Shown: piece after piece, positions 1 to 64,000 of the stretch
Numbering within the stretch: position 1 is the first letter of the stretch
Layout of the letters: every line of letters begins with the position of its first letter
From: an uncultured Muribaculaceae bacterium
GTDB lineage: Bacteria > Bacteroidota > Bacteroidia > Bacteroidales > Muribaculaceae
DNA length: 64,000 bases
Reading direction: 5' to 3'
Assembly: GCA_910578665.1 (NCBI GenBank)
Contig: CAJTQU010000007.1
Coordinates: forward strand, 26,179 to 90,178
The notes under the pieces: generated by a model
The model's input: the letters and a program-made list of their open reading frames with translations, nothing else
Database searches by the model: none
Told to the model about the DNA's origin: nothing
Translations under genes and position numbers: made by a program

Positions 1-426
1 AGAAACAATACCTTTAGACATATCTGCCTTAGCGGAATAGCTATGCTTCCTGGCATTACCGTGGGAATCAAAATCAGAATAAACAGTGATCTTGTAATCT
101 GTATCGGCAGAGGTCGGCACAAGCATACCGAGCTGCTGTCCCGGCGCCGTATATATCTGTTCCGACTCGATATTGATTATTTCGTACATCCCGGCATGCA
201 ATCCTGACGACGCAGGCCGCAACAGAACCACGGCCTGTTCGTCGGGCCACACATAAATTCCGCTGAGTCCCCTCACCGCGGTCGTGTCACACCACAAACG
301 CGCCTCCGCCAGTGTGACCGGCGCATAAAGCGGCGGCGAGGCGCCATACGCCGCCAACGAAATCAACACTGATATGGCGATGAACGCCAGTCGCAAATAA
401 CCGTGTAGTGCCAATAATGCTTTCAT
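1..426 (-). CDS. hypothetical exported protein, N-terminal fragment (ORF continues past the left window edge)
   Basis: Hand translation from the ATG (cat at 424-426) gives MKALLALHGYLRLAFIAISVLISLAAYGASPPLYAPV... It stays open for all 142 codons to base 1. The N-terminus looks like a signal peptide. It is absent from the ORF track because there is no stop in the window. Confidence 0.4.
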   Translation of the reverse strand, partial: MKALLALHGYLRLAFIAISVLISLAAYGASPPLYAPVTLAEARLWCDTTAVRGLSGIYVWPDEQAVVLLRPASSGLHAGMYEIINIESEQIYTAPGQQLGMLVPTSADTDYKITVYSDFDSHGNARKHSYSAKADMSKGIVS

Positions 427-446
427 AACTCAATACATAAAAATTA

Positions 447-2765
447 TTAGAACGGATAGCCTATGGCCAGATGGAAAGCAAAGGCTTCTTTAAACGGGAC
501 GTTGAAATAATGCGACGTGCCATTAGTATAAGGTGTATGCAGTCCGTACCCAAGATCACCCCTTATCACTATCATACCGATGTCGGCACGTAATCCCACG
601 CCGGTGCCAAGCGCTATATCTCTCAGAAATGTTGATGCCTTAAGTTTGCCGCCTGGACGCTGGGGATCATTTTTCAGCAACCACACGTTACCGGCATCAA
701 CAAACACGGCACCATGAAGGAAACCGAATATTGGGAAGCGGTATTCTGTATTAAGCTCTAACTTGAATGTACCGGTCTGATCAAAATATCCGTTTACTTT
801 GTCGGCAGGCACACGATATGATCCAGGCCCTATCGAACGCACCGTGAACGCCCTGATGGAATTGGCTCCGCCGATATAGAACTGCTCGCTATATGGCACC
901 TGGGTAGAATTGCCATAAGCATGGGCGGCACCGATGAGCACTCGCGACACCAGCCACTGGTCTTTGCCACGGAAAAGACGTCGGGAGTATACAAGCTGCG
1001 CCTGTCCTTTCACAAACTGTGAAAATGGGGTACCAAACAATTTTTTCTCACCATGCACGCCGCACAACGCATAAATGCCGGAGAAAATATTGCCCGCCTC
1101 GACAAGTGATGCGGTAAAGTTGATACCATTGATCCGGTCTCGTTCCAGAAATTTATCCAGTGTGTAGGTATAACTCAACTGCGGTATATACTGGCTTCTG
1201 AAACTTTCAGCTATTGCAGGATTGGCATTCATGATCGAATCAAAGTCGGCCGTAGTATGCATCAGCTTTGTGTAGGTGATCTTAAGAGGGGTAAACTGAT
1301 GAAGCGTATGCCGCGTGGCACGCCATTCATAAGATATGCCGGCACCGAACTGCGCCATCTTGAAATAATGCGGCCTGTTCAATATCGACGCATTAAGATT
1401 GATGCGTGTCCAGTTCAGCTCCCTCTGCGTGCGCGGCACAAACCGCGGCGCCAACAGCCTTGGGAAAGCCAGAGAGGCGTTAAGGCCGAATTCATAACTA
1501 TTGAATATTGATGACGATCCGTGGCCTGTCTGCCACTCATAAGAGGCATTGAACTGTAATGACAGCTGCTCGGCACCTCCGAATAAATTACGGTGTGTAA
1601 GGCCGAAAATAAGGCCGGGGCCAAGATAGCTATTGGATTTTGACGTCGCATTCACCTCGACAGAAGCCTCCATAGGCACATCAAACCGACAGCTGATATC
1701 CACGTTCAACAGGTCGGAAGCCCCGGTCGTGTCAGCCGGCGACACCTGCATGTCGATAGCAGAAAAAATGCCTAGACGTGCCAGCCGTGTCTGGGTCCTA
1801 TCCATGTTTCTCACAGAGAACGTACGGCCTTTCCTGAATGTGATACACGACGGCACCAAGTGCTCGCGCAGACGTGCCGGCTTCATTATCACAACCTCGG
1901 CCTTCGGGTCATGAATCGTGTCAGGCACACCGGGATTACGCTTGCTACTCCGCAGCACATGCACAGTTACATCTCCTGTACGCCACTTCCTAAGAGCCTG
2001 CTTCGGTGTATTGTCTGCCAGCGAAAGTTTAAGCGCTATGGAGCCGGGATGTATTGTACTGTCTGCCAGAAACTCTATGTACTCCGGGCGAAAATAATAA
2101 TAGCCACGGTTACGCATACGGTTAGTGATACGCGTGCGTGCCACCGACAGCGAATCAGTACTGAAACGTTCCCCTACTCTAAGATACGGGTCTAAACGGG
2201 CCAGCGAATCTATAAAATCATATATCCCTCGGTCAGCACGGCCGAAATACACCAGAGAGTCTATCATATAAGGCCGTCCTACCGACACAGAATAGTTTAT
2301 ACGGGCTTTCTTCGGATTTCTCTTATCAGGCAATACCTCATAAGAAGCCGTAGAGCCGAAATAACCGTTATTGTCAAGTATGCGCTCCATCATCTGTGTG
2401 CGCAACTCAGGTTTTACATCGCTCACCAGCACCGGCTGGCTCACCAGCTTACGGTAGAGCCAGCCCTCCAGCCCTTTGGCCGAATCATTCCAATTATTAT
2501 ACACCCATAATCCTACCGGAAATGGTGTGCGCACATAAGGACTGAGAAACGGCATCGGGTTATTGGGCTTGACATTGCCGGCAGACTTTATATTTCCCAC
2601 CATGCCGGAGGGCAGTTTCTCGCCATCCGTGCCGTGTACCTCAAATTTCTTCAGTCCGGTATACAGTACCTCGCCATCGGCCAGGCGCTTAGTGGTAGAA
2701 CACGCGCAGCACAGCAACACAGCCGCCAGCATAACTCCGATTATATGCAATGTATGTTTCTTCAT
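447..2765 (-). CDS. tamA: Omp85-family outer membrane protein (BamA/TamA-like, surface antigen D15 type)
   Basis: 772-aa ORF with a lipoprotein-type signal (AVLLCCACS). The long beta-rich C-terminal barrel ends in ...HLAIGYPF (terminal aromatic). It lies 10 nt downstream of the TamB-like gene. Confidence 0.65.
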   Translation of the reverse strand: MKKHTLHIIGVMLAAVLLCCACSTTKRLADGEVLYTGLKKFEVHGTDGEKLPSGMVGNIKSAGNVKPNNPMPFLSPYVRTPFPVGLWVYNNWNDSAKGLEGWLYRKLVSQPVLVSDVKPELRTQMMERILDNNGYFGSTASYEVLPDKRNPKKARINYSVSVGRPYMIDSLVYFGRADRGIYDFIDSLARLDPYLRVGERFSTDSLSVARTRITNRMRNRGYYYFRPEYIEFLADSTIHPGSIALKLSLADNTPKQALRKWRTGDVTVHVLRSSKRNPGVPDTIHDPKAEVVIMKPARLREHLVPSCITFRKGRTFSVRNMDRTQTRLARLGIFSAIDMQVSPADTTGASDLLNVDISCRFDVPMEASVEVNATSKSNSYLGPGLIFGLTHRNLFGGAEQLSLQFNASYEWQTGHGSSSIFNSYEFGLNASLAFPRLLAPRFVPRTQRELNWTRINLNASILNRPHYFKMAQFGAGISYEWRATRHTLHQFTPLKITYTKLMHTTADFDSIMNANPAIAESFRSQYIPQLSYTYTLDKFLERDRINGINFTASLVEAGNIFSGIYALCGVHGEKKLFGTPFSQFVKGQAQLVYSRRLFRGKDQWLVSRVLIGAAHAYGNSTQVPYSEQFYIGGANSIRAFTVRSIGPGSYRVPADKVNGYFDQTGTFKLELNTEYRFPIFGFLHGAVFVDAGNVWLLKNDPQRPGGKLKASTFLRDIALGTGVGLRADIGMIVIRGDLGYGLHTPYTNGTSHYFNVPFKEAFAFHLAIGYPF

Positions 2766-2774
2766 ATATGTCTG

Positions 2775-5700
2775 TTATCGTATTATTGTGTCAGTTGTAA
2801 GCGGCACTAGCGAGTCCGAACTCTCCACGGCAACGGACTCTGTTTTCTTTTTACGGCGGCCCATGCGGAATAATGATTTGAGCGAACTGATTTTACGTTT
2901 CATAACAAAGCCCGCGCCGGTTTCGGTCACCTCGCCTTCAAGTATGCTCTCATAGCCCGTATGACGGAACAATTTAAGATACATGTTCATCGTCTGGGTT
3001 TGTTTCAGATTATACTCAAACGCGATATCTGATATCAGATTCTGCGCAAAATTCTCATCGGCATCGGCATCAGTAGAATAATTACCTCCAACCACAATCT
3101 TAAACCGGTTGTCAAACAGACTTTTGCTCACCTGGTATGAATAACTTGTAGTTGTGCTCTGTCCCTGCCCCTCGACCGTCTGTTTATAGTTGTCTATGCC
3201 GAACGAGAGATCTATGCCACGTATATTCTTGGCTGCCCAGGAGTTTAACTGCCCCTCGATAAATGAATAAAGAGGATTGGACAGATTTGCCGATGCTTTT
3301 ACACCAGGCCCCGTATAAGTGTTATAGAGCAACAGGTTGATAGCCGCAGCCGACCGCTGTTCGGGAGTCATCGACAATAACTCGTTCTGCACGGTCACAT
3401 CGTCCTGCGTAGACATATCAAAAGTAACTTTAGGCACTGACAAGGTGCCAGACACGGCAAGCGCCACGTCAAAGTATATGATACGCGAACTGGCACCCTC
3501 CTGCTGCACATTGGCACGGACACGGTCTGTCGCATTTATGCGCAACGTGGGATTCATTATATCACCACTCCAGTTCACATAAGAACCTGTATCGAAATTA
3601 AACGTCTTCTCCCCTATTACCGGCACGCTGTAACGAGCGAAGCCGGTGCCGAGATACAGTGTGCCGTTAAGGCGCATATCTCCCATATAGGTTTGGGTGT
3701 AAGTAAGTGTTCCATAAGGATTAAGCTGAACTTTGTCGGTACCGTTGCCAGAAAGCATCACTGTCACCTCGGCTCCGTTCACTATATTAAGCGTGGCATT
3801 AACACGCATAGACATGGTGCGTGCTTTCAGCGAATCGGCAGCAGCTACCACGGCCGTGTCGGCAAACTGCACAAATTTCACTACATCTGTTGTAGAAGAA
3901 CCATTGTCCAAAGCTGATACAGCAGTGGGACGCACATAGGTTATATCTGTGGAGGGAAGCACCGAAAGATCGGCATCTATATCGAGCCGGTCAAGCGGAC
4001 CGCGCGCCGATGCGTCAAGGTTGACAAACAGTTTGCCGTATACATCCCCCTTGCCCTTTCGCGAGGAATTAACTAACGCCACATCAGAACCCTTAAGTGA
4101 AATATCAAGCAGTACGTTAGAGAATGACCGGGCATCTACCGTGCCGTCAAGCGCTATCGTGTTATCGTTAGCGGCATGTATATCGAATCTGTTGAACCTA
4201 AGCACATTATCCTTAACAACGATTTTGCTGGCAGAGTCCAGGTCCAGCCTTGCTGACGCCATAGGGACATACACGCTGGCTGAATCACACATAATGCTGC
4301 CGTTGAGCAACGGTGCCGACAGTGTGCCGGCCATATTCACAGTGCCGTTAAGATACCCTGAGAGTTGCGCCATATCGGCTCCGATAAACGGATTCGCTAT
4401 GCGCAGAGGAAAACGCGTAAGTGTCAGATCCAATTCGCTTGACTGTCCGGCACGCTGGCGCAATGCGGCTGAATCAGCCAGCATATAACCACGCGCCATA
4501 AGCACTTTCTGGCGGTCCAGATACAGATTCATCGATCCGCCTGTATTACCGTTAAGACCCAGGCCGGCCTTAAAATCGGCCTCAATGTCACCAACGCGCA
4601 TTTTGTCATAAGTCAGACCGGCCACGCCCAGAGTGCCGTTGCCCGTAAACGCTGTGCCGCGATACACTATGTCCATATCGGCATTGAGTGTGCCGGCCAC
4701 AGGTGGCGCTGTAAGGCTCATCTGGAGGAAGTCCTCTATGTGCACATCGGTAATACTTACTGCCAGCGACGTATAGCCCTCACGCGTCTCGCTCGTCTTA
4801 AGGCTGACCTTTGAGCCTGAACTTTCAGCCAGCAGGTCGGCCCTGACTTTACGTCCTGGTCCCAGCTCTATATAGTTGTCTTCAGAAATTTTCCACGGCT
4901 TATAAGCTATGGTCGCAGCCAGCGGTGTGAGATGCACTGACACGGTCGAATCCATCAATGCGGCCGTAAGGCCCAGACGATAACCCATTTTGCCCTTGGC
5001 ATTGCGCTGGCGCAGAAAGACTGATCCGCGATTGCCGCCCACATAACCGTTAATATCTACCGAGGCAAATTCGGGCATGTTGCCGGCCCGGTTGCCCACA
5101 TGCATGCCGTAGTCTATCATCTTGCCTCGTTGTGTGAAGTCAAACAGGGCCGTATCTATGCTTATTGAAGTCGTACCTGCCGACAAGATTCTGGCATTGC
5201 CGGTGACAATGCTGTCGGCATTACACACGCTGACAGCCAAAGAAGCGCAATGATAGCCCATGCGTCCCAGGGCATCCCCCATAAGACCGTCCTCTGTGGC
5301 GTCAAGAGATATGCTGAACGGCGGCAGTAAAGCCTGTATCTCTTCCATATCAAGCGCTTTATCCTTAAGCTGCCTGTTTACCACAGCCATCAGTTTATCC
5401 ATATTAGCGGTTACAGACTTAAGAGGCTCGTCTGAAGCAAACTTGGCATTCAGCCCGTCACCGTTCAGTTCGGCCGCCACATCGGTACTGGTAGCCAGCA
5501 AAGTACCGTCCAGCGCATGAGGCAGTTGAATGTGCTCGCTGCCATACACCCAGTCGATATCATCGATTCCGAATGCCAGATCGAAAAGCATAGCCGAAGG
5601 ATTAGCCGTACCACAGAGATTTATATGGCCCGAACCGTTGCATGTGTCTGCCATAAGGCCAAGTGCGCGCAAATCCACATGGCGCATGTCTGCCTGAATA

Positions 5701-7757
5701 TCCATCTTATAATCATTGCCTTTTATTGTGCCGTCGGCCAGCAGACTTAAGTCCAGATTAGGATTGCGTCCCTCAAGGCTGATATTGTACACTCCGTGTG
5801 AAAGCGCGGCGTCTGCTTTGAGCGGCGCCATATTGTGTCCGCCATAAACCAGTGTGGCCATATCGGCCGAAATCTCTGTATGGGCGCGAGGCACGGTGGG
5901 ATTGAATCCGGCACCCTCGGCCGTGACATGTCCGCTGACAACGCCTACGCCCAGCGAGGGCATTATGGCGGCTATATTTAGACCTTTAGCCGTGACAGAC
6001 GCATCATATGTCTCGGCATTAAGACTGACTGTACCGTCCGCACTTGCATCACCGGCATCCGAACGCATGGCAAGGCGCGCCATATAAGTCTGATTGCGCA
6101 CACCGATATGGCCTTTGATTGAGAATCGCGGAACGTGTATGCCCGTACCTTTGAGTACCGAGGCAAGCAGGGCGTTGCCGACACGGGCGTCAAGTAGAGA
6201 ACCGTCCACATCAAGGCTCGCATTCATTTTTTTGATGTCTGTAGGATTGTCTACCGATCCGCTGGCCGTAAGTTTGAAAAAATTTCGTATCCCTATTTTA
6301 AGGAGCTTTACCGAAAGACTTGATACAGATCCAGAAGCATCAACATCAAGTGATACAGGACTGCGCTGCGGAAGCAACCTGAGCATATCTCTTAGCGAGG
6401 GCATAAAGGAGTACAGATCCTGCCATCCCAGATGCCCGTCAAGTTTCATGTCTACAGGCGCATCCGGATTCATAGCCATCATAGCATACGACAGATATGC
6501 CTGTGCCGACAGATTGGAGAACGGGGTAGCAAGCTTGAAATCATCTATCTTAATACCCAGCGAGTCTATGCCGAGCGTGCCGGAAGCGTTATTAACCTCA
6601 AGTCCGCAACGCTCCTTGGCACGAAGGCTTCGGATGGGCAGACGCAGCTCAGAAGCCCTGTTAAAGAAATCTGACACTTCCAGATCAATATCTCCAGCTT
6701 CTATGTACGATGGATCAAAACCTGGCTTAGGCACTGCTCCTGACGTCGCATACAGTGCACGCCCGAGCCTAAGATGGCATTTCTTGATACTCACGGTCAT
6801 AGGGGGTGAGGATGACGGCACGCTGTCTGCCGGAACCGGATGTCCGGCCACATATTCGGCCGTAGGGACCAGATAAGAGGCAGTGCCGCTGCCGCAGTCA
6901 AAATTGCCTATCGATATATTGCTATTCTTAAGGTCTATGAGCGTATTGTCCACCCTACCGGTGCCGATGCTGACTCCCAGTGTATCAATAGTGGGAAGCA
7001 TCGTCATGCCGAAATCTACATTTTTCAGCATGAGGCGGTCGGCGCCTATCACCCATTCGGCAGGTGAAGAGGCGGTATCTTTTTTCTGCTTCCATACATT
7101 CATGGCTATAGACACTTTCGCATCCTCAAGTCGCGAACCGCGCAGTCTGATATCAGATTTCTTAAGATTAACCCGGCTTCCGCCCTCGAACTGCAACATA
7201 CCGGCCCTGATACCCATATTAAGCGAGGAATCTGACGAAACCATGTTATATTGTCCGTCAAGCAGGCGCACGCGGTTTATCTGCACATCCATTTTCAACA
7301 GGGGCAGCATCTTCACATCGGCCAGAAGTGAACGCGCCGATACCATGGTGTCTCCATGAGCCTCAATAACTCTCAGATTTTCCAATTCGACATCAAGTGG
7401 GAAATGCAGCCTGAAACGGTCTACTTCAATCTGCATGCCGGTAGATTTCGATGCGGCCTTACAGGCAACCTCGATCAGAAAGTCCTGTACAAATGGGATG
7501 TAGACGGCGGCCGGCAATAATAATATAAACACTAGCAGACAGGCCAATGTCTTGAGTGTGCGGCGCAACCATGTGCACTTTATCAAGTGTGTGCGGCGCT
7601 TTCCAGGGTGTTTTCCATCTGTTACGTCTGTGTCATTTTCCTTTTGAACATGCACAGACGAATCATCCGCAGAAACCGTATTGACATCGGTATCCGTAGA
7701 TGGCGGTATAGGCACAGCAGGCCGTTCATTACTCTTATTATCGATATAGTCAGACAT
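2775..7757 (-). CDS. tamB: translocation and assembly module TamB-like protein (DUF490-type)
   Basis: 1660-aa ORF with a single N-terminal TM anchor (LACLLVFILLLPAAVYIPF) and a very long beta-strand-rich, Gly/Ser/Asp-rich body. It is paired with the Omp85 gene. Assigned by size, architecture and synteny. Confidence 0.6.
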   Translation of the reverse strand: MSDYIDNKSNERPAVPIPPSTDTDVNTVSADDSSVHVQKENDTDVTDGKHPGKRRTHLIKCTWLRRTLKTLACLLVFILLLPAAVYIPFVQDFLIEVACKAASKSTGMQIEVDRFRLHFPLDVELENLRVIEAHGDTMVSARSLLADVKMLPLLKMDVQINRVRLLDGQYNMVSSDSSLNMGIRAGMLQFEGGSRVNLKKSDIRLRGSRLEDAKVSIAMNVWKQKKDTASSPAEWVIGADRLMLKNVDFGMTMLPTIDTLGVSIGTGRVDNTLIDLKNSNISIGNFDCGSGTASYLVPTAEYVAGHPVPADSVPSSSPPMTVSIKKCHLRLGRALYATSGAVPKPGFDPSYIEAGDIDLEVSDFFNRASELRLPIRSLRAKERCGLEVNNASGTLGIDSLGIKIDDFKLATPFSNLSAQAYLSYAMMAMNPDAPVDMKLDGHLGWQDLYSFMPSLRDMLRLLPQRSPVSLDVDASGSVSSLSVKLLKIGIRNFFKLTASGSVDNPTDIKKMNASLDVDGSLLDARVGNALLASVLKGTGIHVPRFSIKGHIGVRNQTYMARLAMRSDAGDASADGTVSLNAETYDASVTAKGLNIAAIMPSLGVGVVSGHVTAEGAGFNPTVPRAHTEISADMATLVYGGHNMAPLKADAALSHGVYNISLEGRNPNLDLSLLADGTIKGNDYKMDIQADMRHVDLRALGLMADTCNGSGHINLCGTANPSAMLFDLAFGIDDIDWVYGSEHIQLPHALDGTLLATSTDVAAELNGDGLNAKFASDEPLKSVTANMDKLMAVVNRQLKDKALDMEEIQALLPPFSISLDATEDGLMGDALGRMGYHCASLAVSVCNADSIVTGNARILSAGTTSISIDTALFDFTQRGKMIDYGMHVGNRAGNMPEFASVDINGYVGGNRGSVFLRQRNAKGKMGYRLGLTAALMDSTVSVHLTPLAATIAYKPWKISEDNYIELGPGRKVRADLLAESSGSKVSLKTSETREGYTSLAVSITDVHIEDFLQMSLTAPPVAGTLNADMDIVYRGTAFTGNGTLGVAGLTYDKMRVGDIEADFKAGLGLNGNTGGSMNLYLDRQKVLMARGYMLADSAALRQRAGQSSELDLTLTRFPLRIANPFIGADMAQLSGYLNGTVNMAGTLSAPLLNGSIMCDSASVYVPMASARLDLDSASKIVVKDNVLRFNRFDIHAANDNTIALDGTVDARSFSNVLLDISLKGSDVALVNSSRKGKGDVYGKLFVNLDASARGPLDRLDIDADLSVLPSTDITYVRPTAVSALDNGSSTTDVVKFVQFADTAVVAAADSLKARTMSMRVNATLNIVNGAEVTVMLSGNGTDKVQLNPYGTLTYTQTYMGDMRLNGTLYLGTGFARYSVPVIGEKTFNFDTGSYVNWSGDIMNPTLRINATDRVRANVQQEGASSRIIYFDVALAVSGTLSVPKVTFDMSTQDDVTVQNELLSMTPEQRSAAAINLLLYNTYTGPGVKASANLSNPLYSFIEGQLNSWAAKNIRGIDLSFGIDNYKQTVEGQGQSTTTSYSYQVSKSLFDNRFKIVVGGNYSTDADADENFAQNLISDIAFEYNLKQTQTMNMYLKLFRHTGYESILEGEVTETGAGFVMKRKISSLKSLFRMGRRKKKTESVAVESSDSLVPLTTDTIIR

Positions 7758-7888
7758 AGCTTTGAGACAGAAATTAACAATTGTGGCAAATTAATGTTAA
7801 CTCTGTGTATTAAACGCAATCCCGTTATATTTGGTTTATCCAGGCTCCGCATAACTATGCCGGCCAACAGGCACGGACGCCCGAAATA

Positions 7889-8296
7889 TCAGCGTGAACG
7901 GAGCAGACGCCAACTACAATAGAAGGCACACATGGCGTATGCTCCTATAAAATCCGCATAAATATCATTTAGCTCAAAACTGCGCGACTGCGTCAGATAA
8001 CGCTGCATAAATTCTACAGCCACACCGGTAATGCCTGATGCCGACGCACATAATAAGGCGCCTAACGCAGATATATACGGATACAAGCCTTTCCTACATC
8101 TGTATTTACCAGCATCCCATATCAGGGTGAGGGCAAACCAACCGAACATCACGGCGTGAACCACCTTGTCTGCTCCTTCAAACAACGGAACATCTACATC
8201 TCCCACTGGTCGCGGAGCAAGAGTAAGCCACAATATCAGAACGAGAGTCAGAACAGATGCTACCCCGACCGGTATCTTACATAAAATCCTCAACAT
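7889..8296 (-). CDS. VanZ-like small membrane protein
   Basis: 135-aa ORF with about 4 hydrophobic segments and an ADKVVHAVMFGWFAL motif of VanZ type. Confidence 0.45.
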   Translation of the reverse strand: MLRILCKIPVGVASVLTLVLILWLTLAPRPVGDVDVPLFEGADKVVHAVMFGWFALTLIWDAGKYRCRKGLYPYISALGALLCASASGITGVAVEFMQRYLTQSRSFELNDIYADFIGAYAMCAFYCSWRLLRSR

Positions 8297-8424
8297 AAAT
8301 ACGGCTAGTTAAATATCCAATCATTAATACGCTTATATTTCGATATGGTTCGAGGCACAATTGGAGTATGCCCAGTCTTGTCCACAAATAAAGAGATAAC
8401 GCTTATGACTTACTATAAAAATTT

Positions 8425-8458
8425 ATGCCGCGACCCGTTGCAAAGTAGGTCGCGGCAT
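8425..8458 (-). terminator. intrinsic terminator downstream of rplQ
   Basis: An 11-bp stem, ATGCCGCGACC (8425-8435) with GGTCGCGGCAT (8448-8458), and a 12-nt loop. On the minus strand it is followed by AAAUUUUUAU. Confidence 0.7.
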
Positions 8459-8480
8459 AAAATATCTGTCGGCCGGCTTA

Positions 8481-8951
8481 TTAAGCCTCAGTCTTCTCTT
8501 CAGCCTCGGCAACAGGAGCCTCGGCAGTCTTCTTAGAACGTGAACGACGTGTCTTGGCAGCCTTCTTCTCTGTCTTGGCAGCGAGCATGGCCTCGTTAAA
8601 GTCTACAAGCTCTATGAAGCACATTTCCGCGTTGTCACCCAGACGGTGGCCAGTCTTAAGAATACGGGTGTATCCGCCCGGACGGTCGGCAATCTTGTCG
8701 GCAACTACGCCGAAAAGCTCTTTGACAGCCTCTTTATTCTGCAGGTGAGAGAATACAAGACGGCGGTTAGCCATATCATCGCGCTTAGCGCGGTTGATGA
8801 TAGGCTCGGCATAGATGCGCAGCGCCTTAGCCTTAGCCAGTGTTGTATTGATTCTCTTGTGCATGATCAGAGAGATGGTCATGTTTGAGAGCATCGCGTC
8901 GCGGTGAGCCTTCTTTCTGCCGAGATGGTTGAATTTTTTATTGTGTCTCAT
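8481..8951 (-). CDS. rplQ: 50S ribosomal protein L17
   Basis: 156 aa, [24 protein letters not shown]... Last gene of the alpha-operon block. Lys/Ala/Glu-rich C-terminal tail. Confidence 0.95.
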
Positions 8952-8959
8952 CGTTATTA

Positions 8960-9958
8960 TCAGTCTTTATCTAATTTGTATTTTGAAATGTCCATACCGA
9001 AGCTGAGGTTAAGACTCGCAAGCAGCTCGTCAAGCTCTGTCAGACTCTTCTTGCCAAAATTACGGAACTTCAGCAGATCAGTCTTATTGAACACCACGAG
9101 CTCGCCCAGTGTCTCCACTTCGGCGCTCTTGAGGCAATTGAGGGCACGTACTGACAAGTCCATATCCGACAGCTTGTTCTTAAGAAGCTGTCGCATGTGC
9201 AATACTTCTTCGTCAAATTCCTCGCCGCCATCCTCTACCGGAGCTTCAAGCGTGATCTTCTCGTCAGAGAAGAGCATGAAGTGGTAGATTAAGATTTTGG
9301 CAGCCTCTTTCAAGGCGTCTTTCGGCGAAATAGAGCCATCTGTAGTGACTTCGAGAGTGAGCTTCTCATAGTCGGTCTTCTGCTCCACACGGAAATTCTC
9401 AACAGAATATTTCACATTGACAATCGGCGTATAGATAGAATCGACAGCTATAACATTCAGGTCGCCGGCGCCGAACATCTCGCGATTTTCGTCGGCCGGA
9501 ACCCAGCCACGTCCCTTATTGATAGTAAACTCCATCGTAAATCCTTTCTCAGGATCCAGATGGCATATTTCAAGCTCGGGGTTGAGCACCTCGAAACCTG
9601 TCAACACTTTACCCAAGTCACCGGCTTTGAACACATCTTGTCCCGACACAGTAATCGTAGCCTTCTCGATCTCGGTCTCATCGACAATCTGCTTGAAACG
9701 CACCTTTTTCAGGTTAAGTATGATATTGGTAACATCCTCTTTAACACCGGGGATGGTGCCCAACTCATGCGCAACGCCGTCAATGCGTATGGAGCAGATG
9801 GCAAAACCACCGAGCGAAGAAAGCAATATTCTGCGCAGAGCGTTGCCTACTGTCTGACCGTATCCCGGCTCCAGAGGTTTGAATTCAAACTTACCGAAGG
9901 AGCCAGTGGCTTCCAACATGATTACTTTGTCGGGTTTCTGAAATGCTAAAATAGCCAT
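8960..9958 (-). CDS. rpoA: DNA-directed RNA polymerase subunit alpha
   Basis: 332 aa, [34 protein letters not shown]... Lies between rpsD and rplQ. Confidence 0.95.
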
Positions 9959-9975
9959 GGGTCTCTATTTATTTA

Positions 9976-10581
9976 TTATTTAGAATACAACTCAACGATT
10001 AATTGTTCCTTGATAGTTTCGGGTATATCCTCACGCTGGGGAAGGTGCAGATAAATACCTCCCTTGATGCTCTCGTTCCACTCTATCCAGGGATACTTGC
10101 TGTGGTTGAAGCCGCCAAGGCTGTCTGCTATCACTTCGAGTGATTTTGACTTTTCACGGACAGCAACAACTTCGCCGGGCTTAACCTGGTATGAGGGAAT
10201 GTTCAATACCTTGCCGTTGACTGTGATATGCTTGTGGAGAACCAGCTGGCGGGCCGCAGGACGGCTGGGAGCTATACCCAGACGGTATACAACGTTATCC
10301 AGACGGCTTTCAAGGAACTGCAGAAGCACCTCGCCGGTAATGCCTTTAGTACGGGCGGCACGCTCGAAAAGGTTGCGGAACTGACGCTCCAAAACGCCAT
10401 AAGTATATTTAGCCTTCTGCTTCTCACGCAGCTGCATGCCATATTCCGAAGTCTTGCGACGACGGTTCTGGCCGTGCTGGCCTGGGGGATAGTTCTTCTT
10501 TGCCAGAACTTTATCCTCGCCAAATATTGCCTCGCCAAATTTGCGGGCTATCTTTGATTTTGGGCCTGTGTATCTTGCCAT
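9976..10581 (-). CDS. rpsD: 30S ribosomal protein S4
   Basis: 201 aa, [21 protein letters not shown]... Confidence 0.95.
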
Positions 10582-10910
10582 TTTCTATTTCTTACTTTTT
10601 CAAGACATAACTTTCCAGAGCCGCCCCGACCTGTAAAGGCCGGCACTCAAAACCGAGGGGCAGACCCGGATAATTGTCTTGCGCAGCACCCGGACACATG
10701 TCGGCAGACACGTAGCCGGTAAGCCACATATTTGTTATTAAAGTCTGTCATGCCGCTCCTTAGCGCAGCCGCGACTGCCGAGAGAAAGGTTATGAGGCAG
10801 TCTATTCGCATTCAGAGCGCACTATAGTTTAATTGAGAATCTCGTTAAGATAGATAACGATGCATGTCTCGCGGTCCGGATAAAACCGGACAGGCACGCG
10901 TCGCATACCG
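10582..10910 (-). promoter_or_regulatory. 329-nt untranslated gap between rpsK and rpsD; candidate S4 autoregulatory leader
   Basis: There is no credible ORF, and GC is not AT-biased like promoter spacers. Small hairpins are present, e.g. GTCCGG/CCGGAC around 10874-10891. Location immediately 5' of rpsD. This is inference only. Confidence 0.3.
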
Positions 10911-11300
10911 TTACACTCTTCTTCTCTTGGGAGGACGGCAACCGTTGTGCGGAAGCGGAGTAACGTCAATGATCTCGACTACCTCGATACCGGCGCCATG
11001 GACGGTACGGATTGCTGATTCACGGCCGTTGCCGGGACCTTTGACATATGCTTTTACCTTGCGAAGACCCAGGTCATACGCGATTTTGGCGCAGTCCTGA
11101 GCCGCCATCTGGGCAGCATAAGGAGTATTCTTCTTAGAACCGCGGAAGCCCATCTTGCCTGCTGACGACCATGAGATAACCTGGCCCTCGCCATTTGTCA
11201 GGCACACGATGATGTTGTTGAAAGAGGAGTGAACATGCAGCTGACCCAATGCGTCAACTCTGACATTTCTCTTCTTTGCTGCGACTGTCTTTTTTGCCAT
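10911..11300 (-). CDS. rpsK: 30S ribosomal protein S11
   Basis: 129 aa, [32 protein letters not shown]... Confidence 0.95.
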
Positions 11301-11309
11301 ACTTTAATT

Positions 11310-11690
11310 TTATTTAGTAGCTTTCTTTTTGTTAGCAACTGTTTTCTTGCGGCCCTTACGCGTACGCGCGTTGTTCTTTGTGCTCTGTCCGCGTACCGGA
11401 AGACCGATACGGTGACGGATACCGCGATAGCAGCCGATGTCCATCAGACGCTTGATGTTCAGCTGTACCTCACTACGGAGGTCACCCTCCACTTTGTAAT
11501 TAGACTGGATCACCTCACGCACAGCGGCTGCCTGGTCATCAGTCCAGTCCTGCACTTTGATATCACGGTCTACTCCGGCCTTGTCCAAAATGGTCTTGGC
11601 CGCGCTACGGCCGATGCCGTAGATGTAAGTCAAGGCTATCTCGCCTCGTTTGTTTTGCGGCAAATCTACGCCGACAATTCTTACTGCCAT
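11310..11690 (-). CDS. rpsM: 30S ribosomal protein S13
   Basis: 126 aa, [27 protein letters not shown]... Confidence 0.95.
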
Positions 11691-11711
11691 ATACTTAGCT
11701 TAAAATTTTTG

Positions 11712-11719
11712 CAAAGTTA
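11712..11719 (-). promoter_or_regulatory. possible internal promoter -7 box (TAACTTTG) for rpsM-rplQ
   Basis: Plus-strand CAAAGTTA equals minus-strand TAACTTTG (TAnnTTTG), 22 nt upstream of the rpsM ATG. No clear -33 TTTG. Confidence 0.3.
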
Positions 11720-12022
11720 ATAATTTTTGAAGTTTTTCACGCCTAGTCATCCGCCGGCACAGCTGGTTTTCAACCGCGCCAGTATAAAAATTAAATAAAT
11801 TTAACCATTTTTAAATATACTTAATGACAACTCGGTTGTATCGGCGTGGCGCACTGCGTGCATCAAAATCCTTCTTTTACATCCGAAGACCATATTCACC
11901 ATCTAAGGCAGACTTAGCTCTATTTAAGGCGAATTTCTCCTTCGGGATGTGCGTCCCGGCGACAGTCTCGCCGCCAGTTTGCATTGACCACGAACCAGAG
12001 AGCGGCTAAGCTCTCCCGACTC

Positions 12023-12139
12023 TTAGCCCTGACGCTGCTTCATTTTAGGATTCTTCTTGTTGATTACATACAGACGTCCCTTACGGCGTACAATTTTGCT
12101 GTCGGGAGTGCGCTTCTTGATTGAGGCTCTTACTTTCAT
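12023..12139 (-). CDS. rpmJ: 50S ribosomal protein L36 (Cys-less form)
   Basis: Found by hand because it is below the ORF-track cutoff. ATG at 12137-12139, TAA at 12023-12025. Translation: [38 protein letters not shown] (38 aa). Canonical position between infA and rpsM. Confidence 0.9.
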
Positions 12140-12365
12140 TGTTTTTAGTTAGTTTCTATTAGATGTTTCTCTTAATAAACTATTTCAACGGGGACCGCCT
12201 GAATGAAAATTTTCCGGCTGGCGCCGGCAACGGGTATAAGCACGGAAATGCCGACCCTCAGACAATCACCCTGTCCCTTTCTCTCCGAATCCCAATGCAT
12301 AATCCGGAAACCGGTATATGCGGCGACACGCGGAAAAACCTCCCGTTATCCGCGCTACAGCCAGA

Positions 12366-12584
12366 TTATTTATAACGGAATGATATGCGGCCTTTCGACA
12401 AATCGTAAGGAGACATCTCCACACGCACCTTGTCACCAGGAAGAATCTTGATATAGTGCATGCGCATCTTACCCGAAATGTGGGCCGTGATCTCATGACC
12501 ATTTTCGAGTTCCACCTTAAACATCGCGTTTGACAATGCCTCGAGTATCACCCCGTCTATTTCAATTGCAGCTTGTTTTGCCAT
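12366..12584 (-). CDS. infA: translation initiation factor IF-1
   Basis: 72 aa, [53 protein letters not shown]... Confidence 0.95.
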
Positions 12585-12632
12585 AAAATTATTTAGATAT
12601 TTCTATTCGATATTTGTATCCTATATTCAAGA

Positions 12633-13502
12633 CTATGCATCCGCCTCCGCATCGGAAACGCCAGATTCCGCCTCGCCGGCAGGAAGTGGTTGTTCCGGTC
12701 CGGCCGCTATCAAGGCTTCGCCATAACCATTCCTGCGCATCTCCTGTTCTATGTAATAAAACGTAGTAAGTATCTCCGGACGGTCATCTATCATAGCGAT
12801 CGTATGCTCGAAATGCGCGCTCGGCTTGCGGTCGCGAGTTCTGCATTCCCAGCCATTGTCCGAAATGACTATGTTTTTGCTACCCAGGTTAATCATAGGC
12901 TCTATGGCTATGCACATTCCGTTGCGCAGAACCGCACCTATACCTCGACGCCCGTAATTCGGCACTTCGGGATCCTCGTGCATCTTTCTGCCTATACCGT
13001 GGCCGCACATCTCGCGAACCACGCTATAGCCCCTGCGCTCGCAATATGTCTGCACAGCATTGGCAATATCACCTATACGGCGTCCTGACTGAGCAGCCTC
13101 GATGCCTTTGTAAAGACTCTCCTTGGTAGCGCACAACAACGACATAACCGACTCAGAGACCTCCCCTACCGGGAACGTGTAGCAGCTGTCACCATGAAAA
13201 CCGTTAAGCTCGACCACACAGTCGGTCCCGACAATGTCCCCCTCTCGCAAAGCGTAGGAAGACGGGAAGCCGTGGACAACTGTTTCGTTGACCTCTATAC
13301 ACAGGGTGCCGGGAAAACCGCCGTAACCTAGACAGGCCGGGGTGCCCCCGTTATCACATATATACTCCCTAGCTATCGTGTCAAGCTTCTTGGTCGTAAC
13401 TCCGGGAGCTATCCATTTTGCAACCTCGCCTAACGTACGGCTGCACAATGAAGAGGCTGCCCTCATTAGCTCCATGTCTTCAGCTGTCTTGAGATATATC
13501 AT
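12633..13502 (-). CDS. map: type I methionine aminopeptidase
   Basis: 289 aa with an M24 fold and metal ligands in ...FHGDS..., ...GHGIG..., ...EP.... An acidic/Ala-rich C-terminal tail of about 35 aa extends beyond the usual length. Confidence 0.9.
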   Translation of the reverse strand: MIYLKTAEDMELMRAASSLCSRTLGEVAKWIAPGVTTKKLDTIAREYICDNGGTPACLGYGGFPGTLCIEVNETVVHGFPSSYALREGDIVGTDCVVELNGFHGDSCYTFPVGEVSESVMSLLCATKESLYKGIEAAQSGRRIGDIANAVQTYCERRGYSVVREMCGHGIGRKMHEDPEVPNYGRRGIGAVLRNGMCIAIEPMINLGSKNIVISDNGWECRTRDRKPSAHFEHTIAMIDDRPEILTTFYYIEQEMRRNGYGEALIAAGPEQPLPAGEAESGVSDAEADA

Positions 13503-13634
13503 CGAATCGGATTTATCATAAGTTTACCCACAGGACTAACTACCGGCTCTGACGCACAAGTGATGCAGCGCCGCATGCCAATGCTAATTCTGTGGATAAT
13601 CTCATAAGTTTTAAGGTTCAATAAGTGCACTGTG

Positions 13635-14981
13635 TCAGAAAGCCCCCTGACCGGTTGTGCGCCCCTTTATACGGCCGTCTTTCATCAGGCCGTCATAGTG
13701 ACGCATAAGCAGGTGGCCTTCCACTATACGCAGCGTGTCGAGTATCACACCCACGAGAATCAGCAGCGACGTACCGCCAAAGAATTGCGCAAAGCTGCGG
13801 TTAAGACCGCAGATATAGGCAATAGCGGGTAGAATAGCCACTATTCCAAGGAATATGGAACCCGGCATTGTGATACGGCTCATGATTGTGTCCAGATACT
13901 CCACGGTCGGCTTACCAGGCTTGACACCCGGGATAAAACCGTTATTGCGCTTCATGTCTTCGGCCATCTGTGCGGGCCGCACTGTGATAGCTGTATAGAA
14001 GTACGTGAAAGCTACAATCATTAAGAAGTATATCAGATTATACCAAAAGCCATACATATCGGTCAATGCCCCCCAGAAACCTGTGCCCTCGGTATTGAAA
14101 CCGGCAAGTGTGACCGGAATAAACATGAGCGCCTGGGCAAAGATTATAGGCATGACACCGGCCGCGTTGACCTTTAAGGGAATGTACTGGCGAGCGCCGC
14201 CGTATTGCTTGTTGCCCACAATACGCTTGGCGTACTGCACAGGCACTTTGCGAGTGCCCTGTACCAGCAATATGGCACCGGCTATGACGGCCAGCAGTAT
14301 CACGATCTCAACCAGGAACATAACCAGGCCGCCGCCGGCAGAATTCAGCAAACGCTGGCTGAACTCCTGTATGAAAGCCTCAGGCAGACGGGCTATGATA
14401 CCTATAAGGATGATGAACGAGATACCGTTACCCACACCCTTCTGGTCTATTCTCTCGCCAAGCCACATGATGAACATTGAGCCGGCAGCCAATATGACAG
14501 TCATAAAGGCTATGTTTATACCGCCTATCTGTTCCGCCGCGCCTACCGCCCCGGCAGCACTGATCTGCGCGCGCAGGTTAAGCAGGTAGGCCGGGGCCTG
14601 CAGCACCAGTATGATCACTGTAAGCCAGCGTGTATACTGGTTGAGCTTCATACGGCCGCTCTCGCCCTCGCGCTGCATCTTCTGGAAAGAAGGAAGCACC
14701 ATGCCTAACAACTGTATCACGATTGACGCTGTAATGTAGGGCATGATACCGAGCGCGAAGATAGAGGCTTGCGAGAAAGCACCGCCCGAGAACATATCAA
14801 GCAACTGCATCAAGCCCGAGGAGGAAAACTCCTTGAGCTTGGTGAGGTCGTCTGGATTGATACCCGGGAGTACCACGTAACACCCGAAGCGGTAGATTAT
14901 GACAAGCAGCAACGTGATGCCGATGCGCTTGCGCAAATCCTCTACGCTCCAGATATTTTTTACTGTTTTTACAAATCCCAT
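13635..14981 (-). CDS. secY: preprotein translocase subunit SecY
   Basis: 448 aa, 10-TM pattern, between rplO and map. Confidence 0.95.
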   Translation of the reverse strand: MGFVKTVKNIWSVEDLRKRIGITLLLVIIYRFGCYVVLPGINPDDLTKLKEFSSSGLMQLLDMFSGGAFSQASIFALGIMPYITASIVIQLLGMVLPSFQKMQREGESGRMKLNQYTRWLTVIILVLQAPAYLLNLRAQISAAGAVGAAEQIGGINIAFMTVILAAGSMFIMWLGERIDQKGVGNGISFIILIGIIARLPEAFIQEFSQRLLNSAGGGLVMFLVEIVILLAVIAGAILLVQGTRKVPVQYAKRIVGNKQYGGARQYIPLKVNAAGVMPIIFAQALMFIPVTLAGFNTEGTGFWGALTDMYGFWYNLIYFLMIVAFTYFYTAITVRPAQMAEDMKRNNGFIPGVKPGKPTVEYLDTIMSRITMPGSIFLGIVAILPAIAYICGLNRSFAQFFGGTSLLILVGVILDTLRIVEGHLLMRHYDGLMKDGRIKGRTTGQGAF

Positions 14982-14987
14982 TGTTTA

Positions 14988-15440
14988 TTACATTTTAATT
15001 ACGGTTCCACCTGCGGCTGTGATAGCCTCTTCAGCTTTTTTAGAGAAGGCATTAGCCTCTACCTCTATGGCCTTGGTCAGAGAGCCATTGCCAAGAATCT
15101 TGACAAGGGCGTTCTTAGATACAAGACCGGCTGAACGCAGGTCGGCAACTGTAATTTTTGCCAGGCCCTTGGCCTGTGCGAGGTCCTCAAGCACGTTGAG
15201 ATTGATGGCCTTGTATTCCACTCGGTTGATATTCTTGAAACCGAATTTGGGCACACGGCGCTGGAGCGGCATCTGACCGCCCTCGAATCCTACTTTGTGC
15301 TTGTAACCGGAGCGAGATTTCGCTCCCTTGTGACCACGTGTGGAAGTACCGCCGTAACCGCTGCCCGGTCCACGGCCAATTCTCTTCCTGTCCTTATTTG
15401 AGCCGACAGCCGGCTGCAAATTGCTTAAGTCCATTTTCAT
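14988..15440 (-). CDS. rplO: 50S ribosomal protein L15
   Basis: 150 aa, MKMDLSNLQPAVGSNKDRKRIGRGPGSGYGGTSTRGHKG... Confidence 0.95.
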   Translation of the reverse strand: MKMDLSNLQPAVGSNKDRKRIGRGPGSGYGGTSTRGHKGAKSRSGYKHKVGFEGGQMPLQRRVPKFGFKNINRVEYKAINLNVLEDLAQAKGLAKITVADLRSAGLVSKNALVKILGNGSLTKAIEVEANAFSKKAEEAITAAGGTVIKM

Positions 15441-15452
15441 TGTCAGTTCGTT

Positions 15453-15632
15453 TTATGCTTTGGTCACTTCCACAAGGTGACGTACGCGGTTTACCATTCC
15501 CATGATACAGGGGTTGTCTTCATGCTCCACAGTGTGGTTCATCTTGCGAAGGCCCAGGGCGTCAAGTGTTCGCTTCTGCACCTGGGGGCAGTTGATGCGG
15601 CTCTTAATTTGTTTGATCTTGATAGTTGCCAT
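15453..15632 (-). CDS. rpmD: 50S ribosomal protein L30
   Basis: Found by hand because it is below the ORF-track cutoff. ATG at 15630-15632, TAA at 15453-15455. Translation: MATIKIKQIKSRINCPQVQKRTLDALGLRKMNHTVEHEDNPCIMGMVNRVRHLVEVTKA (59 aa). Canonical slot between rpsE and rplO. Confidence 0.9.
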   Translation of the reverse strand: MATIKIKQIKSRINCPQVQKRTLDALGLRKMNHTVEHEDNPCIMGMVNRVRHLVEVTKA

Positions 15633-15641
15633 TTCTTAAGA

Positions 15642-16163
15642 TTATTTGCCGTTAAACACTTTGTCTACAGAGATACCACGGTTCTGTGCCACCTGTGCCG
15701 GGCTGCGCAGTTCAGCCAGCGCCGCGATAGTGGCCTTAACCAGGTTGTGGGGGTTAGAAGAGCCCTTGGACTTGGCAAGGACGTCGGTAATACCCACGCT
15801 CTCAAGCACGGCACGCATAGCGCCGCCGGCTTTCACACCGGTACCGGTAGAAGCAGGCTTGAGGAATACGCGGCTGCCGCCGAATTTGGCAAGCTGCTCG
15901 TGGGGTATGGTACCCTTGTGCACAGGCACGCGTATCAGATTCTTCTTAGCAGTCTCCACGCCCTTGGCGATAGCGGCTGTCACCTCGTTGGCCTTGCCCA
16001 GGCCCCAGCCGATCACACCGTCCTCGTTACCCACTACGACGATGGCGGCAAAGCTGAACGCACGGCCACCCTTGGTCACTTTAGTAACACGGTTGATGGC
16101 TACCAGGCGGTCTTTCAGCTCCAAATCATTTGTCGATTTTACTCTATTGTTCTTTGTTGCCAT
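15642..16163 (-). CDS. rpsE: 30S ribosomal protein S5
   Basis: 173 aa, ...[34 protein letters not shown]... Confidence 0.95.
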
Positions 16164-16169
16164 GTGTTA

Positions 16170-16511
16170 TTAGAATTTAAGACCGGCCTTGCGAGCTGCA
16201 TCGGCCAATGATTTTACTCTTCCGTGGAACAGATAACCGTTACGGTCAAACACCACCTCGGTGATGCCCATCTCCTGTGCTTTCTGGGCCACTTTCTCGC
16301 CAACCTTGGCAGATATCTCTACCTTAGTGCCCTCTGCAATGCCTTTTGAGTCGGCAGCGCAAAGTGTGCGGCCGTTCAAGTCATCGATAAGCTGCACGTA
16401 GATGGCCTTGTTAGAGCGGAACACGCTCATACGGGGACGCTGCGCAGTACCGCTGATGCGGCCGCGGATACGCGCCTTGATTTTATTTCTTCTTGCTATC
16501 TTTGATACCAT
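16170..16511 (-). CDS. rplR: 50S ribosomal protein L18
   Basis: 113 aa, ...[20 protein letters not shown]... Confidence 0.95.
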
Positions 16512-16527
16512 TGTAGTCGATTTTTAA

Positions 16528-17082
16528 TTATTTGGCGTTAGCCGATTTGCCTGACTTGCGACGGATAATCTCGCCGACAAACTTAATACCTTTACCCTTA
16601 TAGGGTTCGGGCTTGCGCAGCGAGCGTATTTTGGCACATACCTGGCCAAGCAGCTGCTTGTCGGGGCTTTCGAGGATGATGAGCGGGTTTTTGTTACGCT
16701 CGCTCTTTGCCTCTATCTTAATCTCCTTGGGCATCTTGATATAGATAGCGTGAGAGAATCCCAGCGAAAGCTCAAGCACCTGGCCTGTGGCAGTCGCGCG
16801 GTAACCTACGCCCACGAGCTCCATCTCTTTCTTGTAGCCCTCGCTCACACCCACTACCATGTTGTGGATAAGTGCGCGGTACAAGCCGTGCAGAGCACGG
16901 TGCTCGCGGTTGTCGCTCGGACGTGACACCAGGATACGGCCGTCCTCTACCTCTACCTTGATATCGGGATTTATAGTCTGTGAGAGTTCGCCTTTGGGAC
17001 CCTTCACTGTCACTGTGTTATCTTTAACCTGAATGCTTACGCCGGCAGGTACTTCGATGGGTGCTTTACCTATTCTTGACAT
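16528..17082 (-). CDS. rplF: 50S ribosomal protein L6
   Basis: 184 aa, MSRIGKAPIEVPAGVSIQVKDNTVTVKGPKGEL... Confidence 0.95.
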   Translation of the reverse strand: MSRIGKAPIEVPAGVSIQVKDNTVTVKGPKGELSQTINPDIKVEVEDGRILVSRPSDNREHRALHGLYRALIHNMVVGVSEGYKKEMELVGVGYRATATGQVLELSLGFSHAIYIKMPKEIKIEAKSERNKNPLIILESPDKQLLGQVCAKIRSLRKPEPYKGKGIKFVGEIIRRKSGKSANAK

Positions 17083-17100
17083 TTCAATACCTCCTTCTGA

Positions 17101-17499
17101 TTAGTAAACATAGCATAATACTTCGCCGCCGATTTTGAGTTCCTTGGCGTCTTTGTTAGTCATAACACCACGTGAAGTGGAGAGCACGGCGATACCCAGT
17201 CCGTTAAGCACACGGGGCATATCCTTATAGCCTGTGTACTGGCGGAGGCCGGGACGCGACACGCGCTTGAGGCCCTTGATGGCGTTAACCTTGTCAACGG
17301 GATCATACTTCAGCGCAATCTTGATCACGCCTGAGGGGGTATCACCCTCCATAAACTTGTAGTTGAGGATGTAACCCTGCTCGAAAAGGATCTTGGTAAT
17401 CTCCCTTTTCAGGTTTGACCCGGGAATTTCTACCACACGGTGACCCGCCTTGATAGCGTTCCTGAGTCGTGTTAAATAATCTGCAATAGGATCAGTCAT
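17101..17499 (-). CDS. rpsH: 30S ribosomal protein S8
   Basis: 132 aa, MTDPIADYLTRLRNAIKAGHRVVEIP... Confidence 0.95.
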   Translation of the reverse strand: MTDPIADYLTRLRNAIKAGHRVVEIPGSNLKREITKILFEQGYILNYKFMEGDTPSGVIKIALKYDPVDKVNAIKGLKRVSRPGLRQYTGYKDMPRVLNGLGIAVLSTSRGVMTNKDAKELKIGGEVLCYVY

Positions 17500-17758
17500 T
17501 TTTTTTGATGTTAAATTGATTCAGATTTTCTGAACAATATTTAATACTCTCTGATTTCAAATTTTATAACGGAACCACGCCTAATCCGCCCCGTGAGAGG
17601 AGGATGCCTCACAATATCGGGCATGGAGGTCGCTCCAATTTATTGATAACGGAGCGACTTCCATGTTTATTGTGCGGGCGGCCGAATTTATTTTACAGTG
17701 ACATGCGCACTGCGAAACAGCAAAACTGCCGCGCGGATTCCGCAATGGGAGGTGTGTC

Positions 17759-18061
17759 TTACCAGCTTGCTTTCTTAACACCGGGGATAAGGCCGGCGCT
17801 GGCCATCTCGCGGAATTGTATACGAGAGATACCGAACTGGCGCATATAGCCTTTCGGACGGCCTGTGATGGAGCAGCGGTTGTGCAGGCGCACGCGAGAA
17901 GCGTTCTTGGGCAACTTCTGAAGTTTGGTCAGAGCCTCGTAGTCGATGTTGCCTTCGGCATCAGCCAGGGCGGCCTTCTTAAGGGCAGCCTTACGCTCGG
18001 CATATTTTGCCACCATGCGCTGACGCTTTACCTCGCGGGCTTTCATTGATTCTTTTGCCAT
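17759..18061 (-). CDS. rpsN: 30S ribosomal protein S14 (long form)
   Basis: 100 aa, [28 protein letters not shown]...GVKKASW. Confidence 0.93.
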
Positions 18062-18064
18062 CTG

Positions 18065-18610
18065 TTATTTCTCAGTTTTAAAGGGTAAACCAAACTGTTT
18101 GAGCAGGGCGAAGCCCTCTTCATCTGTCTTGGCAGAAGTCACAAAAGTGATATTCATACCGTTCAGCTTGGACACACTGTCAATGTTAATCTCAGGGAAG
18201 ATAATCTGCTCTGTGATACCCAGCGTATAGTTGCCGCGTCCGTCAAGCTTGGCGTTAATGCCCTTGAAGTCGCGGATACGGGGCAGAGCCACGCGGATGA
18301 GACGCTCGAGAAACTCGTACATACGGTCGCGACGAAGTGTCACCATAACGCCGATGGGCATTTTCTTACGCAGCTTGAAGTTCGAGATGTCTTTACGCGA
18401 GAGTGTGGGCACAGCCTTCTGGCCTGTGATAGCTGTCAGCTCGTTGATAGAAGTCTCTATGAGTTTCTTGTCCTGAGTGGCATCGCCCAGACCCTGGTTG
18501 ATAACTATCTTCTCGAGCTTGGGCACCTGCATCACAGTAGTATAGCCGAACTCTTTGACAAGAGCAGGCATAATTCTCTCCTTATAGTCTTTGCTAAGTG
18601 TTGTGCTCAT
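18065..18610 (-). CDS. rplE: 50S ribosomal protein L5
   Basis: 181 aa, ...[16 protein letters not shown]... One-nt TAATG overlap with rplX. Confidence 0.95.
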
Positions 18611-18927
18611 TACTTGATCTCCTCTCCGGATTTTTTAGAATAACGTACTTTCTTTCCGTCCACAAACCTGTAGCCGATACGAGTGGCAGTGCCGCTCTTG
18701 GGATCTATCAGGCTGAGATTGGAAATGTTGATAGGGGCTTCCATCTCCACGATGCCGCCCTGGGGGTATTTGGCAGTGGGCTTGGTGCTCTTCTTGATGA
18801 TGTTCACGCCTTCTACGATGGCGCGGCCTTTCTTCACGATAATTTCGAGCACGCGGCCTTTCTTGCCCTTGTCGTCACCGGCATTAACTATGACGTTGTC
18901 ACCCTTTTTGATATGATATTTTGCCAT
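18610..18927 (-). CDS. rplX: 50S ribosomal protein L24
   Basis: 105 aa, [29 protein letters not shown] (KOW motif). Confidence 0.95.
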
Positions 18928-18951
18928 TTTCTTTACTCTGTTTAAGTATTG

Positions 18952-19317
18952 TTAAAGCACTTCGGGAGCCAGTGATACAATCTTCATGTTAGTGGCGCGC
19001 AGCTCGCGTGCCACGGGGCCGAAGATACGGCTGCCGCGGAGCTCGCCGGCGTTGTTGAGCAGTACGCAGGCATTGTCGTCGAAACGGATGTAGGAACCGT
19101 CGGCACGACGTATCTCCTTCTTGGTACGCACGACCACTGCCTTGCTCACTGTGCCCTTCTTGACATCGGAAGACGGGATGACGCTCTTAACCGATACGAC
19201 GATGATATCGCCGACCGAGGCGTAACGACGGCCTGTGCCGCCAAGTACATGGATACAGAGGGCCTCTTTGGCGCCGCTGTTATCTGCTACTGTCAATCGA
19301 GATTCAGTCTGTATCAT
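18952..19317 (-). CDS. rplN: 50S ribosomal protein L14
   Basis: 121 aa, [27 protein letters not shown]... Confidence 0.95.
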
Positions 19318-19319
19318 AG

Positions 19320-19577
19320 TTACTTAACTTTTTCAATTATTTCCACAAGTCTCCATCTCTTAGTCTTGCTCAGAGGGCGAGTCTCCATCAGGCGCACTGT
19401 ATCGCCGACAGAACACTCGTTCTTCTCATCGTGAGCGTGGTACTTCTTTGTCTTATTGACAAACTTACCATAAATAGGGTGCTTCTCTTTCCACTTGATT
19501 TCTACAGTGATGGTCTTATCACCTTTGTTGCTGGAAACAACCCCAATTCTTTCTTTTCTTAAATGTCTTTTTTCCAT
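19320..19577 (-). CDS. rpsQ: 30S ribosomal protein S17
   Basis: 85 aa, ...[23 protein letters not shown]... Confidence 0.95.
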
Positions 19578-19597
19578 TTCTACTAAAATTAATGGGA

Positions 19598-19813
19598 TTA
19601 GGCTTCAGCCGGTGTATTGGCCTGGGCCATTTCTTTCTGACGCAACACGGTCTTCAGACGCGCAATCTCGCGGCGGTCGAATGTGATCTTGGCGGGATTG
19701 TCGATGGGAGATATCGCGTGCGTTACTTTCAATTCACGATAAGCCTTCTCGGCGACCTCGATACGGTCGCGGAGTTCTTGGATGCTTAATTCCTTGATTT
19801 CTTCCTTTTTCAT
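19598..19813 (-). CDS. rpmC: 50S ribosomal protein L29
   Basis: 71 aa, [29 protein letters not shown]... Confidence 0.9.
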
Positions 19814-19839
19814 TACTTATAGATTACTTTGTGTGGAAA

Positions 19840-20271
19840 TTACACGTTTTGAGTGGGATCATAGTCACGGCGTACCACAAACTTTGTGATAACCGGAAGC
19901 TTCTGGGCTGCAAGACGCAGAGCCTCCTTGGCCACGTCGTAGCTCACGCCCTCTACCTCTATCAGGATACGCCCTGGAGTTACAGGCGCCACGAATCCCT
20001 CGGGATTACCTTTACCTTTACCCATGCGGACCTCGGCAGGCTTCTTGGTGATGGGCTTGTCGGGGAAAATGCGTATCCATATCTGGCCCTGGCGCTGCAT
20101 GTAGCGTGTCACGGCGATACGGGCGGCCTCTATCTGGCGGCCGGTGATCCATTTTGACTCGAGGGTCTTTATGCCGAACGAACCGAAAGCGAGCTGGTGG
20201 CCTCTCTGCGCCTCACCTTTCATGCGGCCTTTCTGCGAGCGGCGGAACTTTGTCTTTTTAGGCTGTAACAT
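19840..20271 (-). CDS. rplP: 50S ribosomal protein L16
   Basis: 143 aa, [24 protein letters not shown]... Confidence 0.95.
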
Positions 20272-20296
20272 TGCTTGTTGATGTTGTTGTTACGTA

Positions 20297-21037
20297 TTAA
20301 CGATTGTTGTTTCTCTTGCGGAAGCCGCCACGACGGTTGTCACGACGGTCGAAACCGCCTTCGCGGCGTCCGCCCTTGTCAGCTGCAGAGAGCTGGGGGG
20401 TGAGCTCACGCTTGCCATAGACCTCGCCACGGCAGATCCAGACCTTGATACCGATGATGCCCACCTTGGTGAGAGCCTCGACCAGTGCATAGTCGATATC
20501 GGCACGCAGTGTGTGGAGCGGTGTACGACCCTCCTTGAACATCTCGGAACGCGCCATCTCGGCTCCGTTCAGACGGCCGCTCACCTGCACCTTGATGCCT
20601 TCGGCACCCATGCGCATAGTACCCTGCACTGCCATTTTGACTGCACGGCGGTAAGCTACCTTGTTCTCAATCTGGCGAGCGATGTTGGCAGCCACGAGTT
20701 CCGCGTCAAGCTCAGGACGCTTGATCTCGTGAACATTAACCTGTACATCCTTGCCTGTGAGCTTGACAAGCTCTTTCTTCAGATTGTCTACGTCCTGACC
20801 GCCGCGACCGATAATCATACCGGGACGCGAGGTGCAGATAGTGACGGTGACCATCTTCAGAGTGCGCTCGATGACAACACGCGATACGCTTGCCTTGGCA
20901 AGACGGGTGCGCAGGTATTTGCGGATTTTGGAGTCTTCAAGCAAGACATCGCCATATTTTTTGCCGCCATACCAGTTAGAGTCCCAGCCACGGATCACGC
21001 CGAGGCGGTTGCTAATAGGATTTACTTTCTGTCCCAT
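20297..21037 (-). CDS. rpsC: 30S ribosomal protein S3
   Basis: 246 aa, [25 protein letters not shown]... Arg/Gly-rich tail. Confidence 0.95.
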
Positions 21038-21045
21038 CTTGTCTT

Positions 21046-21450
21046 TTAAGCTTTAGTATTATCAATTGTGTCAACAAACAATGTCACGTGGTTAGAGCGT
21101 TTGCGGATACGATAGCCGCGGCCCTGGGGCGCGGGACGCAGACGCTTGAGCATGGGAGCACAGTCCACGAAGATTGTGGAGATATAGAGCTCGCCCTGGT
21201 CGGCTTTACGCTCGTTCTTCTGCTCCCAGTTGGCGATAGCCGAACGGAGCAGTTTCTCTACTCGGCGAGCGGCTTCTTTATTAGAGAACTTCAGGATGCC
21301 GAGAGCCTTGAATACCTCTACGCCACGCACCATGTCGGCCACCAGGCGCATCTTGCGCGGAGAGGTGGGGACATTGCGCAGTTTGGCGAAGTACTGGTTC
21401 TTACGAGCCTCCTTGAGCAATTCTGCTGATTCTTTTTTTCTATTACCCAT
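21046..21450 (-). CDS. rplV: 50S ribosomal protein L22
   Basis: 134 aa, ...[22 protein letters not shown]... Confidence 0.95.
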
Positions 21451-21493
21451 TGTATTTTGTTTCTTTCTTTATCGTGATTTGATATGCAGGGCC

Positions 21494-21763
21494 TTATTTT
21501 TTCTTATTGCCGGCATGGCCGCGGAAGTTGCGGGTGGGGGCAAACTCGCCAAGCTTGTGACCTACCATATTTTCGGTCACGTACACGGGGATGAATTTAT
21601 TACCGTTGTGTACTGCGAAAGTGTGGCCGACAAAATCAGGAGAGATCATAGAAGCACGGCTCCAGGTCTTTATTACCGACTTTTTGCCGGACTCTTCCAT
21701 GGCGGCTACTTTCTTTTCAAGCTTAACGCTGATAAAGGGTCCTTTTTTAAGTGAACGACTCAT
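21494..21763 (-). CDS. rpsS: 30S ribosomal protein S19
   Basis: 89 aa, [19 protein letters not shown]... Confidence 0.95.
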
Positions 21764-21783
21764 AGTGACTTAGTTAATCAAAT

Positions 21784-22611
21784 TTACTTTTTCCTTCTTT
21801 CAATGATGTACTTCGAAGAATGCTTCTTGGGAGCACGTGTCTTCAGACCCTTGGCATAGAGGCCTGTGCGGCTACGGGGATGGCCACCGCTCTGACGGCC
21901 TTCACCACCACCCATGGGGTGGTCAACAGGGTTCATGACAACACCGCGGTTGTGGGGACGACGGCCCAGCCAGCGGCTGCGGCCGGCCTTGCCGCTACGC
22001 TCGAGAGCGTGGTCGGAGTTGCCAACTACACCTATGGTAGCCTTACAAGTGAGCAGGATCTTGCGTGTCTCACCAGAAGGCAATTTGATAATCGCATAGT
22101 CACCTTCGCGCGAAGTAAGCTGCGCGAACGTACCGGCAGAACGTGCCATAGAGGCACCCTGTCCGGGACGGAGCTCAATACAATGGATGAGGGTACCGAC
22201 GGGGATCTTGGCCAGGGGCAGGGCGTTGCCTACCTCGGGAGCGGCATCGGGACCGCTTACCACGGTCTGCCCAACTTCCAGGCCGTTGGGCGCGATCATG
22301 TAAGCTTTCTCGCCATCAGTGTAATAGAGCAGCGCTATACGGGCAGAACGATTGGGATCGTACTCGATGCTCTTTACGACAGCGGGAACACCGTCTTTCA
22401 TTCTCTTAAAGTCGATCAGACGGAGCTTGCGCTTGTGGCCGCCACCGCGATAGCGTGTGGTCAGATGGCCGGCAGCGTTGCGTCCGCCGGTGGAACGTTT
22501 GCCGACGGTAAGAGACTTCTCTGGTGTGGTAGCAGTGATTGTTCCTTTGAATACACCAATAATTTTGTGTCTTTGCCCCGGTGTTACGGGCTTAAATTTT
22601 CTTACTGCCAT
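21784..22611 (-). CDS. rplB: 50S ribosomal protein L2
   Basis: 275 aa, [21 protein letters not shown]... Confidence 0.95.
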
Positions 22612-22618
22612 TTCTTAA

Positions 22619-22909
22619 TTATAAGTTGCTGTAATAGTCAATTGTCTGTCCTTCGGCCACTGTGACGTAAGCCTTCTTGAATGCGGCAGTGCTGCCTTTG
22701 ATCAGACCACCCTTGGTATAACGCTGTTTGCGCTTGCCTGCGTAGAGGGCGGTGTTGACCTTCACCACTTTAACACCATACATTTTTTCGATCAAATCTT
22801 TGATCTGATATTTGTTGGCGTCGGGAGACACTGCAAATGTGTAGCAATTGAGTTTCTCGCTTGCTGCCGTGGCCTTCTCGGTCACGATGGGTTTGATCTG
22901 TATATCCAT
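22619..22909 (-). CDS. rplW: 50S ribosomal protein L23
   Basis: 96 aa, ...IKPIVTEKATAASEKLNCYTF... Confidence 0.93.
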   Translation of the reverse strand: MDIQIKPIVTEKATAASEKLNCYTFAVSPDANKYQIKDLIEKMYGVKVVKVNTALYAGKRKQRYTKGGLIKGSTAAFKKAYVTVAEGQTIDYYSNL

Positions 22910-22928
22910 TTTGTCTTATCTCCTTTTT

Positions 22929-23564
22929 TTAAAGTTGGTTAAGCATTTCTACCGATGCCTCTGTAAGAACCATTGTATCGTTGTTGAGCACATAATATGT
23001 GTTCAACTCGGCAGCCTGGCGCACGCATGAACCGGGCACGTTGCGTACAGACTTAAAGATATTGTTATCCTGTGCAGAAAGCACCAGAGTAACCTTCTTG
23101 CCTGCGAGATTAAGGCCCTTGGCCATCTCGATAAAGTTCTTAGTTCTGGGGGCATCCCAAGTGAAATTCTCAACTACTACGATCTTGCCTTCCTGAGCCT
23201 TGGAAGTAAGGGCCAGACGGCGAGCGAGAGCTTTCACTTTCTTATTCATTTTGAAGCGGTAGTCACGGGGACGGGGTCCGAATACACGGCCGCCGCCGAC
23301 GAGCACGGGCGAGTTGATATCACCGCGACGAGCGCCGCCACCGCCTTTTTGACGGCCGAGCTTGCGTGTAGAACCGCTAACCTCGCTACGCTCCTTGCTC
23401 TTGTGAGTGCCCTGGCGCTGGTTTGCCAAATACTGTTTTACGTCGAGATAGATGACGTGTGCGGGATTGGAGTCGCTGGGAGTCTCTACCGCGAACACGG
23501 CGTCATTGAGCATTACTTTGCGTCCGGTGTCTTCACCTTTGATGTTATATACTGCTACTTCCAT
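22929..23564 (-). CDS. rplD: 50S ribosomal protein L4
   Basis: 211 aa, [24 protein letters not shown]... One-nt overlap with rplC. Confidence 0.95.
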
Positions 23565-24181
23565 TATTTCTCAACTAAAACGATTGAACCTTTGCTTCCG
23601 GGTATAGAACCCTTGACCATTAACAAATTGTGCTCGGGCAGAACTTTAATTACCTGGAGGTTCTGCACCGTTACGCGTTCGTTGCCTGTCTGGCCCGCCA
23701 TGCGCATGCCCTTGAATACCTTCGCGGGATACGAGCAGGCACCGATAGAACCGGGAGCGCGCAGACGGTTGTGCTGGCCGTGGGTGCTCTGGCCCACACC
23801 GCCGAAACCGTGGCGTTTCACTACGCCCTGGAAACCCTTACCTTTTGATGTACCTGCGACGTCGACGAATCCGCCTTCCTCGAACAGCTCCACAGTGAGG
23901 GTATCGCCCAGAGCGGGCTCTGTGGCAAACGATTTGAACTCAGCCAAGTGTCTCATGGGGGCCACACCAGCCTTTTTGAAATGTCCGGCTTCGGGGCGTG
24001 TGGTGTGCTTCTCTTTCTTCTCCTGGAAGCCCACCTGCACGGCTGCATAGCCGTCATTTTCTACGGTCTTGATTTGAGTGACCACGCAAGGACCTACTTC
24101 GATGACAGTGCACGGCACATTTTTGCCGTCGGCACTGAATACGGATGTCATTCCGATTTTCTTTCCTAATAATCCTGGCAT
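23564..24181 (-). CDS. rplC: 50S ribosomal protein L3
   Basis: 205 aa, [28 protein letters not shown]... Confidence 0.95.
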
Positions 24182-24244
24182 TTCTTAACTAGATTAAAAT
24201 ACTTTAGTTTTGTCTATTTTTGTTTGTTTTGACGTGTCAGCCGT

Positions 24245-24550
24245 TTACACCTTGATGCTTACGTCCACACCGCTGGGAAGTTCGAGTTTCATCAGCGCGT
24301 CTACAGTTTTAGCCGTAGAGCTGTAGATGTCTATCAGTCTCTGATAAGAGCTGAGCTGGAACTGCTCGCGGCTTTTCTTATTGACGAAAGTAGAACGGTT
24401 GACTGTGAAGATACGCTTGTATGTGGGCAGGGGTATCGGACCGCTCACAACGGCATCTGTAGCCTTCACCGTCTTAACGATCTTCTCGGCGCTCTTGTCC
24501 ACGAGATTGTGATCGTAAGATTTTAATTTGATTCTGATTTTTTGGCTCAT
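24245..24550 (-). CDS. rpsJ: 30S ribosomal protein S10
   Basis: 101 aa, [25 protein letters not shown]... Confidence 0.95.
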
Positions 24551-24572
24551 ATTGTTGTGTGAAATATATTTC

Positions 24573-26696
24573 TTATTTGAGTAGGTCTACACGTCCCTGG
24601 CACTCGGTCAGAACGTTCTTGGCTATAGAAGAGCTAACCTCTGAATAGTGAGAGAATGTCATGGTGCTTGTAGCACGGCCCGAAGTGATAGTACGCAGGG
24701 CTGTAACATAACCAAACATCTCTGCCAGAGGAGCGAGGGCCTTGACAATACGCGCGCCCGAACGGGATGTCTCCATACCTTCTACCTGGCCGCGACGCTT
24801 GTTGAGGTCACCGATCACATCACCCATGCTCTCCTCGGGAGTAACAACCTCTATCTTCATGATAGGCTCCATGAGTACGGGACCTGCCTTCTCAGAAGCT
24901 TTCTTAAATGCCTGGATAGCGCAAAGCTCGAACGAAAGCTGGTCGGAGTCGACAGGATGGAACGAACCATCGATCAGAGTTACTTTAAGGCGTTCTACGG
25001 GATAACCGGCCAGTACGCCGTTCTTCATAGCCGTCTGGAAACCTTTCTGTACAGAAGGTATGTATTCCTTAGGCACGTTACCGCCCTTAACCTCGTCTAC
25101 GAACTGGAGGCTGCCCTCGAAATCGTCATCGGCAGGCTCAACACGTACGATGATATCGGCAAACTTACCGCGACCACCTGTCTGCTTCTTGAATACCTCG
25201 CGCAGCTCGACGGGTTTGGTGATAGCCTCTTTATATGTAACCTGAGGACGACCCTGGTTGCACTCAACCTTAAATTCGCGTCTCAGACGGTCGATAATAA
25301 TATCCAGATGAAGCTCGCCCATACCTGAGATTACGGTCTGGCCTGTCTCCTCGTTGGTCTCTACGCGGAATGTGGGATCCTCTTCTGCCAGCTTCTGAAG
25401 ACCGACACCGAGTTTGTCCAAATCTTTCTGGGTTTTGGGCTCTACGGCGATACCGATCACGGGATCGGGGAATTCCATAGCCTCGAGCACGATGGGAGCG
25501 TCTTCGGCACACAGAGTGTCACCGGTACGGATATCCTTGAAGCCCACACCTGCACCGATGTCGCCGCAACCGATCTTTTCCTTGGGGTTCTGCTTGTTAG
25601 AATGCATCTGGAACAGGCGAGAGATACGTTCTTTCTTGCCAGAGCGAGAGTTCAGACAGTAAGAACCAGCCTCGATCTCGCCAGAATATACGCGGAAGAA
25701 GCAGAGACGACCTACATAGGGGTCGGTAGCAATCTTGAAAGCGAGAGCGCACATCGGCTCCTCGGGCAGAGGCTTGCGGCTTACCACAGCGTCTGAATCA
25801 TCGGGCAGACAACCTTCTACAGCGCCTGTGTCTTCGGGAGAGGGCAGATATGCGCACACAGCGTCAAGCAATGTCTGCACACCCTTATTCTTGAAAGAAG
25901 AACCGCAAATCATAGGATTGATCTGCATTCCGAGAGTGGCTTTGCGAATAGCGGCCTTGATCTCTTCTACAGTGATTGTTGAAGGATCATCGAAATATTT
26001 TTCCATGAAAACCTCGTCAAACTCAGCCAAAGTCTCAAGAAGCTTGTCACGCCACTCTTCTGCCTCGGCCTGCAGGTTTTCGGGTATTTCCTCAACAGTA
26101 TATTCGGCACCCATGGTCTCGTCATGCCAGAAGATAGCTTTCATGGCCACGAGGTCTACCACGCCCTTGAATGTTTCTTCGGCACCGATAGGTATCTGGA
26201 TAGGCAGCGGAGTTGCTCCGAGCACTTCCCTCACCTGGCGCACAACTTCAAAGAAGTTAGCACCCGAACGGTCCATCTTATTCACATAACCAATACGGGG
26301 GACGTTGTATTTCTCAGCCTGGCGCCATACGGTCTCAGACTGGGGTTCTACACCGCCTACCGCGCAGAACGCCGCAACAGCGCCGTCAAGCACGCGCAAA
26401 GAACGTTCCACCTCGACAGTAAAGTCAACGTGTCCCGGAGTGTCGATAAGATTGATTTTGTATTTTTTACCACCGTACTGCCAGAAAGTAGTGGTAGCGG
26501 CAGAAGTAATAGTGATACCGCGCTCCTGTTCCTGCTCCATCCAGTCCATGGTGGCGGCACCGTCATGCACCTCGCCAATCTTATGTGTCAGACCGGTATA
26601 GAAAAGTATACGTTCCGAAGTAGTGGTCTTGCCGGCATCGATGTGGGCCATGATGCCGATATTTCTGGTTAAAGTTAATTCGTCGTTTTTAGCCAT
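24573..26696 (-). CDS. fusA: elongation factor G
   Basis: 707 aa with G1 motif AHIDAGKTT and DTPGHVDF. Lies between rpsG and rpsJ. Confidence 0.95.
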
Positions 26697-26728
26697 TTTT
26701 CATTTAATGATAATAGTCCTGAAATCCA

Positions 26729-27205
26729 TTAGAAGCGGAAGTGTGCAAATGCGCGGTTAGCCTCTGCCATACGGTGCATGTCCTCTTTACGTTTGAAAGC
26801 ACCACCCTGGTCATTGTAAGCGTCCACGATTTCCGCAGCGAGTTTGTCCGCCATGGTCTTGCCGCCGCGTTTACGAGCAAAGATGATAAGGTTCTTCATC
26901 GAGATTGACTCTTTGCGGTCAGCACGGATTTCAGTAGGAACCTGGAAAGTGGCACCGCCGATACGGCGAGACTTAACCTCCACCTGGGGAGTGATGTTTT
27001 CAAGGGCTTTCTTCCAGATCTCAAGAGCTGACTTCTCTTCATTGGGCATTTTGGACTTCACAGTCTCGAGTGCCGAATAGAAGATAGTGAATGCGGTGTT
27101 CTTTTTACCGTCATACATAAGGTGATTCACAAATTTAGTGACGCGCACTTCGCCGAATACGGGATCGGGCAGAATCACTCTTTTTTTAGGCTTTGCTTTT
27201 CTCAT
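26729..27205 (-). CDS. rpsG: 30S ribosomal protein S7
   Basis: The ORF-track frame is 26729..27286, but family-typical sequence begins at the internal ATG (cat at 27203-27205): [38 protein letters not shown]... (158 aa). The 27-aa upstream extension has no S7 character. Confidence 0.9.
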
Positions 27206-27414
27206 TTCAAGAATAAATATGTTTTTGTTTTTGGCTGCTTCCTGCGGCAGGACTGTGTCCGTCCCCGTTTTCCGCATCTTCAACAACGCTCGCTTGCGTC
27301 ATTTACTCAACCTTAGCCATCCAATAAATCAAAAACTAATTAGAAAATGTTGTGTGATTTACTTGTTTGCACGGCCTCCGTCACAGGAGAGCCGCACGAT
27401 ATCAGGAAGGATGT

Positions 27415-27798
27415 TTACTTCTTAGCTGCTTTGGGACGTTTGGCGCCATATTTACTGCGACGCTGCGTACGGCCGTTAACGCCGGCTGTGTCAAGCGTAC
27501 CGCGCACGATATGATAGCGCACACCGGGAAGGTCCTTAACACGACCGCCGCGCACCATTACAATGCTGTGCTCCTGCAGATTGTGGCCTTCTCCAGGGAT
27601 ATACGAGTTAACCTCCTTGCCGTTGGTCAGGCGCACACGGGCCACCTTACGCATAGCCGAGTTAGGCTTCTTGGGAGTGGTGGTGTACACACGTACGCAC
27701 ACGCCACGACGCTGGGGGCATGAATCAAGAGCCGGGCTCTTGCTCTTGTCTTCCAAAGCAACACGTCCTTTTCTTACTAATTGTTGAATTGTAGGCAT
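27415..27798 (-). CDS. rpsL: 30S ribosomal protein S12
   Basis: 127 aa, [34 protein letters not shown]... Confidence 0.95.
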
Positions 27799-27945
27799 TC
27801 TTTTTTGTTTTGATTTATTTATTTAATTCTCAATTTCGTCTTATCCAAACCCAAAGCATACTGCGCTCCGACTTGCAACAACCTTAATCTATTGATAGAC
27901 AATTTATTGCGTAAGCCGAATCGTCAGACTACACCTTAAGTGGTG

Positions 27946-27977
27946 CAAAATTACTAATTATTAACGTATTAGACAAA
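27946..27977 (-). promoter_or_regulatory. Bacteroidota-type promoter for the rpsL-led ribosomal cluster
   Basis: On the minus strand, -33 TTTG (27974-27977), a 20-nt spacer, and -7 TAATTTTG (27946-27953). This is about 150 nt upstream of the rpsL ATG, in an AT-rich spacer. Confidence 0.6.
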
Positions 27978-28122
27978 CTTTTGCACAATTATTTTTTGCA
28001 AATTTTCATCTATGCAACACGACACAACAGTCTAATGCACAGACATGACCAGGGCCGCCATACATTCTGCCATAGGCAGGCTGCAGGCGGCCCTGTAAAA
28101 TGCACCGGCACACTCCGGCGTG

Positions 28123-28569
28123 TCAGTCCTGGCTTTCGGCGGCATATTCGGCAGCTTCCTTAGCCGCGCCTTCCGGCTCCGCCTCCACAAAAGCGGTACA
28201 ACCGGCATCGATCAGAATATTATACCAGGTAAAGAATTTCTTAATGTCGTTGTCATACACCCTTTCGCGATCAAAATCCGGCAGGATACGCGCAAACTCG
28301 TCGCGCAACCGCCCTTCTGCGACCAAAGCTTTTACATCGGCCCTGGCGCCGTCATACAGCTTACGCGCATTTTCCAACACCTGGGACAATGGCACTTCGT
28401 CTGCGTCTGTATACATGGCTATATCACCGAGACTTACTATTTTGTCGCGACTGTGAGCCGGGAAACGGCGTTTTGTGCAAAGGTCTTCTACCAGAAGCAT
28501 ATTTTTGCCGTTGGTTACGATTTTAAACAGGCCCGGACGTCCTGTAATCGAAAGTATGGTCTTAAGCAT
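28123..28569 (-). CDS. conserved hypothetical protein (resembles the Bacteroidota DUF5606 family, from memory)
   Basis: 148 aa, MLKTILSITGRPGLFKIVTNGKNMLLVEDL... Acidic C-terminus. Confidence 0.45.
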   Translation of the reverse strand: MLKTILSITGRPGLFKIVTNGKNMLLVEDLCTKRRFPAHSRDKIVSLGDIAMYTDADEVPLSQVLENARKLYDGARADVKALVAEGRLRDEFARILPDFDRERVYDNDIKKFFTWYNILIDAGCTAFVEAEPEGAAKEAAEYAAESQD

Positions 28570-28584
28570 ATCTATTTTAATAAA

Positions 28585-29160
28585 TTAAATTTCACCATAT
28601 TCAGGCAACGCGGCCAGCAGTGACACCGCGCCGTCATTGACTATACGACGCACCTTACGCCGCGGCAACCCGGAAAATTCATGCTCCTGGGCACTTATAC
28701 GGGCTTCGACCTGGCCGCGCGAAAGACCAGAACGGCGCATCACACGTCCTACACGCAACTCACGTGGTGCTGTAACAAGCCATATTTCGTCTACCAACAT
28801 GTCCAGACCGGAAGTATGCAGCACAGCGCTCTCAAGAAGAGCCGTATTAACACGCAAAGCAGATACCCAGGAAGCCAGATCATGACGGACGGCTTCATGC
28901 ACTATAGCATTGACCGACATTCTCATATGTTCCGAACTGAATATAAGGCCGGCCAGCAGTGACCGGTCTACCCCTCCCTCGCATGTCAGGACATCCGTCC
29001 CCGACACACGGCACAGCTCAGCCTTAATTGCATCCGACTCGTCCATCAACTGTCTCGCACGCGAATCGCAGTCATAAACGGGCAGTCCGCGCAACGCGCA
29101 AATGCGGCATACCACGCTTTTGCCGCTACCTATACCACCCGTAACCCCTATCAGCCTCAT
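28585..29160 (-). CDS. coaE: dephospho-CoA kinase
   Basis: 191 aa, MRLIGVTGGIGSGKSVV (P-loop). Four-nt overlap with the upstream YbbR-like gene. Confidence 0.85.
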   Translation of the reverse strand: MRLIGVTGGIGSGKSVVCRICALRGLPVYDCDSRARQLMDESDAIKAELCRVSGTDVLTCEGGVDRSLLAGLIFSSEHMRMSVNAIVHEAVRHDLASWVSALRVNTALLESAVLHTSGLDMLVDEIWLVTAPRELRVGRVMRRSGLSRGQVEARISAQEHEFSGLPRRKVRRIVNDGAVSLLAALPEYGEI

Positions 29161-30143
29161 TTGTTCTGGCGTATTATAGTGAACTCCACGCTGTCAATCT
29201 CGAGAGTGGCACTCTCGACATGCGCCGGAAGAGGCGTTGACAGACGCAATTTGATACGCTTGTCCGAGGGAGAGGCCAGATCCCTATAATCAGCCACAAC
29301 ACTGAAAGGTGTGCGAACATCGTCATTTAGGCTCATCGGCACAAGATATGACACTTCCACACTTGAGGGAAAAAGCACCATATTTTCACCCTTGGGCACA
29401 TTGAGCGTTGTCACAGGAACGTATACTTTACGATTTTCAAGCGGTTCCACCGGAATACGCACGTCTATGGCAGACGGCACCATCTTCACGCCGTGGATAG
29501 GCCGCAGCCTGACCCTTACGGTCACCGGATCTGCCAGATCGCGCCGCACTATGGGTTCCGTACTGACATATGATATCGTATCAAGGATGTCACGTGAGGA
29601 GTATATCTTGATATTGCGCGTCTCAGTGCGAGGATTACCATTGACTACTTTGCCGAGAGCGGCGGTTATGTCGGTATTTATACGCACCGGTACAACCTTG
29701 GCCGGAGCCGAGGTATACATAACGGATATCGAGTCGGCCGAAGTTATGTTAACAGAAGCATTACTGCCAAACAGCGAACGCACATAGGTAGACAGCGCCG
29801 ACGGCGAAACACGCAGATATCCGTCTGAAGCATATTCGGCAAAACTGATATGCAACTGCGCCGCGCGCATAAACTTACGCCGCAACAAAGTGGTGCCACG
29901 GTCGCGCACGGTCACATGTATCACGCCTGGAGGCTCGTTGATAAATGTAACTGTGTCGGGCACTCCGGTTATATCTACCTTGACCTCTATATCGGTTTGC
30001 ACGGTGTCGTTCATAGCCATTATAAACCAAAACACCCCCGCAATAACCACAAAGACAGCAAAAAGGCGCAGGTCGCGCATACGACCCGTCTTACGCCAGC
30101 CCTGCCAGCGCCTTATCCCCTTAGCAGCCTTTGTGTCCGACAT
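29157..30143 (-). CDS. YbbR-like domain-containing membrane protein
   Basis: 328 aa with one N-terminal TM (LFAVFVVIAGVFWFIMA) followed by repeated beta-rich modules. Conserved yajC-YbbR-coaE order. Confidence 0.55.
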   Translation of the reverse strand: MSDTKAAKGIRRWQGWRKTGRMRDLRLFAVFVVIAGVFWFIMAMNDTVQTDIEVKVDITGVPDTVTFINEPPGVIHVTVRDRGTTLLRRKFMRAAQLHISFAEYASDGYLRVSPSALSTYVRSLFGSNASVNITSADSISVMYTSAPAKVVPVRINTDITAALGKVVNGNPRTETRNIKIYSSRDILDTISYVSTEPIVRRDLADPVTVRVRLRPIHGVKMVPSAIDVRIPVEPLENRKVYVPVTTLNVPKGENMVLFPSSVEVSYLVPMSLNDDVRTPFSVVADYRDLASPSDKRIKLRLSTPLPAHVESATLEIDSVEFTIIRQNK

Positions 30144-30175
30144 GTCAGATATGGTACGCCGAAGGCGTGCGATTC

Positions 30176-30487
30176 TTATTTCTTCTCAGCATCGGCTCCA
30201 GGAGCTGGATATACCGATGTTTTTTCTATCTTGATGCTTACACCGCTGGCTATCTCTACAATAAATGTGGTGTCAGACACCTCTTTTATTTTACCGTATA
30301 TACCGCCGGCGGTCACCACGCGGTCACCTACGCCGAGAGCCTCGCGAGCTTTCTTGATTTCTTTCTGCTTCTTGTTCTGAGGGCGTATCATGAAGAAATA
30401 GAAGATAGCCACCATGGCCACAATCATGATTATGCCGGTGTAGCCGCCGCCCTGTGGCTGTGCAGCAAGAAAAATTAAGTCTAACAT
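30176..30487 (-). CDS. yajC: preprotein translocase subunit YajC
   Basis: 103 aa, single TM, then ...MIRPQNKKQKEIKKAREALGVGDRVVTAGGIYGKI... Confidence 0.85.
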   Translation of the reverse strand: MLDLIFLAAQPQGGGYTGIIMIVAMVAIFYFFMIRPQNKKQKEIKKAREALGVGDRVVTAGGIYGKIKEVSDTTFIVEIASGVSIKIEKTSVYPAPGADAEKK

Positions 30488-30510
30488 AAATTTATTATTA
30501 TTGTTGTTGG

Positions 30511-31914
30511 TTATGCTTTAACGAGTGTGCCATTCTGGCGCAACGAGCTCACTGCCGCGCCCAAAATACCGTTGATAAAGAACGAGCTCTTCGGGGTGCT
30601 GTACGCCTTGGCCAGCTCTATATATTCGTTTATCGTGACATTCACCGGAATCTTTGGGAAACATAATATCTCCGCCAGGGCCGTAAGCAGCAGCACCACG
30701 TCCATAAAAGCCAGACGGTCTGCATCCCACGAATCTTTGTTGAGCACACTGTCGATTATGGTCCGATATTCGTCCTTGTGGCGGACTACGGCATTGAAAA
30801 GCTCACGGCCGAAACGAGCGTCCTCGTCATCCTTATACATGGGCAAGACAGGATGCTCCTCATTTTCTTCAAAACGGCGTATGGTCTTCAATACGAATGT
30901 TCCGATAATATCCAGGTCATCATTCCAAAAAACAGACTTGTCCTCAAGTCCCTCAGATAAATCAGGGTCGGGGAATATCACATACCGGAACAAATTACGC
31001 CACAATTCGCAATCGGCACGAAAATCCGTTTCTGGCGCATTCATGTAATCCAGATAGACATCGGAAGTGGTTACCGTCTTCAACAGGGAATTGACAAGCA
31101 CCGGATTTTCTGCAAGCCATGAGTTTTTACCCGAACGTGTATACTCGTTATAATCGAAATCTTCAGACAGAACACGTACAAACTCATTTTCCACAAAACG
31201 CAGATTAGGATTCAGATCACGGTCGGTCACCACGTACTTGTGCCGCGCGGCGTCAAGATTGCGTTCTTGCTGTACTGTCAGCTCTATGGCTAGCTGCAGC
31301 ATGCGATAATACAGTTCCCGTGCTTTTTCCAGACTGAAATTAAGTGTCTTCAGAGCATCGGCCACATGGTCTTGCGAAGAGGAGAAGTTGACAAACGTCG
31401 CCTCCATAAGATCGCGCATGCGCTCCACACCACGCAGCGAGAAATTAGGCACCTGTTCAAACAAATTATTGATTGTGGGCGACGGCATTATAATAAGTGT
31501 GAATATCTCACGCCAGACCTTAAGGTCTCCGGCCATATCCACAGATCCATTCTTGATATACGTCTTATAAGGAGCTGACTCCTTGATAGCGGCCGACAAC
31601 GAGTTGATCAGCATAGGCGAATCAAACGGAGAGGCCTCAAGCCTGTTTTTCGCCTGCTGGGATTTGATTTTCTCATCGGCCTGAACGGTGCGTATAAAAC
31701 GATTGTCCGCCAACGGACGATGGCCGCCGCGCTGTTCCACATTATCGGCAAGGCGCGTCATCAGCACCAGCATGTCAAGGTAAAGCTTATATGCGAACCT
31801 CTTTTCCTTTGTCGGGGGTGTAGGCTGGCTTTCAAGCGTGAACAACTTCTCTGTGAGCAGATAAGAGTATAGCAGCTGCACTACTTTGATTCTTATCAAG
31901 ACACGATTAATCAT
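30511..31914 (-). CDS. nusB: transcription antitermination factor NusB, unusually long form
   Basis: 467 aa. The N-terminus (MINRVLIRIKVVQLLYSYLL) and C-terminus (...DRLAFMDVVLLLTALAEILCFPKIPVNVTINEYIELAKAYSTPKSSFFINGILGA) are NusB-like. About 300 aa of extra helical sequence lies between them. Confidence 0.7.
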   Translation of the reverse strand: MINRVLIRIKVVQLLYSYLLTEKLFTLESQPTPPTKEKRFAYKLYLDMLVLMTRLADNVEQRGGHRPLADNRFIRTVQADEKIKSQQAKNRLEASPFDSPMLINSLSAAIKESAPYKTYIKNGSVDMAGDLKVWREIFTLIIMPSPTINNLFEQVPNFSLRGVERMRDLMEATFVNFSSSQDHVADALKTLNFSLEKARELYYRMLQLAIELTVQQERNLDAARHKYVVTDRDLNPNLRFVENEFVRVLSEDFDYNEYTRSGKNSWLAENPVLVNSLLKTVTTSDVYLDYMNAPETDFRADCELWRNLFRYVIFPDPDLSEGLEDKSVFWNDDLDIIGTFVLKTIRRFEENEEHPVLPMYKDDEDARFGRELFNAVVRHKDEYRTIIDSVLNKDSWDADRLAFMDVVLLLTALAEILCFPKIPVNVTINEYIELAKAYSTPKSSFFINGILGAAVSSLRQNGTLVKA

Positions 31915-31986
31915 AACTTCTGAATATTGGTCTGCAAAGTTACTTAAAAAAAGTCAAACAGGCAATTTTAGCGTGACGCTAAGTGG

Positions 31987-32748
31987 TCATTCGTGGCTCT
32001 GGCCGGCCCCTATACGCTGTCGCACAGCCTCATACATCATGACGCCTGCGGCCACAGAGACGTTCAGACTGCCTATAGAGCCTATTATAGGAATTGCAGC
32101 CAGGGTGTCGCACAGACGCAGCACGGGGTCTGAAATACCAGTATCCTCGGCACCCATCACTATAGCCACAGGACCCGTATAATCAGCCTCTGTATAATCC
32201 TGCACCCCCTTTTCGGTAGCTCCGACTATCACAAAACCAGAATCTTTAAGATATCTGACAGCCTCCTCTATGGAGCGCGTGCGGCACACGGGGAGATGCA
32301 GCAGGGCGCCTGCAGACGTCTTGACAGCATCGGCACTTACACGCACACTGTTGCGCTCGGGTATCACTATCGTGTCCACTCCGGCACATTCGGCAGTACG
32401 GGCTATAGCTCCGAAATTGTGCGTGTCCGTGATTCCGTCAAGCAGCACGATAAACGGCAGCATGCCCTCTTCGTACAGTGAGGGAACCATCTGCTCCAGA
32501 TCATAATATCCTACAGCAGACAAGAGCGCTATGGCACCCTGGTGGTTCTTCATAGTTATACGGTTGAGTTTCTCCAGGGGCACACGCTGGCTAACCACGC
32601 CGTACTCCTTGATTTTGGCCAGCAATTCTCGAGCCAGGTCTCCCCCGGCCAGATCCTTGCGTATCAACACTCTGTCTATATCCTTTCCGGCCTCTATGGC
32701 CTCTATCACGGCACGGAGGCCGAATATATATTCTTTCTTATCTATCAT
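31987..32748 (-). CDS. rlmB: TrmH/SpoU-family 23S rRNA 2'-O-methyltransferase (RlmB-like)
   Basis: 253 aa with an N-terminal substrate-binding domain and a SpoU core (...VLLDGITDTHNFGAIARTAEC..., ...IVMGAEDTGIS..., ...IPIIGSIGSLNVSVAAGV...). Confidence 0.7.
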   Translation of the reverse strand: MIDKKEYIFGLRAVIEAIEAGKDIDRVLIRKDLAGGDLARELLAKIKEYGVVSQRVPLEKLNRITMKNHQGAIALLSAVGYYDLEQMVPSLYEEGMLPFIVLLDGITDTHNFGAIARTAECAGVDTIVIPERNSVRVSADAVKTSAGALLHLPVCRTRSIEEAVRYLKDSGFVIVGATEKGVQDYTEADYTGPVAIVMGAEDTGISDPVLRLCDTLAAIPIIGSIGSLNVSVAAGVMMYEAVRQRIGAGQSHE

Positions 32749-32758
32749 GGTTTTATGT

Positions 32759-34429
32759 TTATAGTTTTAGTAGTGAGCGGGCATTCATTATGGCAGCGTC
32801 ATCCACTACGGCCCCGGCAAGCATGCGTGCAGTCTCCATAACTCTCTCCTCCTCTCCGAGACGCATTATCCTGGTATGCGTGGCATCGGCCGAGTCTTCC
32901 TTATATACTTTGAAATGAACGTCTCCCCGGACAGCCACCTGCGGCAGGTGGGTTATCGCTATGACCTGCCTGCTGGCCGCGATTTCTTTCATCATGGCAC
33001 CTATACGGGCGGCCACATCGCCGCTCACGCCTGTGTCTACCTCGTCAAACACAAGCGTAGGCAGCTGCATCCGCGAGGCCACAATACTCTTAAGACATAG
33101 CATGAGACGTGAAATTTCTCCGCCAGACGCAATTGAAGATACAGGCTGCATCTCCTGGTTTTTGTTAAAGGCACATTTGAAAACCGGCAAGTCGCACCCT
33201 TCCACGGTGTATTTACACGGAGTTATGGCAACAGCAAATTTCAAATTCGCCATACCGAGCGGCAAAGCGGCCCGCACCATAAGCCCGGAAAAGACCTCGG
33301 CAGCCTCACGGCGCGATTCCGTCAGTTCCGCTGCCTGCTGTCGCAGCCTCACAGCCATCTGCCTAAGTTCTTCCTCAAGTTCCGGCAGTTCGCCGTCGTC
33401 ACCTGTTATAGCGCCGAGCTGGCGCTCCAGGTCGGCATACAGCTCTATCAGTTCACGCTCCCCGGCAACTTTGAAACGGCGCTGCGTCTCATAAAGTGCC
33501 GACAGCCGTTTCTCCACTTTGTCAAGAAGCGCCGGATTGGCACTGACCTTTTCAGTCCAGCCGGACAACGTCTCGGCTATATCTTTAAGTTCTATCGCGA
33601 CAGTCTCCAGACGCCCCATAATATCATCCGGCATCTCGCCATCGCTGGCAAACAGGCCGAGATTCACATCTTGAAGCAGCTTTCGTGCCTCGCGCAACCG
33701 GGACAACGCAGAAGTGTCTGACTCCGAAAGCAGCCCGGCAGCCCCCCCCAGACTGTCGCTTATGGCAGCCGAATCGCCAAGAATCTCCTGCATCCTTTCA
33801 AGCTCCGATTGTTCTCCTGCTTTCGGTTTGAGCTTGCGCAGATGGTCAAGACGGAAACGTATGAATTCCTCATTTTCCCTGCTAGCGGCCAAACGTGTCT
33901 TCATCTCTGCCACACGGCTGCGCAGTTTGACATATTCACGATATGTAGCGGTATAGCGTTCCCTTAACACAGTGTTTCCGGCTATTGAGTCTAGAACACC
34001 TAGCTGGAACCTGGTATCCGATATCAGCAAATTGTTATGCTGGGAATGTATGTCCACCAGACGGGAGGCTATATCGCCCAATATAGCCGTCGTGACCGGA
34101 GAATCGTTTACAAACGCACGAGACCTTCCGGTAGGAGAAATCTCACGGCGTAGCAGCAGTTCGTCATCACTCCATACCAGGTCATGGCTGTCAAACAAAG
34201 GTCTGAGATCATAACCTCCGGTGTCAAACGCTCCTTCGACCACGATTTTCCTGCCTGTAACGGCCAGCCGCCTGACGTCGGCCCTGGCACCGAGCAACAG
34301 CGACAGGGCACCGAGCAAAATAGTCTTGCCGGCACCCGTTTCGCCTGTAATAATGCTGAGACCCGGTTCCAATTCTATCTCAGCACTATCTATAAGGGCA
34401 TAATTGTTTATGTACAGTCTTTTAAACAT
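32759..34429 (-). CDS. recN: DNA repair protein RecN
   Basis: 556 aa with Walker A GETGAGKT, a long coiled-coil centre, and a C-terminal signature and Walker B (...ASGGEISRLMLCLK...LVFDEVDTGVSG). Confidence 0.9.
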   Translation of the reverse strand: MFKRLYINNYALIDSAEIELEPGLSIITGETGAGKTILLGALSLLLGARADVRRLAVTGRKIVVEGAFDTGGYDLRPLFDSHDLVWSDDELLLRREISPTGRSRAFVNDSPVTTAILGDIASRLVDIHSQHNNLLISDTRFQLGVLDSIAGNTVLRERYTATYREYVKLRSRVAEMKTRLAASRENEEFIRFRLDHLRKLKPKAGEQSELERMQEILGDSAAISDSLGGAAGLLSESDTSALSRLREARKLLQDVNLGLFASDGEMPDDIMGRLETVAIELKDIAETLSGWTEKVSANPALLDKVEKRLSALYETQRRFKVAGERELIELYADLERQLGAITGDDGELPELEEELRQMAVRLRQQAAELTESRREAAEVFSGLMVRAALPLGMANLKFAVAITPCKYTVEGCDLPVFKCAFNKNQEMQPVSSIASGGEISRLMLCLKSIVASRMQLPTLVFDEVDTGVSGDVAARIGAMMKEIAASRQVIAITHLPQVAVRGDVHFKVYKEDSADATHTRIMRLGEEERVMETARMLAGAVVDDAAIMNARSLLKL

Positions 34430-34445
34430 AGGCCATGCTGGTTCC

Positions 34446-35354
34446 TCACTTCCGCACAGGGTTGCGTATCTGGTCCAGACGCTCGGTTTCGGTCGGATAA
34501 ATATCTTTCAAGAGATTGTAGACATCTTCCCGTTCCGAATCTGGTGCCCCTGAATATATATTGACCAACTCGTCAAGCTTTGTATCCTTAAATATAGACA
34601 GGGCCACACTCATAGGTGCTGTCTGGTAAATTTTCTGTAAAGCCTTTAACGACTCTGTGATCACGGCACGTCCCTTGTCTGGGCTTGTGGCCATCTCGTC
34701 AAGACCCTTGCGGTGGTAATTATACATCATCTCGCGTATTCCGGATGTGGCAGCATCGGTATACGAAGACAAAACCGCCGAGCGGTTCTTTGTGTCTTCA
34801 AAGGCTCTCCATCCTACCTCGCCGCTTCCCTGGGCCATCTGCACTATACTGGCCACACGGTCGAAGTACGGCTGCCCCCCGAGAGGCGAAAAAGAATCAA
34901 AATCAAGGGCGAGAAAGAGATTCGCATAATAGTTCAATATAGAAGTAAGATTATCCTCCCATGAAGACTCGTTATAATTCAGAGGCTCGCCGCGACGGTG
35001 GGTAAACTCCACCTTGTTATCTTTGAAGTTGATAAGCGTGGTCGTATAAGTGCTGTTATACACGGGGCGCGAAACCTGTACCTGGACATCGGCAGTGAAT
35101 TTGTCATCCTCATACTTACTTACAGTCATAAAAAAACGACACTCGATTTTCTCATTAGGGGCAAACTGCGCATTAGTCCATTTTCTGGTATTGAAATATT
35201 CGGTTATGGCTTCTTGCAGTTCTTCAAACGGACTTTTGTCCGTTCCCTCGATCTTAGAGGAGTTTATCTCGACCGTACAGTTTAGTTCCTGCGCCGAGAC
35301 AGGCAGCAGGCAGGCCGTGATGACGGCAAAAAATATGAGGAATATACGTTTCAT
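34446..35354 (-). CDS. DUF4835-family protein (PorD-like, type IX secretion-associated)
   Basis: 302 aa with a signal peptide, then QELNCTVEINSSKIEGTDKSPFEELQEAITEYFNTRKWT... Conserved recN-DUF4835-coaBC order in Bacteroidota (from memory). Confidence 0.55.
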   Translation of the reverse strand: MKRIFLIFFAVITACLLPVSAQELNCTVEINSSKIEGTDKSPFEELQEAITEYFNTRKWTNAQFAPNEKIECRFFMTVSKYEDDKFTADVQVQVSRPVYNSTYTTTLINFKDNKVEFTHRRGEPLNYNESSWEDNLTSILNYYANLFLALDFDSFSPLGGQPYFDRVASIVQMAQGSGEVGWRAFEDTKNRSAVLSSYTDAATSGIREMMYNYHRKGLDEMATSPDKGRAVITESLKALQKIYQTAPMSVALSIFKDTKLDELVNIYSGAPDSEREDVYNLLKDIYPTETERLDQIRNPVRK

Positions 35355-35357
35355 CTG

Positions 35358-36563
35358 TCAATCCTTGATACAATCGAGAATATCTGCCGCCACATCTGCC
35401 TTAGATTTGGCCGGAAAAGGCACAGCCTCCCCCGTAGCCGCACATATCATCGTAATTTTATTGGTATCCTTACGGAAGCCGGCTTCAGGATCTCGCAGAG
35501 AGTTTAGCACTATCCAGTCCATATTTTTTCTGGCTGCTTTCGCACGCGCATTTTCAATCTCATGGTCTGTCTCCAGCGCAAATCCTACCACGACCTGTCC
35601 CGGACGCTTACGCGCACCCAGTGTGGCCGCAATATCCGGATTCCTGACCAGCGACAGTGTCAATTCTTCCCTGCCCTCGCGCTTTATCTTATGGTCGCTG
35701 CAGGCCGCAGGCCGGTAATCTGCCACAGCCGCGCACAATATGGCTATATCAGCCGTGTCAAAATGTTCTTCACACGCAGCCATCATCTGCGCCGCACTCA
35801 CGACATCAATACGCCTTATACGGTCTGACCCTGGCACCGGCAGCTCTACAGGACCGGCCACAAGCACAACTTCGGCACCGAGAGATGCCGCGCGTCCGGC
35901 CAGGGCAAAGCCCATCTTTCCGCTCGAATAATTACCGATAAAACGCACCGGGTCAATATTTTCGTACGTAGGTCCGGCCGTAATTAATATTTTTTTACCT
36001 TTCAGATGCTCTCCCTCGGCAAAATAATTCTCTAGCACATCAAAAATACGCTCCGGCTCTTCCATACGCCCCTTGCCCACCAGACCTGATGCCAGTTCGC
36101 CTGCCTCGGGTTCGATGATCTCCACCCCGTCAGCCCTCAGTGTAGCCAGGTTGCGTCGTGTAGACGGATGAGCAAACATATCCAGATCCATTGCCGGCGC
36201 GACAAACACTTTTTCTTTAGCGGACAGATAGGTTGTAATCAGCATATTGTCTGCCACTCCGTTTGCCATTTTCGCTATCGTAGAGGCTGTGGCCGGAGCT
36301 ATCACCATGGCATCTGCCCACAACCCGAGGTCCACATGGGAATGCCATTCGCCCGTGTTTGCCGTGAAAAACTCGCTGACCACGGGATTTCCGCTCAATG
36401 ACGAAAGTGTGACAGGAGTGATAAACTCCTTGCCATGCGGCGTAATTACGACCTGGACCTCGGCTCCGGCCTTGCGCAGCAGACGCAGCAGCGACACACT
36501 CTTATAGGCGGCGATACCGCCGCTTATACCCAATATGATATGTTTGTCTTTCAGCGCACTCAC
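35358..36563 (-). CDS. coaBC: bifunctional phosphopantothenoylcysteine decarboxylase / phosphopantothenate-cysteine ligase
   Basis: 401 aa, ...ILGISGGIAAYKS... flavoprotein N-domain plus a CoaB C-domain. Confidence 0.9.
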   Translation of the reverse strand: MSALKDKHIILGISGGIAAYKSVSLLRLLRKAGAEVQVVITPHGKEFITPVTLSSLSGNPVVSEFFTANTGEWHSHVDLGLWADAMVIAPATASTIAKMANGVADNMLITTYLSAKEKVFVAPAMDLDMFAHPSTRRNLATLRADGVEIIEPEAGELASGLVGKGRMEEPERIFDVLENYFAEGEHLKGKKILITAGPTYENIDPVRFIGNYSSGKMGFALAGRAASLGAEVVLVAGPVELPVPGSDRIRRIDVVSAAQMMAACEEHFDTADIAILCAAVADYRPAACSDHKIKREGREELTLSLVRNPDIAATLGARKRPGQVVVGFALETDHEIENARAKAARKNMDWIVLNSLRDPEAGFRKDTNKITMICAATGEAVPFPAKSKADVAADILDCIKD

Positions 36564-37336
36564 TTCTTTACTCCTTTTATATATATAGCCGTTATAATAT
36601 CCTTGGTATCTTTAGGGAAATCACCCTGCATCATCCAGCGGTAATACGAAGGCTCGCGACGAAACACATCGGCCACTTTCTGCCCCTTGTACTTGCCGAA
36701 ATTGAACACTGCCTCGCCGTCTGTGCCGCGTGACAGGCGTCCGGCCAAATCCATATTGCCTCCCTGGACCGAAAAACGCGCAAGTTTATCCATGTCATTC
36801 CCAAACTCTTCTGTTTCGGGATAACGGTCCAATTGTGCCATAAGCACCTCGTATGTGGCCATAGTGTCCGCCAGAGCCGAATGGGCGCCTTCCAGCTCCT
36901 TGCCGCAGTAGAAGCGGTAGGCAGCCGACAGTGTGCGCTGCTCAAGACGATGGTATATAGTCTGGACATCGATCAAGCGACGCCCGGACAACGAAAAGTT
37001 AAGCCCCACGCGAGAAAACTCAGCCATCAGCAGCGGCACGTCAAACTTATTGGAATTGAATCCGGCTATGTCACAACCCTCGAAAGAGAGCATCAGCTGT
37101 TCCGCTATGTCACGAAAACGAGGTTCGTCTCTGACATCATCGTCACTGATATGGTGCACCGCGGTGGCGGCAGCCGGTATCGGCATCTCAGGATTCAGCC
37201 TCTGCCTATATTCCGTATGAGATCCGTCAGGACACACCTTAACGCATGAAATTTCGACTATGCGGTCAGTACCTATATTCACACCCGTAGTCTCCAGGTC
37301 AAAGAACACCAGGGGCCTTGTAAGATTAAGCTTCAT
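36560..37336 (-). CDS. DnaQ-like 3'-5' exonuclease (DEDDh family)
   Basis: 258 aa with FFDLETTG (ExoI), ...IAGFNSNKFDVPLL... (ExoII) and ...HSALADT... (ExoIII). Four-nt overlap with coaBC. Confidence 0.75.
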   Translation of the reverse strand: MKLNLTRPLVFFDLETTGVNIGTDRIVEISCVKVCPDGSHTEYRQRLNPEMPIPAAATAVHHISDDDVRDEPRFRDIAEQLMLSFEGCDIAGFNSNKFDVPLLMAEFSRVGLNFSLSGRRLIDVQTIYHRLEQRTLSAAYRFYCGKELEGAHSALADTMATYEVLMAQLDRYPETEEFGNDMDKLARFSVQGGNMDLAGRLSRGTDGEAVFNFGKYKGQKVADVFRREPSYYRWMMQGDFPKDTKDIITAIYIKGVKK

Positions 37337-37359
37337 CTATGTGTGCTATTAGCCGTGTA

Positions 37360-38511
37360 TCAATAATCCATCACCTGCATAGGCATCAGCAGCACTAGCA
37401 AGTCTTCGCCCTCCAGATTGACCTGCGGCACAAATACGCCGGGACGGGCCGGATCAGAGAGTTTGACCACAACGGTATCGGCCTGCATATTGTTAAGCAC
37501 CTCAATCATGTATACCACATTAAACCCGATAGTCATCGAATTACCCTGGTATTCGCACTCCAGACGTTCTTCTGCCGATATTGAATAATCCAGATCCTGG
37601 GTAGCCAGAAGCACTTCGTTAGAGCGTATATTGAGACGTACAAGCGACGATGCCGAGCTGGCAAACAACGCCACACGCCTCATGGCTGTCAGCAATGACA
37701 CGCGGTCTATGGTCAGTTCAAACGGATTGTCCTGCGGTATCACACGGTTGTAATTGGGATAACGGCCGTTGATAAAACGGCAGCTCAGACGAAACGTGCC
37801 GAGCGTGAACGTGGCACTCTTGTCATCCATCTCTATAGTTATATCGGCCTCTTCCTTACCGATAAGCGAACGCAATATGGCAGCCGGCTTCGGAGCCATG
37901 ATAAACGAAGTTGTAAGGCCAGGATCCACCTCGGTGTTGACATAGCGCACCAACTTGTGAGTGTCCGATGCCACAAACGTGATACCGGGTTGAGCGACGC
38001 CGGCCTCATTCACAGGGCAGACATCCCAGAACACACCCGTCATGACCGGACGTATAGTCTCCGTACTCACAGCAAACAAAGTGTGTTCCAGACCCTTGCG
38101 CACCACCTCGGCAGGCAGTGTCATACTCTTTCCGTCTTCCTTTGCAGCCTCGGGCAGAGGGAATTCGGCACCGTTGATACCCATGAAGTTAAAATGGCCG
38201 TTGAGGAAGCGTATGTCAATATCATTATTCTCGTCATTGATATAGAATGTAAGCGGCTGCCCCGACACCTCCTTAAGCATGTCAAGAAGACGTTTTGCCG
38301 GTATGGCGATAGAACCTGATCCCTCCGGATCAAACACCTCTACGGTGGCGGTCATAGTATTTTCCTGGTCGGATCCGATTATGGTAAGCGTGCTACCCTC
38401 CAACGAGAACAGAAAATTGTCCAATATGGACAGCGCGTTCTTACTGTTCACCACCTTGCTGACTGCCGACAGCTGCTGCGACAGTGTCTTGCTTGATATA
38501 TTGAATTTCAT
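37360..38511 (-). CDS. dnaN: DNA polymerase III beta sliding clamp
   Basis: The ORF-track frame is 37360..38550. The family-typical start MKFNISSKTLSQQLSAVSKVV is at the internal ATG (cat at 38509-38511). A -7-like box at 38559-38566 would be too close to the 38550 start. Confidence 0.9.
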   Translation of the reverse strand: MKFNISSKTLSQQLSAVSKVVNSKNALSILDNFLFSLEGSTLTIIGSDQENTMTATVEVFDPEGSGSIAIPAKRLLDMLKEVSGQPLTFYINDENNDIDIRFLNGHFNFMGINGAEFPLPEAAKEDGKSMTLPAEVVRKGLEHTLFAVSTETIRPVMTGVFWDVCPVNEAGVAQPGITFVASDTHKLVRYVNTEVDPGLTTSFIMAPKPAAILRSLIGKEEADITIEMDDKSATFTLGTFRLSCRFINGRYPNYNRVIPQDNPFELTIDRVSLLTAMRRVALFASSASSLVRLNIRSNEVLLATQDLDYSISAEERLECEYQGNSMTIGFNVVYMIEVLNNMQADTVVVKLSDPARPGVFVPQVNLEGEDLLVLLMPMQVMDY

Positions 38512-38558
38512 ACGGGTATGTTGTGTGATTATACTTTGAAGTGATTCCAATTAACCGA

Positions 38559-38566
38559 CAAAGATA
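38559..38566 (-). promoter_or_regulatory. possible -7 promoter box (TATCTTTG) for dnaN
   Basis: Plus-strand CAAAGATA equals minus-strand TATCTTTG, 48 nt upstream of the preferred dnaN ATG. Confidence 0.35.
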
Positions 38567-38666
38567 TAAAAAAAATTTCACATCTGCCCTATCGCCCTCC
38601 CCAAATCAGCCCAAATCAGCAAACAATGTCTGCCCTCAAACATTCTATAACAGCCGGACCAGTGTT

Positions 38667-38698
38667 ATATTCCATTATGAAAAATCATAATGGAATAT
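38667..38698 (-). terminator. 14-bp hairpin downstream of tatC (possible operon terminator)
   Basis: ATATTCCATTATGA (38667-38680), a 4-nt loop, then TCATAATGGAATAT (38685-38698). It is AT-rich and has no clear U-tract. Confidence 0.35.
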
Positions 38699-38759
38699 TA
38701 TACGAACACTCAAAACAAGGTTATTTCAGTATTTATACGGCAACTCTATAAATTTGCAG

Positions 38760-39548
38760 TTAAGATTTTCGCTCTACCGATCTTATTACTCTTATGCTAA
38801 TTTCGTATAACAGATACAACGGGATGGCAACAAGTATTAAAGTCATAATATCAGGAGGCGTTATTATCGCTGCAATAACACATATGGCAAGAAATGCGTA
38901 ACTGCGATATTTTATCAGATATGATGATTGAACCAATCCCATCCGCCCTAATACATAGGCTACGACAGGCAGTTGGAACACAAGACCCATCATAAGCGTA
39001 AGAGTCACAAAAGTAGATATATAGCTATCAAGTGTTATAGCGCTATGCACTTTGTCTGCCACCGAATATGTTCCCAGAAATCTGAAAGATATTGGAAATA
39101 AGACAAAATAACTCATAAATATGCCAATAATGAAAAGCAGATATATTATACAAACTATCTGCACGGAATATTTCTTCTCGTTATCTAACAAAGCTGGCGA
39201 AACGAATTTAAACAATTCATAGAGAATGAACGGCGAAGAACAAAACAAACCCAAATAAACCGAAGTAGTTATATGTGTCATAAACTGACTTGACAAATCT
39301 GTCGCTATCAAGTCTATATGAAATGCTCCAAAACTGAATTCCGGCTTAAACGTACGTATTAAATCTTCCAACCAACGATAAGTGCAGAAGTCAGGTTCGC
39401 TTGGAGACAGCAATACGGAAAACGTTACGTCTTTAAAAGCAAATATCAAACATGCAAATATAAGAGTTACAGCCAATATGCGAATTAATATTTTTCGGAG
39501 GACATCAAGATGCCCTCCGAATGTCATGAAAGATTTTTCCGATGACAT
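38760..39548 (-). CDS. tatC: twin-arginine translocase subunit TatC
   Basis: 262 aa. The N-terminus ...GGHLDVLRKILIRILAVTLIFACLIF... matches the HLxELRxRLI start of TatC. Six hydrophobic segments. Starts 3 nt after the tatA stop. Confidence 0.85.
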   Translation of the reverse strand: MSSEKSFMTFGGHLDVLRKILIRILAVTLIFACLIFAFKDVTFSVLLSPSEPDFCTYRWLEDLIRTFKPEFSFGAFHIDLIATDLSSQFMTHITTSVYLGLFCSSPFILYELFKFVSPALLDNEKKYSVQIVCIIYLLFIIGIFMSYFVLFPISFRFLGTYSVADKVHSAITLDSYISTFVTLTLMMGLVFQLPVVAYVLGRMGLVQSSYLIKYRSYAFLAICVIAAIITPPDIMTLILVAIPLYLLYEISIRVIRSVERKS

Positions 39549-39551
39549 AGA

Positions 39552-39782
39552 TTAATTTTTTCGTTCTGGAGAAGTAGCCGGAGATTCCTCCGGCAATATA
39601 TCACTATCTGGCATGTCATTGCCTTTTATATCAGTTGAAACCTCTTTCATTCCGTCTTTGAACTCACGGACTCCCTTTCCAAGTCCGCGCATCATTTCGG
39701 GAAGTTTTTTACCTCCAACTAAAAGGATAGCGAGTCCTCCTATCAATAACAACTCGGTAGTACCAATAAAACATAGCATCAT
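39552..39782 (-). CDS. tatA: twin-arginine translocase subunit TatA/E
   Basis: 76 aa with one TM followed by an amphipathic helix: ...LLLIGGLAILLVGGKKLPEMMRGLGKGVREFKDGMKE... ATGA overlap with the upstream 95-aa gene. Confidence 0.85.
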   Translation of the reverse strand: MMLCFIGTTELLLIGGLAILLVGGKKLPEMMRGLGKGVREFKDGMKEVSTDIKGNDMPDSDILPEESPATSPERKN

Positions 39783-40066
39783 AACAAAACAATCATTCCG
39801 GCGTTACTATATATATTACAGTCAGAAAAATCTATTTCCCAACTTCCATTATCCGCACTTTCCCAAGCATACTTGACAGACATTGACGACCACCAATTAC
39901 GAAAAGAAGTCTCTGTCTCAGCCAAATCTTTAACAAGTTTCTCGTAAAGATCTTCATTATCAGATGTGAGAATCTTTGCTAACTCAGCAAGTCCACTTTT
40001 TCTCTCAAAAAGCATCTGTATTGTATCTCTTTCTTGAGAATTAACCTGACCAATAAGTTTTTTCAT
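39779..40066 (-). CDS. small cytoplasmic accessory protein of the Cys-repeat peptide system
   Basis: 95 aa, MKKLIGQVNSQERDTIQMLFERKSGLAELAKILTSDNEDLYEKLVKDLAETETSFRNWWSS... Helical and acidic, with no signal peptide. Size and context fit my recollection of the 'CXXX repeat peptide modification system protein' family. Confidence 0.5.
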   Translation of the reverse strand: MKKLIGQVNSQERDTIQMLFERKSGLAELAKILTSDNEDLYEKLVKDLAETETSFRNWWSSMSVKYAWESADNGSWEIDFSDCNIYSNAGMIVLL

Positions 40067-40145
40067 TTTAAATCATATAGGTATTTGAAATATTCTTAAA
40101 TAAGAATGATTCTCTCCATTTAAAACTAGTAAACAAGCCCTGCTA

Positions 40146-40631
40146 TCATGCCCTGAACATATAATATGCTCTTATTCTGCAATTACTGCCACAATTATTG
40201 AAAACAACACTCTTTTCCCATAATATAATCAAGTCACTCCAATTTCCATTTTGAGAACAAGACTCAATTATACCGATCTGTTTACCATCCATTATAATCT
40301 TATTATCATTGACCTGGCAGTTGACAGTCTCAACTGTAGTCTCTTGATTATCTAGATAGCTAATTAAAAAACCGTCTACCAGATTTTCACCTATGGGAGC
40401 CACACATATATATGTATACGTATATGCGTTATAGTCAACAATTTGATCTTGACCACCTTCTTCTGAATAAAGGTCTATCTGTTTACATTCCATCCATAAA
40501 CCTGGAAACTGGTTTGTAATACCAGATGTTGTTTCACTTAGTTCGTCACTATTGTCATCTTTACTACATGATGTTATAATAATATTAGCAAAAAACAGGA
40601 TTATAAAACTCAGATATTTTATTTGTTTCAT
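40146..40631 (-). CDS. lipoprotein with an acidic post-Cys stretch (possible surface-export signal)
   Basis: The ORF-track start 40640 is a TTG. The ATG at 40629-40631 gives MKQIKYLSFIILFFANIIITSCSKDDNSDE... (lipobox ITSC, then SKDDNSDE). 161 aa, no recognisable family. Confidence 0.65.
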   Translation of the reverse strand: MKQIKYLSFIILFFANIIITSCSKDDNSDELSETTSGITNQFPGLWMECKQIDLYSEEGGQDQIVDYNAYTYTYICVAPIGENLVDGFLISYLDNQETTVETVNCQVNDNKIIMDGKQIGIIESCSQNGNWSDLIILWEKSVVFNNCGSNCRIRAYYMFRA

Positions 40632-40646
40632 TTTTAACAATTTAAA

Positions 40647-41603
40647 TTATTGATTAATAATACAATCTAAAGGATCAAGATAGTCAATTTCAGCAATGGA
40701 AATTCCTTCAACAATCGGGGTTCTATCACTTTTTAAATTTTCCAGAAAATTTTTTGAAGCATTCCGTTCGCAATGCGCAAGAAGACACTGTATTCTACCA
40801 GGAGTATTCACTTCGCGCGTTACGCGCTGATTAAGCCAAACACACCTCTTACACTGATATGCATCACATATCTTACATATGGGAGCATGGTTAATATCAA
40901 AAAGATAATGATTCTTTATGAATATACCATCTGTTAGTGAACCTATATTCTCCATGCCGACACTATAAAATCCGGGACATATATAAAATAAGCCATCCGG
41001 AGATACCGTGATCGATTCAACAGCCGCATTACAGTTATTCATATCCTTAAGTATCACACGGTCGGTAATAAGATTAAATTGAACCGCATTGCCTTGTGAA
41101 TACAACTCTGACAATAGAGGTATCAGACTATCAAGAAACGATTTATATGCAATGACTTGGCTCTCAGAGACTGACTCTATATCCGTAATAACTACATTAA
41201 GACGACTCAGCCGGTGTAAAAGCTCCCTCATTATATCACCACTTTCAAGTAGATCTTTAAATGTTGTGCGAATTACGCAAGTGATATCCAATTTCAATCT
41301 AAAATCATAAAGATCTGTCCATGAATCGAAAACTATTATTTGAGCTTTATCTAAAGTTTCCTTTACAGGGTAGTCAAAGGGCATAATCTTTATATGATCG
41401 ACACTCTCAACAACATCGTTTATTTCCACTGGCAATTCTTCTCGCGGATAAACAAATTGGATATAAAGATTTTCCAGCATACTGAATCTAACAATCTCAT
41501 GAAGAGTGTCAATATCAGTAAAACTGTCTTTAATACTTTGATTTGGATAATGACAAAAAGATATGGCATTAGCACCAAGTGGAACAATCAGATATTTCAA
41601 CAT
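40647..41603 (-). CDS. SPASM-type Cys-cluster protein lacking the radical SAM CxxxCxxC motif (second maturase component)
   Basis: 318 aa. The N-terminal half has a single Cys (ISFCHYP). The C-terminal half has ...NNCNAAVESITVSPDGLFYICPGF..., ...PICKICDAYQCKRCVW..., ...QCLLAHCER... Seven-nt overlap with the rSAM gene. The size fits my recollection of the 'CXXX repeat peptide maturase' family. Confidence 0.6.
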   Translation of the reverse strand: MLKYLIVPLGANAISFCHYPNQSIKDSFTDIDTLHEIVRFSMLENLYIQFVYPREELPVEINDVVESVDHIKIMPFDYPVKETLDKAQIIVFDSWTDLYDFRLKLDITCVIRTTFKDLLESGDIMRELLHRLSRLNVVITDIESVSESQVIAYKSFLDSLIPLLSELYSQGNAVQFNLITDRVILKDMNNCNAAVESITVSPDGLFYICPGFYSVGMENIGSLTDGIFIKNHYLFDINHAPICKICDAYQCKRCVWLNQRVTREVNTPGRIQCLLAHCERNASKNFLENLKSDRTPIVEGISIAEIDYLDPLDCIINQ

Positions 41604-42817
41604 AACTTATAATTGTTATCCCGAGCCGTCAAAGAGGTACTACAAAGTTTTTCTTCAGACTCCAGTTTGTTAAACAATTTATTCCAGTAATAATTATTTG
41701 CTCTCACACGCGCCTTGTGCATTTTGCAGATAGCGACCGACCGTTGATATATAGTGTCTGTATCAGCTGAATCATAGTTCTCTCCTTGACACCAGGCACA
41801 TCCACTGGCCACTTCGCATTCTATACACTCACGAGGTGACTGGCTTAACCGATCAAGAGATAGGAATGGCCTAAGAAGATCATTGTTGATACCATCTACA
41901 ACATTGCCGATGACGATCGGCTTCTTCTCTCTTAACGAATAAGCTGCAAAGCGAGTACATGGGTAAAAAAGACCTTTTGCATCAACAGCTAACATCCGTC
42001 CTGCTCCACACCAATTCTGATTGTCTACTTTAGAATCCAATGGTTTGCCAATGCTTTCTGAAAAAAATGAACAAGCATGATCCTCATAGTATCCGTGATT
42101 GATAATTTCATCTGCCAGTTCAATCAGCTGCTTTTCGAAAAGCTTATCATCACCTTCTTTCCAAACATTCTCAAATACGACATTGATATTAACCTCTTTG
42201 ATACCTAATGAATAAAGATGCAGCACACTCTCTCTGATATATGGAATATCAGCTGAACTGATAGTGACTTTAGTAGCTCCGTCCGGAAATTGAGACAGCC
42301 AAAGCGGTATGTTACGCACAACATCGTCATAGCTCCCCCGTTCAGGACCGCTACCTTTCCAGATCCTATTTAAGTCATGTTTTCGTTTTGTCCCATCAAT
42401 CGTTATCCCAATAGATAGATGTTCTCTATTTTTTTCTATGTATCGCTGTACTTTTTCACTATCGTAATTGATCCCATTAGTAGAGAACGAAAATCTGTAT
42501 GAATTGAACCATTTATGATTTAGTCGGAACATTTCGGTTTTTATGTAATCACAAATCTTATCAACAAGATCAATTTCTAGAAATGGTTCGCCCCCGATAA
42601 AATCCCATACCACCGAATCATCTTTAAAATCATCTTCATGGATAAGTATGTAATCAATTGCTGCCTTAGCAATTTTCCACTCCATTCGTTCGCTTTCATT
42701 TTTTCCTACAAGATAGCAATACTTGCAAGCAAGCTGGCAATCTTTCGTAACTATGAAAGTAATATTTTTGGTTCTACTTTCTCGCCAAGGGCGTTGTTGC
42801 TCCTTAATAGCACTCAT
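41597..42817 (-). CDS. radical SAM / SPASM-domain peptide maturase
   Basis: 406 aa with CxxxCxxC at C27/C31/C34 (TKDCQLACKYCY) and GGEPFL. C-terminal auxiliary-cluster cysteines: ...NWCGAGRMLAVDAKGLFYPC..., ...CIECEVASGCAWCQGENY..., ...CKMHKA... It lies directly downstream of the two Cys-repeat precursor genes. Confidence 0.85.
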   Translation of the reverse strand: MSAIKEQQRPWRESRTKNITFIVTKDCQLACKYCYLVGKNESERMEWKIAKAAIDYILIHEDDFKDDSVVWDFIGGEPFLEIDLVDKICDYIKTEMFRLNHKWFNSYRFSFSTNGINYDSEKVQRYIEKNREHLSIGITIDGTKRKHDLNRIWKGSGPERGSYDDVVRNIPLWLSQFPDGATKVTISSADIPYIRESVLHLYSLGIKEVNINVVFENVWKEGDDKLFEKQLIELADEIINHGYYEDHACSFFSESIGKPLDSKVDNQNWCGAGRMLAVDAKGLFYPCTRFAAYSLREKKPIVIGNVVDGINNDLLRPFLSLDRLSQSPRECIECEVASGCAWCQGENYDSADTDTIYQRSVAICKMHKARVRANNYYWNKLFNKLESEEKLCSTSLTARDNNYKLC

Positions 42818-42883
42818 ATAATGTGTATTTACATAATAAAGAAATGCAAGTATACCGAAACAAATTCGATATACTCACATTGA

Positions 42884-43201
42884 TTATCTACTTCCATATT
42901 TACATCCTCCGACACATCCTGTTTTGCAAGATGACAAACAAGCTCCTTTACATCCCGATTTACAGGAGTATGGGTGATACTCCATATTTGCACGGCAAGA
43001 GTCTCCACATGATGTTGAGCATGTGGAGCCACAACCAGAACAACCAGAAGACGAACCACCGCCTCCTCCACCTGGTTCATCCTCTGGATCACACGATGTC
43101 AGAAATGTCGGAACAATAGTTAATGCTAATATGGGCATAATTGCCGATACACTCTTCGAGAAAAACTTTCTTCTCGAAATCAGATTTTCATTGCCAATCA
43201 T
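42884..43201 (-). CDS. Cys-repeat precursor B: Tat signal + lipobox + Gly linker + 11-Cys CxxxC core
   Basis: 105 aa: MIGNENLISRRKFFSKSVSAIMPILALTIVPTFLTSC|DPEDEPGGGGGGSSSG CSGCGSTCSTSCGDSCRANMEYHPYSCKSGCKGACLSSCKTGCVGGCKYGSR. The twin-arginine motif is SRRKFFSK, and the lipobox is LTSC at Cys37. Confidence 0.8.
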   Translation of the reverse strand: MIGNENLISRRKFFSKSVSAIMPILALTIVPTFLTSCDPEDEPGGGGGGSSSGCSGCGSTCSTSCGDSCRANMEYHPYSCKSGCKGACLSSCKTGCVGGCKYGSR

Positions 43202-43203
43202 AA

Positions 43204-43479
43204 TTATTTACCAGAGTTATAACACATACCTCTACATGTTCCCTGGCATAAACCACTGCAACTAGTGCATGCATCACTACATTTTCCCGAGCAAGTTCCA
43301 GCACATCCGTAGCAACCACCACGACACGTTGTACAACTTGTAGCATCTGAATTAAGAGAATGGGCCAGGACAGGCGCATTAGCCAGAACTATCGTACCTA
43401 AAATAGGCAGGACTCCTTTCGCCGCGTTTTTAAAGAACTCGCGTCGTGACTGTAATTCTTTGTTTCGATTTTTATCCAT
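43204..43479 (-). CDS. Cys-repeat precursor A: Tat signal + 11-Cys CxxC/CxxxC core
   Basis: 91 aa: MDKNRNKELQSRREFFKNAAKGVLPILGTIVLANAPVLA|HSLNSDATS CTTCRGGCYGCAGTCSGKCSDACTSCSGLCQGTCRGMCYNSGK. The twin-arginine motif is SRREFFK, with a VLA-type signal peptidase I site. The stop is 2 nt before the precursor B start. Confidence 0.8.
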   Translation of the reverse strand: MDKNRNKELQSRREFFKNAAKGVLPILGTIVLANAPVLAHSLNSDATSCTTCRGGCYGCAGTCSGKCSDACTSCSGLCQGTCRGMCYNSGK

Positions 43480-43529
43480 GATCGAACTATCATGTCCTAT
43501 AGGCTCCCCGGATTGGACTTAAGATTTAT

Positions 43530-43775
43530 AAAAAAAGCGTGAAAGCCTGTACCTGTTGCTCTTTCAACTGATAGAGGCTCTCGCATTGCCCGTCTGAGTA
43601 GAAAGAGCAACGTCGAAGCCTCACGCTGTATGATAATACAAGAGCCGGCTCAAACCAGAACCAACATGTGTGTACCATACCCTATAAGGCATCTACCGTT
43701 GCTATTTCCTGACTCAGACAATTAGAATTTGCGAGATTCCTATCAGTCAAGAAAAAGCGTAAGTAAACGCTTTTT
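43530..43775 (-). promoter_or_regulatory. structured 5' leader of the Cys-repeat/rSAM/Tat operon (candidate attenuator, riboswitch-like element or sRNA)
   Basis: A two-tier hairpin at 43537-43626 (GCGTGA/TCACGC plus GTTGCTCTTTC/GAAAGAGCAAC) is followed on the minus strand by U7 (43530-43536). There is 22 bp of three-segment long-range complementarity between 43568-43599 and 43712-43746. A second hairpin, AAAAAGCGT/ACGCTTTTT, is at 43752-43775. Confidence 0.45.
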
Positions 43776-43836
43776 AATTATGTCTGCATCCCACCCACTT
43801 CAACCCGTATCGGGCTTCGACAAGCGATATGCGTCG

Positions 43837-43868
43837 CAAAGTTATAATTTTTATTTTACTAGCACAAA
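43837..43868 (-). promoter_or_regulatory. Bacteroidota-type promoter for the island operon
   Basis: On the minus strand, -33 TTTG (43865-43868), a 20-nt spacer, and -7 TAACTTTG (43837-43844). About 355 nt upstream of the precursor A ATG. Confidence 0.55.
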
Positions 43869-43993
43869 TTTTAACGCATTTTTTCAATTTTGACAAATAC
43901 ACACAACAAAAACTCCATACGGCATACATGAGAATATCGGCTTAAAATATGTTAATTACACCCTAGGCTTGTTATAAAGTGTGAAATTCAAAC

Positions 43994-44001
43994 TATATTT
44001 G
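43994..44001 (+). promoter_or_regulatory. -7 promoter box (TATATTTG) for the GlmU-like gene
   Basis: A TAnnTTTG match 28 nt upstream of the ATG at 44030. Only a partial -33 (cTTG at 43968-43971). Confidence 0.4.
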
Positions 44002-44029
44002 CAATTTCAATACTGACAGATAAGACAGC

Positions 44030-45241
44030 ATGAAGAACGTCATACTATATGATTCGGCATCTGTGCATGCAGATATGCTGCCGCTCTCATTCACCCGTCC
44101 GGTGAGCGACTTCAGAGTAGGCATAACTACCATAAGCGAAAAATGGCAGCACTATCTGCCAGGCAATTACAGTGTGTATACAGCCCCGTACCTGCGTGAC
44201 AAATTCACACCCCACGCGCAAAACACCAATTACTTCGTGGCCGCCAACTGCCTGCCCTCGGCAGAACTGGCAGAAGCCGTGTGCAGCCTCGCCACAGGCA
44301 GCGCGCTGGCAATGCCCGATGGAGAATACATAGCATTTGCCGGTTCAATGGAGGAATTCGAGGCTTTGGTGAAAAATGAGAAAGAGGTGCCTGTCACGAC
44401 ATTTCACGGGCCATGCACACCGCTGCATTTTTTATATGATCTGTTTCTGAACAACGGCAAAGCGCTGGCTGACGATTACCACGTCATAACAGCCGGAAGG
44501 GCCAGCCAGCCTCTGTCTGATTCTAACAGACTGATAGGAAATCCGTTGCTGCCTGACGGTACACCGGCCCTCTTCATAGAAGAGGGAGCATGGATAGAGG
44601 GGGCGACAATCAATGTGTCGGAAGGGCCTGTATATGTAGGCCGCGGAGCCAGAATATCGGAGGGCAGCTGCGTGCGCGGTCCCCTGGCCTTATGCGACCA
44701 CGCCCAGGTTAACATGGGGGCCAAAATATACGGCAACACCACCCTCGGACCGTATTGCAAAGTCGGCGGAGAGCTGAACAATGTGGTCATGTTCGGTTAT
44801 TCCAACAAGGCGCATGACGGCTATCTGGGCAATGCAGTCATAGGCGAATGGTGCAATATCGGTGCCGGTACCAATGCGTCAAACCTGAAAAACGATTATT
44901 CCAAAATACGCCTGTGGAATTACAATAAGCGATCATTCGTGCGCACCGACCTGCAGTTCTGCGGACTAATGATGGGAGACCATTCAAAGGCCGGCATCAA
45001 CTGCATGTTCAATACGGCCACAGTTGTGGGTGTCGGCTGCAATGTACATGGCGCCGGATTCCCAAGACCATTTGTTCCGAGCTTCTCCGAGGGAAGCCCG
45101 TCTGCCGGATTCCGCGATGTAGACCTTAGAAAATTTTTCGACATTGCCGCACGTGTCATGGCCCGACGCGGCATAGAACTAACAGAACTGGACCGCCGCA
45201 TTTTCCAAGCCATATCGGAAGCTGCCGCCAGCTATAAATAA
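44030..45241 (+). CDS. putative sugar nucleotidyltransferase with a left-handed beta-helix (GlmU-like)
   Basis: 403 aa. The C-terminal half shows hexapeptide-repeat character (...IEGATINVSEGPVYVGRGARISEGSCVRGPLALCDHAQVNMGAKIYGNTTLGPYCKVGGE...). Confidence 0.6.
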   Translation: MKNVILYDSASVHADMLPLSFTRPVSDFRVGITTISEKWQHYLPGNYSVYTAPYLRDKFTPHAQNTNYFVAANCLPSAELAEAVCSLATGSALAMPDGEYIAFAGSMEEFEALVKNEKEVPVTTFHGPCTPLHFLYDLFLNNGKALADDYHVITAGRASQPLSDSNRLIGNPLLPDGTPALFIEEGAWIEGATINVSEGPVYVGRGARISEGSCVRGPLALCDHAQVNMGAKIYGNTTLGPYCKVGGELNNVVMFGYSNKAHDGYLGNAVIGEWCNIGAGTNASNLKNDYSKIRLWNYNKRSFVRTDLQFCGLMMGDHSKAGINCMFNTATVVGVGCNVHGAGFPRPFVPSFSEGSPSAGFRDVDLRKFFDIAARVMARRGIELTELDRRIFQAISEAAASYK

Positions 45242-45386
45242 GACGCCTAAATTAAAGACCGAAGTGCGACAGCACGACCGCTAAAAGCGCCTCGCGCCTC
45301 GCGGCGGCATTTGGCGTTATGCGTATTTTTTTATACCTTTACGCGAAATTTACGACACAGTATTAAAACCCATATATGTAACCTTT

Positions 45387-47183
45387 ATGGAAAAGATCCA
45401 GAAACAATATCTTGCCGCACTGCGTGCCGAAATGGCAAAAGCAGGCGTCAACACCGTAATAATCTCAGGCACAGACCCACACCAGAGCGAAAACCCACCG
45501 GCCCACTGGCGCGACCGTGAGTGGCTGACAGGTTTCTGGAGCACCAACGGCACCAACGGCACCGCAGTAGTGACGCCTGACCAGGCGCTGTGCTGGACCG
45601 ACTCCAGATATTTCATACAGGCCGCCGACCAGCTCAAAGACACTGGTTTCTCTATGATGGAGGAAGACGGTCCCAACGCGGTAAACCTCGTGGACTGGGT
45701 AACGGAAAACACCCCCAAGGGGGCCGTTGCAGCCATAGACGGCACAACATTCTCTGTATCACAGGCCCAGCGCATGGAACAGGAATTTACAGACAACGGA
45801 ATAATATTTAAAACCGATTTCTGCCCGTTTGACACAATTAATCCCGAACGCCCCCCGCGTCCAGGCAACAAGCTGTTCGTACACGACGAGGCTATCGTGG
45901 GCGAAAGCGTGGATTCAAAAATAGAACGCACCCTGGCCGAAGTCAAAAAGGAAATGGCAAACGCCGTGATGCTGTCAAGCCTTGACGACATAGCGTGGGC
46001 CACCAACCTGCGCACTGCCGGCGACATAGCATTCTCACCCATTTTCGTGAGCTATCTATATCTCTCTGGCGAGCAACGCATTCTCTTCGCCGATGCCGAC
46101 AAAATCAATGACGAGGTAATGCTCCATTTGGAAAAATACCGCATCGAGGCCAAAGGATATGACGAAGTATTCGACTTCGTGCACTCCCTGCCAAAATCCG
46201 TACGCCTGCTCACAGACCCGGCCAAGACATCGCGCACTCTCTACGATTCGATGAACTGCACCCCCGTGTTCGGAGGCGCCGGTGTGGCAAAGCTAAAAAG
46301 CATAAAGAACGAGTCCATGCTCGGCAGCCTGGACAAGGCTATGGAAAAAGACGGCGTGGCCCTGACACGCTTCTTCATGATGGTAGAGAAAGAACTGCCG
46401 TCTGGCAAACTCACCGAGGTACTTCTGGCCGAACGTCTGCGCGAAATAAGACTGTCTGACCCGACCTGCGTTGACGAAAGCTTTGCATCAATCGTCGGAT
46501 TCAACGGCCACGGAGCCATCGTGCATTACGAACCGACACCCGAAACCGACGTGGCAATAGAAGGCAACGGCCTGCTGCTCGTAGACAGCGGCGGCCAGTA
46601 CACCCTGGGCACCACAGACATAACGCGCACCATAGCTATCGGCACCCCGACCGCAGCCATGAAGCATGACTTCACACTTGTGCTCAAAGGACACATTGCG
46701 CTGGCCAACGCCGTATTCCCCGAAGGCACCACCGGCCACCAGCTGGATGCTCTGGCACGCCAGTTCCTGTGGAACGAAGGCAAGGCATATTACCACGGCA
46801 CGGGCCACGGAGTAGGCTTCTTCATCAACTGCCACGAAGGACCGCAGAATATCAGGCTTAACACAAACCCCACACCGCTCGAGCCCGGCATGATAACGTC
46901 TAACGAACCCGGCCTTTATCTTGAAGACCGTTACGGAATACGCCTGGAAAACCTAATCGAGACCGTGCCGGCCATGAACACCGAGTTCGGACAATTCCTC
47001 AAATTCCGCACAGCCACACTCTTCCCCTTCGATCTTTCGCTGTGCGACACCTCTATCATGACCAACGACGAAATCTCATGGCTTAACGACTACCACCTGA
47101 TGGTCCGCAACCGCCTGACACCGCTGCTGTCTCCCGAAGAGGCTGAATGGATAAACATCAGGACACGCCCCCTGACACGATAA
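45387..47183 (+). CDS. Xaa-Pro aminopeptidase (M24B, aminopeptidase P family)
   Basis: 598 aa with N-terminal creatinase-like domains and a C-terminal pita-bread core (...DITRT..., ...HGTGHGVG..., ...SNEPGLY..., ...RLENL...). Confidence 0.8.
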   Translation: MEKIQKQYLAALRAEMAKAGVNTVIISGTDPHQSENPPAHWRDREWLTGFWSTNGTNGTAVVTPDQALCWTDSRYFIQAADQLKDTGFSMMEEDGPNAVNLVDWVTENTPKGAVAAIDGTTFSVSQAQRMEQEFTDNGIIFKTDFCPFDTINPERPPRPGNKLFVHDEAIVGESVDSKIERTLAEVKKEMANAVMLSSLDDIAWATNLRTAGDIAFSPIFVSYLYLSGEQRILFADADKINDEVMLHLEKYRIEAKGYDEVFDFVHSLPKSVRLLTDPAKTSRTLYDSMNCTPVFGGAGVAKLKSIKNESMLGSLDKAMEKDGVALTRFFMMVEKELPSGKLTEVLLAERLREIRLSDPTCVDESFASIVGFNGHGAIVHYEPTPETDVAIEGNGLLLVDSGGQYTLGTTDITRTIAIGTPTAAMKHDFTLVLKGHIALANAVFPEGTTGHQLDALARQFLWNEGKAYYHGTGHGVGFFINCHEGPQNIRLNTNPTPLEPGMITSNEPGLYLEDRYGIRLENLIETVPAMNTEFGQFLKFRTATLFPFDLSLCDTSIMTNDEISWLNDYHLMVRNRLTPLLSPEEAEWINIRTRPLTR

Positions 47184-47198
47184 CAAACGACATATAAA

Positions 47199-47717
47199 AT
47201 GGCAATCATAGAATCAGTAAGGGGGTTCACACCCCAGATAGGCCGTGACTGTTTCATGGCCACCAACGCGGTTATAGTAGGCGACGTGGTTATGGGTGAC
47301 GAATGCAGTGTCTGGTACTCCACCGTTCTGCGCGGCGACGTCAACTCCATACGCATCGGCAACCGTGTCAACATACAGGACGGCTCCGTGCTTCACACGC
47401 TCTATCAGAAGTCAACCATCGAAATAGGCGATGACGTGTCCATAGGCCATAATGTGGTTATCCACGGTGCCAAGATACATAACCTGGCTCTGATCGGCAT
47501 GGGCTCTATAATCATGGATGACGCAGAAGTCGGCGAAGGCGCCCTTGTGGCTGCCGGCTCGGTAGTCTTGTCGCGTACCAAAATAGGACCCAACGAAATG
47601 TGGGCCGGCGCACCTGCCAAATTTGTCAAAATGGTCGAGCCTGAGAAAGCTCGCGAAATGAATCAGAAAATAGCGCGCAACTACCTTATGTACTCTAAGT
47701 GGTACGACCAAAAGTAA
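47199..47717 (+). CDS. gamma-class carbonic anhydrase family protein (hexapeptide repeat)
   Basis: 172 aa, ...VIVGDVVMGDECSVWYSTVLRGDVNSIRIGNRVNIQDGSVLH... Confidence 0.8.
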   Translation: MAIIESVRGFTPQIGRDCFMATNAVIVGDVVMGDECSVWYSTVLRGDVNSIRIGNRVNIQDGSVLHTLYQKSTIEIGDDVSIGHNVVIHGAKIHNLALIGMGSIIMDDAEVGEGALVAAGSVVLSRTKIGPNEMWAGAPAKFVKMVEPEKAREMNQKIARNYLMYSKWYDQK

Positions 47718-47738
47718 CCAGCGCTTTACATTATACCC

Positions 47739-47770
47739 CGGCGCCCGGAATTGAGTGATTCCGGGCGCCG
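47739..47770 (+). terminator. GC-rich hairpin terminator after the gamma-CA gene
   Basis: CGGCGCCCGGAAT (47739-47751), a 6-nt loop, then ATTCCGGGCGCCG (47758-47770). Weak T-tract. Confidence 0.5.
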
Positions 47771-47946
47771 ACTTATTCAAACCCAGACACGGCCTCTACA
47801 TCTAAATCACCTTATATATGCATATATGCGTCACCGATAATACGGCCACATCATTAAAATAGTATTCGGTCTGGGAGGGATAACGAGCTATTTTGGCCGT
47901 ATGCCGCCGCACAGTTATTTTTTTACACTGAAAAAAGGCTGAAAAT

Positions 47947-47977
47947 TTTGCCAATTGAATAATCTTATATAATTTTG
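47947..47977 (+). promoter_or_regulatory. Bacteroidota-type promoter for rpsU
   Basis: -33 TTTG (47947-47950), a 19-nt spacer, and -7 TAATTTTG (47970-47977). 85 nt upstream of the rpsU ATG. Confidence 0.6.
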
Positions 47978-48061
47978 CAGCGCAATTGGTATAGGCACAA
48001 GCCAGTTACGGCATCTGCACACCGGCAAAACAGAATAACAAATAAAATTTACAAATAACAA

Positions 48062-48253
48062 ATGATCATTGTACAAGTAAAAGAAGGCGAAAACATTGAA
48101 AAGGCCTTGAAGAAATTCAAACGCAAATTTGAGCGCACCGGCATCGTGAAAGAACTTCGCGGTCGTCAGGCATTTGAAAAACCCTCTGTAACAAACCGCA
48201 AGAAAATGATTAAGGCGGTTTACGTACAGAAACTGCGCCAGGGCGAAGAGTAA
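48062..48253 (+). CDS. rpsU: 30S ribosomal protein S21
   Basis: 63 aa, MIIVQVKEGENIEKALKKFKRKFERTGIVKELRGRQAFEKPS... Confidence 0.92.
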   Translation: MIIVQVKEGENIEKALKKFKRKFERTGIVKELRGRQAFEKPSVTNRKKMIKAVYVQKLRQGEE

Positions 48254-48301
48254 AAATACTCTCACCCCTTTTTATTATTGTTTTCATTCTTTTTGAACCG
48301 C

Positions 48302-48349
48302 ATACAGATACAGGAGGCGTTGGAATTCCAACGCCTCCTGTATCTGTAT
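48302..48349 (+). terminator. perfect 48-bp palindrome (24-bp arms) downstream of rpsU
   Basis: ATACAGATACAGGAGGCGTTGGAA|TTCCAACGCCTCCTGTATCTGTAT. Every position was checked and pairs. No T-tract follows. Confidence 0.55.
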
Positions 48350-48583
48350 ATACCTTAATCTAATTTTATTACTTGTAACTCTGCTGTAATATAGAGCATT
48401 ATAAAATTAACGGTGTACTCGTGGCGTACTAATTAATTGAAGAAATCGAAAACAGGATACCCGATTTTAGGATTTTAATGGGAGTTAGTTATCTTTAATG
48501 CGATTCTTTTTTGGTAGGTTTCCAAAGATTCGAGGCTTGAATAGAAAGGCAATAAGAAAAAATTGCTAATTTTGTGTTACGAT

Positions 48584-49155
48584 ATGGCACAGTTCAATCA
48601 ATATGACTCTCTGATTGACCTCTCGGTGATAAAGGAATTTTGCAGAGAGAATGGCCGCATAGTCTATTATCCCAAAGATGATGTTTTTGTCCATCAGGGA
48701 TGTGTAGCCAAGTATCTCGGAGTTGTAGAATCAGGGTATTTCAAATATACGACACCCACATCATCGGACAATGAAGCTGTCGTAGGGTTCGCTTTCGAGG
48801 GGGAAATTGTAGCTGACTATTATAACTCGTTCAACACATACCATCGGAAATCACGATAAAGGCAGGTAACAATGCCTCAGTATCTCAAATCAGAACCGGA
48901 GAGGCACGAAATATATTCAATTCTTTCTTCGAGGGAAACCTTTCCGCACTCAATGGTACTCTTTTCAGTGAGATTTATTCACGTTATATTGAGCTTTACC
49001 GCAAGACGCCGGCAGAAAGATACCTTGCTCTTATAACAATGTATCCTCAGATTTTAAACATCGTTTCGTTGCGAGATATAGCCTCGTATTTGCTCGTTAC
49101 TCCGGTATATCTAAGCCGAATCCGAAAAAATCTTGTTAAAAATTCCCACGAATAA
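48584..49155 (+). pseudogene. Crp/Fnr-family transcriptional regulator, frameshifted
   Basis: Frame A (ATG 48584) encodes a cNMP-binding-like N-domain, ...YPKDDVFVHQGCVAKYLGVVESGYFKY...GFAFEGEIVADYYNSF, and stops at 48857-48859. Another frame continues IPSEITIKAGNNASVSQIRTGEARNIF...LRDIASYLLVTPVYLSRIRKNLVKNSHE* (HTH) to 49155. A frameshift near 48840 joins them. Confidence 0.6.
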
Positions 49156-49444
49156 AACTTATTTTATCCCGAACAAGTTTTTGCCTGTGGCTTTCTTTTG
49201 CATTATTTGATTCAGAATCCTCTATTTACAGTCTGTGTCAGACGTTGCTATTGGTCTTTTAGTCATTGGAATATCCGGGTACCATTATCATATACTTACA
49301 ACAACTGCAACATTATAATACCGGAATTGCCCGGCAAGCCTGACGCTTAAAAACACCTATAGCAGGAGCTGATGATATTTTTTCGGAGAACATGATGATA
49401 CTTCAGATTTTTTCGTTATCTTTGTGAAATAAATCCGCAACGGT

Positions 49445-50335
49445 ATGATAGAGCGATTTCTGACATATCTGCGATGCGAGGTGAACTATTCGCCCCACAC
49501 GGTGGCTGCCTACCGCAGCGATCTGTTCCAGTTAGCGTCCTGGCTGACAGGAGACAAACCTGAGAACTTCGATGCGGCAAGCGTGACGCATGCCGACATC
49601 CGCTCATGGCTCGGGCACATGGCCCGACAAGGGACCGGCCCACGCTCGCTACGTCGCAAACTGCTGTCTGTAAGATCGTTCTACCGTTTCTTGCGAAAGA
49701 CAGGACTGGCGGCCACAAATCCGGCGTCATCTGTAGAACTGCCCAAAATACCGAAACCCCTCCCCCACTTTGTCAGCGAGAACGATATGGAGCAGATTGT
49801 GGGTCCAGACGCGTTTGACACAGACGATGTGGAAGAATACCGCGACAAGCTCATAATAGACATACTGTATTCTACCGGCATACGCCGTTCAGAACTGTTA
49901 GGGTTGCGTGACTGTGACATTTTGCTTAACTCATACGAGATCAAAGTGAATGGCAAACGCCGCAAACAACGCATCATACCCATACCGGAACAGCTAGCCG
50001 GCCGCATAAAAAAGTATATGGCACTGCGTGACGCGAGCTTCGGCACATGCCATGACGCATTTTTACTGTCACGGCGCGGACTACCGCTGAACAATGCAGC
50101 CCTTTCGCGCATTGTAAAGATAGAACTGGCCGCTACCGGCACAGAGCGCAAGACACCGCATGTGCTCCGCCACAGCTTTGCCACGGCGCTATTACGCGAC
50201 GGCGCAGAAATAAACAGTGTGAAAGAATTGCTGGGGCACTCTTCCCTGTCTACGACACAGATATATACGCACCTCTCCTTTAGCGAGTTACAACATAATT
50301 ACAAACTGGCTCATCCCCGGGCCACAAAAAAATGA
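49445..50335 (+). CDS. tyrosine site-specific recombinase, XerC/XerD family
   Basis: 296 aa with an N-terminal SAM-like domain (FLTYLRCEVNYSPHTVAAYRSDL) and a catalytic C-domain (...HVLRHSFATALL...GHSSLSTTQIYTH). It sits in the rpsU - xer - hpf arrangement common in Bacteroidales (from memory). Confidence 0.8.
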   Translation: MIERFLTYLRCEVNYSPHTVAAYRSDLFQLASWLTGDKPENFDAASVTHADIRSWLGHMARQGTGPRSLRRKLLSVRSFYRFLRKTGLAATNPASSVELPKIPKPLPHFVSENDMEQIVGPDAFDTDDVEEYRDKLIIDILYSTGIRRSELLGLRDCDILLNSYEIKVNGKRRKQRIIPIPEQLAGRIKKYMALRDASFGTCHDAFLLSRRGLPLNNAALSRIVKIELAATGTERKTPHVLRHSFATALLRDGAEINSVKELLGHSSLSTTQIYTHLSFSELQHNYKLAHPRATKK

Positions 50336-50341
50336 AGTATC

Positions 50342-50632
50342 ATGGAAGTAAAAATCAAAGCTATTCATTTTGACATTACAGATAAGCTGGTAGCATTTAT
50401 CAATAAAAAAGTGGACAAACTCGCACGCCGATACGAGGCTATCACAGAGGTAGAAGTCACTCTCAAAGTGGTCAAACCGGAAACATCAATGAACAAGGAG
50501 GCCGCTATCAAACTGATAGTGCCACAGTCAGCCGACCTGTTCGCGTCAAAAGTGGCCGACACTTTTGAAGAAGCCATAGACCTCGGTCTGGAAGCCTTGG
50601 AAAAACCGTTGGAAAAGATCAAGTGCCGCTGA
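50342..50632 (+). CDS. hpf: ribosome hibernation promoting factor / RaiA (short form)
   Basis: 96 aa, MEVKIKAIHFDITDKLVAFINKKVDKLARRYEAITEVEVTLKV... Confidence 0.8.
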   Translation: MEVKIKAIHFDITDKLVAFINKKVDKLARRYEAITEVEVTLKVVKPETSMNKEAAIKLIVPQSADLFASKVADTFEEAIDLGLEALEKPLEKIKCR

Positions 50633-50658
50633 GCCTTGCTCCCGACCAAGAATAAACA

Positions 50659-50689
50659 GTGTAGGGGCGCTGTCACGGCGTCCCTACAC
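50659..50689 (+). terminator. hairpin after hpf
   Basis: GTGTAGGGGCG (50659-50669) pairs with CGTCCCTACAC (50679-50689), with one mismatch. Weak T-tract. Confidence 0.4.
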
Positions 50690-50782
50690 GTCATAATTTT
50701 ACGGCCCGGACATCTTGGCAATAAACGGTAATTCAAAAAACACAGCCGCCTCTAAACCAGCCGTACCAGAACTAACAATCCT

Positions 50783-51205
50783 ATGTCACCACTTGAAAAA
50801 GTAAGGGTAATCGAGTTTCCCAAAATATGCGACCCACGCGGAAACCTGTCATTCATCGAAAGCGCGCGCCACGTACCATTTTCCATCAAGCGAGTGTTTT
50901 ACATATACGATGTTCCCGGAGGCGAGACACGCGGAGGCCACGCTCACAGGGAATGCAGCATCGTGCTTATGGCAGTAGCAGGCTCGTTTGACGTACGCCT
51001 TACCGACGGAAAGGAAGAAATGACCGTACGCCTCAACCGTGCAAACAAAGGTGTGCTGATCCCACCCGGAGTATGGGACACCATGCACGATTTCACCACA
51101 GGCACAGTGGCGCTGGCCATGGCCTCCCACCCGTATGAAGAGGAGGACTACATACGTGACTACGATGAATTTATCGAATGGGCAGGCCTTGGCAAAAATG
51201 ATTAA
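50783..51205 (+). CDS. fdtA: WxcM/FdtA-like cupin, probable dTDP-4-keto-6-deoxyhexose 3,4-ketoisomerase
   Basis: 140 aa, ...[46 protein letters not shown]... Confidence 0.65.
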
Positions 51206-52304
51206 ATACCCTTTTCTCGACCTAAAGCGCCTGACGGCACCCCTGGCCGCAGAATTAAAGGAAGCATGCGACCGAGTGATAGATTCAGGACGTTATCTGC
51301 ACGGTCCTGAAACAGCATCCCTCGAACACGAGATAGCAGCACTGTGTTCGAGGCGGCACTGTGTAGCCGTGAGTAACGGTCTTGACGCGTTACGTCTCAT
51401 CATCAAGGGATATAAGGCTTTAGGAATTTTGCATGACGGTGACGAAGTGATCGTGGCGGCTAACACCTACATCGCATCGTTGCTCGCCATAACAGATGCC
51501 GGACTAACACCTGTCCCGGTAGAACCTGACATAAGAACTATGAATCTTGATCCGGCAATGATCGGACAAGCTGTCACTAGCAAAACCAGGGCCATAATGG
51601 AAGTACATCTGTACGGCACGCCGGCACGCCATTCAGAAATAGCAAGAGTGGCAAAACTCCACAACCTGCTTATAATCGAAGACAATGCACAGGCTATAGG
51701 CGCAAGCGAGCACGATATGCCCACGGGCGGCATGGGTGACGCGGCTGCTTTCAGCTTCTATCCCACAAAGAATGTAGGGGCACTGGGTGACGCAGGAGCC
51801 GTCACCACCAACGACACGGCGCTGGCAGACACCATACGCGCGTTAGCCAATTACGGCAGCGACAGACGGTATCACAATATTTACAACGGCTATAACTGCC
51901 GTATGGACGAGATACAGGCTGCCATGCTGAGGGTCCGACTGCGCCACATGGGTGAAGACAAGATAAACCGCCAGCTCGCCGCAGCGACTTATGAGCGCTG
52001 TATTTCACATAAAGATATAACCAAACCGGCCATAATCGATGGTACCGACCAGGTCTGGCACCAATACGTAGTCCGGTGCAGCAACCGTGACGCGCTGCAA
52101 AAATATCTGGCCGAAAACGGCGTAGGCACAGACATACATTACGCCACACCGCCGCATATGCAGCCCTGCTATAGCGGCATGAAACACTCTCCGCTACCTC
52201 TCACCGAACGGCTGGCAGCCGAAGTACTCAGCCTGCCCATCGCGCATACCAGCAAGAGAGAGGCTGAAGAAATTTCAGAAATAATAAACAATTTCAGACT
52301 ATGA
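51198..52304 (+). CDS. DegT/DnrJ/EryC1/StrS-family PLP-dependent sugar aminotransferase
   Basis: The ORF-track frame starts at 51135. The family-typical start [23 protein letters not shown] is at ATG 51198, overlapping the fdtA stop by 8 nt. ...[20 protein letters not shown]... contains the PLP lysine. Confidence 0.8.
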
Positions 52305-52642
52305 ACACTGACTGGAAAGAAGCATTGCTGGCACAAAGCCGCGCCATGGGTATCGAGCCGGACGGAACCGAAAATGTCGAAAGCAACGAGGCCGGTGCAG
52401 TCGAAGACATACAGCGCGCACCCCTGCACATAGCAATCGAAAAGAAAGGGCGCGGAGGCAAGACAGCCACAATCATCGAAGGATTTACATGTAGCGAAGA
52501 GAGGCTCAAATCAATTGCCAACGACATGAAAAACGCGCTCGGCACCGGGGGGTCGGCTCGCGGAGGAGAAATATTAATACAGGGCGAACGCCGCGAGGCC
52601 GTCGCGCAATGGCTGCGTTCGCACGGCTACAAAGTAAAATAA
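52301..52642 (+). CDS. SUI1/YciH-family translation initiation factor
   Basis: 113 aa, ...[20 protein letters not shown]...[33 protein letters not shown]. Confidence 0.75.
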
Positions 52643-52661
52643 CCATTCCTGTACTGAGACT

Positions 52662-55600
52662 ATGCTGTTACAACGGGCATCGGCAGGTTCGGGTAAAACA
52701 TTCACACTTGCCAAGACATATATACGCCTGTTTATATCAAAACGTGGCGAAGACGGACGTTATGTGTTGCGCAGTCCGGGCGAAATACGGGACGAACACG
52801 CCCATATCTTAGGCGTGACATTTACCAACAAGGCGACCAATGAGATGAAAAGCCGCATAGTGTCAAAACTGGCGGCACTGGCCGCTGAGCATCCGGAAGC
52901 CGGCGAGGAGCCAGAAAACCACAAAACGCCCGATTATCTGAAAAACTTTACCGGCGAAGACCCCGGCTCCACCGATGCTGACGACATCATCTACAATGCG
53001 GCCGGCCGGCCGGCATCACGCCGCCAGATTGCCGAAACATGCCGGGCAGCGCTTAAAGCACTGCTCAACGACTACGGGCACTTCAATATCTCGACCATCG
53101 ACACTTTCTTTCAGGGCATACTGCGCTCACTGGCCTACGAACTGCGTCTGAACGACAATTACCATGTAGAAATCAATGACGACTATCTGGCCCAGGTAGG
53201 CGTGGACGAAACGCTGCTCGACATGAAAAACAGCAGCAGCAGACGTAAAGACGAAAATTTCTACGCTTGCGAGTGGGCCCGCAGAATAGCTATGGAAAGA
53301 CTGGAATATGGCGAAGACTGGAATATGTTTAACAAGTCTGGAGCCGACAGCCCTTTCAACAGCAAGTCGCTATATTCGGAAATGCTCAAATTGGCCAGAA
53401 ACATGTCCAAAGAAAGCTTCAAGCTCGCTCTCGAGGCTACAGGAGACTATTTTAAAAACCCCGGGCGTTTCCGTAATTTCTACGAAGCCACACGTAGTGC
53501 CTCATGCGAAGCTTCAGACAAACGCACCAAGTGCAAAGCCCGCCTTAAAGAGTTTGAAGAGGGCATGGAGCGTCTCCACGGAAAAGCATGGCGCGAGCAG
53601 CTAAGCGCCGGTATGCAGACATCTCTTGAAAAAATCAGGCGTGCCGGTGCGAAAATAAACATCGAGGCAGACGGTATATCAAAAAAACTATACGGCTGCA
53701 GCCGGTATTTCCAAGGAGAATCCGGAAGATCCGACAAACCTTTCAAAAAGAATACTCCTGCCAGCTGTGACAGCGATGCGGCAGCCCTGCTCTCCGCCCT
53801 CGCCGACTCTCTTGCAGAATGGGCAGAAAGCTCCGCATACTGGGACACTGTAATGTCACGCCTGCATTACATGGGAGTAATGCACGACATACGCCGCAAC
53901 ATAGAAAAATTCAGAACTGACAACAATGTGATCCCGCTAAGCGAGACCAACGAGATCCTGCGAGGCATAATAGGCGAGGATGACAATGCTTTCATCTACG
54001 AGCGAATAGGAACACAGCTGCATCACTATCTGCTTGACGAATTCCAGGACACTTCGGTAATGCAGTGGGAAAACCTGCGCCCTCTGCTGCTGGAAAGCGA
54101 GGCTTACGGTTATGACAACCTGATAATCGGAGATTCAAAACAGAGTATCTACCGCTTCCGAAACGCCGAGCCCGAACTCATAAACAGCCATGTCGAGAAC
54201 GAAATACCCGACACCCGCGTCCTGCCCGACTCTCTGCCTAAAGGATCAAGCCAATACGCACGCGTAAATACCAACTGGCGAAGCTCGCGACATACCGTGG
54301 AGTTTAACAACACAGTGTTCAGCGCCATGGCCGCATCACTCCAGACCCAAACGCCTGATTTGGCCAAATTGTATGAAAATGTCATACAGGACCTGGGAAA
54401 TCCCGATATGCCGGGCTTCGTGCGCATCTCATTTCCGACATCAGGCCGTGGAGCCTACAATTGTTTTGCCGGCCTCGGAGCACAGATTGACGAGCTGAGA
54501 AGCCGTGGATACAGGCTGGGCGACATTGCCGTACTTGTAAAAAAAGTAAATGACGGCCGCGAAGCCATTAGCGCCCTTATGAGATACAACGACGAGCACT
54601 CCCATGAAGAGGGATGGCAGCCGATAGAGATAATAAGCGAAGATTCGCTCAAAGTTGGCGAATCTGTAGCCGTAAAAGTAATTCTCGCAGTCATGGGCAT
54701 GATAAGCCGGAGCTACCGCCTACCTGCAACAGAGACTACAGACGAAGAGACACGGGGCAGATCCGCACACCGCAAGATGCGCCGCTACGAAATGTCGCAG
54801 ATGGTGGCCAACTTCCATTACAGCAGAGCCTCGCAGACATCGTCAGACCCGTTTGCAGCCCTGTCTGGCGACATGGCAGCGTTCGTCAATGAACAAGAAC
54901 TCGATAAAATGTTACGAGAGCTTGAGGCATTCACCCTGCCGTCACTTGTCGAAGCCATAGCCGCCCATCTGCTGCATGAAAACATAAGCCGGTCCCAAGC
55001 GCCATATATAGCTGCATTCGAAGATGCCGTGTTGGAATATTGCGAGAGCTATGCGGCAGACATCAATTCGTTCCTCAACTGGTGGGACGAAAACGGCTAC
55101 AAACTCACCATATCAGCCCCCGAAGGGACAGACGCACTGCGCGTCATGACTATCCACAAATCCAAAGGCCTGGAATTCAACGTAGTCATAATTCCAAAAG
55201 CGGATTGGAACATCGGTCCCCAGAAAGAGGAAGAAGATATCCTGTGGGTGTCACACAGTCCGCGCAACCTTCCGCCGGAAGCTCTGGAAGATGTGCCGCC
55301 GCTAATCCCGGTCACACCGAACGGCAGAAACATGTCTGACCCGGCCAGCCCTTTCCACCAGGCGTACCGCGAATATTTCAACAAATGCGTATGTGACGAA
55401 TTTAACGCCACATATGTAGCTTTCACAAGAGCCGTGCGCGAACTGCATGTGTTCGCCCCCCTTGCAAAATCAGCAACAGAGGGCAACAAAGTGGGTCTAT
55501 GCCTGCGCAACGCCATAGCCTGCGCGAACAGCGGACAGCCAGGCTGGACAACCATGCCTGACGGCGGACTGGAATACGGAAATCCCACATACCGACCGGC

Positions 55601-55700
55601 CCGGCCGGAAACAGACACCGGCCGTGACGTGACAGTCATAGACCGTTATTGCACTGGTGACGGTTCGGCACAGATAATCTGCCGCGCCGAAGACAACTGA
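52662..55700 (+). CDS. UvrD/Rep/AddA-family ATP-dependent DNA helicase
   Basis: 1012 aa with Walker A ASAGSGKTF, DEFQDTS (motif II), ...GDSKQSIYRFRNA... and ...VMTIHKSKGLEF... ...YVAFTRA.... Confidence 0.75.
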   Translation: MLLQRASAGSGKTFTLAKTYIRLFISKRGEDGRYVLRSPGEIRDEHAHILGVTFTNKATNEMKSRIVSKLAALAAEHPEAGEEPENHKTPDYLKNFTGEDPGSTDADDIIYNAAGRPASRRQIAETCRAALKALLNDYGHFNISTIDTFFQGILRSLAYELRLNDNYHVEINDDYLAQVGVDETLLDMKNSSSRRKDENFYACEWARRIAMERLEYGEDWNMFNKSGADSPFNSKSLYSEMLKLARNMSKESFKLALEATGDYFKNPGRFRNFYEATRSASCEASDKRTKCKARLKEFEEGMERLHGKAWREQLSAGMQTSLEKIRRAGAKINIEADGISKKLYGCSRYFQGESGRSDKPFKKNTPASCDSDAAALLSALADSLAEWAESSAYWDTVMSRLHYMGVMHDIRRNIEKFRTDNNVIPLSETNEILRGIIGEDDNAFIYERIGTQLHHYLLDEFQDTSVMQWENLRPLLLESEAYGYDNLIIGDSKQSIYRFRNAEPELINSHVENEIPDTRVLPDSLPKGSSQYARVNTNWRSSRHTVEFNNTVFSAMAASLQTQTPDLAKLYENVIQDLGNPDMPGFVRISFPTSGRGAYNCFAGLGAQIDELRSRGYRLGDIAVLVKKVNDGREAISALMRYNDEHSHEEGWQPIEIISEDSLKVGESVAVKVILAVMGMISRSYRLPATETTDEETRGRSAHRKMRRYEMSQMVANFHYSRASQTSSDPFAALSGDMAAFVNEQELDKMLRELEAFTLPSLVEAIAAHLLHENISRSQAPYIAAFEDAVLEYCESYAADINSFLNWWDENGYKLTISAPEGTDALRVMTIHKSKGLEFNVVIIPKADWNIGPQKEEEDILWVSHSPRNLPPEALEDVPPLIPVTPNGRNMSDPASPFHQAYREYFNKCVCDEFNATYVAFTRAVRELHVFAPLAKSATEGNKVGLCLRNAIACANSGQPGWTTMPDGGLEYGNPTYRPARPETDTGRDVTVIDRYCTGDGSAQIICRAEDN

Positions 55701-55770
55701 CAGGCACATCATGTGCATGTTTTTTTTACTAACTTTGCATGTCGAACAACCCGAACGACCTTAAACCATC

Positions 55771-56658
55771 ATGAGTGTAAATCCCCCCGTGACGCTGCGT
55801 GAAATAGCCAGGTATCTGGATACCAATCTGTCATGCGATGTGCTGGCCATAGACAATTTCAGTCCCGACCCGGAACTGGAGGTATACCCCGTGCGCATTG
55901 ACGCCCTTATCATCATGCTGTGCACATCAGGAAATGGATGCGTGCACATAGACCTGAACAAATATGACCTGAAAAAGGGTTCTCTGCTGGTAGTGCATCC
56001 GGAAAACTACATACAGGGAGTGACGCACGATGATGATTTCGGGTCGCAAGCAGTGATCTGTTCTCCACGCGTTGTCGAGCACATCCTGCCCAAACTGACC
56101 TCTATGCTGCCCATCATAATGCAGCACCGCATGGCTCCGGTGACAGACCTCACTCCCGAAGAAGCCGCAGCCATTTCGTCATTCTACACTTTTGTAAAAT
56201 TGAAATTAGACGGACCTCCAACCACTTACCAGAGGCATAAGGTACTATGCATGCTCCAGGCTGCCCTGTATGAAATGATGGATGTCCGCATGTCACATTT
56301 CGAGCTGCAGGAGCAAAAGCAGTCGCGCAAAGAAGAAATAATGGCACGCTTCATACTGTCCATATGCAAGCACTTCAGGACAGAGCGCCAAGTAGGATTC
56401 TACGCAAAACAATTGTGCATCACACCCAAACATCTCAGTTCGGTTGTGAAAGAGGCCAGCGGCCGGACAGCCGGCGAATGGATAGACCACTACGTGGTAA
56501 TGGAGGCCAAGATGCTGCTAGGCAGCACCGACCTCACAGTGCAGGAAATAAGTTCTAAACTGAACTTTGCCAACCAGAGTTTCTTTGGCAAATACTTCAA
56601 GCACAACACAGGATTGTCCCCCACTGAGTTCAGACACAAACAATTGCATAATAAGTAA
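55771..56658 (+). CDS. AraC-family transcriptional regulator
   Basis: 295 aa with a C-terminal double HTH (...FYAKQLCITPKHLSSVVKEASGRTAGEWIDHYVVMEAKMLLGSTDLTVQEISSKLNFANQSFFGKYFKHNTGLSPTEFR). Confidence 0.8.
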   Translation: MSVNPPVTLREIARYLDTNLSCDVLAIDNFSPDPELEVYPVRIDALIIMLCTSGNGCVHIDLNKYDLKKGSLLVVHPENYIQGVTHDDDFGSQAVICSPRVVEHILPKLTSMLPIIMQHRMAPVTDLTPEEAAAISSFYTFVKLKLDGPPTTYQRHKVLCMLQAALYEMMDVRMSHFELQEQKQSRKEEIMARFILSICKHFRTERQVGFYAKQLCITPKHLSSVVKEASGRTAGEWIDHYVVMEAKMLLGSTDLTVQEISSKLNFANQSFFGKYFKHNTGLSPTEFRHKQLHNK

Positions 56659-56671
56659 AAAATAAATCTTT

Positions 56672-57868
56672 ATGACTTACATTAGAAAGACGGTGTATGT
56701 AGTGATAGCGGTACTGTCCGCCATATCGGCAGCCTGCTCCCACGACCACAACCATGAACACGACCATGACCATGAGCACGAAGGACATGACCATGCGGCA
56801 GAAACAGGCGAAAAAGGTCATGACGAAGATTCTCATAAAGGCATCGTGGTATTTACTGCCGCACAGGCAAAGGCAGGCGGTGTAGAAGTGAAAGAGATAC
56901 AGCCTGGCAGTTTCTCGGGAGTAATCCGAACTGCCGGAGAAATTATGGCCGCCCAGGGTGACGAACGCAGCGTGCCGGCCACGGTGGCCGGCATAGTCAG
57001 CTACGCCGCAGGCACTCTCACACCCGGAGCACCGGTAGGTGCCGGACAAGCTTTGTTCCGCGTCTCGGCCAAAGGAATTTCAACAACTGACAACACTGCG
57101 GCACTCAGAGCCACACTTAGCAGTGCCGAGGCCCGTCTAAAACGTGCGGAAACCCTTCTGGCAGACAAACTGATAACACAGACTGAATATGATCTGATAT
57201 TTGGCGAGGTGGCGGCAGCCCGCGGCGCCCTCTCTACCCCGGCCACATCGGCTGTATCGGGAGCGACAGCCACATCTCCCATTTCCGGCTATCTTACCGA
57301 ATGTCTCGTACGTCCCGGCGATTATGTGGAAGTGGGCACTCCGCTGGCACTCGTAAGCACCAACCGCAAGCTACAACTGCGTGCCGACGTACCGCAAAGA
57401 TATAATGGCGAGCTTAAGCAGATAAGGGGCGCAAACATTGTGATTCCCTCTGACAAAGACCGCACCCTGGCTCTTGGCAAATATGATGCAAAGGTAGTGA
57501 GCTACGGCCGCAGCGGCACAAGCACCAACAGCCTTTACATGCCCGTGATAATAGAATTTAACAATCCCGGCGGCCTCACAAGCGGCACCCCCGTGCAAGC
57601 CTACCTGCTAACAGAGGGACGCAGCGGTGTGATCAGCGTGCCGCGCACGGCGCTGACCGAGGAAGAGGGTGTATATTTCGTGTATATAGAGGTGAGTCCC
57701 GAACACTTCCGCAAGCAACGCGTGGAAACAGGACTCAGCGACGGAGTCAGCACCGAGATCGTAGAAGGGCTTAAAGGAGGCGAACGCATCGTTGTCAAGG
57801 GCGCCACACTGCTCAAACTGGCTGCAAACTCAGGCAAAGCTCCGCAGGGCCATACACATAACCACTGA
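56672..57868 (+). CDS. RND efflux periplasmic adaptor (CzcB/CusB-like), His-rich
   Basis: 398 aa. A signal/lipobox-like ...SAISAACS is followed by HDHNHEHDHDHEHEGHDHAAETGEKGHDEDSHKG. Membrane-fusion-protein body. The C-terminal tail is ...APQGHTHNH. Confidence 0.75.
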   Translation: MTYIRKTVYVVIAVLSAISAACSHDHNHEHDHDHEHEGHDHAAETGEKGHDEDSHKGIVVFTAAQAKAGGVEVKEIQPGSFSGVIRTAGEIMAAQGDERSVPATVAGIVSYAAGTLTPGAPVGAGQALFRVSAKGISTTDNTAALRATLSSAEARLKRAETLLADKLITQTEYDLIFGEVAAARGALSTPATSAVSGATATSPISGYLTECLVRPGDYVEVGTPLALVSTNRKLQLRADVPQRYNGELKQIRGANIVIPSDKDRTLALGKYDAKVVSYGRSGTSTNSLYMPVIIEFNNPGGLTSGTPVQAYLLTEGRSGVISVPRTALTEEEGVYFVYIEVSPEHFRKQRVETGLSDGVSTEIVEGLKGGERIVVKGATLLKLAANSGKAPQGHTHNH

Positions 57869-57874
57869 TAAGCC

Positions 57875-60800
57875 ATGCTGAACAAGATAATAAGGTTTTC
57901 ACTGCATAACCGGTTAATAATCATGCTCCTGTCACTACTTATCGTAGTGGGGGGCTGCTATGTGTCCACACGTATGGAGGTGGACGTGTTTCCCGATCTC
58001 AACGCCCCCACGGTGGTGGTAATGACCGAGGCTCCGGGCATGGCCGCCGAAGAGGTGGAACAGACCGTGACCTACCCGATAGAGACAGTGCTGAACGGTG
58101 CGGCCGGAGTGCGCCGCGTGCGTTCGTCAAGCACGACCGGATTTTCATCCGTATGGGTGGAATTCGACTGGGATACCGACGTGTACCACGCCCGTCAGAC
58201 CGTGTCGGAGCGTCTGGCCACAGTCAATTCACAGCTGCCGGAAGGGGCCGAGACCCCGTCGCTGGGAGCACAGTCTTCGATATTGGGAGAAGTGATGTTT
58301 GTGGGTCTGACATCCGACCAGACATCGCTGCGCGACCTGCGCACTCTGGCAGACAAGACCATAGCGCCGCGTCTCCAGTCTGTATCCGGAGTATCGCAGG
58401 TTAACGTGCTTGGCGGTGATGTTAAAGAGTTCCAGATACTGCTCTCGCCGGAACGCATGGCCAAATGGGGTGTCACCATGGCAGACGTGGCAGATGCCAC
58501 AGAAGGTATGACGCGCAATGCCACCGGCGGCGTGGCATATGACTATGGCAACGAATATATAATACGAGGCCTTGCATCTACAACTGATGCCGACATAATA
58601 GGGGCAGCCGTAGTCAAGCGTACAGAGGGCGGCGAACCCGTTATTCTGGCAGACATAGCCGATGTGCAGGTGGGAGACCAGCTTCCACTCACTGGCAAAG
58701 CCTCTCTTTCAGGCAAACCGGGCGTTTTGCTCACCGTGACCAAACAGCCCGGCGTAGGCACAATCGACCTTACAGAGCGCCTGGACAAATGCATCGCCGA
58801 CATGAAAACCAATCTGCCGGCCGACATAAAGGTAAGCACCGACCTGTACCGGCAGCGTGACTTCATAGACGCATCCATCAACAATATCAAGAAAAGCCTT
58901 ATAGAAGGCGCGGTATTCGTAGCAATAATACTGTTTGTATTCCTGATGAATCCGCGCACCACCCTGATTTCACTGGTCACCATACCGCTGTCACTGCTCG
59001 TGACATTCATTACCCTCAGGCTAATGAATCTGGGCATCAACACCATGAGCATAGGCGGTATAGCCATAGCTATAGGCAGCCTGGTGGATGACGCGATAGT
59101 GGACGTCGAAAACGTATACAAGCGTCTGCGGCAAAACCGCGCCCTGCCCGACGACAAACGCCGACGCACAATCGATGTGGTATACGATGCATCCAAAGAG
59201 GTGCGCATGCCCATACTCAACTCCACGATCATAATCGTAGTCAGCTTCGTACCCCTCTTCTTCCTGCAGGGTATGGAAGGACGCATGCTTATCCCACTGG
59301 GTATAGCTTTCATCACATCATTATTTGCTTCCACACTGGTAGCCCTGACACTCACCCCCGTGCTATGCTCTATGCTACTGCCCAATACCGTGGTCAAAGA
59401 TCACGAACCACGTATCGTAAGGTGGCTCAAAAGCGGCTACGAAAGATGGCTGCTGCAGGCCCTGCGTTTCAAATGGTGGGTGCTGGGCTGTACCGGCGCG
59501 TTGCTGGCAGCAGCACTTGTAATGTTCTTCACACAAGGCCGGGATTTCCTCCCTCCCTTCAACGAAGGCTCATTTACAGTCAATGTAAGCACCCTGCCGG
59601 GCATATCGCTTGAAGAGAGCGACGCCATCGGCCGCGAGGCAGAACGTCTGCTGCTCAGTGTGCCGGAAATAAAGAAAGTGGCCCGTAAGACAGGACGCGC
59701 CGAGATGGACGAACATGCTCTGGGAGTGAATACCTCGGAGATAGAGGCCCCATATGTTGTGTCAGACCGCAGCAAGCAGGAAATAGCTGCCGAAATAAGG
59801 GAGAAACTTAGCGCGCTCCCCGGAGTGAACATAGAAATCGGACAACCCATCTCACACCGTATCGACGCGATGATGAGTGGTTCGGAAAGCAACATCGCCA
59901 TAAAGATATTCGGCCCCGACCTGCACGAACTACTCCAGATAGGCAATAATGTGAAAGAGGTAGTCGAGAAGATACCGGGACTGACCGATGTCAACGTGGA
60001 ACAGCTGACCGACCGTCCGCTGATCGACATAAAGCCGCGTCCCGAGATGCTGGCCCGTTACGGCATAACGATGCCCGAATTCACACGGTTTGTCAACATG
60101 GCCCTGGCCGGCAAACAGGTGAGCGAGGTGCGCGAAGGTAATTCCGTATACGCGCTCACAGTCAAGATAGATCCGGGAAGCCGCAACGACATAGAGCAGA
60201 TAGGCTCGCTCATGATCGATGCCGGCGACGGCAGCAAAGTGCCGCTCGAGACCGTGGCTGAAATCAGATCGACTTCAGGCCCCGGCACAGTAAGCCGCGA
60301 GGATGTAAGCAGGCGCCTCACCGTGAGCGCCAACGTGCAGGACAGAGACCTGGGCAGCACTGTCGACGATATCAAGAAACTGGTAGCCGGACGTGTGGCA
60401 CTCCCACAGGGATACCATATAAGCTACGGAGGCCAGTTTGAAAGCCAGGAAACCGCTTCGCGGATACTGATGCTTGCCAGCCTGTTCTCCATACTGGCCA
60501 TATATATGCTTCTGTATAACCAGTTCCGCGACCTGCGCCAGAGCGCCGTGATCATGCTTAACCTGCCTCTGGCCCTTATCGGCGGCGTCTTTGCGATCTC
60601 GTTCACCAGCGGCGTCGTGAGTATTCCGGCCATAATCGGCTTCATATCACTGTTCGGTATAGCCACGCGAAACGGCATGCTGCTCGTAGACCGTTACAAC
60701 ACACTGCGTGACGAGGGTCTTCCCGCCCACGAGGCAGTCATGCGTGGTTCGCTCGACCGTCTGAACCCGATCCTGATGACAGCGCTCACATCCGCGCTAG

Positions 60801-60979
60801 CACTCGTACCATTGGCTGCCGGAGGCTCATTGCCCGGCAACGAGATACAAAGCCCCATGGCAAAAGTCATACTGGGAGGCCTGCTCTCTGCCACACTTCT
60901 CAATGCGTTTGTAATACCGATCATGTACCTTCTGGGCGCGCAGCGCAAACAAAAGCCTGTAACGCTCGAAAAAGAATAA
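57875..60979 (+). CDS. CusA/CzcA-family heavy-metal efflux RND transporter
   Basis: 1034 aa, MLNKIIRFSLHNRLIIMLLSLLIVVGG... 12-TM RND architecture. ...IGGIAIAIGSLVDDAIVDVENV... is typical of the HME-RND TM4. Confidence 0.88.
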   Translation: MLNKIIRFSLHNRLIIMLLSLLIVVGGCYVSTRMEVDVFPDLNAPTVVVMTEAPGMAAEEVEQTVTYPIETVLNGAAGVRRVRSSSTTGFSSVWVEFDWDTDVYHARQTVSERLATVNSQLPEGAETPSLGAQSSILGEVMFVGLTSDQTSLRDLRTLADKTIAPRLQSVSGVSQVNVLGGDVKEFQILLSPERMAKWGVTMADVADATEGMTRNATGGVAYDYGNEYIIRGLASTTDADIIGAAVVKRTEGGEPVILADIADVQVGDQLPLTGKASLSGKPGVLLTVTKQPGVGTIDLTERLDKCIADMKTNLPADIKVSTDLYRQRDFIDASINNIKKSLIEGAVFVAIILFVFLMNPRTTLISLVTIPLSLLVTFITLRLMNLGINTMSIGGIAIAIGSLVDDAIVDVENVYKRLRQNRALPDDKRRRTIDVVYDASKEVRMPILNSTIIIVVSFVPLFFLQGMEGRMLIPLGIAFITSLFASTLVALTLTPVLCSMLLPNTVVKDHEPRIVRWLKSGYERWLLQALRFKWWVLGCTGALLAAALVMFFTQGRDFLPPFNEGSFTVNVSTLPGISLEESDAIGREAERLLLSVPEIKKVARKTGRAEMDEHALGVNTSEIEAPYVVSDRSKQEIAAEIREKLSALPGVNIEIGQPISHRIDAMMSGSESNIAIKIFGPDLHELLQIGNNVKEVVEKIPGLTDVNVEQLTDRPLIDIKPRPEMLARYGITMPEFTRFVNMALAGKQVSEVREGNSVYALTVKIDPGSRNDIEQIGSLMIDAGDGSKVPLETVAEIRSTSGPGTVSREDVSRRLTVSANVQDRDLGSTVDDIKKLVAGRVALPQGYHISYGGQFESQETASRILMLASLFSILAIYMLLYNQFRDLRQSAVIMLNLPLALIGGVFAISFTSGVVSIPAIIGFISLFGIATRNGMLLVDRYNTLRDEGLPAHEAVMRGSLDRLNPILMTALTSALALVPLAAGGSLPGNEIQSPMAKVILGGLLSATLLNAFVIPIMYLLGAQRKQKPVTLEKE

Positions 60980-60987
60980 CCAGCGAG

Positions 60988-62190
60988 ATGAAATCCAATC
61001 ACCCAATCATAACCACTGCCCTGGCGCTTATATGCGCCGGGAGCAGTTTTTCGGCCACCGCACAGTCGGCATTCCCCTCACAGCAGGCCGAAATAATGCG
61101 AAACAACCTCACACTCCATGCACAACACGGAGTGTGCGAGGCCGCGCATGCCGAAAATATGTCAGGTCTAAACCTGCCTAATCCCGAAGTGTCGTTCGGA
61201 TACATGTGGGGGCAACCCTCCGATGTGCCGCACAAGATCAATGTCGAGGCAAGCCAGACTTTCGATTTCGCCACTCTCTCGGGCGCCAAGAAGCGTGTAG
61301 CACGCGCCAACAACGCTGTGGCAGAGGCCGAGTACGCCGGTTCGCGCCAGGCTCTTGCCCTATCGGTGGAAAACGCGCTAATCAACTATGTGTACCAATA
61401 CCAGCTCTGCATCGAGCTCACAAACCAGCTGGCCCAGCTCAAAGGCCTCATGGAGTATGCCGTGAAAGCAATAGACAAAGGCAGCATAACACAATTAGAC
61501 TACAACAATATAGAACTGGAGATGCTTGCCAAAGAGAGCGAACTGTCACAGGCCGGCCAGGGCCTCGAAACAGCAAGGCTGCAACTACGCGCCATGAACG
61601 GAGGGAAAGAGCTGTCTCCCCTGCCCACCGCATGGCCCGAGGCGGCGTTACCGCTGTCGTTTGACCAATGGCTGGCATCGGCACAGAGCACCAATGCCGA
61701 ATTACAGGCCTTACAGGCCGGCGTAGCGCTCACTGCAGAGGAAATCACGCTGCGCAAAAGGGAAAACCTGCCGGAATTCACAGTCGGGTATGCCAACGAA
61801 CTTATAAAGGGTGACAACCACCACGGTATCACTCTCGGCGTCTCCGTGCCCTTATGGGGCAATTCCGGACGCGTCAAGGCTGCCAAAGCACGCGAGGCCG
61901 CCGCACGCATAAACCTCATGACTGCGGCAGAGCAGTACGCTGTCACCAAGCGCACAGAGTACGAGCAGGCCCAGATTCTGGCAAAAACTGCGGACCGCTA
62001 CGCATCGCTGTACAAGCACATACAAGATAAAAACAAGGCTGTTCTTAAAAAAGCGTTCGACTCCGGCACCATCAATGTATTTGAGTTTATCACCGAACAG
62101 AACAATTTCTTTGACTATTCGCTCAAGCACATCGAAGCCATACGAGAATACCAACTGGCACGAGCCGCCCTCTACGCCCCCACTTTTTAA
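60988..62190 (+). CDS. TolC-family outer membrane efflux protein (CzcC-like)
   Basis: 400 aa with a signal peptide and two coiled-coil/beta repeats. Last gene of the adaptor-pump-OMF set. Confidence 0.75.
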   Translation: MKSNHPIITTALALICAGSSFSATAQSAFPSQQAEIMRNNLTLHAQHGVCEAAHAENMSGLNLPNPEVSFGYMWGQPSDVPHKINVEASQTFDFATLSGAKKRVARANNAVAEAEYAGSRQALALSVENALINYVYQYQLCIELTNQLAQLKGLMEYAVKAIDKGSITQLDYNNIELEMLAKESELSQAGQGLETARLQLRAMNGGKELSPLPTAWPEAALPLSFDQWLASAQSTNAELQALQAGVALTAEEITLRKRENLPEFTVGYANELIKGDNHHGITLGVSVPLWGNSGRVKAAKAREAAARINLMTAAEQYAVTKRTEYEQAQILAKTADRYASLYKHIQDKNKAVLKKAFDSGTINVFEFITEQNNFFDYSLKHIEAIREYQLARAALYAPTF

Positions 62191-62230
62191 TTTTTTGTTG
62201 CCAGTTCTTGCAATTACGGATTTTAGTTTC

Positions 62231-62238
62231 TATATTTG
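62231..62238 (+). promoter_or_regulatory. -7 promoter box (TATATTTG) upstream of the Cys-every-third-residue lipoprotein gene
   Basis: A TAnnTTTG match 75 nt upstream of ATG 62313. A partial -33 (cTTG ending at 62210, 20-nt spacer). Confidence 0.45.
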
Positions 62239-62312
62239 CATCTTAATAGCTAGTTTATGTACACATAGTACAAAAAACTCAGCGTTAATATTCACAATAA
62301 ACAATATGCGTT

Positions 62313-62792
62313 ATGAAGAAACTGATCATTCCATTTATGTCGTTGCTCCTGCTGGCGGCCATGCCGCTGGGCTGCGCGGACGCCTCTGCTAAAAAATACA
62401 AAAAGACCGCCACCGAAGCCTCTGACAACGGCAACATCAATTGCCAGGACTGCGACGGATGCACCGGGTGTGTGGGATGTGTTAACTGCACAAACTGCAT
62501 CGGATGTGTCAATTGTGTCAACTGCCACGGTTGTAATGGCTGTGCCGGGTGTGAAGACTGCGACAATTGCATCAACACGGCTGGTTGCGAGGACTGCGAT
62601 GGCTGTAACAACTGCGCCGGGTGTGAAGACTGTACCAACTGTAAGAATTGCGCCGGATGTGAAGACTGCAAATCATGCGTCGATTGCTCCGAATGCAAGA
62701 ATTGCACAAACTGCGAGGACTGCGAAAACATCAAAAACAAAACAGGTGCAAAAAACATTAAAAACAAAAAGAAAAATTACAAGCGCGCATAA
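62313..62792 (+). CDS. lipoprotein with a (Cys-x-x)n core, 31 Cys in 94 residues; metallothionein-like candidate
   Basis: 159 aa: MKKLIIPFMSLLLLAAMPLGC(21)ADAS... then C44 to C137 with Cys at every third position (CQDCDGCTGCVGCVNCTNCIGCVNCVNCHGCNGCAGCEDCDNCINTAGCEDCDGCNNCAGCEDCTNCKNCAGCEDCKSCVDCSECKNCTNCEDCEN). Only position 89 (Thr) breaks the series. Lys/Asn-rich tail. Confidence 0.8.
   Translation: MKKLIIPFMSLLLLAAMPLGCADASAKKYKKTATEASDNGNINCQDCDGCTGCVGCVNCTNCIGCVNCVNCHGCNGCAGCEDCDNCINTAGCEDCDGCNNCAGCEDCTNCKNCAGCEDCKSCVDCSECKNCTNCEDCENIKNKTGAKNIKNKKKNYKRA
62442..62723 (+). repeat. in-frame 9-bp periodic coding repeat (TGY-NNN-NNN) with a roughly 36-bp higher-order unit
   Basis: A TGC/TGT codon occurs every 9 nt from 62442 to 62723. 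The unit CAGCEDCxxCxx recurs about 4 times. The periodicity produces long open shadow ORFs in other frames and on the other strand (62285..62767 minus, 62470..62808 plus). Confidence 0.85.
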
Positions 62793-62813
62793 GCCCACCC
62801 ACGTATAGAACAA

Positions 62814-62847
62814 ATGCCGGCGTTCCTTTAATTTGGAACGCCGGCAT
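62814..62847. terminator. bidirectional hairpin terminator between convergent genes
   Basis: ATGCCGGCGTTCC (62814-62826), an 8-nt loop, then GGAACGCCGGCAT (62835-62847). T-rich on both sides. Confidence 0.65.
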
Positions 62848-62871
62848 AGTTTTACCAAGACCGGTTATCCG

Positions 62872-63954
62872 TCAGCTGTCCAACAAGGCCGGCACCTGCT
62901 TTATATCGCCGGTGCTCTGCACCAGCTCGCCGGCAGCATTGTATATGAAGAATGCCGGCACCGAACCCACATTATACTGCAACGCATTTATACCGCGCAA
63001 ACCATCCGGATCATAAACCACGGCCCACGGCAACGCTTTCGCCGCCTGCCGCCATGCATACTGGTCGGCATCCATACACACCTGGTAAATATCCGCCCGG
63101 CCGCTGTCATACAGTCGTTTCAACTCCAGATTCAGAGCCGGAGCCCCCTCCAGTGTCAAGGCACTGAAAGCCACGACCACTGGTTTTCCTTTTCCCAGAC
63201 GTGAAGACAAAGAAACCTCGCCGCCTCCGACACCGGGCAATGAAATCTCTATCATAGCGCTTTCCCGAGCCTTTATAACCTGCCGCTGCCCCGCTGCCTT
63301 ACGCCGTTCTGCCTGCCCCTGCCGCGCCCGTTCTACAAGCGCTTTGGTGTGCGGATCGTCCGGACGGTAAGTAGCAAACGCCGTCGCCACGGCGGCATAC
63401 TCCGGATCGGTAAACTCTACCAGATACCTGTCTCCCATACGGCGTGTCAGAATATAATAAGTCAATATGCTGCCTTTGCCGTTATGTAAATATTTCATAT
63501 AAACCCTCTTGCGAAACGCATCCAGCGAATCCGGACTGTTATATGCGCCTACCCTGGCAGCCTCTTTTTCAAAAGCAGTCAGCTGCTCGGCCTGCGGTGT
63601 GCCCGACAACACGAAATCAGTGTCAAAAGACTTATAATTCGTCTTAAGTACAAGTGCGTCCACACTGTCCACAGGAAGATACACATACTTTCCGGCAAGT
63701 GCAAGACGATACATTTCAGGCACTTCCGGAGCTGCCGACGAAACACTGAACGAACCGTCAGACGCTATCCTTACAGAATCTATGGCTACCCAGCCGGCAT
63801 CACCGTCCAGACGCTCGAGAAGCATACTCCGGGATCCGGCACCGTCCACAGTGCCCTCAACTGAAAATTTCGGGGAATTGTCGCAGCCGGCCAGCAGCGC
63901 CGCGCCCCCGGCAGCAAGCACAAGGCCTGCCGCCAGCCTGTTACTGGTCATCAT
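62872..63954 (-). CDS. DUF4369-type N-domain + thioredoxin-fold (TlpA-like) lipoprotein lacking the CxxC active site
   Basis: 360 aa with lipobox LLAGC. The C-terminal thioredoxin-like region reads ...KPVVVAFSALTLEGAPALNLELKRLYD..., where TlpA-family proteins normally carry WCxxC. Confidence 0.55.
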   Translation of the reverse strand: MMTSNRLAAGLVLAAGGAALLAGCDNSPKFSVEGTVDGAGSRSMLLERLDGDAGWVAIDSVRIASDGSFSVSSAAPEVPEMYRLALAGKYVYLPVDSVDALVLKTNYKSFDTDFVLSGTPQAEQLTAFEKEAARVGAYNSPDSLDAFRKRVYMKYLHNGKGSILTYYILTRRMGDRYLVEFTDPEYAAVATAFATYRPDDPHTKALVERARQGQAERRKAAGQRQVIKARESAMIEISLPGVGGGEVSLSSRLGKGKPVVVAFSALTLEGAPALNLELKRLYDSGRADIYQVCMDADQYAWRQAAKALPWAVVYDPDGLRGINALQYNVGSVPAFFIYNAAGELVQSTGDIKQVPALLDS

Positions 63955-64000
63955 ATTTTCTTTTTGTTTACGGTAGCAAAGGTAATAATTTTGGCTTACA

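Follow-up and report, generated by a model that had tools for sequence, protein, structure and literature searches.

The closest described relatives of the system studied here are the thioether maturases PapB and CteB (freyrasin, SCIFF; sacti/ranthi), radical SAM (rSAM)/SPASM enzymes with two auxiliary clusters and with repeated cysteine motifs as substrates. In another such system, a small Cys-containing polypeptide, QhpC, acquires its cross-links in the cytoplasm from the rSAM/SPASM enzyme QhpD and only then moves to the periplasm; once its leader has been cleaved, a dedicated ABC transporter exports QhpC, which ends up as a subunit of an enzyme. The Tat route takes post-translationally finished cargo, and small dedicated proteins such as NapD, TorD and DmsD keep the Tat signal occupied while the cargo is being completed. 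Bufferins and DybA-type RiPP lipoproteins are Cys-containing, modified in the cytoplasm and exported by general signal peptides, some as lipoproteins, and their authors consider it highly unusual for a RiPP precursor to bear a signal peptide (PMC12452194, PMC11626156, PMC13056109). The CXXX-repeat radical SAM system (TIGR04115, TIGR04119, TIGR04116) has been defined by computation only; full-text literature searches returned no paper on it, and in the searched literature, which is distinct from the curators' family notes, both an operon-borne tatAC and a leader RNA are undescribed.

We analyzed a window of 64,000 nucleotides from an uncultured Muribaculaceae bacterium, in which a first-pass annotation had noticed a low-GC island of eight co-oriented, minimally spaced genes. 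Coordinates and GC profile agree with this description, and the observation as a whole was confirmed. The eight genes, on the minus strand as are all features below, span 38760-43479; GC content is 0.31-0.40 over 38500-43000, between the flank of dnaN (~0.51) on one side and another flank of ~51% GC (0.51-0.56) on the other. All ORFs and spacings were recovered: the gene of precursor A (preA, 43204..43479) is followed after 2 nt by that of precursor B (preB, 42884..43201) and, after a further 66 nt, by the rSAM gene (41597..42817), which overlaps the gene of a 318-aa protein (40647..41603) by 7 nt; after a lipoprotein gene (40146..40640), the gene of a 95-aa protein (39779..40066) meets tatA (39552..39782) in an ATGA overlap, and tatC (38760..39548) begins 3 nt later. 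TatA (76 aa) scored 48.9 bits against PF02416 (cut-off 21) and 54.0 against TIGR01411 (cut-off 53.9), and TatC (262 aa) 204.6 bits against PF00902 and 158.5 against TIGR00945 (cut-off 132.7). The 164-aa lipoprotein (lipobox ITSC, then SKDDNSDE) gave no match in family searches and is an accessory gene found in few related loci, with weak relatives (24-28% identity) in L001, L016, L066 and L069 only. The transcription unit likely ends at an inverted repeat 64 nt past the tatC stop (ATTCCATTATGA-TTTT-TCATAATGGAAT; 38669..38696), which the terminator scan passed over because no T-run follows it. The window holds no tRNA genes and no direct repeats flank the island; the sole integrase-family gene nearby, of the XerC/D recombinase type, lies ~6 kb away beside rpsU.

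Both precursors bear SRRxFFK twin-arginine signals. In precursor A (91 aa, SRREFFK), the signal ends with VLA followed by HS, a cleavage site of the signal peptidase I type, and the tail carries 11 cysteines spaced mostly by four residues. Precursor B (105 aa, SRRKFFS) is of the lipoprotein type: its LTSC lipobox and the acidic residues after it (DPEDEP), both missed in the first reading, precede a Cys-repeat tail, and 29/120 precursors of related loci likewise pair a lipobox with an acidic stretch. These 120 distinct precursors, recovered from homologous loci, show that the precursor reading frames are conserved. When they are aligned on the same RR by which they were selected, the residues that follow are F at +3 (97%), F at +4 (92%), K at +5 (82%), L at +12 (88%) and P at +13 (96%), an unusual degree of conservation that extends well inside the hydrophobic region. 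The distance between cysteines is four in 86.7% of intervals; within the CXXX unit, x1 is S, K or T, x2 is G in 40% and x3 is S, G or T in 70%. Precursor A reached 42.4 bits with TIGR04117, below the cut-off of 50, and the two precursors missed the cut-offs of the CXXX target models TIGR04114, TIGR04117 and TIGR04118, all built on Firmicutes paralogues (42.4 and 17 bits against 50; 14.5 against 20). The generic Tat-signal models TIGR01409 and PF10518 reported neither precursor at E values up to 10, and the case for Tat targeting thus comes from the motif and from the linked genes. ORF content and motif bear out the earlier claim of twin-arginine signals on both precursors in an operon with no protease or ABC exporter.

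The assignment of the 406/318/95-aa trio to the CXXX-repeat system, proposed earlier, holds: all three maturation proteins lie above the curated cut-offs, and the precursors show the defining Cys-every-fourth pattern. The 406-aa protein scored 622.7 bits against TIGR04115 (cut-off 350), and its C27x3C31x2C34 motif and seven SPASM cysteines are invariant in alignment A4. It most likely modifies the peptides. CteB (5wgg) is its only solved relative by sequence (E = 1.9e-24), and since the alignment begins only at CteB residue 92, the enzyme lacks the usual N-terminal peptide-recognition domain. The second-best model, that of PapB, gave 187 bits against a cut-off of 340, and the reaction could therefore differ; TIGR03906 (QhpD) gave 96 bits. 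The 318-aa protein (TIGR04119, 213.3 bits, cut-off 150) keeps the 7-Cys SPASM motif, with invariant cysteines, but has a single cysteine in place of CX3CX2C. Its AlphaFold2 model (pLDDT 90.5) matched CteB in Foldseek (E = 1e-10, TM 0.65-0.67), as well as anSME, and shows a complete rSAM/SPASM fold in a catalytically dead paralogue. The 95-aa protein (TIGR04116, 91.7 bits, cut-off 50) was modeled as a strand, a helical hairpin and a beta-hairpin (pLDDT 88.7). All eight long homologues tested carry TIGR04116 and seven are TIGR04119-TIGR04116 fusions; because natural fusions join both proteins elsewhere, we regard it as the partner of the 318-aa paralogue. It had no structural neighbor in the PDB at E < 0.5, NapD/TorD/DmsD-type chaperones included, and a peptide-binding role is thus a guess; it is not an RRE.

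The transcription unit reaches upstream to ~43868, through a Bacteroidetes-type promoter and a structured leader RNA of 303 nt (43530..43832) that were absent from the first reading. Bacteroides promoters carry a -33 TTTG and a -7 TAnnTTTG element. Here, TTTG (43868-43865) is separated by 20 nt from TAACTTTG (43844-43837), and all 33 sequences of alignment A6 keep the -7 TTTG unchanged. RNAalifold folds the leader into a long rod of nested helices P1-P9, among them P1 (43774-43767 with 43540-43533), P3 (43750-43739 with 43575-43564), P4 (43736-43730 with 43585-43579) and P6 (43718-43713 with 43598-43593), and the 3' end is ACGC followed by U7, 50 nt ahead of preA. The leader matches sequences in over 40 other loci at 68-82% nucleotide identity and is present in 51/64 and 21/29 loci having more than 2.5 kb upstream, on the operon strand with one exception. 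In the rod 95.8% of cells are paired, against 84.4% when shuffled and 37-46% when slid, and both partners have changed in 29 of 59 pairs, a number that none of 500 shuffles reached. A search of Rfam 15 gave no family match, even at E values up to 10. The ~300-nt leader, which shows strong covariation, is a new part. An alternative hairpin of 8-9 bp before the U-run, mutually exclusive with the rod, is possible in 28/28 sequences; RNAalifold on the 3' part alone did not recover it, so that a two-state switch stays unproven. The stretch from the U-run to the preA start codon holds a conserved hairpin, GUCC-(AAUCCGGGGAGCCUAUA)-GGAC (43494..43518; columns 501-530 of A6), whose stem varies compensatorily by eye (GUCC/GGAC, GCC/GGC, UGCC/GGCA, CCU/AGG). 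The spacer between preB and the rSAM gene holds a 17-pair hairpin with a T-rich tail, found in the terminator-like scan (42843..42881), and comparably strong hairpins occur in L001, L004 and L014; it is possibly an attenuator that sets the precursor:enzyme ratio.

The first-pass annotation had taken the arrangement to stand out locally. This did not hold: with a linkage of 86-88%, it is the norm for the CXXX-repeat family in Bacteroidales, where the gene set, translocase included, recurs in the same order, its genes sharing one base composition. Starting from rSAM homologs, tatA-tatC lies downstream of the 95-aa gene in 61 of the 71 species loci with enough downstream sequence, and CXXX genes are linked to 64 of 73 metagenome loci found via TatC. 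The GC content of tatC correlates with that of the maturase genes (r = 0.77), that of the maturase genes less so with the flank (r = 0.30); both lie ~7 points below the flanks, each being below flank GC in 78/90 loci. The flanks of the window do not recur in any of 80 other species loci, and a tatAC pair at this position in relatives devoid of the peptide genes, which would have spoken against the first reading, was not seen. The module thus inhabits different chromosomal sites in different species and behaves as a unit, since its site is non-syntenic and the GC of tatC tracks that of the maturase genes. The gene set is compact and common among gut Bacteroidales.

We favor, with slightly better than even confidence, a single self-contained module that makes, exports and regulates peptides with a cysteine at every fourth residue. 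In this scheme the leader RNA would control read-through into the operon. In the cytoplasm, the dead paralogue and its 95-aa partner would bind the conserved signal region, which would replace the missing recognition domain and delay export. The rSAM enzyme would join cysteine sulfurs to carbons of neighboring residues, as its nearest characterized relatives PapB, CteB and QhpD do, and by this analogy the chemistry is probably that of thioethers, the product being a ladder of small rings. The cross-linked peptides would leave through TatAC, the first reading having also allowed for a cofactor-loaded state; signal peptidase I would free precursor A into the periplasm, and precursor B would be lipidated at its lipobox cysteine and probably routed to the cell surface by its acidic stretch. 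Candidate end uses are metal binding, envelope structure and antagonism.

Parts of this scheme can be read otherwise. The tatAC pair has close to an even chance of being the organism's single general-purpose Tat, encoded beside its most abundant cargo and serving other substrates too, in which case "dedicated" would be the wrong word. Indeed, in a tree of 140 TatC sequences the nine unlinked members fall at various places among linked ones and form no separate housekeeping clade, and because the two kinds intermingle the pair may be the organism's only Tat; the claim of a private Tat is borne out as regards tatA and tatC in the same tight gene string, and is unproven as regards their being additional to a housekeeping set. 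Some unlinked pairs adjoin classical redox cargo (in L152 and L161, a NapH-like polyferredoxin and an RR-signal aldo-keto-reductase/ferredoxin lipoprotein), and ten CXXX loci with ample downstream sequence have no adjacent tatAC, evidently relying on a translocase encoded at another place in the genome. Against this, tatC shares its low GC with the maturase genes and not with the flanks, the module occupies non-syntenic sites, and in one MAG both of two divergent modules include a tatAC pair (TatCs 56.5% identical). Moreover, the window contains no other RR-signal ORF, and in ~2.3 Mb of related loci non-CXXX Tat-cargo candidates are almost nil, the best ones adjoining tatAC themselves. It is doubtful that the conserved RNA upstream is an independent small RNA, transcribed from a promoter to a terminator of its own, and no cis-acting leader. 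The rod does join both RNA ends (P1, AAAAGCGU with ACGCUUUU) with more U after it, like a complete terminated transcript, and additional copies lie apart from any precursor gene (a second one in L017, one on the reverse strand in L037); these displaced copies, however, also have an ORF close behind. Among 93 matches the next ORF lies mostly 49-80 nt downstream of the U-run on the same strand, no promoter-like element was noticed by eye between RNA and ORF, and the spacer is itself conserved and forms a hairpin.

The nature of the peptides also admits other readings. We consider it improbable that they are metal or iron-sulfur binders akin to metallothioneins or copper-storage proteins, filled in the cytoplasm before Tat exports them in holo form, with the SPASM proteins handling cluster or metal and no cross-linking. 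A median of 13 cysteines per peptide (7-47) and the full 7-Cys auxiliary-cluster motif kept by the dead paralogue would suit such a role, and Tat is a route for cofactor-loaded proteins. A precedent is given by the bufferins, cysteine-derived copper-binding RiPPs with signal peptides (PMC11626156). The intact SAM-cluster motif of the rSAM enzyme, with ~76% identity across families, argues instead for real peptide catalysis, and the nearest characterized enzymes all make thioethers. Further, we know of no Fe-S or Cu-thiolate motif that matches the G/S/T-rich spacers and strict CX3 spacing. A still fainter prospect is that the island is a competition locus whose peptides act as secreted antimicrobials of the bacteriocin-like RiPP kind: the conserved core has no immunity gene, ABC exporter or protease, about one precursor in four is a lipoprotein and would remain anchored to the producer, and enzyme conservation is much stronger than competition loci usually show. 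Such a role would nonetheless be consistent with the divergent precursor paralogues (1-6 per locus), the compositional island at variable sites, and the fact that rSAM thioether peptide classes include antimicrobials.

Compared with the PapB/CteB systems, the CXXX operon has an rSAM enzyme with no fused N-terminal recognition domain, an additional dead paralogue with its 95-aa partner, and Tat signals in place of cleavable leaders, while protease and ABC exporter are absent. Cytoplasmic cross-linking by an rSAM/SPASM enzyme ahead of export, as proposed here, is shared with QhpD/QhpC, whereas the CXXX operon has no partner enzyme and would export through Tat. Bufferins and DybA combine Sec signals with MNIO enzymes, and Tat is unmentioned in the literature examined on them; the CXXX operon, in contrast, pairs a twin-arginine signal with a radical SAM enzyme and contains the translocase genes. 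By analogy, it may share the Tat-signal chaperone logic of NapD, TorD and DmsD, although the 95-aa protein, unlike these, fuses naturally to a dead rSAM paralogue. Finally, the leader resembles Rfam riboswitches and cis leaders in its 5' untranslated place, conserved internal loops, U-run just before the first gene and possible competing hairpin; its gene context suggests no ligand, and its larger size and single long rod set it apart from most riboswitches.

Eight minus-strand ORFs (38760-43479), flanked by dnaN (37360-38550) on one side and by a nucleotidyl-transferase gene of divergent orientation (44030-45241) on the other, encode, in order, the precursor peptides PreA and PreB, a 406-aa radical SAM/SPASM maturase (rSAM), a 318-aa SPASM-only protein, a 164-aa lipoprotein, a 95-aa protein, TatA and TatC. 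Their lengths and spacings matched exactly those listed in a first-pass annotation made by reading the sequence, and the AT-rich island that it had described was recovered as a stretch with a GC content of 0.31-0.40 (38500-43000), versus about 0.51 in both flanks. As a whole, what had been observed in that annotation was confirmed, and its interpretation, that of Tat-signal Cys-repeat peptides served by a radical SAM pair and a private TatA/TatC, was supported in part. The public assembly GCA_021768115.1 contains the same DNA (contig JAETOG010000004.1); its gene calls place an 83-aa wrong-frame ORF over preB (9738-9989 in L081/L082, equivalent to 42829-43080 in the window) and leave both preA and preB uncalled. 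Between preB and the rSAM gene, a 17-pair hairpin with a T-rich tail (42881-42843, minus strand) occupies the 66 nt of non-coding DNA, and similar hairpins are found in the homologous loci L001, L004 and L014; this element would fit the usual scheme in which precursor transcripts outnumber enzyme transcripts. The 164-aa lipoprotein matches no family and lies outside the conserved core.

We considered whether the island could be a prophage or an integrative element. The absence of an integrase and of an att site, reported at first pass, held up, since neither a tRNA gene nor flanking att-like repeats were found, and the rSAM gene is present in just one of 2.9 million viral contigs; we thus rejected this explanation. 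The vicinity of rpsU and of a short Crp-like ORF forms a second low-GC stretch (47750-49500, 0.35-0.40), which adjoins a XerC/D-type recombinase gene (49445-50335). It was also considered as an island, and was set aside as having the appearance of ordinary AT-rich intergenic DNA in the surroundings of rpsU.

The assignment to the CXXX-repeat family, a computationally defined system of peptides with a cysteine at every fourth residue, was upheld for all three enzyme-side NCBIfam models. The rSAM protein scored 622.7 bits with TIGR04115 (cut-off 350) and covered the full model (1-359), the 318-aa protein, whose gene overlaps that of rSAM by 7 nt, scored 213.3 bits with TIGR04119 (CXXX repeat peptide maturase; cut-off 150), and the 95-aa protein of the same cassette scored 91.7 bits with TIGR04116 (cut-off 50). 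We regard the locus as a typical member of a known, uncharacterised family. Relatives of rSAM occur in at least 561 species-representative genomes and at least 8000 protein clusters, the majority from gut and rumen Bacteroidales, and the C27x3C31x2C34 motif as well as the seven SPASM cysteines are invariant in the relatives that were aligned. The next-best models for rSAM are those of thioether-forming enzymes, namely PapB (187.2 bits versus a cut-off of 340), the SCIFF maturase (107.3 versus 425) and QhpD (also below the PapB score); no equivalog cut-off of a characterised thioether enzyme was reached with the PapB or SCIFF maturase models. Among solved structures, CteB alone is related to rSAM by sequence (E 1.9e-24); the alignment begins at CteB residue 92 (query residue 12), so that rSAM lacks the peptide-recognition domain that is fused to CteB. 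In two related loci (L043, 8896-9978; L079, 5635-6741), a second rSAM paralogue that is 46-47% identical to the window enzyme lies directly upstream of the main rSAM gene.

The predicted structure of the 318-aa protein (pLDDT 90.5) superimposes over its full length onto CteB (E 1e-10, TM 0.65-0.67) and onto anSME. Its SPASM motif is complete, with seven cysteines, and the CX3CX2C motif of the SAM cluster is missing, C17 being the only conserved cysteine in the region of the beta1-alpha1 loop. The combination of a radical SAM/SPASM fold and a full SPASM motif with a single cysteine at the SAM-cluster site indicates that this protein is a catalytically dead paralogue. The 95-aa protein is predicted (pLDDT 88.7) to fold as one strand followed by a long helical hairpin and then a beta-hairpin. 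When its structure was compared to the PDB, no neighbour was found below E 0.5 (best E 0.56), and a sequence profile search against PDB sequences yielded nothing below E 0.14. A stand-alone PqqD-like recognition element would be a winged-helix protein with three helices and a three-stranded sheet, which the 95-aa protein is not, and a NapD/TorD-like chaperone was likewise ruled out by the fold, both candidates also lacking support from PDB neighbours or profile matches. A profile search of 1.84 billion representatives returned 703 relatives, and all eight of the long ones that were tested carried TIGR04116. Seven of these are natural TIGR04119-TIGR04116 fusions from other organisms (P0396, P0429, P0436, P0439, P0461, P0463 and P0470), and in the eighth the domain is preceded by another rSAM/SPASM fragment. 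These fusions argue that the 95-aa protein works together with the dead paralogue.

Twin-arginine signals had been proposed for both precursors at first pass, and the motif S/T-R-R-x-F-L-K followed by a hydrophobic stretch was indeed found in each. PreA reads MDKNRNKELQSRREFFKNAAKGVLPILGTIVLANAPVLA|HS, then a region with 11 cysteines, its motif being SRREFFK; in PreB, SRRKFFS and the hydrophobic stretch lead to a lipobox (LTSC), the acidic sequence DPEDEP, a glycine run and the cysteine repeats. The Tat-signal models TIGR01409 and PF10518 were not listed for either precursor at E values up to 10, a search in which the filters of HMMER discard most matches that are both short and weak. The curated target models TIGR04117 (42.4 and 17 bits versus 50), TIGR04114 (14.5 and 9.1 versus 20) and TIGR04118 (8.7 versus 35), which are narrow paralogue or repeat models, were not reached. 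The match to TIGR04117 extends over the signal region, so that the notes of the NCBIfam curators may already mention Tat signals.

In order to describe the precursors as a family, 120 distinct sequences from 82 related loci were aligned at their RR pair, which gave the consensus (K/N)EELQSRRxFFKKAAKxALPILGA. The signal has F at +3 (97% of sequences) and +4 (92%), K at +5 (82%), L at +12 (88%) and P at +13 (96%), a conservation tighter than we would expect of a generic Tat signal. This suggests that the signal region doubles as a handle for the maturation proteins. Consecutive cysteines are spaced by four residues in 86.7% of intervals; within the CXXX spacer the first position is S, K or T, the second is G in 40% and the third is S, G or T in 70%. 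The number of cysteines per peptide ranges from 7 to 47 (median 13), and each locus carries one to six precursors. In 29 of the 120, two or more acidic residues come after a lipobox, and both signal types occur together in 13 loci, including the window. In Bacteroidota, an acidic stretch after the lipobox favours surface exposure. An ORF of 365 aa in locus L151 (6187 onward) carries a CXXX-type signal (ELLHRREFFKKSVKTALPIVA), a lipobox and poly-Asp, followed, within its first 70 residues, by Asn/Ser/Gly repeats; cysteine makes up less than 10% of the protein overall.

The TatA and TatC assignments made at first pass were sound, with TatC scoring 158.5 bits with TIGR00945 (cut-off 132.7) and 204.6 with PF00902 (25.1), and TatA, a member of the TatA/E family, scoring 48.9 bits with PF02416 (21) and, marginally, 54.0 with TIGR01411 (53.9). 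A translocase encoded next to its putative substrates could nevertheless be a housekeeping pair at a conserved position, as the first-pass annotation had itself recognized; tatAC at the same position in relatives lacking the peptide genes was not seen, and the flanking genes of the window are shared by none of 80 species loci. The rSAM-ascertained set comprised 80 loci, from the at least 561 species-representative genomes with an rSAM relative, and in 61 of the 71 with enough downstream sequence the order was precursor(s)-rSAM-318-aa-95-aa-tatA-tatC; in the other 10, unrelated housekeeping genes lie downstream instead of tatAC. When 80 metagenome loci were ascertained independently through TatC, 64 were linked to CXXX genes, nine were unlinked despite upstream room, and seven were too short to tell. 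The mean GC content over 90 loci was 0.440 for the maturase genes and 0.434 for tatC, versus 0.506 for the flanks, and lay below that of the flanks in 78 of the 90 for the maturase genes and for tatC each. The GC content of tatC tracks that of the maturase genes (r=0.77), whereas the maturase genes follow the flanks weakly (r=0.30). One MAG carries two divergent modules on separate contigs, each with its own tatAC (TatC 56.5% and dead paralogue 45.6% identical). The linkage, the non-shared flanks, the GC tracking and the two-module MAG together indicate that the translocase belongs to the module. Pairwise identities were uninformative on rSAM-TatC co-evolution, as those of rSAM level off at approximately 76% (rho 0.12).

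That the pair is private, in the sense of a second Tat, was not supported. In a neighbour-joining tree of 140 TatC proteins, unlinked copies were scattered among linked ones, and the sequences point to a single Bacteroidales TatC lineage, located mostly within the CXXX operon. Other ORFs with RR signals were looked for and not found in the window, and in approximately 2.3 Mb of related loci convincing Tat-type signals outside the CXXX system occurred solely beside tatAC. These signals belong to L152 (9794-13732) and L161 (297-4235), where tatA-tatC lie next to genes for a NapH/MauN-like membrane polyferredoxin and for a lipoprotein that carries an RR signal and resembles aldo-keto reductases and ferredoxins, the latter being a likely Tat cargo encoded beside the Tat genes. 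Locus L156 (5477-10759; L158 is near-identical) holds another operon that ends in tatA-tatC, with genes for two radical SAM proteins, one of them of the anSME/DynA/cyclophane-forming group, and for a heptosyltransferase-like protein; its fifth gene encodes a peptide of 135 aa in which a twin-arginine signal precedes Tyr-rich repeats of three residues (SYR, SYY, NYF and others). Judged from sequence, it represents a second type of repeat peptide that combines a Tat signal with radical SAM enzymes. That a Tyr-repeat system should also carry its own radical SAM enzymes and tatAC points toward Tat being cargo-linked, and our reading is that Tat in Bacteroidales with the module serves few cargos, which are encoded beside it. 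A leader fragment of approximately 100 nt just downstream of an "unlinked" tatC (L096, 10905-11009) looks like the remnant of a broken module.

Upstream of preA, a 550-nt "intergenic" stretch shows 68-82% nucleotide identity to its equivalent in more than 40 other species. From the alignment, it comprises, on the minus strand, a Bacteroidetes-type promoter (43868-43837; TTTG, 20 nt, TAACTTTG) and a conserved RNA of 303 nt (43832-43530) that ends in ACGC and U7; a further conserved hairpin (43518-43494, minus strand) lies between this leader and the start codon of preA. The island as delimited at first pass had included 43530-43832, and the structured RNA had gone unmentioned. RNAalifold folds the leader into a single long rod of nested helices. 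In an alignment of 28 sequences, 95.8% of cells are compatible with pairing, versus 84.4% in shuffled alignments and 37-46% with slid partners; changes on both sides occur in 29 of 59 pairs, a value matched by none of 500 shuffles, and the covariation score is 0.389 versus 0.175. Hypervariable base pairs with almost perfect covariation are present in both helix P3 and helix P6, and P4 changes by lineage from UCUCGCA/UGCGAGA to UCUGGCA/UGCCAGA, UCUGGAA/UUCCAG, UCUGGUA/UACCAGA or CUUCGCA/UGCGAAG (variants read by eye; per-pair counts computed). A hidden protein gene could produce similar conservation, and was rejected on the grounds of indels of 1-2 nt and of compensatory changes across helices. 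Membership of a known RNA family was likewise rejected after three scans of Rfam 15, which returned nothing at E<=1 over 38000-44600 and chance-level matches alone at E<=10 for the window and L004 leaders.

Using a sequence-only nhmmer profile, we found the leader in 51 of 64 rSAM-ascertained and 21 of 29 TatC-ascertained loci with more than 2.5 kb of upstream sequence (about 75-80%). All copies except one are on the strand of the operon, with the next ORF mostly 49-80 nt past the U-run. In approximately 60% of cases this first ORF encodes a Tat-signal precursor, and otherwise another secreted or surface protein ahead of the precursors. Examples of the latter (L004 9057, L014, L016, L069; L009 3180, L044 7953, L029 4676; L010 6777; L039 7755) are a family-less 176-aa protein, Big_2 lipoproteins with a length of 400-500 aa, a secreted, Cys-rich protein of the DnaJ type (CXXCXGXG) and a LysM lipoprotein. 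Extra copies away from precursor genes were seen in L017 (15708-16019), ahead of a Ser/Thr protein kinase gene, in L037 (3849-4160, reverse strand), ahead of a 78-aa ORF, and in L099 (4879-5139 and 5725-5979), and hint at a small regulon. At its 3' end, the leader can form an alternative stem of 8-9 bp (GCGUGAG/CUCACGC) directly 5' of the U-run, which is incompatible with the rod and is formable in all 28 sequences, with a few compensatory changes; RNAalifold applied to the 3' part alone did not recover this terminator hairpin. We hypothesize that the leader may be a two-state switch. It is among the better-supported regulatory RNA candidates obtainable from comparative data, and identifying its signal would also show the purpose of the peptides.

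The gene set, motifs, folds, fusions, linkage and RNA structure are direct observations, from which we infer the order of events. The leader would gate transcription, after which the dead paralogue and the 95-aa protein would bind the conserved signal region, replacing the missing recognition domain and delaying export. The rSAM enzyme would then form thioether rings at every cysteine, the finished peptide would leave through TatAC, and signal peptidase I or II would finish processing, the lipobox type becoming lipidated, probably at the surface. It is possible, and we put it forward tentatively, that these loci represent a new RiPP route in gut Bacteroidales, a portable module that couples rSAM cross-linking to module-borne Tat export, with some products as surface lipoproteins, under a riboswitch-like leader of approximately 300 nt without an Rfam match, Tat there being mainly cargo-linked and not housekeeping. 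Tat export of peptides that have first been cross-linked, if it takes place, would be a third export logic beside the leader peptide with an ABC exporter and the recent Sec-signal route. RiPP mining that relies on the presence of a leader peptide and a protease would miss the module. Whether the module Tat is the sole Tat in these genomes is a question whose answer would alter the view of Tat in Bacteroidales.

Signal peptides on RiPP precursors have been called highly unusual and are so far of the Sec type (PMC12452194), and lipoprotein-type RiPPs were reported in 2025-26 (PMC13056109); Tat is mentioned in neither study, and the CXXX system is not mentioned in a RiPP-mining study of Bacteroidales (PMC10352776). 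Literature searches on the CXXX system, TIGR04115, Tat-signal RiPPs and the leader RNA motif returned nothing relevant, and the family architecture was not found in the searchable literature. With regard to mechanism, the locus would work like the thioether systems of PapB, CteB and QhpD; it differs from them in score, in the fused recognition domain, and in the leader and exporter, and is thus not a member of these systems. The architecture of the family, with its Tat signals, module tatAC, dead paralogue with partner and leader RNA, departs from that of every characterised peptide-maturation system.

Follow-up and report, generated by a model that had tools for sequence, protein, structure and literature searches.

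Why should a twin-arginine translocase stand at the end of an operon for peptide maturation? The 64-kb stretch of Muribaculaceae DNA analysed here (hereafter the window) raises this question with a reverse-strand operon that runs from a predicted leader RNA through two precursor genes, a radical SAM (rSAM) maturase, its partner, a lipoprotein gene and an accessory gene to tatA and finally tatC. Based on comparison of gene order and sequence across related loci, we consider it probable that a ~5-kb Bacteroidales cassette for CXXX-repeat proteins, spread by horizontal transfer, includes tatA and tatC as an integral module, and that these two genes would serve to export its modified products.

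The two translocase genes are readily recognised by profile. TatA (39782..39552, reverse strand; 76 aa, cassette type), which was judged on a profile match together with an N-terminal transmembrane helix, a hinge glycine and an amphipathic helix, scores 48.9 bits against PF02416 (cut-off 21) and 54.0 bits against TIGR01411, where it barely passes the cut-off of 53.9. TatC (39548..38760, reverse strand; 262 aa, cassette type) matches PF00902 over its full length (204.6 bits, covering positions 2-208 of the 208 in the profile) and scores 158.5 bits against TIGR00945 (cut-off 132.7), and solved TatC structures match it at E = 1e-29. The Glu of its cytoplasmic loop, which we take to correspond to E. 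coli E103 and to be implicated in recognition of the twin arginines, is kept, as SPALLDNEKK aligns with APGLYDNEKK from a solved TatC. FELP is replaced by FQLP, with the Q at residue 192; the buried Glu of that motif is presumably equivalent to E. coli E170. The hinge of the window's TatA reads LLVGGKKLPE, and the original prediction had correctly noticed VGG where FG is typical. However, the V for F is confined to the window's own sublineage (10 of 61 cassette TatAs) while the other 51 retain FG, and VGG is thus rejected as a signature of the cassette Tat.

The junctions and composition of the two genes are as originally described. Positions 39779-39782 of the forward strand read TCAT, such that the ATG of tatA shares bases with the TGA of the 95-aa accessory gene (an ATGA overlap), and the first ATG of tatC comes 3 nt past the tatA stop; on conspecific contigs, gene callers start tatC one ATG later (21 nt on), leaving a gap of 24 nt. 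Across related loci, with start codons picked heuristically, the ATGA overlap recurs in 23 of 58 loci and a gap of at most 30 nt between accessory gene and tatA in 51 of 58, the corresponding figure for tatA and tatC being 43 of 47. The two genes also share the low GC content of the island: 0.362 in tatC, 0.411 in tatA, 0.351 in the accessory gene and 0.388 in the rSAM gene, compared with 0.502 in dnaN and 0.497 in the whole window. The spacing of the genes suggests that tatAC may be co-transcribed with the rest of the cassette.

The enzymes upstream belong largely to a known genome-context family. The radical SAM/SPASM maturase (41597..42817, reverse strand) scores 622.7 bits against TIGR04115, the CXXX-repeat target family of maturases (cut-off 350), and also matches PF04055; its partner, with a SPASM-like C-terminus (40647..41603, reverse strand), scores 213.3 bits against TIGR04119 (cut-off 150); and the accessory gene (39779..40066, reverse strand) encodes a 95-aa CXXX repeat peptide modification system protein at 91.7 bits against TIGR04116 (cut-off 50). 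Three of the four models of the CXXX system are therefore passed above their curated cut-offs. The AlphaFold2 (AF2) model of the accessory protein (pLDDT 84.6) consists of a strand, a long alpha-hairpin and a beta-hairpin; it has no fold match in the PDB better than E = 0.2 and the protein no solved sequence homologue, and neither an RRE/PqqD-like nor a TorD-like assignment was supported by sequence or fold searches. Between partner and accessory gene lies a variable slot of the cassette, occupied here by a 164-aa Sec-type lipoprotein (40146..40640, reverse strand). It could be placed in no family and is not conserved across loci, with weak matches in two of them only (L009 and L046), and a role as immunity protein was rejected as the weak match spans the signal peptide alone.

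Both precursors combine a predicted twin-arginine signal with CXXX repeats. Precursor 1 (43204..43479, reverse strand; 91 aa) carries the signal ELQSRREFFKNAAKGVLPILG, while precursor 2 (42884..43201, reverse strand; 105 aa) carries ISRRKFFSK followed by the lipobox LTSC and an acidic tail (DPEDEPG), which makes it probably a Tat-exported lipoprotein. We looked for an S/T-R-R-x-F-L-K motif, a hydrophobic stretch and a cleavage site, and found the motif as SRREFFK in precursor 1 and SRRKFFS in precursor 2. Precursor 1 failed the charge filter of our RR-motif scan, and its signal was taken from the translation; the scan passed precursor 2 and two other ORFs of the window, which we discounted by judgement, namely a 103-aa ORF (35407..35718, forward strand) lying opposite a 401-aa gene (36563..35358) and a protein of 1626 aa with its RR motif inside an N-terminus rich in lysine and arginine. 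Against TIGR04117, the target family, the precursors score 42.4 (precursor 1) and 17.0 bits, both under the cut-off of 50. Successive cysteines are spaced i+4 in 85% of pairs. In an alignment of 130 precursors, which was anchored on the RR motif and in which all sequences consequently contain it, positions +3 and +4 are F in 98% and 94% of them and +5 is K in 89%, with the L and P of an LP pair at +12/+13 in 85% and 93%; precursor 1 fits this consensus. Some 27 related precursors have a lipobox with at least three D/E at positions +2 to +8, and such an acidic tail after the lipobox Cys presumably points to surface display. The pathway had been called RiPP-like, and the operon is indeed one for peptide maturation, but the term proved too narrow for the cassette products, which are predicted secreted proteins of 80-434 aa rather than small peptides, about a fifth of them predicted Tat lipoproteins. 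In the large precursors of loci L062 and L076, some 200 aa in the middle form a domain outside the repeats; it was suspected to be a known paralogous domain, but a search of NCBIfam returned no match.

The head of the cassette carries candidate regulatory elements. A Bacteroides-type promoter motif, TTTG-N19-TAnnTTTG, lies upstream of the precursors (43837..43868, reverse strand); the window has 6 matches to the motif where 1.28 would be expected, this one alone being inside the island, and its -7 box is conserved over 32 aligned loci (alignment columns 28-35). It is followed by a predicted structured 5' leader RNA of ~300 nt (43530..43830, reverse strand) which ends in a stem and U-tract in the form of an intrinsic terminator, and which turned up in 104 of the 179 sources searched, these being the window and the fetched loci. 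Its RNAalifold consensus has 38 pairs, with 93.9% of cells able to pair versus 41-46% when the partners are slid, and 19 pairs with double changes versus 6-10 when slid; none of 500 shuffles reached the observed values. A search of the island against Rfam, leader RNA included, returned nothing at E <= 1. Our scan for terminator-like sites gave 8 sites in the region against 2.9 expected, among them a 17-bp hairpin with a T-rich tail directly 3' of the precursor 2 stop (42843..42881, reverse strand), probably an attenuator separating the precursor genes from the enzyme genes. From the rSAM gene to tatC, the same scan of the window found no terminator-like site. An AT-rich 19-bp inverted repeat 57 nt past the tatC stop (38662..38703, reverse strand), which the scan did not flag, may possibly mark the end of the operon.

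Does the association between tatAC and these genes extend beyond the window? We took the census in both directions. Starting from the maturase, with the best 80 of at least 600 matching stretches of genome contigs, the accessory gene is immediately followed by tatA-tatC in 55 of 68 loci that could be assessed, each representing a GTDB species of Bacteroidales; seven more found earlier through TatC bring the linked loci to 62. Starting from TatC, the accessory gene lies just upstream in 67 of 77 assessable metagenome contigs with a cassette-type tatC. Linkage in both directions argues that tatAC is part of the peptide-maturation operon rather than a chance neighbour, as had been proposed. The stricter proposal of a substrate-dedicated Tat is supported in part: conserved linkage and a separate TatC lineage speak for it, but strict exclusivity looks doubtful on indirect grounds. 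Thirteen of the 68 cassettes (again among the best 80 of at least 600) are without tatC and still have RR signals, which implies that another Tat can presumably serve them; tatC is visibly deleted in two of these (L074 and L062), and cassettes that lost it turn up in separate parts of the rSAM tree. Conversely, about 10 of the 77 cassette-clade tatCs are unlinked to a cassette and nested inside the clade. Two of them (L154 and L156) adjoin a 457-aa RR-signal protein, an ordinary one in L154, and a third (L173) sits among ordinary chromosomal genes, which suggests that the cassette Tat is probably a competent general translocase. Distances between rSAM proteins correlate only weakly with those between TatCs (Mantel r = 0.25), a further point against an integral module.

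These results bear on the simplest rival explanation, namely that the organism's ordinary housekeeping tatAC happened to have an rSAM operon land beside it. The part of the genome covered, the 64-kb window, does hold one tatAC only (phmmer with both TatC and TatA types), as this explanation would have it. On the other hand, the same gene order is found in dozens of species and in differing genomic neighbourhoods, and tatAC shares the low GC of the island. Furthermore, the TatC lineage is a different one: cassette TatCs form a single clade with 42-100% mutual identity (median 59%) and are only 30-44% identical (median 37%) to the Muribaculaceae chromosomal type, such that the phylogenetic check asked of the island copy does separate it from chromosomal TatCs. 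The chromosomal type is syntenic and fabD-linked, and fabD, L21, L27 and the GDSL lipase that neighbour it were all absent from the window. Two loci (L002 and L003) have both a chromosomal pair (fabD-tatA-tatC, with the synteny of L174) and a cassette pair, the two types lying 6 kb apart on one related contig with TatCs 35% identical. A third TatC lineage occupies the same slot of the cassette in two further loci (L038 and L069), where the sequences support its independent recruitment. Given this comparative census, chance adjacency is unlikely, and we would assign it very little weight. In 62 of 70 loci the cassette has a lower GC content than the sequence on either side. The window contains no tRNA, no integrase or transposase was seen among ORFs of at least 90 aa beside the island, and no convincing direct repeats flank it. 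Proteins identical to those of the window occur on hundreds of contigs, the same locus being present in GCA_021768115.1 on contig JAETOG010000004.1, and the closest relatives among the matches listed are Muribaculaceae MAGs.

A more serious rival is that tatAC is a portable, general-purpose translocase, guaranteeing Tat in any host, having no preference for cassette proteins and serving whatever other RR-signal proteins the cell makes. The nested, unlinked tatACs in ordinary contexts and the tatC-less cassettes which retain RR signals are what it would lead one to expect, and the 54 TatC positions conserved jointly by cassette and chromosomal types include the loop Glu. However, L002 and L003 keep the cassette pair even though the chromosomal tatAC beside it would make it redundant. 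At 17 positions, moreover, the two TatC clades are fixed for different residues, among them the Glu of FELP, which is Q in 99% of cassette TatCs but remains E in chromosomal ones, and conservation of the precursor signal goes far past what the Tat consensus normally covers; we think this explanation rather unlikely. The same excess of conservation, for instance LP at +12/+13, could instead mean that the RR N-terminus acts chiefly as the leader of the maturase substrate and that the Tat pair is degenerate or serves a non-export role such as retention or quality control, a reading with which Q at a normally conserved buried Glu and the decay of tatC in some lineages would agree. Yet TatC matches its profile over the full length and shares those 54 conserved positions with the chromosomal type, TatA and TatC are maintained over a clade as divergent as 42% identity, and a lipobox with acidic tail in ~27 precursors makes sense only after export. 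All of this leaves the combined reading highly improbable.

The export module that we favour suggests the following route. Precursors would be made with an unusually conserved twin-arginine signal, and in the cytoplasm the radical-SAM/SPASM maturase, the SPASM-like partner and the 95-aa accessory protein would modify the region with Cys at every fourth residue, probably to thioether-type cross-links given that the maturase family is related to PapB, SCIFF and QhpD enzymes. The cross-linked product, since it could no longer be threaded through Sec, would be handed to the cassette TatA/TatC, made in step with the accessory gene via overlapping or abutting reading frames. Signal peptidase I would then release the product, whereas precursor 2 would be lipidated at its LTSC lipobox. 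Observed directly are the gene identities, the two-way linkage, the distinct TatC lineage, the conserved signal and the ABC exporters of distant relatives; from these we infer the chemistry and the sequence of steps, as well as co-transcription and a preference of this Tat for cassette substrates. More tentative, and in our view doubtful as a whole, is a fuller version in which the RR signal doubles as maturase leader, TatAC has co-evolved, through Q in FELP and other clade-fixed residues, to export both heavily cross-linked Cys-ladder proteins and surface lipoproteins, and the self-contained, spreading unit is switched by the ~300-nt leader RNA with its terminator.

How does the cassette compare with known systems? 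The CXXX-repeat system (TIGR04115, TIGR04119, TIGR04116 and TIGR04117) shares its first three families with the cassette, where the genes are contiguous, but the precursors of the window fall under the TIGR04117 cut-off, unlike the defined target, and the definition has neither a tatAC module nor a leader RNA, judged by model names. The family is defined by genome context; no product, chemistry or export route is described for it in the searchable literature, in which we also found no paper linking it, or any rSAM RiPP, to Tat. The closest parallel for the translocase is phoD-tatAd-tatCd of Bacillus subtilis, a substrate-linked second Tat translocase (PMC3827258). The two have in common a TatA/TatC pair without TatB, in one operon with a candidate substrate, and an extra Tat system of the genome, which among our loci is the case in the related L002 and L003; they differ in that the cassette substrates are predicted rSAM-modified Cys-repeat proteins and not a phosphodiesterase, and in that the cassette, with its putatively specific Tat, is a spreading one, of Bacteroidales. 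A 2013 survey of TatC reported multiple tatC loci in ~5% of species and in 2% outside Bacilli, with Cytophaga hutchinsonii as the only such case in Bacteroidetes (PMC3827258).

The maturase is homologous to PapB (freyrasin, CX3D/E motifs), to the SCIFF maturases and to QhpD (QHNDH gamma subunit), and these systems, as the cassette probably does, modify Cys-rich substrates in the cytoplasm before export; they are known to cleave a leader and to export through ABC-type transporters, and are not known to depend on Tat. Its scores against the corresponding models are 187.2 bits for PapB (NF047865), 107 for SCIFF and 96 for QhpD, with cut-offs of 340, 425 and 453, which places it in a sister family; membership of the PapB-type ranthipeptide maturases was rejected on the first of these scores. 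More distant relatives within the same maturase family have the partner fused to the rSAM protein in forms of ~700 aa. These CXXX-type systems (L089 from Thiospirochaeta perfilievii, L090 and L092), of which L090 has the same accessory protein as the cassette, differ from it in their precursors, which measure 52-53 aa, begin with a short leader and lack a signal peptide, and they come with ABC exporters and agr-type regulators and without tat genes.

An important aspect of this comparison is what it may reveal about export. Radical-SAM enzymes act only in the cytoplasm and their cross-linked products must leave the cell, for which an ABC exporter is the usual means. In the cassette, enzymes of that family are instead paired with Tat, the pathway for folded proteins, and the translocase travels along; setting ABC against Tat systems suggests when and why a modified product would need Tat. 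Cassettes of this kind occur widely among the abundant Bacteroidales of the gut, Muribaculaceae and Segatella copri among them. Additionally, the leader RNA, if confirmed, would be a new class of regulatory RNA in Bacteroidales, and the substrate specificity of Tat could be approached through a second Tat pair that occurs naturally in a Gram-negative bacterium.

Eight tightly packed minus-strand genes make up the operon in the window, and tatA followed by tatC closes the run. At its head, a Bacteroides-type promoter motif (motif match at 43868..43837) precedes a leader RNA of ~300 nt (43530-43830, the interval between promoter motif and precursor 1) and two Cys-repeat precursors with RR signals, namely precursor 1 (43479..43204; SRREFFK) and precursor 2 (43201..42884), the latter also with a lipobox (LTSC-DPEDEPG). 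A hairpin of 17 bp with a T-rich tail (42881..42843) follows directly 3' of the precursor 2 stop on the same strand; it probably attenuates transcription and so sets how much enzyme transcript is made relative to precursor transcript. Downstream of it follow the radical-SAM maturase (TIGR04115, 622.7 bits), its partner (TIGR04119, 213 bits), a Sec-type lipoprotein of 164 aa belonging to no family (40146-40640), the 95-aa accessory protein (TIGR04116, 91.7 bits), tatA (39782..39552, 76 aa) and tatC (39548..38760, 262 aa). The family matches of both Tat proteins are full-length, and solved TatC structures match the window TatC at E = 1e-29. By these family matches the operon is the "CXXX repeat peptide modification system" of NCBI nomenclature, of which we found no experimental description in the searchable literature. 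The predicted structure of the accessory protein (model pLDDT 84.6) showed no resemblance to solved folds. The slot of the 164-aa lipoprotein is variable, elsewhere holding extra precursors or being empty; the interval between leader RNA and precursor holds OMP-like 176-aa proteins or ~490-aa lipoproteins in L010, L018, L046, L014 and L034.

The original prediction had read tatAC as translationally and transcriptionally coupled to the radical-SAM genes and sharing their low GC; the sequence bears out the close junctions and the low GC. The ATG of tatA overlaps the TGA of the accessory gene, the first ATG of tatC lies 3 nt past the tatA stop (conspecific gene calls take the next ATG, leaving a 24-nt gap), and GC across the block at ~38.6-43.9 kb is 0.32-0.44 versus ~0.50 on both sides. 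A second GC dip (0.387; 48001-49000) lies ~4 kb past the island, where conspecific contigs carry rpsU and a small cNMP-binding protein. In a census of related loci with heuristically picked start codons, the accessory gene, tatA and tatC keep their tight or overlapping junctions, a pattern that fits coupled expression of the three. No further tat genes were found in the 64-kb window by phmmer with two TatC and TatA types as queries. As for substrates, the two precursors had been proposed as the only obvious ones in the window: both do carry RR signals, but an RR-motif scan also passed two ORFs alongside precursor 2. Both ORFs were provisionally discounted; precursor 1 did not pass the charge filter of the scan, its motif being plain in the translation. 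We therefore take the two precursors, on their motifs, as the only convincing RR-signal proteins within the window.

How general is this arrangement? A maturase-alignment scan, with one genome per species, yielded at least 600 candidates, and our census covers the best 80, which are Bacteroidales loci at 71-84% identity; their carriers include Muribaculaceae, Segatella copri (complete genome), Prevotella merdae, Xylanibacter and Paraprevotella. Among these best 80, 68 extend far enough downstream to be judged, and in 55 of them tatA-tatC lies directly 3' of the accessory gene. The 13 loci lacking it are scattered over the maturase tree, which indicates that tatAC was lost several times. Two loci show decay of the Tat module: one has a 65-aa tatC remnant, its N-terminus fused to the last helix by internal deletion, behind an intact tatA (L074:3862-4059), and in the other tatA alone is left of the pair (L062:5117-5317). 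Conversely, searching metagenomes with TatCs of the cassette type gave 80 contigs, and the accessory gene sits just upstream in 67 of the 77 with room for it. The remaining 10 are nested at no fewer than six places inside the cassette clade. Among them, IS-like genes interrupt L161, a conventional 457-aa RR-signal protein adjoins tatC in L154 and L156, ordinary chromosomal genes surround it in L173, and in L127, L139 and L152 it stands alone. The proposal of a substrate-dedicated Tat system is thus supported insofar as linkage is kept in both directions, but exclusivity is not, given these unlinked genes and the RR signals found on precursors with or without linked tatAC; some of the evidence argues against strict dedication to Cys-repeat precursors.

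Neighbour-joining trees, built without bootstrap or outgroups, gathered the cassette-linked TatCs, with two exceptions, into a single clade apart from the Muribaculaceae chromosomal type. Identity is 42-100% (median 59%) inside the cassette clade and 30-44% (median 37%) to the chromosomal type, which has a conserved setting of its own (fabD-tatA-tatC; L002, L174). In L002 and the independent assembly L003, the two pairs lie ~6 kb apart with TatCs 35% identical; the cassette tatAC is a second Tat system, at least in that genome. L056 is the converse case, a cassette without tatAC and a chromosomal-type tatAC 6 kb away. Two otherwise typical cassettes hold a third-lineage TatA/TatC in the same slot (L038:5439-6257 and L069:4645-5436; TatC 41-43% identical to both clades), which points to independent recruitment and hence to selection for a tatAC there. 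The cassette and chromosomal TatC clades have different fixed residues at 17 positions. The Glu of the FELP motif, present in chromosomal-type and solved TatCs, is replaced by Q in cassette TatCs (window residue 192; 99% vs 0%), the other 16 include E111 vs L and Y127 vs G, and the cytoplasmic-loop Glu is retained. The VGG noted earlier in TatA is present in the window but confined to its sublineage (10/61).

Aligned on the RR motif, 130 precursors gave the consensus KNEELQSRR(E/D)FFKKAAKxALPILGA, with F at +3 in 98%, F at +4 in 94%, K at +5 in 89%, and L and P at +12/+13 in 85% and 93%. On this alignment the signal region is conserved beyond the needs of a Tat signal, and it may double as a recognition leader for the maturase. 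Loci carry 1-5 precursors with hypervariable cores; Cys-to-Cys spacing is i+4 in 85% of cases. The label of a RiPP-like pathway proved too narrow: with lengths of 80-434 aa, and a lipobox followed by at least three acidic residues in ~27 precursors (precursor 2 of the window included), the products are predicted secreted proteins and lipoproteins, not classic small RiPPs. We take the lipobox with its acidic tail to resemble the Bacteroidetes surface-lipoprotein export signal. Two very large precursors (L062:517-1818, 434 aa; L076:8717-9964, 416 aa) have an RR signal, CXXX repeats at both ends and a ~200-aa non-repeat middle domain with no NCBIfam match.

Why might such proteins use Tat? Maturase and partner both lack a signal peptide, and radical-SAM enzymes act in the cytoplasm, so modification would precede export. 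The maturase is clearly homologous to the thioether-forming PapB, SCIFF and QhpD enzymes, but all scores lie well under the cut-offs of those families. The relationship suggests intramolecular cross-links in the precursors. Such cross-links would jam Sec threading, providing a rationale for Tat. Among known systems, phoD-tatAd-tatCd of Bacillus subtilis comes closest as a second Tat system linked to its substrate. A 2013 survey reported multiple tatC loci in ~5% of species, Cytophaga hutchinsonii being the only one of the Bacteroidetes with two (PMC3827258). Our search of the literature found no paper on Tat coupled to a radical-SAM peptide-maturation system.

By nucleotide sequence, the leader is conserved in 104 of the 179 sources searched, counting the window along with the related loci collected, with copies at L016:226-608, L008:5849-6238, L002:6608-6962 and ~100 other loci. 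Its fold comprises six strongly covarying helices and ends in a stem and U-tract; 93.9% of cells pair, compared with 41-46% when partners are slid, and compensatory double changes occur at 19 pairs against 6-10 when slid (0/500 shuffles reach the observed values). Rfam returned no match. We regard the leader as a candidate regulatory RNA, acting in cis or as an sRNA, that appears not to have been described before. Of 106 matches, 73 have a precursor no more than 450 nt downstream, and the others a different first gene. Since an extra copy (L020:15684-16053) lies directly 5' of two Ser/Thr protein-kinase-like genes (16086-17207 and 17218-19017), and small HTH proteins follow the leader in L057, L133 and L127, it is not exclusive to CXXX precursors.

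Cassette neighbourhoods differ between genomes, and of 70 loci examined, 62 have a cassette lower in GC than its flanks (means 0.447 and 0.510). In the species to which the window belongs, the island keeps a fixed location with dnaN on one side and a glmU-like gene on the other: of the 23 contigs read, 21 grouped into a single neighbourhood, and the only other location displayed had an identical gene order. For the window's island we found no tRNA, no integrase among ORFs of at least 90 aa, and no convincing direct repeats at its flanks.

Beyond these close relatives, a threshold of E <= 1e-30 brings at least 381 representatives into the maturase family, and in many of them the partner domain is part of the same protein. 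None of five distant contexts inspected contained tat genes; ABC exporters or agr-type regulators stood beside the system in four (L089 from Thiospirochaeta perfilievii, L090, L091 and L092), and the L089 and L090 precursors are 52-53 aa long, with short leaders and without a signal peptide. The fifth, from a Bacillota MAG, is a phage-like region in which a 39%-identical maturase homologue (L093:8001-9260) is surrounded by phage-tail-like genes (Mtd_N) and adjoined by an integrase, suggesting a prophage-borne version of the system. Judged by gene content in this sample of contexts, Tat takes the place of ABC export in the Bacteroidales systems only.

Follow-up and report, generated by a model that had tools for sequence, protein, structure and literature searches.

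A Lipoprotein-Type Precursor Peptide in a CXXX-Repeat Radical SAM Operon of Gut Bacteroidales, With Probable Tat Export and Lipidation

The window analyzed here, 64,000 nucleotides of an uncultured Muribaculaceae bacterium, carries on its minus strand an operon of the CXXX-repeat radical SAM type. Its second precursor peptide, precursor B (42884..43201), is a real and widespread lipoprotein variant of a peptide system known so far only from database models. [quoted passage not shown] The most likely course is that the Cys-repeat peptide is cross-linked inside the cell by a radical SAM enzyme, exported in the folded state by the Tat proteins of the operon, and then anchored to lipid.

Results

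Architecture and Translation of Precursor B

Precursor B has 105 aa and is encoded by the second of the two precursor genes that head the operon. An earlier inspection of the DNA (the sequence-only reading) had proposed this frame with its translation, the motifs SRRKFFSK, LTSC and DPEDEP, a Gly6 run and the terminus CKYGSR, and all of these were present on the minus strand. The Tat-type signal and leader (residues 1-36, 43201-43094) lead into the lipobox LTSC (residues 34-37, with Cys37 at 43093-43091), the acidic stretch DPEDEP (residues 38-43), a Gly/Ser linker (residues 44-53, with the Gly6 run at 44-49) and the Cys-repeat core (residues 54-105), in which two CxxxC ladders flank the loop RANMEYHPYS. 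The Cys residues lie at positions 37, 54, 57, 61, 65, 69, 80, 84, 88, 92, 96, and 100, with gaps of 16, 2, 3, 3, 3, 10, 3, 3, 3, 3, and 3 residues. The proposed core spacing C2C3C3C3C10C3C3C3C3C3C was therefore exact for the 11 core Cys, to which the lipobox Cys37 is added. The mature part contains eight i,i+4 Cys pairs, a number that none of 200,000 shuffles of the mature part reached.

The sequence-only reading depended on translation of the ORF, and evidence for this was obtained at the codon level. All 12 Cys were kept in six orthologues of precursor B, in which 28-42 identical residues use different codons. This pattern indicates that the gene is translated and under purifying selection, and a spurious ORF was ruled out by it. 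In an alignment of 24 sequences, R10, R11, F13, F14, C37, C61, C65, C80, C88, and C92 were invariant; the RR pair, the lipobox Cys and the Cys register, whose conservation the same reading had presupposed, were all kept. The literal Gly6 run was the only feature of precursor B that was not conserved. Of 119 relatives in the lipobox class, just 33 had a Gly run of three or more, but a Gly/Ser-rich linker with a median of 15 residues was general among them. A near-identical metagenome-assembled genome (MAG) carries a 25-bp frameshifting deletion within the core, which may stem from an error in assembly or point to a dispensable gene. Owing to the low complexity of precursor B, a word-index protein search recovered this frameshifted copy alone. 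An exhaustive HMMER search of 1.84 billion representatives, in contrast to the word-index search, yielded 109 relatives; of the 108 whose sequences were read, 106 had RR and at least 73 a lipobox plus acidic tail.

The AF2 model of precursor B, built with 24 homologues, consisted of two helices with a pLDDT of 52, at which the helices are not reliable and are evidence neither for nor against a helical Cys-lined fold. This model bears on a reading in which the two CxxxC ladders around a Y-x-P-x-S loop pair antiparallel after export into a disulfide-laddered hairpin, as in twin-CX3C proteins, and the radical SAM enzyme adds only one or a few modifications. The low-confidence two-helix hairpin and the orthologue group of precursor B, which keeps halves of 5 and 6 Cys on either side of a conserved 10-residue loop with Pro, agree with such a pairing. 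However, the CxxxC array is long and unbroken in most family members, which have no central loop, and the producers are strict gut anaerobes. Moreover, Sec would be enough for a peptide that folds after export, so that the invariant RR and the linked tatAC genes are left unexplained. We regard the disulfide hairpin as distinctly improbable.

Gene Content of the Operon

Precursor A (43204..43479, minus strand), whose stop codon lies 2 nt ahead of the precursor B start, has 91 aa with 14 Cys and scored 42.4 bits on TIGR04117, below the cut-off of 50; the profile aligned over a stretch that contains the RR leader. This leader (QSRREFFK) is the same RR leader as in precursor B, but it ends in an Ala-rich region of the signal peptidase I type without a lipobox. 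Homologues of precursor A are named 'Cys-Xaa-Xaa-Xaa repeat radical SAM target protein', and PF27846 is precomputed for homologues of this type, of which three annotated with PF27846 returned no match in our Pfam search. Pfam likewise gave no match for precursor A, for five homologues or, at E ≤ 0.1, for precursor B.

The remaining genes lie on the same strand. The radical SAM/SPASM peptide maturase of the CXXX-repeat target family (41597..42817) matched the whole of TIGR04115 (1-359 of 359) with 622.7 bits against a cut-off of 350, and its CxxxCxxC motif is intact. The next best profile was PapB (187 bits); as the PapB cut-off is 340 bits, the enzyme is not a PapB orthologue. The SCIFF maturase scored 107 bits and QhpD 96 bits. 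The best solved relative was CteB (5wgg, E 1.9e-24, query residues 12-372 on chain residues 92-443), which has an N-terminal leader-recognition (RRE) domain that the enzyme lacks. The CXXX repeat peptide maturase (40647..41603; TIGR04119, 213.3 bits, cut-off 150) is SPASM-like and rich in Cys in its C-terminal half but lacks the CxxxCxxC motif of a SAM cluster, and its similarity to PDB entries was confined to a weak match with the SPASM region of CteB. The CXXX repeat peptide modification system protein of 95 aa (39779..40066; TIGR04116, 91.7 bits, cut-off 50) was modeled by AF2 as a helical hairpin with a three-stranded sheet (pLDDT 86), for which the PDB gave no Foldseek match below E 0.5 and no sequence or profile match. 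In these PDB searches neither the TIGR04119 nor the TIGR04116 protein was recognizable as a leader-binding RRE, and Foldseek, sequence and profile searches gave no support for the latter as a NapD/TorD-type Tat chaperone. TatA (39552..39782; TIGR01411, 54.0 bits, cut-off 53.9; PF02416) and TatC (38760..39548; TIGR00945, 158.5 bits, cut-off 132.7; PF00902) follow. Of the eight genes enclosed by the two flanking ones, none codes for an ABC exporter or a leader protease.

A Sec-type lipoprotein of 164 aa (40146..40640, minus strand), in which ITSC is followed by SKDDNSDE, lies between the TIGR04119 and TIGR04116 genes. In other loci this slot holds differing small secreted proteins, lipoproteins or extra precursors. 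Since it is not conserved across related loci, the protein was rejected as a core component and is regarded as variable accessory cargo.

The composition of the operon also bears on a metal or Fe-S cargo, in which the Cys thiolates would bind Cu(I), Zn or Fe-S in the cytoplasm in a Csp1- or metallothionein-like manner, Tat would be used because the holo-form is folded, and the SPASM proteins would load or protect clusters. Tat typically carries cofactor-loaded proteins, and copper is bound by other signal-peptide RiPPs such as bufferins and NedA. The 52-residue core of precursor B is metallothionein-like, with 21% Cys and Lys/Ser/Gly between them; the helical hairpin of the AF2 model would set the i,i+4 Cys on one face per helix, and another Fe-S-type protein, which has no SAM motif, is encoded in the operon. 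Against these points, the absence of a Pfam match includes the DUF326/Csp and metallothionein families, the repeats are rich in Gly/Ser/Thr with almost no hydrophobic residues for a bundle, and the modeled helices are unreliable. Furthermore, the radical SAM enzyme has an intact CxxxCxxC motif and lies firmly among peptide-modifying maturases, and the operon contains no metal chaperone or transporter. Csp1-like metal storage, of which the sequence-only reading had been reminded, was not supported. A metal-loaded cargo, taken there as a serious alternative to covalent cross-linking, appears unlikely, although free or modified thiols may still bind metal.

Distribution and Synteny of the CXXX Operon

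Relatives of the radical SAM enzyme occurred in 561 species-level genomes. The best 80 related loci were all from Bacteroidales-type MAGs, mostly of gut or rumen samples, and included Muribaculaceae, Prevotellaceae, Alistipes and others, the closest loci being from Muribaculaceae. The order of precursor(s), radical SAM enzyme, maturase, TIGR04116-type protein, tatA and tatC recurs across the Bacteroidales. Enough sequence downstream was available for 57 related loci, and in 48 of these (84%, from several families) tatA and tatC followed on the operon strand within 6 kb. The other 9 of the 57 had no tatAC within this distance, which indicates that the Tat genes are not always linked to the system.

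For the survey of precursors, the enzyme served as the anchor for collecting loci and Cys periodicity as the sole criterion for choosing ORFs, which gave 126 Cys-repeat ORFs. The Cys-Cys gap was exactly 3 in 3531 of about 4200 gaps of the family. RRx[FL] was present in 117 of the 126 ORFs, and the nine ORFs without it were ferredoxins, truncated ORFs or spurious ORFs.

Leader Conservation and the Twin-Arginine Signal

The Tat motif of precursor B, S-R-R-K-F-F-S-K at residues 9-16, agrees with the Tat pattern of S/T-R-R-x-F-L-K ahead of a moderately hydrophobic h-region. In the family the motif is S-R-R-x-F-F-K, with R, R and F conserved at 98-100% and K at 92%. Conservation extended past the Tat consensus, with L at +12 (92%), P at +13 (97%), AA at +7/+8 (about 80%) and EEL at -5 to -3, which is consistent with a second role of the leader as the recognition sequence of the maturase.

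This conservation, which far exceeds the needs of Tat, could also be taken to mean that the RR motif is a recognition element only, that export proceeds by Sec and signal peptidase II, and that the adjacent tatAC is a housekeeping copy placed there by chance or shared regulation, as the 9 loci without it might suggest. The motif is, however, the textbook Tat consensus, and tatAC accompanies the operon on the same strand in most informative loci of several families. Moreover, 1.36 Mb around the related loci contained 121 Tat-like signals on Cys-repeat ORFs and just four crude matches elsewhere. A recognition element without a Tat function is accordingly very unlikely in our view. The proposal of a Tat-targeted, lipobox-bearing, Cys-modified and possibly surface-displayed mini-domain was supported, as homologues retain the RR pair, the lipobox Cys and the spacing of the Cys, and the operon has TatA, TatC and a radical SAM/SPASM maturase.

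The Lipobox Class and Its Acidic Tail

In about 30 of the 126 Cys-repeat ORFs (about a quarter), a lipobox was followed by two or more acidic residues among the next seven. The 119 sequences of the lipobox class gave the logo L[TS]S-C-[ED]-[KIP]-D-[DE]-[PDE], with L at 78%, T or S at 65%, S at 86%, C at 100%, and acidic residues at +4 and +5 in 74-77%. The LTSC of precursor B, which closes the h-region, fits the pattern [LVI][ASTVI][GAS]C, and its Cys37 was invariant across the 24 aligned homologues. The sampled precursors of this class are named "hypothetical protein" by NCBI.

After Cys37, precursor B has D at +2, P at +3, E at +4, D at +5 and E at +6, whereas the commonest residue of the family at +3 is K. 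This stretch resembles the lipoprotein export signal of Bacteroidota, the charge being alike and shifted by one position. In Bacteroides thetaiotaomicron the signal is CS(D/E)2, with +3 and +4 essential, and in Capnocytophaga canimorsus it is K-(D/E)2 (PMC6222051). The Pro at +3 of precursor B stands where an acidic residue is needed in B. thetaiotaomicron, and by the Escherichia coli rule Asp at +2 means retention in the inner membrane (cited in PMC13056109). Surface display of precursor B is uncertain because of these two residues.

RNA Elements of the Operon

A promoter box TAACTTTG (43844-43837) and a conserved, structured 5' leader RNA (core 43774-43491) together occupy 43491..43844 on the minus strand, upstream of the operon. 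The leader RNA is about 285 nt long and covarying. It was present in 58 of the 80 related loci, with 92% of cells paired compared to 37-46% in slid controls and compensatory changes at 38 pairs. A U7 tract (43536-43530) lies about 50 nt ahead of the precursor A start codon. Rfam gave no match at E ≤ 1 and mere noise at E ≤ 10. The leader RNA is an independent handle on function, since production is controlled by the signal to which it responds.

A 17-bp stem-loop with a U-rich tail (42843..42881, minus strand; dG -24.3, z -3.3) separates the precursor B stop from the radical SAM start. Most of the related loci whose gap measures 45 nt or more have a stem-loop at the equivalent site, of unrelated sequence. 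The element looks like an attenuator or mRNA-stabilizing hairpin and could set the ratio of precursor to enzyme.

Discussion

Proposed Pathway of Modification, Export and Anchoring

The results establish gene content, synteny, conserved motifs and enzyme families; from them we infer as follows how the precursor B product is modified, that it depends on Tat and is lipidated, where it ends up and what it does. The structured leader RNA would precede the operon transcript, from which precursors A and B would be translated in tandem. The N-terminus EELxSRRxFFKKAAKxxLPI... may double as RiPP leader and twin-arginine signal. The TIGR04115 radical SAM/SPASM enzyme with its TIGR04119 and TIGR04116 partners would modify the Cys of the C-x3 repeats in the cytoplasm. 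The most likely chemistry would be intramolecular thioether (S-C) cross-links, as made by the nearest characterized relatives PapB, CteB, and QhpD. Thioethers on the Cys of precursor B are thus probable by analogy, the argument being the relatedness of the enzymes. The acceptors speak against this analogy: positions x1-x3 of the family repeats are mainly S/K, G and S/G/T, with D plus E at 5-7%; the precursor B core has one Asp and one Glu, neither at i+4 from a Cys, and the CX3D/E acceptor pattern is absent from it.

Export of cyclized peptides is limited by the Sec pore (PMC5686179). The cross-linked core, presumably too bulky or rigid for Sec, would leave through the operon-encoded TatA/TatC. 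The LTSC lipobox would route precursor B to Lgt, LspA, and Lnt, Cys37 would be acylated, and the leader would be cut by signal peptidase II, not by a RiPP protease. DPEDEP may flip the 69-aa lipopeptide to the cell surface or into outer-membrane vesicles, with the Gly/Ser stretch as a flexible tether.

A more far-reaching reading, which we offer tentatively and hold to be possible though somewhat doubtful as a whole, joins all of these steps. It would make the system the first natural twin-arginine RiPP class, in which a radical SAM enzyme set staples a Cys-ladder in the cytoplasm, a dedicated operon TatAC exports it folded, the lipobox subclass becomes a surface or vesicle lipopeptide of gut Bacteroidales, and the operon is placed under a riboswitch-like leader RNA of a class not described before. 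Should the model hold, it would add a third RiPP export and processing route, in which the signal peptide serves as leader, the already cross-linked core travels by Tat, and signal peptidase I or II stands in for a dedicated protease. It would also extend the idea of DAG-RiPPs to radical SAM enzymes. A cross-linked, lipid-anchored peptide on the surface or vesicles of abundant commensals could matter for contact with host or phage, metal handling, or competition.

Comparison With Known Systems

The CXXX-repeat radical SAM system (NCBIfam TIGR04114-TIGR04119) has been defined by computation only. The searchable literature contained no experiment on this family, and it yielded no paper that treats the system, cites its TIGRFAM numbers or describes a natural RiPP dependent on Tat. 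The present operon agrees with it in a radical SAM enzyme, a SPASM-only maturase and a small partner that all score above their cut-offs, and in a substrate with Cys at every fourth residue. Precursor B differs, scoring 17 bits on TIGR04117 (cut-off 50) without a match to TIGR04114; we accordingly count it among the substrates of the system but place it outside these narrow models. It adds the lipobox, the acidic export-signal-like stretch, the Gly/Ser tether and the split core.

PapB/freyrasin (ranthipeptides), CteB/SCIFF, and QhpD/QhpC are the closest characterized relatives of the radical SAM enzyme, and their substrates are likewise Cys-rich and modified in the cytoplasm. The enzyme differs from them in scoring under every equivalog cut-off and in having no N-terminal RRE domain. 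The substrates of PapB and QhpD have Asp/Glu acceptors, whereas the CXXX repeats do not show the CX3D/E pattern. Furthermore, the substrates of these systems have a cleavable leader and an ABC exporter or protease, and the CXXX precursors have a Tat signal instead.

Csp1 (DUF326) is reportedly a Tat-exported copper storage protein that forms a Cys-lined four-helix bundle. Like precursor B, it has a twin-arginine signal and numerous Cys spaced as CxxxC or CxxC. Precursor B differs in its Gly/Ser-rich core of 52 residues without a hydrophobic core, its linkage to a radical SAM maturase and its lipobox; with no Pfam match and an AF2 model of two helices only, at low confidence, its membership in Csp1/DUF326 was not supported.

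DAG-RiPPs are RiPP-lipoprotein hybrids for MNIO enzymes, such as DybA and NedA (PNAS 2026, PMC13056109). Precursor B is like them in that a lipobox-bearing precursor is encoded with a cytoplasmic core-modifying enzyme and, as predicted, in that the lipoprotein pathway takes the place of a leader protease. In the members from Bacteroidota, the Cys that receives the lipid is followed by an acidic signature of the 'KDD' type (PMC13056109), comparable to that of the lipobox class. In DAG-RiPPs, however, the MNIO modification is made at a single C-terminal motif (PMC13056109), whereas the precursor B system has a twin-arginine signal, its own TatAC, a radical SAM/SPASM enzyme, 11 Cys as potential sites and predicted lipidation. 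Tat and radical SAM are both unmentioned in the main text of that paper (PMC13056109). The sequence-only reading had regarded the combination of features in precursor B as new for any RiPP. This claim has to be narrowed, since the CXXX-repeat enzymes and the sister precursor type were already named and DAG-RiPPs are published, but it stands for Tat, radical SAM and lipobox together, a combination undescribed in the searchable literature. Precursor B would be the Tat- and radical SAM-dependent counterpart of the DAG-RiPPs.

Sequence and Coding Status of Precursor B

Precursor B is a 105-aa ORF on the minus strand (42884–43201), and its translation was exactly that quoted in the sequence-only reading, with SRRKFFSK, LTSC, DPEDEP, the Gly6 run and the CKYGSR end all in place. 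Its Cys residues lie at positions 37, 54, 57, 61, 65, 69, 80, 84, 88, 92, 96, and 100, so that, past the lipobox Cys, the core spacing is C2C3C3C3C10C3C3C3C3C3C. Eight i,i+4 Cys pairs occur in the mature part, a number that 0 of 200,000 shuffles reached. Compared with six orthologues, 28–42 of the identical residues used differing codons, while all 12 Cys were retained each time. These synonymous differences indicate that the ORF is translated, and the reservation that it might not be was thereby removed.

In the near-identical MAG GCA_948618945.1, the ~460 bases that align around precursor B show no difference from the window. Its locus (L081:527–874, CAPGLC010000025.1) carries a 25-bp deletion (GTATCACCCATACTCCTGTAAATCG) in the precursor B core, which takes out YHPYSCKS, shifts the frame and yields the 115-aa fusion P0001. 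This deletion reflects either misassembly or a genuine loss of function.

Operon and Gene Context

Precursor B comes second in a tightly packed operon on the minus strand. Precursor A (91 aa, 43204–43479) has the same RR leader without a lipobox, and 2 nt separate its stop from the start of precursor B. The interval from the precursor B stop to the rSAM start contains a 17-bp stem-loop and its U-rich tail (42881–42843; dG -24.3, z -3.3). The genes that follow, all on the minus strand, encode an rSAM/SPASM maturase (41597–42817; TIGR04115, 622.7 bits, cut-off 350), a "CXXX repeat peptide maturase" (40647–41603; TIGR04119, 213 bits, cut-off 150), a non-conserved 164-aa lipoprotein (40146–40640), a "CXXX repeat peptide modification system protein" (39779–40066; TIGR04116, 91.7 bits, cut-off 50), TatA (39552–39782; TIGR01411, PF02416) and TatC (38760–39548; TIGR00945, PF00902). 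The three CXXX family matches, together with the TatA/TatC gene content, identify the operon by sequence as a CXXX-repeat radical-SAM system, a type defined computationally. No ABC exporter or leader protease was found in the operon, which has TatAC instead. The confident model of the TIGR04116 protein (pLDDT 86) was beta-alpha-alpha-beta-beta, and no structural or profile match to it was found in the PDB.

Relatives of the rSAM enzyme occurred in 561 species-level genomes, and the best 80 loci (L001–L080) formed the comparative set. The recurring gene order was precursor(s), rSAM, maturase, system protein, tatA, and tatC. At least 6 kb of downstream sequence was available for 57 loci; tatA and tatC were on the operon strand in 48 of these, and linked tatAC was absent in nine. 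In most related loci, a stem-loop of unrelated sequence comes after the last precursor gene, at the same position as 42843–42881; the one here is probably an attenuator or a stabiliser, and would set how much precursor is made relative to the enzymes.

Between the maturase and TIGR04116 genes is a slot (40146–40640 in the window, minus strand) of variable content, namely small lipoproteins, secreted proteins and additional RR/Cys precursors, as was also seen in L017, L019, L030, L038, L040, L055, L065, L066, L067, L072, and L079. Among this cargo are small Sec-type lipoproteins whose CxxDDEP starts resemble an export signal, one family common to L038, L040, L066, and L079, and, in L017 and L019, proteins with DnaJ-like CxxCxGxG zinc-finger repeats. 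Elsewhere in the window, a 159-aa Sec-type lipoprotein (62313–62792, plus strand; lipobox PLGC) is built nearly throughout from C-x2-C repeats (CVGCVNCTNCIGCVNC...). It had no NCBIfam family match and bears no relation to the CxxxC precursors.

Leader RNA Upstream of Precursor A

The ~350 nt upstream of precursor A (43491–43844, minus strand) contain a Bacteroidetes-type promoter box, TAnnTTTG (TAACTTTG, 43844–43837), and a conserved structured leader RNA. Positioned after the promoter box and ahead of the first precursor gene, this RNA spans ~285 nt (~350 nt with its 5' hairpin), with its core at 43774–43491 and a U7 tract towards its end (43536–43530). A profile found it in 58 of the 80 related loci (e.g., L030:9285–9569 and L067:9345–9627), and 32 matches have a precursor gene within 150 nt downstream. 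The consensus fold was 92% paired compared with 37–46% in slid controls, compensatory changes occurred at 38 pairs, and the observed values were reached by 0 of 500 shuffles on any of five measures. Since a competing terminator hairpin is also conserved, the sequence suggests a riboswitch or attenuator. Rfam 15 gave no match. Extra copies lie away from precursor genes, at L017:15768–16055 upstream of two Ser/Thr-kinase-like genes, and at L037:4103–3807 (minus strand) ahead of a 117-aa ORF and genes for leucine-rich-repeat surface proteins, so the regulatory reach of the RNA may extend beyond the CXXX operon.

An S4-Bacteroidia ribosomal protein leader (RF03139, 39 bits; 10766–10802, minus strand) is consistent with a Bacteroidia origin of the window. 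This leader and the nearest loci, at 84% identity in a Muribaculaceae MAG, place the organism in Bacteroidales.

Conservation of the Leader, Lipobox and Core

Small ORFs in the 80 loci were chosen by Cys periodicity alone, independently of similarity to precursor B, giving 126 unique candidates. RRx[FL] was present in 117, the nine exceptions being ferredoxins, truncated ORFs or spurious ORFs, and in ~30 the seven residues after a lipobox Cys included at least two acidic ones. An exhaustive HMMER search with precursor B (1.84 billion representatives) returned 109 relatives, with RR in 106 of the 108 read and a lipobox plus acidic tail in at least 73, a set biased because the leader itself adds to the match. 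R10, R11, F13, F14, the lipobox C37 and five core Cys were invariant in a 24-sequence alignment. The whole architecture, split core included, was common to a nine-member orthologue group (C-x2-C-x3-C-x3-C-x3-C-RAxxxYxPxS-C-(x3-C)n-KYGS[RK]). Thus the RR motif, lipobox and Cys register on which the sequence-only reading depended are kept in homologues. Its Gly6 linker held in general form, as a Gly/Ser-rich linker (median 15 residues) across lipobox-class relatives; the literal Gly6 is not conserved, with Gly runs of at least 3 in 33 of 119.

The leader consensus was K-K-N-E-E-L-Q-S-R-R-x-F-F-K-K-A-A-K-x-x-L-P-I-L-G-A. Its R, R, and F (98–100%) and K (92%) match the textbook Tat consensus, and L at +12 (92%), P at +13 (97%), AA at +7/+8 (~80%) and EEL at -5 to -3 are conserved well beyond the Tat requirement. 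Alignment of the rSAM enzyme to the SCIFF thioether maturase CteB starts only at CteB residue 92, so the enzyme has no CteB-type N-terminal leader-recognition domain. From these three features, we infer that the Tat signal doubles as a RiPP leader read in trans.

The lipobox-class logo was L-[TS]-S-C-[ED]-[KIP]-D-[DE]-[PDE], with +4 and +5 acidic in 74–77%. Because precursor B has Asp at +2 and Pro at +3 after the lipobox Cys, the surface display proposed for its product is at most plausible.

Proposed Maturation and Comparison With Known Systems

The nearest characterised enzymes to the rSAM were PapB (187 bits), the SCIFF maturase (107 bits) and QhpD (96 bits), with a structure match to CteB (E 1.9e-24); all make intramolecular Cys thioethers. 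In the most economical model, the C-x3 repeats would be cross-linked in the cytoplasm and the bulky core would leave through Tat, since the Sec pore restricts cyclised peptides (PMC5686179). The leader would then be cut by signal peptidase I (A-type) or the Lgt/LspA/Lnt pathway (B-type precursors), and the acidic stretch would set the final location. PapB and QhpD substrates have Asp/Glu acceptors, whereas the repeats here, with x1, x2, and x3 mostly S/K, G, and S/G/T, are without them, so both the acceptor residue and the kind of bond are tentative in this model.

A mature peptide that binds metal instead is unlikely. Two helices in the AF2 model (57–75 and 84–103) would line up the i,i+4 Cys, though at a pLDDT of only 52, while the core is Gly/Ser-rich without hydrophobic core residues and precursor B had no Pfam match at E<=0.1, which puts it outside the DUF326/Csp and metallothionein families. 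Membership in the Csp family was rejected on these grounds.

The combination of features had been thought unprecedented. This does not hold for the system enzymes, already catalogued, or for A-type precursors, already named "Cys-Xaa-Xaa-Xaa repeat radical SAM target protein". The B-type class is without annotation: its sampled members are "hypothetical protein" in NCBI records, and precursor B itself scored 17 bits on the target-peptide model TIGR04117. Searches of open papers turned up none that treats the CXXX-repeat system and none on a RiPP that naturally depends on Tat. The closest concept is that of the DAG-RiPPs, RiPP-lipoprotein hybrids demonstrated in 2026 for MNIO enzymes in a paper with no mention of Tat or radical SAM in its main text (PMC13056109). 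Beside them, precursor B is best read as a predicted Tat- and rSAM-dependent lipoprotein-type precursor inside a catalogued, unstudied system.
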